From the IMG/VR virus record IMGVR_UViG_3300008224_000199: DNA of 7,107 bases. One strand, written 5' to 3'. Below, one piece after another: positions 1 to 7,107 of this stretch. The translations under genes were made by a program, and so were the position numbers. The notes under the pieces are model-generated. The model saw nothing but the letters and a program-made list of their open reading frames with translations. It was not told the DNA's origin and ran no database searches. Origin of the DNA: a virus. The number at the start of each line of letters is the position of its first letter. The stretch's first letter is position 1.

Positions 1-123
1 ATAAGCGAATTATTAAAAGAAGAGGGCGTATGTAAATCGATTCAAGCTGCTAATGCTACGTCTTCTTACTATTTCATGTGGTTACAGGGTCAAACTTTTG
101 ATCTTAAAAAAACACAGGTTAGG
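1..123. repeat. Terminal redundancy, copy 1 (identical to 6985..7107). This is the signature of a circular genome linearised with overlap.
   Basis: Base-by-base comparison shows ataagcgaattattaaaaga...aaaaaacacaggttagg at both window ends. It is a 123-nt direct repeat with an offset of 6984 nt. Confidence 0.95.
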
Positions 124-294
124 ACTCATCGTGCAAGACTTCGTAAGTTAAATATTGATATTGCTGAGTCTTGCGATATTACAAAACATACTGCTGTAAG
201 AATTAAAGAAGTTAGAGAAATTGAAGTATCCACCCTTGAGACTCCAGAATGGTATCAGATGCCTAAAAAGTCTCATTTACGATTGGTGGCTTAA
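1..294 (+). CDS. Replication initiation protein (Ff gpII-like), C-terminal part. It continues 6136..7107 across the circular junction.
   Basis: Frame 1 is open from base 1 to TAA at 292-294. Bases 1-123 duplicate 6985-7107 in the same frame, so the full ORF is 6136..6984 plus 1..294 = 380 aa. The ORF-track entry 76..294 is only the stretch after an internal Met. Confidence 0.85.
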   Translation: MSELLKEEGVCKSIQAANATSSYYFMWLQGQTFDLKKTQVRTHRARLRKLNIDIAESCDITKHTAVRIKEVREIEVSTLETPEWYQMPKKSHLRLVA

Positions 295-357
295 ATTTCT
301 TTATTTGATGATAAAAAATTAAATGATTTGGTTTTAGAGCTTCAAAGTAAAAACCCA

Positions 358-480
358 ATGCCTAAAGCTTTACCTCCTAAACGTAATAAGCTTTTTAACT
401 ATTCACCTGTTCAAAGATCTTTGAATTGTTGTCAAGATCATAACAATAGAACTACTGATTTATTTAACGTAATTGACTAA
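358..480 (+). CDS. Hypothetical small basic protein (40 aa, MPKALPPKRNKLFNYSPVQRSLNCCQDHNNRTTDLFNVID)
   Basis: ATG at 358 and TAA at 478-480, in the gap between the initiator gene and the ssDNA-binding gene. It is in the same frame as the initiator, and that frame is open all the way back to the initiator stop codon. There is no clear SD and it is below the ORF-track size cutoff. Confidence 0.25.
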   Translation: MPKALPPKRNKLFNYSPVQRSLNCCQDHNNRTTDLFNVID

Positions 481-494
481 AGAGAGATAAAAAA

Positions 495-869
495 ATGCTA
501 ATAATTGAATTTGAAACTAAAAATACTGTTGATGATGATTTTCCTAATAATCGTGCTGATGCTAAACCGGGTGCTAAATGGTATGTAAGAAATCAACCTT
601 CTTTACTTTTTAAATCGGCTTCTAAATATCCTGATAAGTTTTTATTAAATTTGTCTTTTTCTTCTTCTGAAAATGAACAAAAAAGTATTGGCGGTTTTAC
701 AGAGGGTCGTTATTTTCTCGATGATGAAGCTTTTTTTCTTGATCCTCGTGATCGTAATAACCCAGCTTGTAATTTTTCAAAGTTGGTACCTGTTACCAAT
801 GCTTCTATTGATTCAAGGATTCAAGAGTTAAAAGATTTAAAGCTTTCTCTTGGTTCTAAGGTTATTTAA
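495..869 (+). CDS. ssDNA-binding protein (gpV / RstB-like), 124 aa
   Basis: It sits directly after the initiator gene, as gV does in Ff and rstB in CTXphi. A purine-rich SD (aaagagag) lies upstream. The sequence parallels M13 gpV as I recall it: MLIIEFETK / MIKVEIK, KYPDKFLLNL / EYPVLVKITL, EGRYFL / PGLYTV, SKLVPV / LRLVPA. Confidence 0.6.
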   Translation: MLIIEFETKNTVDDDFPNNRADAKPGAKWYVRNQPSLLFKSASKYPDKFLLNLSFSSSENEQKSIGGFTEGRYFLDDEAFFLDPRDRNNPACNFSKLVPVTNASIDSRIQELKDLKLSLGSKVI

Positions 870-932
870 TTTTTTAGGTCTTTAACACTACCTATTTTTT
901 AAAGTGTTTTTATTATTAATGAGTATATTACT

Positions 933-1124
933 ATGAAAAAATCTACACGCGTTCTTGGTGGTCTTGGTTTAGCTTCTGCTGCTTCTGCTTCAATGGCTGC
1001 TGTTGATGCTGGCGTTACTACTGCTTTAACTGCTGCTGGTACTGACGGTGCTACAGTTGGATCGGCTGTTTTAGTTGTAATCGTTGGTATTGCGGCTTTT
1101 AAATATATTCGTCGCGCTCTTTAG
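933..1124 (+). CDS. Major coat protein precursor (gpVIII-like), 63 aa
   Basis: A signal peptide MKKSTRVLGGLGLASAASASMA is followed by a ~41-aa mature peptide. That peptide has an acidic/small N-terminus (AVDAGVTTALTAAGTDGA), a hydrophobic core (VGSAVLVVIVGIAAF) and a basic DNA-facing C-terminus (KYIRRAL). This is the classic inovirus coat architecture. Confidence 0.85.
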   Translation: MKKSTRVLGGLGLASAASASMAAVDAGVTTALTAAGTDGATVGSAVLVVIVGIAAFKYIRRAL

Positions 1125-1145
1125 TCGCTGATTATATTTAATAGG

Positions 1146-1169
1146 AAGGGGGCTTTTGCTCCCTTTTTT
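1146..1169 (+). terminator. Rho-independent terminator-like hairpin after the major coat gene
   Basis: The stem gggggc (1148-1153) pairs with gctccc (1158-1163), with one G-U pair. The loop is tttt and a T6 run follows at 1164-1169. Flanking aa/tt extend the stem. The position is analogous to the strong terminator after gVIII in Ff phages. Confidence 0.5.
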
Positions 1170-1485
1170 AATTATGCCTAATTTATATAAATCTTACTGT
1201 TATTCATCCCTTGATGAAGTGGCTCAAGCTGTAAAATCTCAAGTTTTTACGGGTGACGGCTCTATTATTGTCGATGCTGTTGTTAATGCTTCTAGTGTTG
1301 ACATTACAACTCAACTTTTAACAAATTTTACTGTTTATTCCATTACACCGCCAGCTTGTACTAAGTTGGGTTTTGATAGTTCTTATACGGGAATTACAAC
1401 GGCTGACGCTGTTTACTATGGCTCTGCTGTTTCGCTTGTCCTAATTATTGCATGGGGCATAAAAATAATTAGAAGGGCTTTATAA
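1156..1485 (+). CDS. Membrane-anchored virion/assembly protein with a coat-protein-like C-terminal anchor (109 aa from TTG 1156, or 103 aa from ATG 1174)
   Basis: The last 21 aa, GSAVSLVLIIAWGIKIIRRAL, align without gaps to the coat C-terminus GSAVLVVIVGIAAFKYIRRAL (11/21 identical, including GSAV, K and IRRAL). The purine-rich aggaaggggg lies upstream of TTG 1156. The start is ambiguous because the terminator hairpin overlaps 1156. Confidence 0.6.
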   Translation: MLPFLIMPNLYKSYCYSSLDEVAQAVKSQVFTGDGSIIVDAVVNASSVDITTQLLTNFTVYSITPPACTKLGFDSSYTGITTADAVYYGSAVSLVLIIAWGIKIIRRAL

Positions 1486-1486
1486 A

Positions 1487-1555
1487 ATGGATGTTCCTAA
1501 CTTACTAATAATATTTTCAATTGTGGGGGCTGTATGGATCGCTATAAGCAATTGA
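1487..1555 (+). CDS. Possible 22-aa hydrophobic micro-protein (MDVPNLLIIFSIVGAVWIAISN), a candidate gpVII/gpIX-type cap protein
   Basis: The ATG is 1 nt after the preceding TAA (tataaaATG), and agaaggg lies 9 nt upstream. The peptide is a single hydrophobic helix. It overlaps the gIII-like start by 22 nt in another frame. It is too short for statistical support. Confidence 0.25.
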   Translation: MDVPNLLIIFSIVGAVWIAISN

Positions 1556-2763
1556 AAATATTTTTAACTTTTGTATTATTAACTTTTTCTAATTCTGCTT
1601 TTTCTGTTCCTGCTGGTTATGTTTCTTATTTACAAACAATATATTATCAAAATTGGGTAAATGCTGGGGGTTATGCTGCTTCTTGTCCTGATTCCCCTCA
1701 ACCTTTTACTCAAGAGGAGGGGGGTTTGACTTATGTTTATTGTGAAGATCCTAACCCAGATTGTTTACCTGAGCAATATAGAGATCCTGTGACTCAAGAA
1801 TGTATTTTTTCTCCCGATTGTGGCTCTATTAATTATGATCCTGATGGCTTTTACCCTGACGGTTTTTGTCCTAATTTACCCGTTAATGCTGATTCTCACC
1901 CTAGTATTAATTGTCAATTTCCTGAAGGTGTTGCCGCTGTTCCTGAATGTACTCTTCAAGAATGTTCTGATGGTTCTCTTTTGAATCAATTTTCAACTTG
2001 TCCATCTCCTAAAGAATGTTCTGATGGTTCTGTTGTTTATGGTGCTAGTGCTAATTGTCCGCCTGAATTATTCTTATGCTCGAATGGTGAGACTGTTTTA
2101 TCTTTAGATCAATGTCCCAGTGCTACTGAAGATGTAAAAACTTGCTGGGATTTCACTGTAGTTCCTCTTAGTTTTGATTGTGCTTTGCAGCCCATTGACA
2201 ATGGAACGCCTGTTGATCCTGAAAACCCTTTAAAAATTTGTCCTGATGGTTCCCAGATTGACGCTTTAACTCCTTGCCCTGTTTTGGTGACTGGTAGCTC
2301 AAATATTAATGATACTTCTACATCTTCGGGAAGTGAAACAACTACAACAACTACAACTAATTCTGATGGTTCTACGTCTACTTCAACTTCAACAACAACA
2401 ATCAATGAAACAACAGAAATTAATTTAGATGGTTTAAATAGTCGCTTAGATAATATTAGTAAAAACACGTTTGATGCCGCTAAATCAGGGCGTGAAATTG
2501 CTGATTATATGATCGAACCTTTTACTGATTCTTTTACGTCTGATCCTGTAACTACCGAAGAAATACCTTTTACTTTTGCTCCTGTTTCTTTGTCCTCTGG
2601 TACGGGTTGCCCAGCTCCTCAAACATATTCTATGTCTTTTGGTTCTATGACTTTTAATAATCAGCCGATTTGTGATTTTGCTAGTGGTATTAATTCAATA
2701 GTTTTGGCTGTTTGTTCAATGATTGGTGTTTATATCTTAATAGGAGGTATTAGAAATGCTTAA
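1534..2763 (+). CDS. Minor coat / host-adsorption protein (gpIII-like), 409 aa
   Basis: The signal peptide MDRYKQLKIFLTFVLLTFSNSAFS is followed by a Cys-rich N-terminal region and a Thr/Ser linker (SSGSETTTTTTTNSDGSTSTSTSTTT). The C-terminal domain has a Cys pair followed by a TM anchor (GCPAP...ICDFASGINSIVLAVCSMIGVYILIGGIRNA), as in M13 g3p. Its position after the coat genes is also consistent. Confidence 0.8.
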   Translation: MDRYKQLKIFLTFVLLTFSNSAFSVPAGYVSYLQTIYYQNWVNAGGYAASCPDSPQPFTQEEGGLTYVYCEDPNPDCLPEQYRDPVTQECIFSPDCGSINYDPDGFYPDGFCPNLPVNADSHPSINCQFPEGVAAVPECTLQECSDGSLLNQFSTCPSPKECSDGSVVYGASANCPPELFLCSNGETVLSLDQCPSATEDVKTCWDFTVVPLSFDCALQPIDNGTPVDPENPLKICPDGSQIDALTPCPVLVTGSSNINDTSTSSGSETTTTTTTNSDGSTSTSTSTTTINETTEINLDGLNSRLDNISKNTFDAAKSGREIADYMIEPFTDSFTSDPVTTEEIPFTFAPVSLSSGTGCPAPQTYSMSFGSMTFNNQPICDFASGINSIVLAVCSMIGVYILIGGIRNA

Positions 2764-3040
2764 CGCTTTAAAGCTTTTTTTTGTTGGTTTAGTTGATACT
2801 TTTGGAGCTAAAGTTTTAGCCTCGTTAGGTATGGGTTTTATTTCTTATGCTGGTTATGCTGCTGTTGTTGATACTGTCATAAGTACAGTTCAAGCTAATT
2901 TTTCTGGGATTGGTGGCGATACTCTTTCTTATATTACGCTTGCTGGTTTTCCCACTGGTTTTGGTATTATTCTCGGTTCTGTTGCTACCCGTGCCACTTT
3001 AGCGAGTTTATCTAAATTAGGTAAATTGAGTCCAGTATGA
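2756..3040 (+). CDS. Minor coat protein (gpVI / Ace-like), 94 aa hydrophobic
   Basis: The protein is strongly hydrophobic and Gly/Ala-rich with several TM-like segments. It lies between the gIII-like and Zot-like genes. Its start overlaps the gIII-like stop (ATGCTTAA) and its stop overlaps the next start (ATGA), which indicates translational coupling. Confidence 0.65.
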   Translation: MLNALKLFFVGLVDTFGAKVLASLGMGFISYAGYAAVVDTVISTVQANFSGIGGDTLSYITLAGFPTGFGIILGSVATRATLASLSKLGKLSPV

Positions 3041-4230
3041 TTAATTTAATTACAGGTGTGCCAGGTTCGGGTAAATCTGCCTATGCTTTAACTGTAATGT
3101 TAAAGGAAATAGAGCAGGGCAGACCGTTGTTTGTTCATGGTATCCCTAACTTAAAGATTCCTCATACTTTAGTAGTTTGTGATTCGCCTACCTGTGAAGT
3201 TTGTCCTAAGCCACCTGTTGAACCTATTGCGCCTGTTGAGCCTCCTGCTGATTCTCCTTTTTTCCTTTTTTATGATTATGATACTGATTTACGTAATTAT
3301 GAAAGAGAATTACATGGTTATAATGTTTTAAAAAACTCTTTTGATTCTTTGTTACGTGCTGACCAGTGGCATCTGTGGGCACCAGATGGTGCTTTATTAT
3401 TTTATGATGAAGTACAAAATGTTTATAGACCAGTTTCTTCTAGTGCAAAGATTTTACCCAGTATTGCAGCATTTGAGACTCATAGACATAAAGGCTTAGA
3501 TTTTTACCTCGTTACACAGTCACCGCTTTTAATGAATGCTAATGCAAGGCGTTTAACTGGTAAACATATCCATCTTAGACCAACGTGGGCGGGTCGTTTT
3601 CAATATGAATTTCCTGAATGTAACGATAATACTAAAAATACTTCTTCGGGCGTTAAAAGTTCTTATAAATTAAATTCTAAGGTTTTTTCTTTATATAAAT
3701 CTGCTTCACTTCATACAAAACAATCAAAGAAAATCCCGTCTGTTGTTTATGGTTTGGTTGCTATTTTCTTTATATTTGGTTTATTGGCTTATAAATTATC
3801 TGACCGTTTTGAATCTGTTGGTCAACCGGTTGCGGTTGCTTCGCCTGTTTTAAGTCCTTCATCTATTCCTTTAAAATCAAAACCTTTTAAACCTTCTTTA
3901 AATGATCGTGATTTATTTTCTGTTTCTAAATCTAAAGTTACATTTTTAGATAAATTAATGAATGATTATCGACCACGCCTTTCCGCCTTTGTTGCGCGTA
4001 GTGGCTTTGGTGGTTTAACCGGTTATGTTGAGTTTTATCAAAATAAAAATTTAGTCGAGGTTTTTAGTTTTGATGAATTACACGGTTTAGGGGTTGCAAT
4101 AGTTAAAAAGTCCTATGGTGTTGATCTTGTAACAAGTTTCGATTCTTATCCTGTTTCGAGTTGGTATTTGCCTAAGCCCAAACAAAAATTTAATTCAAAA
4201 CCACAAAAGGTAGCTTCTAATGACTCCTAA
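3037..4230 (+). CDS. zot: Assembly ATPase, Zot / gpI family, 397 aa
   Basis: Walker A is GVPGSGKS (aa 7-14) and Walker B is ALLFYDEVQNVYRP (compare Zot AFLFIDECGRIWPP). FETHRHKGLDFYLVTQSP matches Zot FDMHRHHGWDICLTTPN. KKIPS precedes a single TM segment (VVYGLVAIFFIFGLLAYKL), followed by a periplasmic C-terminal domain. Confidence 0.9.
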   Translation: MINLITGVPGSGKSAYALTVMLKEIEQGRPLFVHGIPNLKIPHTLVVCDSPTCEVCPKPPVEPIAPVEPPADSPFFLFYDYDTDLRNYERELHGYNVLKNSFDSLLRADQWHLWAPDGALLFYDEVQNVYRPVSSSAKILPSIAAFETHRHKGLDFYLVTQSPLLMNANARRLTGKHIHLRPTWAGRFQYEFPECNDNTKNTSSGVKSSYKLNSKVFSLYKSASLHTKQSKKIPSVVYGLVAIFFIFGLLAYKLSDRFESVGQPVAVASPVLSPSSIPLKSKPFKPSLNDRDLFSVSKSKVTFLDKLMNDYRPRLSAFVARSGFGGLTGYVEFYQNKNLVEVFSFDELHGLGVAIVKKSYGVDLVTSFDSYPVSSWYLPKPKQKFNSKPQKVASNDS

Positions 4231-4372
4231 AGATTGTTTTTCCTGTCCTTTTTTCCATCTTTGCGAGCGTTATCCAGCTCTTATCTATAAGGCGGCTAGT
4301 CTATGAATACAATATTTAATGTAATAATAAGAGCTTTAACACGTGATCTTTACTACTGGATTAAGAGAAAAA

Positions 4373-4567
4373 TCACTCGTCTTTAATAATTTGGTAATAA
4401 CTCACTAAAGCTACTTCTATCAACTCCGCGTTGCTCTCTGGTTGTCGTTTCAGCCATTCAAGTAAGTAGGGCGGTAACTTAATCCCTAATTGTTTTTTCT
4501 TGTCCTCTTTGAATGGTCTCCCGCCTTTGTTTTTCTCTATTTGTGCCATTAGTTTACACTTCCGCAT
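4373..4567 (-). CDS. Ribbon-helix-helix (CopG/Arc-like) DNA-binding protein, 64 aa, or 58 aa if it starts at 4549
   Basis: A basic N-terminal tail (KNKGGRPFKEDKKK) is followed by a predicted beta strand (QLGIKLP), helix A (PYLLEWLKRQ) and helix B (NAELIEVALVSYY). The Met at 4549 forms a TAATG stop/start overlap with the upstream ORF. Confidence 0.65.
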   Translation of the reverse strand: MRKCKLMAQIEKNKGGRPFKEDKKKQLGIKLPPYLLEWLKRQPESNAELIEVALVSYYQIIKDE

Positions 4568-4752
4568 TTTAGTCGTTTAAAGTAGTTTTTAGCCTTGTTC
4601 TCTGTATTCCATTGCTTTATTAACCCTTTTTCTTCTATGTCGCATATTGCGCCTTTATATTCTGTTTGACCTGTGAATCCGTCATAATCATTAATACAAA
4701 TGTTAAATAATTCAGGGTTTAGTTTTATTTCTTTGATTGAGATAGTAGCCAT
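4549..4752 (-). CDS. Hypothetical protein, 67 aa; first gene of the minus-strand operon
   Basis: ATG at 4752 is preceded on the minus strand by AAAGGA plus an A-run spacer. The composition is non-repetitive and protein-like (MATISIKEIKLNPELFNICINDYDGFTGQTEYKGAICDIEEKGLIKQW...). It is coupled to the RHH gene. I recognise no family. Confidence 0.55.
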   Translation of the reverse strand: MATISIKEIKLNPELFNICINDYDGFTGQTEYKGAICDIEEKGLIKQWNTENKAKNYFKRLKCGSVN

Positions 4753-4787
4753 TTTTTTTCCTTTCTAAGTTTCTCTAAGTTAGTTGT

Positions 4788-4865
4788 AGTATATACCTAA
4801 ACACTTGCTTTGTCTAGTTAAAGTATATATTAAAACCACCTAAAACAACTAAAAAAGTATATACC
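4788..4865 (-). promoter_or_regulatory. Promoter/operator region of the minus-strand operon, with three evenly spaced AGTATATA(C/T)(C/T) sites
   Basis: agtatatacc is at 4788-4797, agtatatatt at 4822-4831 and agtatatacc at 4856-4865. The centre-to-centre spacing is exactly 34 bp, and sites 1 and 3 contain the perfect palindrome GTATATAC. On the minus strand the middle site overlaps -10-like TAATAT/TATACT. A tctaagtt direct repeat (4764-4771, 4774-4781) lies in the leader. Confidence 0.45.
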
Positions 4866-4943
4866 TTTTCTAGCTCTTTAGAGCCTGTTTAAGCGTCTTT
4901 TTCTCTACCTTTACCGCTAGTACCTAAAATCAATTATCGTCAA

Positions 4944-5191
4944 AATCCTTACTTATCAATAACTTACGAATCCTTTAAAATCAATAACTTACATCATTTT
5001 TATACTTGTAACATTTAATCAAGTATTGAATTGAAAACAGACGAGCCTAGCCCACATTCTTCCTTTCACCTTCGATACTCTCATAAAATAAAACCTGTAC
5101 TTATTTCGATTCCTCATAATTTCGCCTGTTTGATTTTATGTAACAGTAATCAACTTGAATCCTTACAATTTCGCCTGACCCCATAAAATAA
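4944..5191. repeat. Iteron-like direct-repeat field in non-coding DNA
   Basis: atcaataacttac occurs at 4955-4967 and 4980-4992. A 21-mer, ga(t/a)tcct(c/t)a(t/c)aatttcgcctg, occurs at 5108-5128 and 5157-5177 (49 bp apart). cataaaataa occurs at 5082-5091 and 5182-5191 (100 bp apart). aatccttac occurs at 4944-4952 and 5158-5166. Confidence 0.6.
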
Positions 5192-5280
5192 GAACAAAAA
5201 CCACTTCACACTAACAAATGCCTTTTTTTAGAAATGATATTCGTGATTTCGTTTACAGGTAAAACATAAGTAAACATTAA

Positions 5281-5337
5281 GACGATTGACGACGAATGAC
5301 GACGACTCACGGAGGAGGATGGAGGAGGATTGAGGAT
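5281..5337. repeat. Purine-rich short tandem repeats (TGACGACGA-type followed by GGAGGAGGAT-type)
   Basis: The sequence reads gacgattgacgacgaatgacgacgac, then ggaggaggat ggaggaggat tgaggat. It is a locally GC/purine-rich island in an otherwise AT-rich intergenic region. Confidence 0.7.
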
Positions 5338-5380
5338 TTTTTCTTTTCCAGCGGTCGCGGTTGCCATTGATAAGAATGTG

Positions 5381-5426
5381 AGAGTCCACATACTATAACC
5401 AGTGGACTCTTGTCCCGTATCTGGAA
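5381..5426 (+). other. (+)-strand replication origin core (Ff-type nicking hairpin plus initiator-binding region)
   Basis: There is a perfect 9-bp inverted repeat, agagtccac (5381-5389) / gtggactct (5402-5410), with a 12-nt loop, followed by tgtcccgtatctggaa. Compare the f1/M13 origin as I recall it: GAGTCCAC-GTTCTTTAATA-GTGGACTCTTGTTCCAAACTGGAAC. The genome also encodes a gpII-like initiator. Confidence 0.65.
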
Positions 5427-5519
5427 TTTAGCACATATATTTTTCTTTTTTGTTTACAAGTCGTAGTGTTATCGGTATAAGCAAAAAATCGCAATATCGT
5501 GTTTTGGGGGTTTGGTGCG

Positions 5520-5617
5520 AACTTCGCATAATGTGATTTGGTCATTATGTATAAAACAGTGCGTTGAAAATTTTAGGCAATGCGCTGTTTTTTACATAGT
5601 GGCTATTATGCGAGGTT
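5520..5617 (+). other. dif-like attP: two inverted XerC/XerD-type sites able to fold into a forked hairpin (CTXphi-type)
   Basis: The outer stem pairs 5520-5532 (aacttcgcataat) with 5605-5617 (attatgcgaggtt), 12/13 bp. The inner stem pairs 5546-5566 with 5578-5598 (18 Watson-Crick, 2 G-T and 1 mismatch in 21). An asymmetric bubble of 13 nt (5533-5545) against 6 nt (5599-5604) separates them, and the loop is 5567-5577. The arms resemble dif: TTCGCATAA (XerC side) and TTATGTATAAA (XerD side). Confidence 0.6.
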
Positions 5618-5782
5618 TTTTATTTTTTCTTCTTTACGATCACAAGCTTTTAAATAGTCTTAATCTTTAATTCATTCTGAAAAAGATATACCAAAAAAAA
5701 TAAGGTTTTTCTCTTTGGGGTTTTACTCTTGCCTTATAGTGAAATTTCTTCTAAAAAATACTGTTTTCAAAAAGGTCTTTTT

Positions 5783-5809
5783 AGTACGGGTTCTTGTGAC
5801 ACCCGTACT
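5783..5809. terminator. Perfect 9-bp hairpin downstream of the minus-strand RHH gene; possible terminator or ssDNA structural element
   Basis: agtacgggt (5783-5791) pairs with acccgtact (5801-5809) across a 9-nt loop. On the + strand it is preceded by ggtcttttt and followed by ttagtt. On the minus strand a T5 run comes only 9 nt after the stem, so it is not a canonical terminator in either direction. An adjacent palindrome ttcgga-ct-tccgaa lies at 5814-5827. Confidence 0.3.
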
Positions 5810-5832
5810 TTAGTTCGGACTTCCGAATTTAT

Positions 5833-6048
5833 TCATGACATTGTGGTGTTATTTTCAACTCCTGCTTCTATTCTTTTTAGTCCTTCTTCTATTATTTCGT
5901 GTAGTAGTTCGCTTTCTGTAAGTGGCTTTCTATTTGAGTTTATAAGTATTTTATTTATTTCTATGCTTTTTTTCCTTAGGTTTTCTTCTTCATTTTTTTT
6001 TAGTCTTATGCTTTTCATTTCTTTCACCATATAAATATTATTTTTCAT
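5833..6048 (-). CDS. Small ribbon-helix-helix repressor, divergent from the initiator gene (RstR-like position)
   Basis: The C-terminal ~60 aa of ORF 5833..6153 read as beta strand (KSIRLK), helix A (NEEENLRKKSIEINKIL) and helix B (TESELLHEIIEEGLKRIE). Candidate starts are Met at 6048, 6030 or 6018; the last has GGTGA 5 nt upstream. The 6049-6153 extension would run through the initiator promoter and start codon, and it looks non-protein-like. Confidence 0.6.
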   Translation of the reverse strand: MKNNIYMVKEMKSIRLKKNEEENLRKKSIEINKILINSNRKPLTESELLHEIIEEGLKRIEAGVENNTTMS

Positions 6049-6051
6049 CTT

Positions 6052-6130
6052 ACATGTGAATTTGTTGACATGTTTATGTGTTTTTGTGTACATTACTACA
6101 TACTGTATTAATGTACACATGTGAATTTGT
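6052..6130. promoter_or_regulatory. Divergent promoter/operator region between the RHH repressor and the initiator gene
   Basis: The 14-bp direct repeat acatgtgaatttgt is at 6052-6065 and 6117-6130. There are multiple ACATGT/TGTACA palindromes (6069-6074, 6087-6092, 6112-6117, 6117-6122). On the + strand, -35 TTGACA at 6065-6070 is followed after 18 nt by TACATT at 6089-6094. Confidence 0.5.
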
Positions 6131-6135
6131 ATTTT

Positions 6136-7107
6136 ATGTTTGAATTTATCCAATTAATTGACGGGCTACACATGTATCAAGATCATGAGATAGCTTTACC
6201 TTTTTTAGGTGATACCCGTGAAATTACTGTTGATGTTCAAACGGGCGATTTTCTTGCAGAGCGTCAGCCTAGCTATACTTATGAGGGTTCTTATACAACT
6301 TCTATTTTGATTAGGCTTTCTGGTCAACGTGTCACTATTTCTCGTGGTAATCCTTCTAAAGTAAATCGTTTAGATAATTTGTTTGGTTACAAGACTGTTG
6401 ATGAATGCGTTTTTGTTTATAACCAAATTCTTTTGTCTTTGGGTTTACCGCCTTTTACTCGATGTACTAAGCGTTGGCAGTTGATGGGCGAGGATGGTAA
6501 AAAAGTTAGAAATTTTAGTAATGGTGCGATTATTACTGAAATTCACACAACCACTAATAAATGTGTAGGTAAAGGAAATGTTAGGGATTATTTACGCGGT
6601 ATTTCTACTCAACGCTTAAGAAATTCTATCCCGCATTTAATGCCTAATGGTTGTACTGTTCAATGGCTTTCTAAATTGGGGAATGCTTCCTTAGTTCATT
6701 CTTCTGTTTATGACAAAGCGAACGAAATTGAATTACATCAACTTCCTAAAATTAAAAGGGCTTTTGGTGAAACATCTGACGAATACAAACAATTAAAAAA
6801 AGTTCATGAATACTGTTTAGAAAAAGGCGTTGCACGTTTTGAAAATAAAATAAAAGCAAGATCATTAAAAAGAGATGAACTCCAATACTGGGGGTTATCC
6901 GACTATTCAATACTAGATAAAAAACAATTAGAATTTTTAAATATAGATAAAAAATTAAGTGTGAATGCTATGACTATGCAAACAATAAGCGAATTATTAA
7001 AAGAAGAGGGCGTATGTAAATCGATTCAAGCTGCTAATGCTACGTCTTCTTACTATTTCATGTGGTTACAGGGTCAAACTTTTGATCTTAAAAAAACACA
7101 GGTTAGG
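6136..7107 (+). CDS. Replication initiation protein (Ff gpII-like), N-terminal 324 aa. It runs off the window end and continues at 1..294.
   Basis: My own translation from ATG 6136 has no stop to 7107. It is missing from the ORF track because no stop falls inside the window. Motifs match M13 gpII as I recall it: NPSKVNRLDNLFG / SPAKVLQGHNVFG, ITEIHTTTN / ISRIDATFS, GVARFENKIKARSLK / GLVRFEARIKTRYLK. Confidence 0.85.
   Translation, partial: MFEFIQLIDGLHMYQDHEIALPFLGDTREITVDVQTGDFLAERQPSYTYEGSYTTSILIRLSGQRVTISRGNPSKVNRLDNLFGYKTVDECVFVYNQILLSLGLPPFTRCTKRWQLMGEDGKKVRNFSNGAIITEIHTTTNKCVGKGNVRDYLRGISTQRLRNSIPHLMPNGCTVQWLSKLGNASLVHSSVYDKANEIELHQLPKIKRAFGETSDEYKQLKKVHEYCLEKGVARFENKIKARSLKRDELQYWGLSDYSILDKKQLEFLNIDKKLSVNAMTMQTISELLKEEGVCKSIQAANATSSYYFMWLQGQTFDLKKTQVR
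6985..7107. repeat. Terminal redundancy, copy 2 (identical to 1..123)
   Basis: This is the same 123-nt string as the window start, and it is in frame within the initiator ORF. Confidence 0.95.

Follow-up and report, generated by a model that had tools for sequence, protein, structure and literature searches.

A large, unnamed inovirus protein family built on a coat-like C-terminal helix: candidate minor coat proteins encoded next to the major coat gene

In the filamentous phage f1, the N-termini of the coat protein point to the round (leading) tip of the virion, and pIX alternates with pVIII in its first layer (PMC10175506). The basic C-termini of pVII and pIX face the DNA, and it is only the N-termini of the tip proteins that can carry displayed proteins (PMC10175506). 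Recognisable pVII/pIX are missing from most filamentous phages outside the Ff group. Many integrative inoviruses do without pVII/pIX, and the start of their assembly is not understood (10.1101/2023.12.30.573655). In Pf-like phages, the position of gVII/gIX lies upstream of the coat gene, and PA0722, the gene found there in Pf4, is only "thought to" resemble pIX (PMC13502202). The locus described here features a gene next to the major coat gene whose product belongs to a large, unnamed family and, judged from its sequence, is a candidate minor coat protein of inoviruses that makes use of a coat-like helix.

The window, meaning the whole stretch of DNA analysed (7,107 nucleotides; IMG/VR record IMGVR_UViG_3300008224_000199), represents an inovirus genome that is complete and circular (6984 nt), with bases 1-123 being exactly repeated at 6985-7107. 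No similar phage was found at the DNA level among the GenBank phages, and scanning the window for Rfam families and tRNAs returned nothing. The seeming absence of a replication gene is an artefact, as a Rep of 380 aa spans the window ends (6136 to 294, across the junction on the 6984-nt circle). A 124-aa protein occupies the gV position (495-869), followed by the major coat gene (933..1124, plus strand), which encodes a 63-aa precursor with signal peptide and a mature protein of ~41 aa (Pfam Phage_Coat_B 1.8e-15, phrog_7106 1.2e-18) and has 23 close homologs, all ending in ..AFKYIRRAL or similar. The gene of interest (1174..1485 including the stop, plus strand) encodes 103 aa. Further downstream on the same strand, a 409-aa gIII-like adsorption protein (1534..2763) was assigned by position and architecture, i.e., signal peptide, Cys-rich repeats, Ser/Thr linker and C-terminal anchor, with weak PHROG matches at the C-terminus only. 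It is succeeded by a gVI-like minor coat protein (DUF2523; 2756..3040; Pfam 1.1e-15, phrog_1242 1.4e-18) and a gI/Zot-like assembly ATPase (3037..4230; phrog_197 5e-55, Pfam Zot 3e-18). The order of coat gene, terminator-like hairpin, 103-aa family gene, a mini-ORF and gIII was found in the 11 independent loci checked, namely L006/L007, L012, five Methylococcales MAG contigs (L015-L019), L009 with a 69-aa version of the gene, and three distant members (L023-L025). In 8 loci, wherever the contig continues, gVI/DUF2523 and gI/Zot come next. The same gene order recurs in L002, which represents a close variant of the phage described here and whose replication module is swapped.

In the earlier note, the gene had been read as encoding 109 aa from a TTG at 1156. 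This start had to be replaced by the ATG at 1174, as more than 80 relatives begin with MxLYxxYCY. The TTG is ruled out, with its six extra residues being unconserved and the codon lying within the hairpin loop. Likewise, the N-terminal domain can no longer be called novel, since a family of at least 83 sequence clusters, all unnamed, has the whole protein. An exhaustive profile search retrieved 83 family representatives (50%-identity clusters, E<=1e-3), nearly all of 95-120 aa and matched end to end; a word-indexed search for the 103-aa protein returned two close relatives only. All named members are labeled "hypothetical protein", the family is not in NCBIfam, and no Pfam family was found for the whole protein. 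Querying GenBank phages at DNA and protein level gave nothing relevant, whether the query was the window, the ORF or one of three further full-length members, and no full-length homolog was detectable in cultured GenBank phages. The profile phrog_12382 (111 aa, function not named) matches the members P0071, P0084 and P0093 over their full length and leaves the window protein unmatched. Invariant or nearly invariant family columns are Cys9, Cys62, Gly66, Asp78 and Lys97, and the consensus tail reads AWxIKxLRRxL. The window protein fits the family profile over its full length, including Cys9, Cys62, Gly66, Asp78 and the basic tail.

Comparison with the 90%-identical variant in L002 yielded a dS of 0.63 and a dN/dS of 0.11 for the 103-aa gene. 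All amino-acid differences fall into codons 33-52 (1270..1329, plus strand; beta-hairpin region), where 15 non-synonymous and 7 synonymous substitutions result in a dN/dS of 0.55, whereas the remaining 83 codons feature 0 non-synonymous and 25 synonymous ones. The low ratio and this substitution pattern indicate a gene that is translated and under strong constraint, with one surface that evolves fast. On these grounds, and given a structure model with a mean pLDDT of 83.8, the 103-aa gene is genuine and under selection, and the inovirus family to which it belongs is widespread.

The link between this family and the coat lies at the C-terminus. The coat-like module comprises residues 77-103 (1402..1482, plus strand) with Asp78, Gly/Ser, a hydrophobic helix and the C-terminus K-x-I-R-R-A-L. 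The gap-free match of the last 21 residues to the coat protein, already pointed out in the earlier note, was reproduced: the C-termini of the coat (GSAVLVVIVGIAAFKYIRRAL) and of the 103-aa protein (GSAVSLVLIIAWGIKIIRRAL) are identical at 11/21 positions up to the exact C-terminus, with both stops in register. The ungapped BLOSUM62 score of 44 was reached by none of 100,000 full shuffles (p<1e-5), and a block-wise shuffle in which residues were permuted only within the hydrophobic block (14 residues) and within the basic tail (7 residues) gave p=1.9e-4. The best 21-mers from the membrane segments of gIII, gVI and gI scored at most 21 against the coat tail. By BLASTP, the match is extended to 16/37 with one 6-residue gap at E=2e-4 (GITTA......DAVYYGSAV.. 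vs GVTTALTAAGTDGATVGSAV..), thereby taking in most of the mature coat (GVTTA...IRRAL). The tails are encoded by differing codons, as previously described (CGT CGC GCT CTT against AGA AGG GCT TTA). Their nucleotide identity amounts to 54%, the same codon is used at 5/11 identical residues, and no DNA repeat linking the two segments was found. The relation is thus old and does not go back to a recent repeat, a view which is borne out by the breadth of the family besides the diverged codons.

The resemblance could be a chance one between two generic hydrophobic helices with basic tails, all the more so as the region is short (21-27 residues) and of low complexity. The window protein itself also has no match to Pfam Phage_Coat_B at E<=0.1 and stays below significance against the coat PHROG; its PHROG matches are phrog_9110 (3e-4) and phrog_10413 only, both confined to the C-terminal part. 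At family level, however, the hhalign comparison of 74 members with 21 coat proteins reached a probability of 88.9% and a score of 34.6, pairing the last 27 columns of both profiles from Asp78 to the C-terminus. None of 150 block-shuffles preserving the layout of pre-helix, helix and tail attained this value (mean 12.4, sd 3.3, max 22.6); for the single pair, 0.019% of the layout-keeping shuffles reached the pairwise score. Likewise, 150 shuffles of all coat columns reached at most 15.4 and the reversed profile 11. In a Pfam scan covering 24,736 families, Phage_Coat_B was the sole family matched by more than one member (9/74 at E<0.01, best 3.6e-5), and the coat PHROG phrog_7106 was matched by 8/74. 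When the family HMM was run against the six-frame ORFs of at least 20 aa from the fetched loci, the best non-family matches were the coats of every locus, each cognate coat being matched at HMM positions 74-77 to 103. Conversely, the best matches of the coat HMM, after the coats and one Ff-type (Phage_coatGP8) coat in L006, were full-length family members. The other membrane helices of the same phages behaved differently, as gIII and gI remained unmatched in these reciprocal scans and gVI appeared only at E 5.6, near the cut-off. The coat-like tail is present in related inoviruses, and the similarity persists in homologs down to ~25% identity, so that the refuting outcome named in the earlier note, its loss in homologs, did not occur. 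A mere chance resemblance is accordingly considered very improbable, and the C-terminal likeness to the coat is real and specific.

The position of the match is equally consistent. In 7/7 compared pairs with the gene located after the coat gene, the C-termini of the coat and the family protein stand at offset 0, and the cognate tails resemble each other, e.g., IRRAL/IRRAL in the window, IRRAI/IRRAI in L025, IRKSI/LRKNF in L024 and LRRAV/LRRAI in L017. In Pf1, the coat ends in ..MLRKA and orf83 in ..LLRKAK. Cognate tail pairs scored 39.3 on average compared to 33.5 for non-cognate ones (permutation p=0.004, n=11), and this co-variation is only suggestive because the genomes are related and few pairs dominate. 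Since profile comparison of membrane helices readily yields false positives and the module comprises just 27 residues, duplication of the adjoining coat gene and convergence under packing or DNA-contact constraints may both account for the likeness, with the adjacency of the genes favouring duplication.

Between the two genes, a GC-rich hairpin (GGAAGGGGGC / TTTT / GCTCCCTTTT) runs into a T-run and resembles an intrinsic terminator (1144..1169, plus strand). It immediately follows the coat gene, with its end 4 nt ahead of the ATG at 1174, and its folding energy is -16 to -18 kcal/mol (z of roughly -2.2 to -2.7). A hairpin was present at the same position in 10/10 folded intergenic regions (9 independent loci and L002), with differing stem sequences and a T-run in most of them, whereas a terminator consensus scan of the window did not detect the one at 1144-1169. 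In Pf1, a rho-independent terminator is annotated at the equivalent place, and Ff phages likewise feature a terminator after gene VIII. The hairpin after the coat gene thus suggests that the family gene shares a distal, weakly transcribed unit with gIII, gVI and gI. Low expression of the 103-aa gene is inferred from this arrangement, in which hairpin and T-run are conserved in position and not in sequence.

The N-terminal domain (residues 1-76; 1174..1401, plus strand), delimited by family alignments and AlphaFold, contains the motif PPxCxxLGFDxSYTG. Cys9 (1198-1200) is nearly invariant (>=90%) and Cys62 (1357-1359) invariant in the family, and exactly two cysteines occur in 53/74 members. The AlphaFold model of the 103-aa protein used here was based on a 17-sequence alignment and has a mean pLDDT of 83.8, compared to a pLDDT of 58 obtained with 3 sequences. 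It predicts a small alpha/beta domain composed of short strands (3-5, 8-10), a helix (13-21), further strands (31-38, 41-48, 51-57) and a bridge at 61 beside Cys62, followed by one long helix at 76-102 (block-mean pLDDT 91-97 across residues 81-103). The predicted helix coincides with the coat-like module and the variable patch with the beta-hairpin region. Foldseek comparison of this model with PDB and BFVD returned nothing better than E 0.2 (TM<0.36), and the family profile had 0 matches among PDB sequences.

The absence of a signal peptide, as stated in the earlier note, is correct, with a Kyte-Doolittle value of -0.3 (19-residue window) at the N-terminus. The N-domains of the 74 members are rich in Ser, Thr, Tyr and Asn and carry 3.8% Lys and Arg and 9.5% Asp and Glu, with a mean net charge of -4.6, whereas the last eight residues of the proteins average 2.8 Lys/Arg and are practically free of acidic residues. 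This charge asymmetry and the conserved cysteines predict an N-out, C-in orientation, as for the mature coat protein, and a disulfide-bonded periplasmic domain. Translocation of ~80 residues without a signal peptide would be unusual. Export of N-tails lacking a signal peptide is known for cases in which positive charges are few, e.g., ProW and the extended Pf3 coat. In the member P0087, a signal peptide is fused before the conserved start, which is in line with export. Supply of the signal peptide from the coat gene by read-through or frameshifting was considered and rejected, as the genes lie in different frames and a TGA stop at 1129-1131 closes the ORF frame upstream; in addition, the second helix of such a coat fusion would be expected to oppose the positive-inside rule.

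Taken together, these features make us favour, with modest confidence, a low-copy minor virion protein which is inserted via its coat-like helix. According to this proposal, the C-terminal helix would act as a reverse signal-anchor, so that the N-terminus would lie on the periplasmic and the RRAL tail on the cytoplasmic side. No signal peptide would be used for translocating the acidic, K/R-poor N-domain, whose two conserved cysteines would be joined in a disulfide. During extrusion, the coat-like helix might take coat-equivalent lattice positions, with the basic tail directed to the DNA and the 75-residue domain kept outside.

The topology signals by themselves speak only for a membrane-anchored protein with a periplasmic domain. 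They would also suit an inner-membrane protein outside the virion, acting as an assembly helper or as a host-directed factor, e.g., in superinfection exclusion via a periplasmic receptor component, and associating with the coat protein or the pI complex in the membrane through its coat-like helix. The variable patch at codons 33-52 also fits a host-interaction surface, and small coat-adjacent phage proteins can be host-directed, e.g., PfsE/PA0721 of Pf4. A plain anchor, however, would require neither the common register nor the Asp-Gly-helix-K..RRAL pattern nor co-variation with the cognate coat tail. Moreover, the gene stands inside the structural block in 11/11 independent loci and shows none of the variability of accessory genes. 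A function outside the particle is therefore regarded as unlikely, though not as negligible.

A placement of the protein within the virion can be discussed with the aid of shorter relatives of the family. The 69-aa protein of L009 (..AWGIKILRRTL), encoded at the same position, is matched by the family HMM at 3e-11 in the C-terminal module only, and itself matches over its full length phrog_4644 ("tail protein") as well as ORF3 of Ralstonia phage PE226. This ORF3, annotated as a "putative minor coat protein", is encoded just ahead of the coat gene, and the family HMM finds it at ~2e-6. The same value applies to a 68-aa relative in L008 (ORF68), which matches phrog_4800 and the "tail virion protein gp7-like" of Pseudomonas phage 62-2, whose gene is situated upstream of CoaB in the gVII/gIX position of Pf-like phages. 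Pf1 orf83 was not detected by the family HMM (E 0.27). Via the C-terminal module, phrog_4644 is matched by 11/74 members, with the window protein remaining unmatched. Judged by these alignments, the link to the "minor coat" and "gp7-like" proteins of PE226 and Pf-like phages is one of the C-terminal module only, and their names are positional guesses. G7P and G9P families, in turn, gave no Pfam or PHROG match for the window protein or the 74 members.

Regarding the site of incorporation, the protein might be a decorated coat variant scattered along the shaft, comparable to a natural mosaic of the hybrid pVIII display type, and not a tip protein. The coat-like module spans the whole lattice-packing part of the coat, and low expression behind the terminator would give sparse incorporation. 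Engineered phages (type 88 display vectors) also tolerate sparse large pVIII fusions. Against these points, the helix is unlike the coat at many lattice-facing positions (11/21 identical), family members often carry a Trp/Tyr (AW, or AY/AF) that the coat does not have, and the N-terminal segment which the coat exposes at its surface has been replaced. Furthermore, the short relatives occupy the tip-protein gene sites of other inoviruses. Incorporation along the shaft thus appears improbable.

Within the preferred reading as a minor virion protein, the leading tip is the most likely site by analogy with f1, and this assignment is a tentative one. Given the f1 geometry, a coat-type helix carrying an N-terminal globular domain fits best at the leading tip, where it needs no neighbours above. 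The 103-aa protein could accordingly be a pIX-like cap or initiator at the leading tip which carries a displayed domain, and its RR tail could add to the basic ring meeting the packaging hairpin.

A second component of such a tip may be encoded directly downstream. The earlier note had seen no genes of gpVII/gpIX size in this genome, which holds only in part: although G7P/G9P matches were not obtained, a conserved hydrophobic ORF of such size, 22 aa in length, is located at 1487-1555. Starting with an ATG 1 nt past the stop codon of the preceding 103-aa gene, this mini-ORF (1487..1555, plus strand; MDVPNLLIIFSIVGAVWIAISN) codes for one hydrophobic helix and overlaps with the beginning of gIII. 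Counterparts exist at the same place in L002, L005, L009, L012, L015-L019 and L023-L025, with the consensus being roughly M-D-x-x-S-L-x-I-I-F-x-x-V-G-A-x-W-I-x-L-S-N. In comparison with L002, its dN/dS is 0.06, and a search against PHROG revealed no matching family. The product is pVII/pIX-like in size and does not have a basic C-terminus. A further example (MEGYFVMLAFLGAAWILFS) was found in the unannotated gap just before gIII of Ralstonia phage PE226. In Pseudomonas phage 62-2 and in L008, the mini-ORF likewise precedes gIII, while the relative of the family gene sits upstream of the coat gene. As the mini-ORF keeps its place beside gIII even when the family-gene relative is located elsewhere, the two need not be partners; still, the 22-aa product may be a second small tip subunit.

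If these considerations are combined, inoviruses with a Pf1/Xf-type coat and no recognisable pVII/pIX may cap their leading end with a coat-derived protein that retains the helix forming the lattice and the tail binding DNA and displays a folded, disulfide-bonded, locally hypervariable domain opposite pIII, which along with the mini-ORF product of 19-28 aa would represent the missing tip proteins. This is a possibility, put forward with reserve. Should it apply, N-terminal phage display would have a counterpart in nature, which might at the same time add a second module for host contact or one that is immune-exposed. The family offers a concrete and widespread candidate for a leading-end cap outside Ff, the rationale being its coat-type helix. 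Besides, the mini-ORF is an even smaller conserved gene that has been missed by current annotation, including that of the cultured Ralstonia phage PE226. A domain displayed on the particle might moreover serve as a natural display scaffold for non-Ff phages and could be a determinant of host interaction.

Compared to the described systems, the closest counterpart is found in three directions. With coat B of the Pf1 and Xf type (PF05356), the protein shares the last 27 residues, which align column for column to the C-terminal residue, the predicted N-out, C-in topology and the adjacency of the genes. In contrast to this coat, the 103-aa protein lacks a signal peptide, features a 75-residue Cys-containing domain in place of the short acidic N-terminus and, in the case of the window protein, remains below every Pfam threshold; its gene is located behind the terminator-like hairpin, whereas the coat gene lies before it. 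The small proteins ORF3 of PE226, the gp7-like protein of 62-2 and Pf1 orf83 have in common with it two N-terminal cysteines, Asp/Glu, a hydrophobic helix, a basic tail like that of the cognate coat and a gene adjacent to the coat gene, but their N-terminal parts of ~40 residues are not alignable and most of them are encoded upstream of the coat. Finally, pIX and pVII of Ff (f1/M13) likewise do without a signal peptide, feature a single helix with a basic C-terminus and are encoded adjacent to the coat gene, with the pairing of two small genes being mirrored here by the tiny hydrophobic ORF. The 103-aa protein differs from these Ff proteins (~32 aa) in being three times larger, in carrying a globular domain and in the location of its gene, which lies downstream of the coat gene and not upstream as in Ff.

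In the gene for the 103-aa protein with the coat-like C-terminal helix, every amino-acid difference between the window phage and its close, 90%-identical variant L002 lies in a single stretch. Codons 33-52 (window 1270-1329) carry 15 non-synonymous changes versus none in the remaining 83 codons, and this variable patch is predicted to form a beta-hairpin surface. In the gene of the gIII-like adsorption protein, a nearly identical signal peptide is followed by an N-terminal part which is wholly unlike in the two phages (window 1606-1850 versus L002 3830-4100), until the likeness restarts at ..NPDGFYPDGFCPN.. The receptor-binding domain thereby seems to have been exchanged. Short direct repeats inside the same gene (window 1952-2034 and 2239-2252, plus strand) follow a 54-nt spacing and code for Cys-rich units (..ECSDGS..) of the protein.

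The replication modules of both phages likewise differ (L002 1567-3014 versus window 6136-869). The window encodes a replication initiator of 380 aa (6136-7107 joined to 1-294), which was absent from the ORF listing because the gene crosses the window ends; the genome is a circle of 6984 nt with an assembly overlap of 123 nt. L002 instead features a Rep_trans initiator (PF02486) and a protein of 92 aa, while the coat gene and the structural block behind it are nearly identical to those of the window. The border of this modular exchange lies immediately 5' of the coat gene. The gV (ssDNA-binding) position of the window is occupied by a protein of 124 aa (495-869, plus strand) without any Pfam or PHROG match, and a similar protein is encoded at the same place in the Methylococcales contig L015.

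Directly 3' of the coat gene, a terminator-like hairpin with a T-run (window 1144-1169, plus strand) was found, which was not picked up by a consensus scan. A hairpin is kept at this place in all ten related intergenic regions folded, with differing stems and, in most cases, a subsequent T-run. In the window hairpin, the purine-rich 5' arm, AGGAAGGGGG, is the sole Shine-Dalgarno-like sequence 5' of ATG 1174 and sits within the stem. Directly 5' of gIII, a conserved hydrophobic mini-ORF (window 1487-1555, plus strand) of 19-28 aa occurs in all related loci and in the cultured phages PE226 (L020; within the unannotated gap 1036-1179) and 62-2. Lacking annotation anywhere as well as a PHROG family, its product is a candidate for an overlooked small virion or assembly protein.

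An 11-kb contig (L006) holds an identical copy of the window phage, with an initiator of the Phage_CRI / G2P_X_C type, followed by a second, different inovirus (7787-10928), which has a Phage_CRI Rep of its own and a coat of the Ff type (Phage_coatGP8). Either two kinds of prophage lie here in tandem, or the contig is an assembly chimera. On a single contig of 16.6 kb (L009/L010), a related prophage is present as two complete tandem copies, each with Rep, gV, coat, the 69-aa gene, gIII, gVI and Zot. The genome-collection matches of the closer subfamily (L015-L019) all lie in Methylococcales MAGs (five of five; Methylomarinum, Methylovulum, Methylococcaceae), which suggests methanotrophs as hosts of the window phage group. 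No mention of inoviruses of Methylococcales was found in the literature searched.

Pf1 (L022) encodes orf83 at 557-808 and its coat at 821-1069. The orf83 product, not detected by the family HMM of the 103-aa protein, features two cysteines and ends in ..SLLRKAK, compared to ..SMLRKA in the Pf1 coat. The two endings show the tail-mimicry pattern of the window phage in a distant lineage.

Follow-up and report, generated by a model that had tools for sequence, protein, structure and literature searches.

Inoviruses establish chronic infections and influence the behaviour of their hosts, and most of their small accessory genes are without known function. In CTXphi, the ctxAB cargo genes are located after zot, are co-directional with it, and belong to the host ToxR regulon, with no dedicated phage autorepressor; rstR of the same phage is encoded on the strand opposite the structural genes. 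Outside the filamentous phages, the immI region of P22 contains the RHH repressors Arc and Mnt, which control the antirepressor gene ant, with Arc binding a 21-bp operator as a tetramer. MetJ recognizes 8-bp palindromic met-boxes that are present in multiple copies, tandem and adjacent.

Aca14 (WP_005725436.1), a recently validated RHH protein, represses acr-type operons via an AT-rich inverted repeat over the -10 element, and methylase/RM genes are embedded in these operons (PMC13551039). Inoviruses have so far yielded no demonstrated anti-CRISPR or anti-defence locus, and ten inovirus hypothetical proteins assayed by Roux et al. (2019) showed no Acr activity; the same study reports that inoviruses carry superinfection-exclusion genes and, commonly, TA modules whose toxin and antitoxin partners are shuffled (PMC6813254). 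PfsE of Pf4 is a small hydrophobic superinfection-exclusion protein (PMC8764522). We think it rather probable, though by no means certain, that the two-gene inovirus locus described below serves an accessory gene as a self-contained expression slot under negative autoregulation.

The window, the whole 7107-nt stretch of DNA analyzed here, is a complete circular inovirus genome of 34% GC whose ends repeat ~123 nt within the replication gene. The gene for a G2P/Phage_CRI-type initiator runs across the window ends; a DUF2523 minor coat protein is encoded at 2756-3040, and a Zot-like assembly ATPase at 3037-4230. Among GenBank phages, megablast detected no DNA-level relative of the whole window and tblastn with the two proteins of the locus matched neither of them; Rfam gave no match in the window. 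The two-gene unit follows zot, is antisense to it, and lies within a large intergenic region, which is the position past the Zot-like gene given to it by an initial sequence-only reading. The first minus-strand ORF encodes 67 aa (4752-4549), and its TAA stop codon (4551-4549) overlaps the next ATG (4549-4547) to form TAATG; the pair of ORFs and their junction were thus confirmed as first called. The downstream gene, a candidate RHH-like autoregulator of 58 aa (4373-4549, minus strand; product beginning MAQIEKNKGG), starts at the ATG of the overlap within a longest ORF of 4373-4567. A GGAAG Shine-Dalgarno sequence is positioned ~9 nt upstream of this start, which is also the one chosen by independent gene callers in the related phage L001; the alternative upstream ATG at 4567 is without a Shine-Dalgarno sequence. 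The orphan gene (4549-4752, minus strand), the putative payload, is translationally coupled to the RHH gene. In comparisons with two other phages (dS 0.16-0.66), the 67-aa gene had a dN/dS of 0.02-0.10 and the RHH core one of 0.00-0.02, a coding signature in relatives that bears out the original gene calls. Judged by these ratios, both ORFs are real genes under strong purifying selection.

Three AGTATATAYY sites are located upstream of the operon: AGTATATACC at 4788-4797, AGTATATATT at 4822-4831, and AGTATATACC again at 4856-4865. They are the sole matches in the 7107-nt window even with one mismatch permitted; by chance, a first-order Markov model built on the window predicts 0.08 such sites in its length and ~5e-8 triples inside 100 nt. 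Two of the sites have the core GTATATAC, a perfect 8-bp palindrome, at 4789-4796 and 4857-4864. The array is therefore as it had been described, with three sites at 34-bp intervals (4788, 4822, and 4856), two of them perfect palindromes. The best sigma-70 match within 4200-5700 is on the minus strand and agrees at 10/12 positions, with a -35 hexamer TAGACA at 4816-4811, a 17-nt spacer, and a -10 hexamer TATACT at 4793-4788. Given this promoter match, it is the proximal site, and not the middle site as previously proposed, that covers the -10 element.

The candidate operator O1 (4788-4797) overlaps the -10 hexamer with its palindrome at 4789-4796 and has its homologue in the proximal operator of relatives. 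The candidate O2 (4822-4831), which contains the degenerate core GTATATAT at 4823-4830, is positioned 5 nt upstream of the -35 hexamer (4811-4816, minus strand; TTGACA in most relatives) and has its homologue in their distal operator. The candidate O3 (4856-4865), with its perfect palindrome at 4857-4864, is 68 nt upstream of O1 and 34 nt upstream of O2 and is present only in the clade of the window phage. Between O1 and the 67-aa gene is a 5' leader (4753-4787, minus strand) with the Shine-Dalgarno sequence AAGGA 8 nt before the ATG and an AACTTA motif, kept as AACTTAAAC in relatives. The 146 nt located 5' of the operon diverge by 3-5%, compared with a dS of 0.16-0.57 in the genes. Divergence so far under the synonymous rate indicates that the regulatory DNA is also constrained.

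Relatives' loci were gathered from metagenomes and viral contigs, giving 49 non-identical contexts, mostly in inoviruses, and 35 promoters that share one architecture. In these promoters, the distal operator AAARGTATATACTTT is followed 6-7 nt later by TTGACA, then after ~14 nt by the proximal operator GGTATATACT with the -10 element, and then by the leader AACTTAAAC with a Shine-Dalgarno sequence; the RHH gene is located downstream. The start-to-start spacing of the operators is 33 nt in relatives and 34 nt in the clade of the window phage. In all 12 of the 12 scanned loci that have the exact operator 8-mer, it is confined to the RHH promoter. A second operator pair in L024 belongs to an inverted duplicate of this promoter, and the L078 contig contains two paralogous modules with operators GACTATACT and GTATATACT, whose RHH beta-strand residues differ. 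A correlation between strand residue and operator (K to A with GTTATATWA, H with GTGTTCAC, and the L078 paralogues) was suggestive but not clean and was set aside. The operators are co-inherited with the RHH gene despite the unrelated genes that lie between them, which is strong indirect evidence that the protein binds the sites and represses its own promoter. Autoregulation of the operon, initially put forward as probable, is thus strongly supported by comparison, since the operators accompany the RHH gene in ~35 contexts and are absent elsewhere in those genomes.

Scanning viral contigs for the operator-pair pattern returned 46 matches, four of which had an RHH gene, and the remainder were taken as chance. 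A scan of representative genomes for the RHH protein found nothing, and a search with Zot matched only distant Nitrosomonas prophages, which are without the module. On IncF plasmids, tblastn detected 44%-identical RHH plus zinc-ribbon proteins beside IS elements; no operators were found in the 300 nt read upstream of the plasmid gene.

The distribution of the operators also bears on whether the RHH protein is the lysogeny or immunity repressor of the phage, with the 67-aa protein as an immunity accessory. The two genes are on the strand opposite the structural genes, as is rstR in CTXphi, and the RHH protein is conserved throughout the phage group. However, no operator is located near the replication gene or elsewhere in the genome, a separate divergent regulator-like ORF (5833-6153) adjoins rep, and the module is common to phages with different replication modules (Phage_CRI and Rep_trans). 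We therefore regard this role as very improbable. The ORF at 5833-6153 had itself been called a second RHH repressor near the initiator gene; that assignment was not confirmed, as the only match was a PHROG of no assigned function and the hhalign probability was 1.9%.

The 58-aa protein belongs to a family of 629 relatives recovered by profile search. None of the 120 relatives listed contains a Pfam domain, and the few named ones among those listed are Methylobacter hypothetical proteins. The conserved family pattern consists of a basic arm (GRPxKxDKK), an alternating strand (x-I-x-L-K-L), and the motifs PPYLxxW, RQPES, and xLIExAL. The window protein has an N-terminal arm GGRPFKEDKKK, a predicted beta-strand QLGIKL, and predicted helices at residues 27-35 and 37-51. 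In the AF2 model of the monomer (pLDDT 68), an extended segment precedes these two helices, which are its only secondary structure; the strand of RHH proteins forms only in the dimer. The protein ends with IIKDE, 6 residues past helix B, and the C-terminal tails of its relatives are variable or absent.

Database comparisons of the 58-aa protein gave no Pfam, NCBIfam, PHROG-function, or PDB sequence match at threshold and nothing usable from PADLOC. When 16 family members were compared with Pfam at E<=10, none matched except for one weak hit to CcdA; distant family members gave sub-threshold matches to CcdA, RHH_5, and the PDB entry for AvtR, a viral RHH protein. Two designed helical-repeat proteins that matched the family profile in the PDB with weak E-values were discounted. 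In an hhalign alignment with eight canonical RHH domains (P=7e-4, probability 26%), the family profile kept the expected register from the strand through helix A and the loop to helix B, a result to be taken as a lead and not as a test. A helix-B cap loop of the G-x-S/T/N kind is present, as P-E-S-N/R in the window and its close relatives and as G-V-S-I-S in distant members. The original assignment of the second gene to the RHH DNA-binding proteins is probably right and moderately supported; no match at threshold came from Pfam or the PDB. The Foldseek comparison of predicted models that had been suggested added little: the 58-aa monomer matched nothing in the PDB, and the matches of the 67-aa model were meaningless. 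From the alignments and the model together, an RHH fold is likely for the 58-aa protein, short of proof. The family is a sizeable RHH-like group overlooked by current domain libraries.

The gene between the leader and the RHH gene differs greatly among relatives. Behind the 35 promoters, this slot contains a separate small gene (51-76 aa) in 17 cases; in 4, an N-terminal domain is joined in frame to the RHH protein, and in 14 there is nothing or a 14-codon remnant. Its occupants form 11 BLAST clusters, and the 67-aa protein clusters only with the L001 and L010 copies. L023 retains a 14-aa remnant, MKIQLNTKNLRSDT, of the cargo of the closely related L109, which has a nearly identical RHH protein and a 69-aa gene that starts with MIIQLD; the cargo can therefore be deleted while the RHH gene persists. 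In L010-type phages, an extra ORF encoding a hydrophobic, aromatic-rich protein of 35 aa is inserted exactly at the TAATG junction and is absent from the window. Two of the cargo families were used as locus queries, and neither turned up away from an RHH gene. Pfam and PHROGs assigned no function to eight cargo proteins taken from relatives, and in the Pfam/PHROG comparison, which included no dedicated anti-defence library, no slot payload resembled a known Acr, anti-defence, or exclusion protein. Comparison among these loci shows that the RHH gene, the operators, and the leader constitute a conserved chassis, and that the gene between leader and RHH gene is interchangeable.

The occupant of the slot in the window is itself an orphan. 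Homologues of the 67-aa protein are 97-99% identical copies present only in L001 and L010-type phages, always in this operon, and a word-indexed search of 5.8 billion proteins, like the locus scans, returned only these near-identical copies. No match was found in Pfam, NCBIfam, PADLOC, or the PDB, and PHROGs gave nothing usable. An exhaustive phmmer search of 1.84 billion representatives matched an MBG-repeat and a Sushi-repeat protein (E ~1e-7), which are mutually unrelated; both were rejected as repeat inflation because the score sums 6-8 near-identical repeats, with a single HSP reaching 26 bits, the estimated chance level for the library. The AF2 single-sequence model had a pLDDT of 45. 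By count, the sequence contains no hydrophobic segment or signal peptide, no histidine, and three cysteines, and its net charge is near zero. The initial view that the protein belongs to no recognized family was upheld, and by these searches it is a true orphan.

The small size of both genes, their tight coupling, and the RHH character of the second speak for a toxin-first type II TA (addiction) pair, one of the initial options, in which the 67-aa protein is a toxin and the RHH protein both neutralizes it and represses the operon. Toxin-first RHH systems exist, BrnTA is found in relatives of this phage group, and loss of the cargo with retention of the RHH gene resembles the behaviour of orphan antitoxins. 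Inoviruses, moreover, often carry TA modules with shuffled partners (PMC6813254). On the other side, Pfam, NCBIfam, PADLOC, and the PDB gave no toxin family match for the 67-aa protein. HicA has a conserved catalytic histidine, and the 67-aa protein, being without histidine, is without that residue. Nor does the window RHH protein, which stops 6 residues past helix B, contain a toxin-binding extension. Co-occurrence is not obligate, as no partner accompanies the RHH gene at 14 of the 35 promoters, and ~11 unrelated partners of 51-76 aa would all need to be toxins. In relatives, recognizable TA pairs (BrnTA and ParE) sit separately beside the module. The addiction option is accordingly weakened to the point where we consider it improbable. 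Compared with BrnTA-type toxin-first systems, the locus is alike in the order of a small protein and then an RHH protein, in tight coupling, in the expected autoregulation, and in its location in the accessory region after zot; it differs in having no BrnT-like or other toxin signature, an RHH protein that is without a neutralizing domain and often alone, and hypervariable partners.

Fusions between cargo and RHH protein point to another arrangement. One helical cargo family is a free gene in L067 and an RHH fusion in P0069, P0023, and P0051, and other helical N-terminal domains are also fused. From such natural fusions (P0069 versus the L067 cargo), the upstream protein could be a physical partner of the RHH protein and not an independent payload. 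The locus would then be a two-component switch, in which the small protein is a co-repressor, anti-repressor, or oligomerization partner that tunes operator occupancy, with its output elsewhere, on host DNA or antisense into zot. Translational coupling suggests a fixed stoichiometry in keeping with such a switch. Nothing resembling a terminator was found from the RHH stop to the zot stop, and transcripts could therefore run antisense into zot. Antisense control cannot be general, however, because operon and zot point the same way in L015 and L067. The fused helical families are not related to the 67-aa protein, the diversity of partners is too great for one conserved interface, the RHH protein is without any partner in 14 contexts, and the operators are restricted to the operon's own promoter. 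Payload-regulator fusions are, in addition, known for an Acr (AcrIF25-RHH, as related in PMC13551039), and on that account fusion does not separate the readings. We consider a two-component switch unlikely on balance. RHH-only operons regulate nothing visible but themselves, and the RHH protein may therefore have a further role.

The expression-slot reading is also in keeping with the mobility of the locus. Two other inovirus backbones contain, at 86-93% identity, a mosaic module (4369-5627) made up of the operon, its promoter, and ~870 nt of intergenic DNA. Positions 4369-5627 are 86% identical to L001, which elsewhere is at most ~67% identical and has a 433-aa Zot and DUF5455. Positions 4546-5617 are 93% identical to L010, in which the structural genes are 85% identical and the initiator is Rep_trans and not Phage_CRI. 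Both right-hand breakpoints coincide with the base of a 100-nt hairpin at 5517-5618, and the window phage, L001, and L010-type phages are present in the same metagenomic samples. Judging from this mosaic pattern, the module has evidently been exchanged among co-circulating inoviruses, and the question of whether the pair travels as a cassette, posed at the outset, is answered positively by its presence in two phages whose other modules differ. In relatives, the module occupies the accessory region that follows zot and is found in both orientations, and its neighbours include a C5 cytosine methylase (L004, L020), BrnT/BrnA (L016, L018, L021, L023), a ParE-type TA pair (L020), and DUF29 (L004). 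By gene content, the region after zot in these phages amounts to an accessory island.

Among described systems, acr-aca operons share the most features with this locus. In both, a conserved small DNA-binding gene shares its operon with a small, variable, and mostly unannotated gene or genes upstream of it (here separate in 17 contexts, fused in 4, and missing in 14), and an inverted-repeat operator is located on the core promoter, with O1 over the -10 element and O2 next to the -35 hexamer in the present case. Further shared features are a regulator that represses its own operon, as predicted here, methylase/RM genes embedded or adjacent, and payload-regulator fusions. The locus differs in that no payload is a known Acr, two or three operators bracket the promoter in place of one inverted repeat, and the carriers are filamentous phages with ssDNA, a group from which Acrs have not been reported. 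Aca14 is described as having a long helical extension (PMC13551039) that is absent from the 58-aa protein. By analogy, the layout matches that of acr-aca operons, and the locus is a candidate member of that family.

Other comparisons are more partial. Like P22 immI, the locus combines a phage RHH protein with a non-structural effector in a small operon of its own, with operators overlapping promoter elements; unlike it, immI has the RHH gene first and the effector second and is without a variable slot. MetJ is similar in using an 8-bp palindrome as the recognition unit, probably for one RHH dimer each, in several copies. The met-boxes are adjacent, whereas the sites here are 33-34 bp apart, and no corepressor is known here. 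The cargo of CTXphi likewise occupies the interval from zot to the intergenic/attP region as an accessory gene under its own promoter, but the present unit is antisense to zot and has a phage-encoded putative autorepressor. PfsE resembles the 35-aa hydrophobic, aromatic-rich slot ORF of L010-type phages in size and character, which is an analogy only, and this PfsE-like ORF is missing from the window.

We propose that the locus operates as follows. The minus-strand sigma-70 promoter (-35 at 4816-4811, -10 at 4793-4788), as read from the sequence, would transcribe the 67-aa gene and the coupled 58-aa RHH-like gene. Comparison of the relatives suggests that RHH dimers bind the 8-bp GTATATAC palindromes with their A/T-rich flanks. 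Occupancy of O1 over the -10 element, of O2 abutting the -35 hexamer from upstream, and of the clade-specific third site 34 bp higher would exclude RNA polymerase. Such a circuit may give a burst of expression on appearance of the double-stranded replicative form and then settle at a low steady level. The payload of the slot is swappable, being represented in relatives by ~11 unrelated small proteins, by an RHH-fused domain, or by nothing. For the soluble 67-aa payload, the analogy with acr-aca operons and the neighbours of the module in relatives would make anti-defence or superinfection exclusion the likeliest role, which is speculative.

Extending this analogy, the chassis may be a dedicated anti-defence/superinfection-exclusion slot of filamentous phages, and the 67-aa protein and the roughly ten other occupants may be novel proteins that inhibit bacterial immunity or competing phages; we offer this tentatively and with more doubt than confidence. 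If it is true, ssDNA inoviruses would gain their first acr-aca-like locus, and the unannotated 629-member RHH family would become a guilt-by-association anchor for mining payloads. The chassis would be a simple, testable circuit in which a single protein acts on two or three sites built on an 8-bp palindrome. It may also provide a handle for collecting candidate payloads in uncultivated filamentous phages, as Aca proteins led to Acrs.

The two ends of the window carry an identical stretch of the replication gene (1-123 and 6985-7107), with two translated copies of ISELLKEEGVCKSIQ...TQVR spanning the end junction. This marks the contig as a circular genome, ~6.98 kb long, that was assembled with overlapping ends.

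The module shared with the related phage loci L001 and L010 has both of its recombination breakpoints at the base of an imperfect hairpin of ~100 nt (5517-5618, + strand). The outer arms, CTTCGCATAAT/ATTATGCGAGG and CATTATGTATAAAACAG/CTGTTTTTTACATAGTG, are kept in both relatives; the inner stem of the window is wholly different in sequence from theirs and pairing is maintained, which is compensatory change. The hairpin is a candidate dif-like attP, origin hairpin or packaging hairpin. Direct repeats are present at 4944-4992 and 5097-5177 (+ strand) in the conserved intergenic region of the window, where two copies of AATCCTTnnnnATCAATAACTTAC are located 25 nt apart and two copies of a 32-nt unit 49 nt apart. 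These may be iterons or binding sites in an origin or packaging region. The motif ATCCAGCTnTnATnTATAARGCGGCTAGTCT (4273-4303, + strand) recurs close to the zot 3' end in inoviruses that differ in other respects; in L017 and L067 it is located at the zot end or downstream, and L067 has only its ATAAGGCCGCTAGT core.

In relatives, identifiable accessory genes directly adjoin the RHH module. In L016 (4516-5053, - strand) BrnT/BrnA separates zot from the RHH gene, and the arrangement is alike in L018, L021, and L023. A C5 cytosine methylase is found among the accessory genes of L020 (6294-7605), together with a ParE-type TA system, and among those of L004 (7597-8325 and 8919-9347), together with DUF29; the methylase can be positioned either before or after the RHH module. 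An additional 35-aa ORF, MESFIKIIAVLFAIITGLIELSAYVSIIYYVWWKI, is present in L010 (4146-4253) and also in L012, L013, and L014, inserted precisely at the TAATG where the 67-aa gene meets the RHH gene; the corresponding position in the window (4531-4546) does not contain it. The ORF is hydrophobic and rich in aromatics, and is reminiscent, by size and character, of small membrane proteins of inoviruses, PfsE among them.

The sequence-only reading had placed a second RHH repressor beside the initiator gene. The ORF at this location (5833-6153, - strand) matched only PHROG 5642, whose annotation is function-less, and its similarity to canonical RHH domains was not significant (hhalign probability 1.9%); the assignment was not confirmed.

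The N-terminal arm of the RHH protein (4519-4537), with the conserved sequence GRPxKxDKK, resembles the core of an AT-hook. Runs of A and T flank the operators, and in L004 AAAAGTATATACTTTT forms a 16-bp palindrome. The arm may read the minor grooves flanking the operators. Some family members contain a zinc-ribbon-like CxxC...CxxC C-terminal extension behind the RHH core, as in L122 (5965-6318), found on Shigella and Klebsiella IncF plasmids, and L067 (5001-5273). The plasmid copies of the L122 type have IS elements on both sides, and no operator pair was found within 300 nt upstream of the gene. The 5790-nt contig L078 encodes two RHH-fusion operons, with RHH cores at 948 and 3780. Their operator sequences differ (GACTATACT and GTATATACT), as do the strand residues of the two RHH proteins (IPVGIKL and VQLGVKL), which suggests that the two operons are paralogous modules that would not cross-react.

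Follow-up and report, generated by a model that had tools for sequence, protein, structure and literature searches.

The Ff origin is a classic model of rolling-circle initiation, and the locus examined here provides a natural example of an Ff-type hairpin in a genome whose sole initiator belongs to another clade. The window, by which we mean the whole 7,107-nt stretch analysed (IMG/VR virus record IMGVR_UViG_3300008224_000199), closes into a 6984-nt circle, its ends overlapping by 123 nt, and has a GC content of 34%, in keeping with the AT-rich inovirus described in a first-pass annotation made from the sequence alone. Its gene products include a Coat_B major coat protein, a DUF2523 (pVI-like) protein and Zot/pI, and the C-terminus of a cysteine-rich 409-aa ORF matched weakly to PHROG families, where function is not assigned. 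There is one initiator in the genome, of 380 aa. Since the window is a 6984-nt circle with terminal redundancy, the initiator gene on the plus strand (6136..7107) continues into 1-294 (6136-6984 + 1-294), as circularity and translation indicated. The genome is best explained as that of a mosaic inovirus of the Xer/dif-type integrating kind. Searching Rfam with the window returned zero matches at E up to 1, and searches of GenBank phages (blastn with 5340-5470, megablast with the whole genome) returned nothing useful. The origin core is too short for BLAST, and pattern scans were therefore used.

The Ff-like hairpin, recognised by alignment to M13 and by a hairpin family in inovirus contigs, occupies 5382..5409 of the plus strand. 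It reads GAGTCCAC-ATACTATAACCA-GTGGACTC, with an 8-bp stem and a 12-nt loop, and is followed up to 5426 by TTGTCCCGTATCTGGAA; the pattern occurred once in the window and in 0/200 dinucleotide shuffles. The corresponding sequence of M13 (NC_003287, 5766-5811) is GAGTCCAC-GTTCTTTAATA-GTGGACTC-TTGTTCCAAACTGGAACAA, and the f1 string given in the annotation was correct, agreeing with this record. Gapped local alignment of window 5382-5426 with the M13 origin core gave 36 identical columns of 45, with 2 gaps, and a score of 41, far above the 21 +/- 2.3 (maximum 30) obtained in 200 whole-window shuffles. The best match to M13 domain A anywhere in the window was the Ff-like hairpin region. Both 8-nt stem arms and TCTTGT were identical between the window and M13, and the loop measured 12 nt in the window versus 11 in M13, with 4 aligned differences and a 1-nt gap. 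The proposed homology to the Ff plus-strand origin core was thus upheld by the alignment and the identical stems, and the wording "near-identical" held for the stem arms and TCTTGT but not for the loop or the inverted repeat 3' to it. By its sequence, the segment 5380-5416 truly belongs among the plus-strand origin cores of the Ff family, in a subclass with a 12-nt loop.

On the Ff origin the region protected by gpII is 5774-5813 and the nick falls between T5780 and A5781, and domain A (5769-5819) is required for both initiation and termination (PMC5405960), two steps for which the site-specific nicking of supercoiled DNA by the initiator is needed (PMC5405960, PMC11765958). Aligning T5780/A5781 of M13 with the window places the predicted nick in the Ff-like hairpin between T5396 and A5397, and the window loop, ATACTAT/AACCA, fits the family consensus ...YTNT/AAY.... 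The arms of the f1 inverted repeat, TTGTTCC-AAACT-GGAACAA, are complementary at 7/7 positions. Its counterpart in the window, assigned by position (5410..5428, plus strand), is a degenerate version of the initiator-binding inverted repeat of Ff, TTGTCCC-GTATC-TGGAATT, with 3/7 complementary positions. The CTGGAA that had been read as a match to f1 arises from substitutions in a spacer that varies among close relatives (its equivalents are GCTTA in contig L139 and AATAT in contig L209), and the likeness is probably coincidental.

IMG/VR was scanned with the pattern GAGTCCAC-N9-14-GTGGACTC, which matched at least 120 loci, mostly on inovirus-sized contigs. Among the matches listed, an initiator was identified at 83 loci, and at 83/83 it was Ff-gpII-like, as called by a match to M13 gpII or to the L139 initiator; phmmer E-values of the hairpin-linked initiators against M13 gpII ranged from 1e-40 to 1e-166 among these listed matches. 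None of the 83 (again among the matches listed) was of the window's initiator type. The hairpin lay upstream of its gpII-like initiator, on the same strand. Its loops fell into several classes: that of Ff (GTTCTTTAATA), a large one (GTCTTCTAATG) whose hairpins precede palindromes of the TAGTCCCAAATTTGGGAA type, and a 12-nt class (RTACTATAACMA) that has 18 IMG/VR loci and includes the window. A palindrome 3' to the hairpin with at least 6/7 complementary arms was present in 50 of 85 distinct family origins versus 4% of shuffles, and the inverted repeat was weak (3-5/7) in the nearest subclass, comprising the window, L106, L101, L030, L076 and L139. The 393-aa initiator of L139 aligned with M13 gpII along its whole length at 34% identity (E 9e-68), and its closest relatives were the initiators of other 12-nt-loop loci. 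These comparisons show that the Ff nick hairpin is conserved across initiators just 34% identical to gpII.

The ATG of the window's initiator, at 6136, lies 727 nt past the hairpin, consistent with the distance of about 700 bp that the annotation had given. It had further described this organisation as different from that of Ff, in which the origin is immediately upstream of gII. In the family survey the hairpin lay from -11 to about 1260 nt upstream of the initiator, and from 615 to 1260 nt in L106, L139, L101, L030, L076 and others of the 12-nt-loop subclass; because 727 nt falls within the family range, the spacing is not unusual. Neither is the presence of an attP and a supposed repressor gene in between, as L139 likewise has an attP and a minus-strand ORF between hairpin and initiator.

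We then compared the 380-aa initiator with those of the hairpin family. It carries the Pfam domains PF05155 (4.7e-19) and PF05144 (1.5e-5) and matches phrog_702 (5e-85). Its identity was 23% to M13 gpII (pairwise E 1e-4) and 24% to the L139 initiator, and its nearest cultured relatives were the initiators of If1 (49%), Alteromonas phiAFP1 (47%) and Pseudomonas WX_Y (44%). Tyr Y192 lies two residues off the position aligned to the M13 catalytic Tyr. The weak resemblance to gpII noted at first pass was therefore confirmed at 23% identity, though PF05144 and PF05155 both match. Judged from these relationships, the protein is a member of the gpII superfamily in an If1-like ("W") clade, and it fell outside the cluster formed by the initiators of hairpin-bearing loci. 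A homologue search for this clade gave 302 sequences.

Within this clade the hairpin was largely missing. Allowing 1 mismatch per arm, the GAGTCCAC hairpin was not found at 24 loci that encode the window's initiator type and span at least 5 kb, among them the complete tandem units L129, L130, L136 and L253 and the cultured phages If1, phiAFP1 and WX_Y. With 2 mismatches per arm allowed, it was likewise not found in the contigs of initiator relatives at 63-81% identity or in two IMG/VR contigs at 48%. The annotation had explained the conservation of the hairpin by co-constraint with the genome's own initiator. This explanation was not supported: the hairpin accompanied gpII-like initiators (83/83 among the matches listed) and was missing from the 24 loci of the window's type, the relatives of the window's initiator shared a different element, at 5784-5829, and the block containing the hairpin was about 97% identical to that of L139, which encodes the matching initiator type.

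That block (5336..5505, plus strand) is an origin block common to L139, a 6921-nt IMG/VR contig of a phage we call "N", and L209. Identity to L139 was about 97% across its 170 nt and reached 100% in 5423-5497; downstream of the hairpin the block differed from L139 by four substitutions only, in the inverted-repeat spacer. By sequence comparison the adjoining non-coding stretch 5006..5335 (plus strand) is a homologue of the one at the right end of L139 and L209; 5006-5505 taken together was 76% identical to the right end of L139. Elsewhere, coding sequence of the window was about 67% identical to L139 or unalignable, and the non-coding flanks of the block were about 76% identical; an insertion of 53 nt at 5282-5334, made of GACGA/GGAGGA repeats, was specific to the window. 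Contig L209 has an initiator about 80% identical to the window's at the nucleotide level and presents the Ff-like hairpin, attP and second element in the same order as the window. Since the L209 block was 100% identical to that of L139 while the rest of L209 was 73-86% identical to the window, these identities argue that the block is either under selection or repeatedly exchanged, and not a decaying relic.

The 79-nt AT-rich stretch at 5427-5505 lies within the block at the position of the Ff enhancer (domain B, which has IHF sites) and was 100% identical in L139 and L209, and it was not conserved in more distant family members. A role for it as a replication enhancer would be a matter of positional analogy to Ff domain B (PMC5405960). 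Single-stranded folding of 4990-5440 was no better than shuffles (z 0.12), and no packaging-signal-like long hairpin or minus-strand origin was found by this folding. An 11-kb contig, L128 (ENA ERZ534229), contains a linear copy of the window's phage, 100% identical to it, that starts at 5520 and runs directly into L139 sequence. The switch between phages occurs inside the shared block, where 5416-5505 forms a 90-nt exact repeat, and L128 may be a true array or a chimera produced through this repeat; our argument is not rested on it. The point at which L128 leaves the window, 5505, was considered as the prophage right end (attR) and discarded, being merely the end of the 90-nt exact repeat with L139.

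Between the hairpin and the initiator gene lies an attP-like forked hairpin (5520..5617, plus strand) composed of two inverted dif-like sites (AACTTCGCATAAT / ATTATGCGAGGTT and CATTATGTATAAAAC... / ...GTTTTTTACATAGTG) with an asymmetric internal bulge. Single-stranded folding of 5500-5850 gave a z of -5.8 with a stem-bulge-stem at 5520-5617. In L128 the left end of the linearised phage is exactly 5520, and the flanks are other phage-like DNA. A relative, L130, is present in tandem beside host genes on a 122-kb contig, and its host junction and copy-to-copy junction both start at GTTCGCATAAT; the left end at 5520 looks genuine. Tandem arrays were seen in the relatives L129 and L130-L132. Further downstream is a small divergent ORF on the minus strand (5833..6120, 95 aa from the ATG at 6120) that matches phrog_5642, a family of unknown function. 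No Pfam match above the cut-off was obtained for this ORF, and none to the annotated repressor of phage 17897. The annotation had placed an attP and a repressor gene here; the attP-like hairpin and a divergent ORF are indeed present, and no homology of the ORF to a repressor was found, so that it would be one by its position only. The gap between the divergent ORF and the initiator contains operator-like repeats (6052..6130, no strand assigned), with ACATGTGAATTTGT occurring twice and a 16-nt inverted repeat at 6085-6119, which are putative operators.

A second origin-like element, hereafter the W element, was recognised at 5784..5829 on the plus strand, 400 bases downstream of the Ff-like hairpin, by conservation and covariation. 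It consists of GTACGGGT-TCTTGTGAC-ACCCGTAC, then TTT, then the palindrome AGTTCGGA-CT-TCCGAATT, and shows each of the features by which we define the element, namely an 8-bp hairpin, the loop core CTGTKAC, TTT, and a dyad-symmetric palindrome with inner GGA..TCC. The attP core TTCGCATAAT and the W element were the only specific non-coding sequences that the complete genomes of the If1-like clade had in common. A loose W-hairpin pattern matched 45 loci in IMG/VR, 0 of them with a W-type loop or a W-type initiator, and these are probably chance matches. A stricter pattern, applied to metagenomes and genomes, found 62 metagenome contigs and 8 MAG contigs, the latter labelled Methylomarinum, Piscirickettsiaceae/Methylophagaceae and uncultured Gammaproteobacteria, with two more labelled Enterobacteriaceae and Saccharibacteria. 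The palindrome was outside the search pattern used to collect the copies. When 41 distinct copies were aligned, it showed compensatory changes at 6 of 8 pairs and was 88% paired, versus 31-52% in slid registers, and its covariation score was reached by 0/500 shuffles. The element was also present in If1, phiAFP1, WX_Y, Pseudomonas phage 17897, Dulem virus 53 and silverpheasant213. An early scan had suggested its absence from If1 and phiAFP1, which was withdrawn after a relaxed pattern found copies with the other strand reading. Across hosts the W stems covary (GTACGGGT, GTTCGGG, GTGGGGGT) around a constant loop core, CTGTKAC, and the palindromes vary. No copy of the W element was found in L139.

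The position of the W element was similarly constant. Outside If1, whose copy is in the major intergenic region, the element is found just past the 3' end of the small minus-strand ORF, and the initiator follows it at about 300-990 nt; this placement is kept even beside unrelated minus-strand genes. Using the relaxed pattern, the element was found at 42/44 loci with the window's initiator type, and 30 distinct instances were followed by an If1-like initiator, the element being upstream on the same strand. Another 10-11 instances precede other initiator types. On 7-8 contigs this was a third, roughly 340-aa type, whose start codon is preceded at about 20 nt by a conserved hairpin of its own, AAAGGTGCA-CGGTTAATAATA-TGCACCTTT; L250, a 3-kb tandem satellite, carries this initiator type with its own hairpin and the W element. 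In L195 the W element is present as a distant copy, alongside a gpII-like initiator that has a hairpin of its own. On the short contigs L203, L245 and L236, which combine a gpII-like initiator and its own hairpin with an If1-type element, the W element is followed, about 640 nt further on, by an Ff-type hairpin directly adjacent to the initiator. The converse combination, an If1-like initiator with an Ff-type origin, occurs in the window and L209.

The instances before other initiators weaken the specificity of the W element for one clade, and they also fit community elements that carry an extra origin besides their own. We took architecture, conservation and position as the basis for reading it as an origin: because it pairs a conserved hairpin with a variable palindrome, as in Ff-type and pT181 origins, the W element would most likely be the cognate origin of If1-like initiators. 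To our knowledge no origin has been described for this initiator clade, and the element is a candidate for If1, Pseudomonas phage WX_Y and Alteromonas phiAFP1. Alternatively, it might serve as a minus-strand origin, a packaging signal, a terminator or some other shared module. A role in plus-strand termination is possible for the second hairpin, which is followed by a T-run. A mere terminator of the minus-strand ORF is an insufficient account of the W hairpin, given that sequence, loop and architecture are kept across hosts and beside unrelated genes.

From the homology, the distribution of hairpins and initiators, the shared block and the second element, all of them observed, we infer which protein would nick which site and how cross-replication might arise. 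The reading we lean towards, by a little over an even chance, is that the Ff-like hairpin is a second, non-cognate origin in a recently exchanged block, usable in trans by an L139-type initiator, and that the window's own initiator acts at 5784-5829. The window's replication module (attP, W element, divergent small ORF and 380-aa initiator) would then belong to the If1-like clade, with the W element as the likely origin for the 380-aa protein, and the right-end non-coding region 5006-5505, homologous to that of the co-occurring L139 and bearing its type of origin, would have been exchanged recently. Because the replication module is If1-like and the hairpin block is of L139 type, the likeliest nickase for the Ff-like hairpin would be the 393-aa gpII-like initiator of L139 type, supplied in trans. 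A neighbour's initiator might in this way replicate the window genome or end rolling-circle synthesis on it, and hybrids might be generated in tandem prophage arrays via the shared hairpin. The L128 contig, which joins the window's phage to L139 through the block, favours this reading, as does the Ff-origin architecture of the W element (conserved hairpin, 3-nt spacer, variable palindrome), although L128 may be an assembly chimera and the W element precedes other initiator types too. A further difficulty is that the window has one initiator only, so that the hairpin has no obvious user when no L139-type phage is in the cell. Both initiator types also belong to the PF05144/PF05155 superfamily, which makes cross-recognition of a conserved nick hairpin possible. 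Such recognition is the core of a rather unlikely alternative, in which the hairpin is a working plus-strand origin nicked by the 380-aa protein itself and kept by a nick-site constraint acting across the superfamily. That protein is the sole initiator in the genome, with both gpII Pfam domains and Y192 near the aligned catalytic Tyr (PMC5405960). The hairpin is intact, functional-looking copies elsewhere are identical to it, L209 keeps it in the same place with the same initiator type, and the W element is not strictly clade-specific. However, the 24 loci of at least 5 kb without the hairpin, including tandem units and the cultured If1, phiAFP1 and WX_Y, mean that the If1-like clade must use another origin; the hairpin went with the other initiator clade at 83/83 informative loci among the matches listed, and a phage encoding the other initiator type has a near-identical block.

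The hairpin might also be a non-functional passenger, the relic of a recombination event or a rolling-circle hybrid, that no initiator here uses. The genome is plainly mosaic, the 3' inverted repeat is degenerate in the window (one arm having changed from GGGA to TGGA), and CTX-type phages form hybrids from arrays and with other Xer-exploiting phages (PMC4439123). We nevertheless consider such a relic quite improbable, in that the hairpin and the 90 nt downstream, the spacer apart, are 100% conserved among the window, L139 and L209 while adjacent non-coding sequence has diverged by 13-60%. The degenerate repeat is not evidence of decay, because L106, L139 and L101, the nearest functional-looking origins, are equally without a strong inverted repeat. 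An assembly artefact, by which the hairpin region would belong to L139 and have been joined to the window by the assembler, would be compatible with the exact 90-nt repeat (5416-5505) in both phages and with the switch of L128 at that point. It is very improbable, since 5006-5335 is the window's own diverged version (about 76% identity, with the private 53-nt insertion) and is contiguous with window genes, the same sequence is 100% identical in L128, L209 independently shows the same arrangement, and the circle junction (5506-5519) is absent from both L139 and L128.

If the hairpin is indeed used in trans, it would be a minimal device of roughly 40-170 nt by which one integrative filamentous phage exploits the replication protein of another, and it would provide a route to hybrids in prophage arrays, so far known mainly from CTXphi and its partners. 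A broader version, which we put forward tentatively and expect to have well under an even chance of being right, is that co-resident dif-integrating filamentous phages and satellites, among which there are at least three types of initiator, share plus-strand origins, carrying those of their neighbours as well as their own. Each element could then be replicated, terminated or mobilised by a neighbour's initiator, and rolling-circle synthesis across mixed prophage arrays would keep making the mosaics observed.

The window's hairpin falls in the 12-nt-loop subclass. It was identical to that of L106 at 37/37 positions and its block was about 97% identical to that of L139 over 170 nt, and its likeness to most 12-nt-loop origins was confined to 31-37 nt; the genomes of this subclass encode a matching gpII-like initiator, whereas the window does not. 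With Ff (M13 5769-5819) it shares identical stem arms (GAGTCCAC/GTGGACTC), TCTTGT and the loop motif CT.T/AA around the gpII nick, and an AT-rich stretch follows where Ff has its enhancer. In contrast to Ff, the loop is 12 rather than 11 nt long with 4 substitutions, the 7-bp inverted repeat bound by gpII is not preserved, and the initiator, with only 23% identity to gpII, comes from a clade in which the hairpin is otherwise missing. The hairpin also lies 727 nt from the initiator with attP and a divergent ORF in between, whereas the M13 nick is 225 nt from gene II.

RstA belongs to the Rep_trans family (PF02486). The window initiator has PF05144/PF05155 only and not Rep_trans, and there is no sequence similarity to the CTXphi system. 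The likeness to CTXphi and RS1 of Vibrio cholerae lies instead in a forked single-stranded attP of two inverted dif-like sites (PMC4439123), in a gene order that runs from attP through an origin-like element and a divergent regulator gene to the initiator gene, and in tandem arrays of different elements at one site, as seen in the window's relatives L129 and L130-L132. For CTXphi, rolling-circle production from arrays and hybrid genomes are established (PMC4439123), whereas integration and array-based production of the window's phage are predicted only. Like the CTXphi-VGJphi hybrids, which arise from co-resident Xer-exploiting phages, the window would be one filamentous genome with the replication signals of two phages (PMC4439123). 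It differs in sharing a block of a few hundred bases, without a second initiator. In the CTXphi-VGJphi hybrids two whole genomes are joined as a cointegrate, and each brings its own initiator.

The pT181 family has a PF02486 initiator without sequence similarity to that of the window, and the likeness is architectural only. In that family the nick hairpin (ICRII) is conserved next to ICRIII. The DNA-binding domain of Rep targets the palindromic ICRIII and so sets specificity (PMC4797284). By analogy, both hairpin families described here, the Ff-type hairpin and the W element, present a hairpin conserved throughout the family and then a variable palindrome, as pT181-family origins do.

The If1-type element, which is distinct from the Ff-like hairpin of the window, occupies 5784-5829 and consists of a hairpin (GTACGGGT-TCTTGTGAC-ACCCGTAC) followed by TTT and a palindrome (AGTTCGGA-CT-TCCGAATT). 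It was found to be conserved and common to nearly all phages with If1-like initiators, its carriers including If1, phiAFP1, WX_Y, Pseudomonas phage 17897 and Dulem virus 53. The element is a candidate for the origin of the If1-like initiator clade, and to our knowledge no description of it has been published. In the interval that separates the small divergent ORF from the initiator gene (6052-6130), ACATGTGAATTTGT was present as two exact copies 65 nt apart, and TGTGTACATTACTACA / TGTATTAATGTACACA form an inverted repeat of 16 nt; all of these look like operators.

The non-coding DNA was compared with that of L139, a co-occurring phage that shares the Ff-like origin block, and L209, a second genome with a window-type initiator. 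A purine-rich insertion of 53 nt (5282-5334), composed of GACGA and GGAGGA repeats (GACGATTGACGACGAATGACGACGACTCACGGAGGAGGATGGAGGAGGA), was missing from the homologous region of both. An 82-nt segment at 5625-5706 was 85% identical to L139 5933-6013, yet it was placed after attP in the window and after the Zot gene in L139, which adds to the evidence that non-coding DNA has been rearranged into mosaics. Elsewhere in the window, a 409-aa ORF (1534-2763) flanked by the coat-protein region and the pVI-like (DUF2523) gene had no Pfam match; its product is rich in cysteine, shows a C-x-DGS...C-P motif repeatedly, and has a Thr/Ser-rich linker that precedes a C-terminal hydrophobic segment. Downstream of the Zot gene, two overlapping ORFs of 64 and 67 aa on the minus strand (4373-4752) were left without family assignment.

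In the attP-like region (5520-5617), two dif-like sites in inverted orientation make up a forked ssDNA hairpin that resembles attP of CTXphi. In L130, a contig carrying a relative with a window-type initiator as a tandem prophage beside host genes, the left prophage end lay exactly at GTTCGCATAAT at the host junction as well as the tandem junction (L130 9332 and 15012). The window's phage was linearised at the equivalent base, 5520, in L128 (1-11051; ENA ERZ534229 NODE_5236), where the left flank contained a degenerate If1-type hairpin (394-418) and the right flank was phage L139. L128 thus represents either an array of different prophages or a chimera that arose in assembly through a 90-nt shared repeat.

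Tandem arrangement was also seen for a small satellite-like element (L250 141-3146, unit of 3005 nt; also L197, L211 and L224), which encodes a third initiator type of ~340 aa and carries an attP-like forked hairpin, the If1-type element and a conserved hairpin of its own (AAAGGTGCA-CGGTTAATAATA-TGCACCTTT) ~20 nt upstream of the start codon. On a 122-kb contig from an uncultured host (L130/L131; JGI 3300083240), a 5680-nt inovirus occurred twice in tandem, and after it came a 2.9-kb element, likewise as a tandem pair, which has HTH repressor genes and encodes an initiator of 343 aa (PF05144, PF05155 and, weakly, PF02486), a layout that resembles a CTXphi/RS1 array.

Follow-up and report, generated by a model that had tools for sequence, protein, structure and literature searches.

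In the CTX class of filamentous phages, an attP(+) site of about 150 nt is formed from two inverted sites (PMC4246890, PMC3442271). For CTXphi of Vibrio cholerae, whose attP(+) was described by Val et al. 2005 (summarised in PMC3442271 and PMC4246890), attP1 has a central region of 12 bp, attP2 has one of 5-7 bp, and the two sites lie 90 bp apart (PMC4246890, PMC3442271). The substrate is the (+) ssDNA, on which XerC carries out a first exchange that is completed by replication; integration is irreversible, and virions are formed by rolling-circle replication from tandem copies (PMC4246890, PMC3442271). RS1, YpfPhi and CUS-1Phi are listed as related members of this class (PMC4246890). YpfPhi of Yersinia pestis is reported to have an inverted XerC/XerD pair, to integrate at dif, to regenerate dif at its 3' side and to occur in tandem repeats (PMC4266046).

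The window analysed here, i.e. the whole stretch of 7,107 nt, contains a hairpin of two inverted dif-like sites at positions 5520-5617. This hairpin is very probably a CTX-type attachment site that belongs to an integrase-less filamentous phage of a Methyloprofundus-like methanotroph. To our knowledge, the folded-ssDNA mechanism has been shown experimentally only in Vibrio and has been proposed for YpfPhi and CUS-1Phi. The locus would thus extend the folded-ssDNA integration of CTXphi to phages of marine methanotrophs (Methylococcales), with both an occupied and an empty site available. No earlier case of this kind would have been linked to a methanotroph, although the mechanism itself is a known and not a new one.

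The sequence features of the CTX type were found for the window phage: no integrase was detected, the sites are inverted, they fold onto each other in silico, they are homologous to dif, and the junction with the host is located at dif. As in CTXphi, the two inverted XerC/XerD pairs precede Rep and the small divergent gene next to it, one spacer is over-long (13 nt versus 12 bp in CTXphi) and the other is short (6-7 nt versus 5-7 bp), and the bases adjoining the XerC arm match dif. Integration at dif, the position of both sites at the left end of the prophage and the building of arrays at dif are further similarities. However, the hairpin is shorter (98 nt versus about 150 nt) and its sites A and B are closer together (32 nt versus about 90 bp). 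The structural genes are distantly related to those of CTXphi, Rep is closer to that of If1 and phiAFP1, the host is a methanotroph with a dif of the single-chromosome type, and there is no toxin cargo. The steps of the mechanism were demonstrated for CTXphi, whereas for the window phage we infer them.

YpfPhi and CUS-1Phi (E. coli K1) are likewise filamentous phages from outside Vibrio; their hosts and gene content differ from those of the window phage, and they are likened to it by description. Phages of the VGJphi and TLCphi types also use the host XerCD and integrate at dif. However, they have a single double-stranded attP of about 28-29 bp and integrate reversibly, whereas two inverted sites are present in the window. 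The VGJ type, in which one double-stranded attP of about 29 bp gives rise to both junctions, therefore does not describe the window. The RS1 satellite of CTXphi has its likeness not in the window but in short units of hairpin, ORF and Rep among the relatives, which are putative satellites.

Genome of the phage

Bases 1-123 of the window are repeated as 6985-7107. Based on this 123-nt terminal direct repeat, the window is the circular or tandem-derived 6,984-nt genome of an inovirus (filamentous phage), with a G+C content of about 33 %. A megablast search with the whole window found nothing among the GenBank phages, and tblastn with Rep recovered only distant relatives with at most 49 % identity, the nearest being If1 and Alteromonas phiAFP1 (47-49 %). 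Rep matched PHROG 702 with an E-value of 5e-85, and there were no Rfam matches in the window. The pIII-like protein has a Cys-rich N-terminal part, a Ser/Thr-rich linker and a C-terminal anchor. No integrase or other recombinase was detected among the 12 ORFs scanned with Pfam and PHROGs, in agreement with the sequence-only reading, in which the lack of an integrase gene had been noted. All features are compiled in Table 1.

All morphogenesis genes are located on the + strand of the window, and three small ORFs on the - strand. In Inoviridae, the strand coding for the morphogenesis genes is the packaged strand. Therefore, the + strand was taken as the packaged one.

The gene order had been compared to rstR and rstB of CTXphi on the assumption that the divergent ORF codes for a repressor and the ORF after Rep for an ssDNA-binding protein. 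The resemblance in position stands, whereas the two labels found no support from families, PDB or structure. For ORF106 (5833-6153), the sole match was PHROG 5642, which is of unknown function, with no significant match in Pfam (relaxed to E = 1) or PDB (relaxed to E = 10). ORF124 (495-869) had no match in Pfam (relaxed to E = 1), PHROGs or PDB (relaxed to E = 10), and its single-sequence AlphaFold2 model was unusable with a pLDDT of 33.7.

A conserved double hairpin is a candidate for the Rep recognition site or the (+) origin. It is kept between the attP hairpin and Rep in the related loci L005, L011 and L056, and it is also present in the host mini-element that adjoins dif in the contigs L003 and L061.

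Table 1. Features of the window with coordinates, strand and the evidence used for each
Feature	Position	Strand	Evidence
Whole folded attachment site attP(+), forked hairpin of two inverted dif-like sites	5520..5617	+	DNA fold, covariance model, covariation
Site A, XerC-arm-like half-site ACTTCGCATAA	5521..5531	+	11/11 identical to the XerC arm of host dif
Site A, extended central region of 13 nt TGTGATTTGGTCA	5532..5544	+	Sequence, fold
Site A, XerD-arm-like half-site TTATGTATAAA	5545..5555	+	8/11 versus the XerD arm of host dif TTATGTTAAAT
Stem extension (5556-5566 with 5578-5587) and 11-nt loop (5567-5577)	5556..5587	+	Pairing kept in relatives
Site B, 3' arm of the hairpin	5588..5616	-	Sequence, inverted-repeat search
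Conserved double hairpin, GTACGGGT..ACCCGTAC then TTCGGAC.TCCGAA	5784..5826	+	Between the attP hairpin and Rep
Divergent small ORF, 106 aa (95 aa as called in L003)	5833..6153	-	Regulator-like position
Replication initiator (Rep), G2P/RstA-like, 380 aa	6136..7107, through the circular junction into 124-294	+	Pfam PF05144 and PF05155
3' end of the Rep gene	1..294	+	Bases 1-123 duplicate 6985-7107
124-aa ORF directly after Rep, candidate ssDNA-binding gene	495..869	+	Position
Major coat protein	933..1124	+	Pfam Phage_Coat_B, E = 1.8e-15
pIII-like adsorption protein	1534..2763	+	Position and weak PHROG matches to the C-terminus
pVI-like minor coat protein	2756..3040	+	DUF2523
Zot/pI assembly ATPase	3037..4230	+	Pfam Zot; PHROG 197, E = 5e-55

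Structure and conservation of the hairpin

An inverted-repeat search found the stems 5520-5532/5605-5617, which are 92 % complementary, and 5543-5566/5578-5601. In site B, which is read on the - strand, the XerC-like arm ACCTCGCATAA corresponds to positions 5616-5606 and is followed by a spacer of 6-7 nt (TAGCCA/C) and the XerD-like arm (C)TATGTAAAAAA. The sequence-only reading had described a XerC-arm-like outer stem, a XerD-arm-like inner stem and spacers of 13 nt against 6 nt; the stems match the sequence, and the spacer lengths are correct, the longer spacer being on the 5' side and the shorter one on the 3' side. Exactly two copies of the motif TCGCATAAT are present in the window, at 5524 on the + strand and at 5605 on the - strand, while 0.04 occurrences are expected by chance and none of 200 shuffles contained two or more matches.

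Folded as ssDNA, the + strand of 5500-5640 reached -24.6 kcal/mol (z = -6.8), compared to -8.7 +/- 2.3 kcal/mol for its shuffles, of which 0/200 were as good. The imperfect hairpin proposed for this strand was thereby recovered. For the - strand of the same region, the value was -16.9 kcal/mol (z = -4.1). The minimum-energy fold consists of a 13-bp XerC-arm stem (5520-5532 with 5605-5617), a 7-nt bulge beside it on the 5' side (5533-5539, GTGATTT), a 6-bp overlap duplex past the bulge (5540-5545 with 5599-5604) and the XerD-arm stem with its extension. Three of the pairs in the overlap duplex are G.T wobbles, which become A.C mismatches on the - strand. The central region that the sequence-only reading took as unpaired, 13 nt against 6 nt, is in this fold divided into the bulge and the overlap duplex.

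For the analysis of conservation, Rep homologues were gathered and their loci taken from metagenomes and GTDB genomes. These were searched for the structure with a simple pattern (regular expression) and then with a covariance model built from ten hairpins. The hairpin structure preceded Rep in 34 of the 46 genome loci of relatives, whose hosts belong to the Methylococcales, Pasteurellaceae, Enterobacterales and Cellvibrionales. Every match was located on the Rep-coding strand, i.e. the orientation is fixed. On the window itself, the covariance model scored 85.5 bits for the + strand versus 39 bits for the - strand.

In the alignment of the ten sequences, 94.7 % of the cells were paired, and compensatory changes affecting both sides were present in 16 of the 34 pairs. 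None of 500 shuffles reached any of the five covariation measures, and slid controls of the alignment were paired to 33-49 %. The pairing is thus kept by compensatory changes in the relatives, on which the initial interpretation of the hairpin had been made to depend. The arms TTCGCATAAT, TTATGT, ACATA and TTATGCGA are nearly invariant in this alignment. In the stem extension and loop region, the sequence varies with the pairing kept, and most of the compensatory changes are found there.

When 29 distinct hairpins were folded singly, their layout was mostly similar, and most of them had about 5-7 nt unpaired on the 5' side. The asymmetry between the strands is weak in this family, since the + strand was the more stable one in 18 of the 29 hairpins and the - strand in the other 11, with a mean energy difference of -1.4 kcal/mol (p = 0.03). 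It is large only in the window phage and its nearest relatives.

This survey shows that one Rep clade, comprising phages of Pasteurellaceae, Enterobacterales, Cellvibrionales and Methylococcales, widely carries the same hairpin and that its structure is under selection. The covariance model provides a signature of sequence plus structure for the lifestyle, the prophage borders and the host dif of integrase-less uncultured inoviruses. The natural variants, with their different bulge lengths and wobble-rich overlaps, provide a panel for the requirements of XerCD on a folded substrate.

Host, dif and the prophage junctions

The host is a Methyloprofundus-like methanotroph of the Methylococcales. 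CysN encoded on L061, a contig of 121 kb with 39 % G+C, shares 87 % identity with its counterpart in a Methyloprofundus sp. MAG and about 80 % with those of mussel methanotrophic symbionts and M. sedimenti. The closest genomic Rep, with 71 % identity, comes from a Methylomarinum MAG. In L061, a GIY-YIG-like gene is followed by GACTTCGCATAA TGTATA TTATGTTAAAT, and a gene for a 387-aa tyrosine recombinase is located about 2.2 kb from dif. The GC skew, computed for the 20 kb surrounding the host dif, was uninformative with regard to the terminus.

The occupied site is found in L003, an 11-kb contig from ENA ERZ534229. Its positions 638-7607 correspond to the window from 5520 around the circle to 5505 with 100 % identity, and the host-phage join reads ...AACTTCGCATAA|TGTGATTTGG, at window position 5531/5532. 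The host DNA to the left of the phage ends with ...TTATTACCT AACTTCGCATAA; as a whole, the left flank of 637 nt ends with ...GCTCTTATTACCT AACTTCGCATAA and continues with TGTGATTTGGTC..., which is the window from 5532 onwards. It codes for a GIY-YIG-like protein with a 99%-identical homologue on large chromosomal contigs. The assignment of L003 1-637 to another mobile element was considered and rejected in favor of host chromosome with a resident mini-element.

The empty site is found in L071 (JGI 3300025673) and reads AACTTCGCATAA TGTATA TTATGTTAAAT. The flank of this contig is 100 % identical to that of L003 over 457 nt and, after a 140-nt indel, continues as ...GCTCTTATTATCT AACTTCGCATAA TGTATA TTATGTTAAAT TAATGATT. 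The same arrangement with variants of dif is present in L070 and L061, so that the empty site comes from three samples independently.

The occupied (L003) and empty (L071) sites part right after ...CGCATAATGT, and the comparison of L003 with L071, L070 and L061 places the crossover within AACTTCGCATAATGT (window 5520-5534). A divergence after AACTTCGCATAATGT is the pattern that an exchange of the top strand at the XerC arm leaves behind, with the XerC cleavage point predicted between 5531 and 5532. Host and phage share 15 nt only across the join. As this is too short, a k-mer assembly chimera is an unlikely source of the join.

The host dif and the XerC arm of the phage agree in 11/11 positions, or in 12/12 if the preceding A is included. 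In the central region, TGTGAT of the phage faces TGTATA of the host dif, with the first three bases (TGT) in common, and both XerD-like arms of the phage match the host dif in 8/11 positions. The predicted resemblance of the host dif to the phage arms was thus observed. The only integrated copy that was found is located at dif and not at a tRNA gene, as the proposed use of dif had implied. Taken together, the match to dif, the junction at dif and the compensatory changes support the initial proposal of a CTXphi-type attP that makes use of the host XerCD.

Two other expectations of the sequence-only reading did not hold. The adjacency of the half-sites had been regarded as a sign of the replicative form or a tandem junction, but the hairpin of the integrated copy (L003 638-735) is 100 % intact as well, because the XerC arm of the host is identical to that of the phage. 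Moreover, the arms had been expected at opposite ends of the prophage, whereas both sites are found together at its left end (attL). CTX-type integration is expected to exchange no more than the XerC arm of site A and to leave both sites at this end. The junction lies in site A with its 13-nt spacer, and site B remains whole inside the prophage.

The right junction (attR) was not recovered, and two scans of viral contigs, one for the phage tail joined to dif and one for dif joined to the host flank, gave no match. Contigs with the phage tail gene break off within a repeat shared with a second inovirus, here called phage B, at about window 5442-5462. L003 passes from the window phage (phage A) into phage B via an 83-nt exact repeat, and window 5506-5519 (14 nt) is absent from this contig. 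Phage B is a 6,921-nt circle (L008/L009) with a different Rep and coat protein and a homologous hairpin. The exact motif TTCGCATAATGTGATTTGGT had no match in GTDB genomes, and among viral and metagenome contigs it was found in phage B only. The interpretation of the A-to-B join in L003 as a prophage array was downgraded on account of the 83-nt exact repeat found there. The join may reflect a true array, homologous recombination between the two phages or a misassembly.

Complete dif arrays are present in relatives of the window phage. L005/L006, a 122-kb metagenomic contig with a Rep of 63 % identity, carries a complete array at dif in the order host, phage copy 1, phage copy 2, a second element twice, and dif. 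Both phage copies begin with ...GGTTCGCATAA|TTGGTCG..., and the second element, a 2.9-kb Rep/HTH unit, with ...GGTTCGCATAA|TGTACCTGC.... Every element starts right after ...GTTCGCATAA, i.e. the XerC arm ending in ...CGCATAA, and has its own long spacer and hairpin. The array ends with ...GTTCGCATAA TATATA TTATGTTAAAT, which is a canonical dif.

A dif at the end of the array was seen in these relatives not only in L005/L006 but also in 17 of the hairpin-bearing loci, from isolates or MAGs, in which the hairpin precedes Rep and a canonical CGCATAA-N6-TTATGTTAAAT is located about 2-8 kb downstream. Their hosts are Haemophilus, Mannheimia, Actinobacillus, Rodentibacter, Bisgaard taxon 45, Gilliamella, Cellvibrio, Rosenbergiella, Pectobacterium and an unclassified gammaproteobacterial MAG. 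Tandem copies occur often among the relatives (L005/6, L025, L035, L039). RS1-like short units of 1.9-2.4 kb, which contain only the hairpin, a small ORF and Rep, directly adjoin dif in Gilliamella, Mannheimia, Actinobacillus and Haemophilus parahaemolyticus (L016, L034, L040, L043, L046).

Proposed integration model and competing explanations

In the proposed model, the inverted dif-like sites of the packaged (+) strand would fold back on each other. This would provide one duplex stem for XerC and another for XerD, with the 7-nt bulge of the 5' side and the short wobble-paired overlap between them, and the resulting mimic of dif would be bound by XerC and XerD of the host. XerC alone would then carry out a single strand exchange between position 5531/5532 of the phage and the host dif AACTTCGCATAA|TGTATA TTATGTTAAAT, and the TGT common to both beside the XerC arm would steady this exchange. 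The resulting pseudo-Holliday junction would be resolved by replication. At the left end of the prophage, the XerC arm of the host and the 13-nt spacer of the phage would form a dead site; by analogy with CTXphi, the integration would be irreversible. At the right end, the XerC arm of the phage would be joined to the central region and XerD arm of the host, and a dif would be regenerated; the modelled attR reads ...GGGGGTTTGGTGCGAACTTCGCATAA|TGTATATTATGTTAAATTAATGATT. Such a regenerated dif would let further elements stack, and virions would be produced by Rep-driven rolling-circle replication off tandem copies or the replicative form.

Integration of dsDNA as in VGJphi and TLCphi, with one site as an ordinary dif-like attP and a hairpin that is incidental or used otherwise, is considered unlikely. 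The natural candidate for such a site would be site B with its 6-7-bp spacer, whose geometry of 11-6/7-11 is dif-like. However, the junction was found at the XerC arm of site A, and site B is intact inside the prophage. The spacer of site A measures 13 bp, and in CTXphi a double-stranded site with the comparable 12-bp spacer cannot be used (PMC4246890). Elements of the VGJ type are common (PMC4246890), and the measurements made here do not directly separate single-stranded from double-stranded substrates. Nevertheless, a double-stranded attP needs no compensatory changes, which here keep the pairing of both the sites and the stem extensions, and the invariant orientation to Rep also speaks for the folded (+) strand as the probable substrate.

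Large intergenic hairpins of filamentous phages are known to act as origins and packaging signals. Accordingly, the hairpin could mainly be a signal for replication, packaging or termination, with a likeness to dif that has no role and a join in L003 that is an artefact. This is very unlikely given the 11/11 match to the XerC arm of the host and the two occurrences of the arm motif versus 0.04 expected. The one doubtful join in L003, from phage A to phage B, is in line with an artefact, but the host-phage join shares 15 nt only, the empty site was recovered from three samples independently, and in 17 isolate or MAG loci hairpin and dif mark opposite ends. The T-run at 5616-5630, behind the hairpin, is not conserved in the relatives, and a terminator was rejected for this reason. 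It is still less probable that a recombinase other than XerCD acts at this locus, such as the 387-aa tyrosine recombinase near dif. Although this Phage_integrase-family gene and its KfrA-like neighbours lie beside dif in L061, it seems to be part of a separate integrated element and is absent from the phage. Furthermore, the arms are Xer-type half-sites, and the layout from hairpin to dif recurs at the canonical dif of Pasteurellaceae, Enterobacterales and Cellvibrionales.

With regard to the origin of the CTX-type site, a rather speculative combined proposal can be made. A very large If1/IKe-related Rep clade of inoviruses, spanning at least four gammaproteobacterial orders, may have inherited its integration module from an ancestor with just this attP(+) design, in which a XerC stem, a bulge of 5-7 nt on the 5' side, an overlap with wobble pairs and a XerD stem always lie on the Rep-coding strand, and the host dif loci may also harbour undescribed minimal hitchhikers without Rep.

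Two Rep-less units were observed at methanotroph dif sites. One is 1.1 kb long and consists of a hairpin and a gene with a TSP_C domain. The other, 0.65 kb long, consists of a hairpin, a GIY-YIG gene and a double hairpin similar to the candidate Rep site. Folded ssDNA could also have been the route by which both mini-units were integrated, with a helper phage to mobilise them.

Genome ends and non-coding regions of the window phage

The first 123 nt of the window are repeated exactly at its end (1-123 = 6985-7107) as a terminal direct repeat, and the Rep (replication initiator) gene spans the circular junction. The window is therefore a 6,984-nt genome that was assembled as a circle or derived from a tandem.

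A 170-nt non-coding module is common to the window phage (5337-5505) and phage B (L008 6669-6837), the second inovirus, which forms a 6,921-nt circle. The two copies share 96% identity, and their final 83 nt match exactly; Rep, the coat gene and most remaining genes of the two phages differ. The module contains a stem-loop, GAGAGTCCAC..GTGGACTCT, at approximately 5381-5412 of the window. It looks like a cis-acting element exchanged horizontally between inoviruses, and is perhaps a (-) origin or a packaging signal. The shared module is also a confounder of assemblies. In the non-coding tail of the window (about 770 nt), the stretches 4771-5200 and 5311-5337 stand out for a strongly negative GC skew, with a minimum of -0.43, for imperfect inverted repeats (4771-4802 with 4817-4848) and for the purine-rich repeat GGAGGAGGATGGAGGAGGATTGAGGA.

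A conserved double hairpin near Rep

A double hairpin in the order GTACGGGTnCnTGTGACACCCGTAC - TTT - nCGGACnTCCGn is found at 5784-5826 of the window. In several related phages it is likewise placed between the attP hairpin and Rep, and its second stem shows compensatory changes among the copies. It is a candidate for the Rep nicking site or (+) origin. A Rep-less host mini-element adjoining dif also carries this structure.

Coordinates of double hairpins, hairpin-led units and short Rep units
Feature	Locus	Position	Size	Content
Double hairpin	L003	389-440
Double hairpin	L005	~9650-9700
Double hairpin	L011	2271-2321
Double hairpin	L056	811-864
Double hairpin	L061	~9990-9937 (- strand)
First hairpin-led unit	L061		1.1 kb	Forked hairpin with decayed arm AACTTCACATAA; secreted TSP_C-domain gene
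Second hairpin-led unit	L061		0.65 kb	Forked hairpin; GIY-YIG-like gene; Rep-site-like double hairpin
Short unit	L016	3305-5240		Hairpin, small ORF, Rep
Short unit	L034	134-2566		Hairpin, small ORF, Rep
Short unit	L040	10556-13019		Hairpin, small ORF, Rep
Short unit	L043	9149-11735		Hairpin, small ORF, Rep
Short unit	L046	10608-13034		Hairpin, small ORF, Rep

Elements at the host dif site

Upstream of dif in the host chromosomal contig L061, two small hairpin-led units occupy 11546-9785 (- strand), an arrangement repeated in L062-L068. The pair may represent fossil elements, or else elements that lack Rep and make use of Xer. The region directly adjoining dif on the opposite side (L061 6382-9606) encodes two KfrA_N-domain proteins and a tyrosine recombinase of 387 aa, and it contains the long AT-rich palindrome TACGATAATATCATAATTACATATTATCGTAATATCATAATT; it looks like a further integrated element, possibly plasmid-like. 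The occupied site's host flank includes 140 nt (L003 458-597) that are absent from the empty-site contig L071, which is identical elsewhere.

Related phages and the pIII-like protein

Units of 1.9-2.4 kb whose sole components are a hairpin, a small ORF and Rep directly abut dif in Gilliamella, Mannheimia, Actinobacillus and Haemophilus parahaemolyticus loci, with a full-length prophage upstream in L040 and L046. This layout resembles that of RS1 adjoining CTXphi. Contig L004 (ENA ERZ25069837 ctg25831, 20.5 kb) contains a 7.65-kb relative with a 70% identical Rep, present three times head-to-tail without host flank, and may be a tandem array or a long-read concatemer. In one of its copies the pIII-like gene is longer (483 aa vs 451 aa).

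In the pIII-like protein of the window phage (1534-2763), the receptor-binding part is without a family match. The N-terminal half is Cys-rich, with repeated C-x-DGS/NGE-like motifs (e.g. ECSDGS.., LCSNGE..), and a long Ser/Thr tract precedes the C-terminal anchor.
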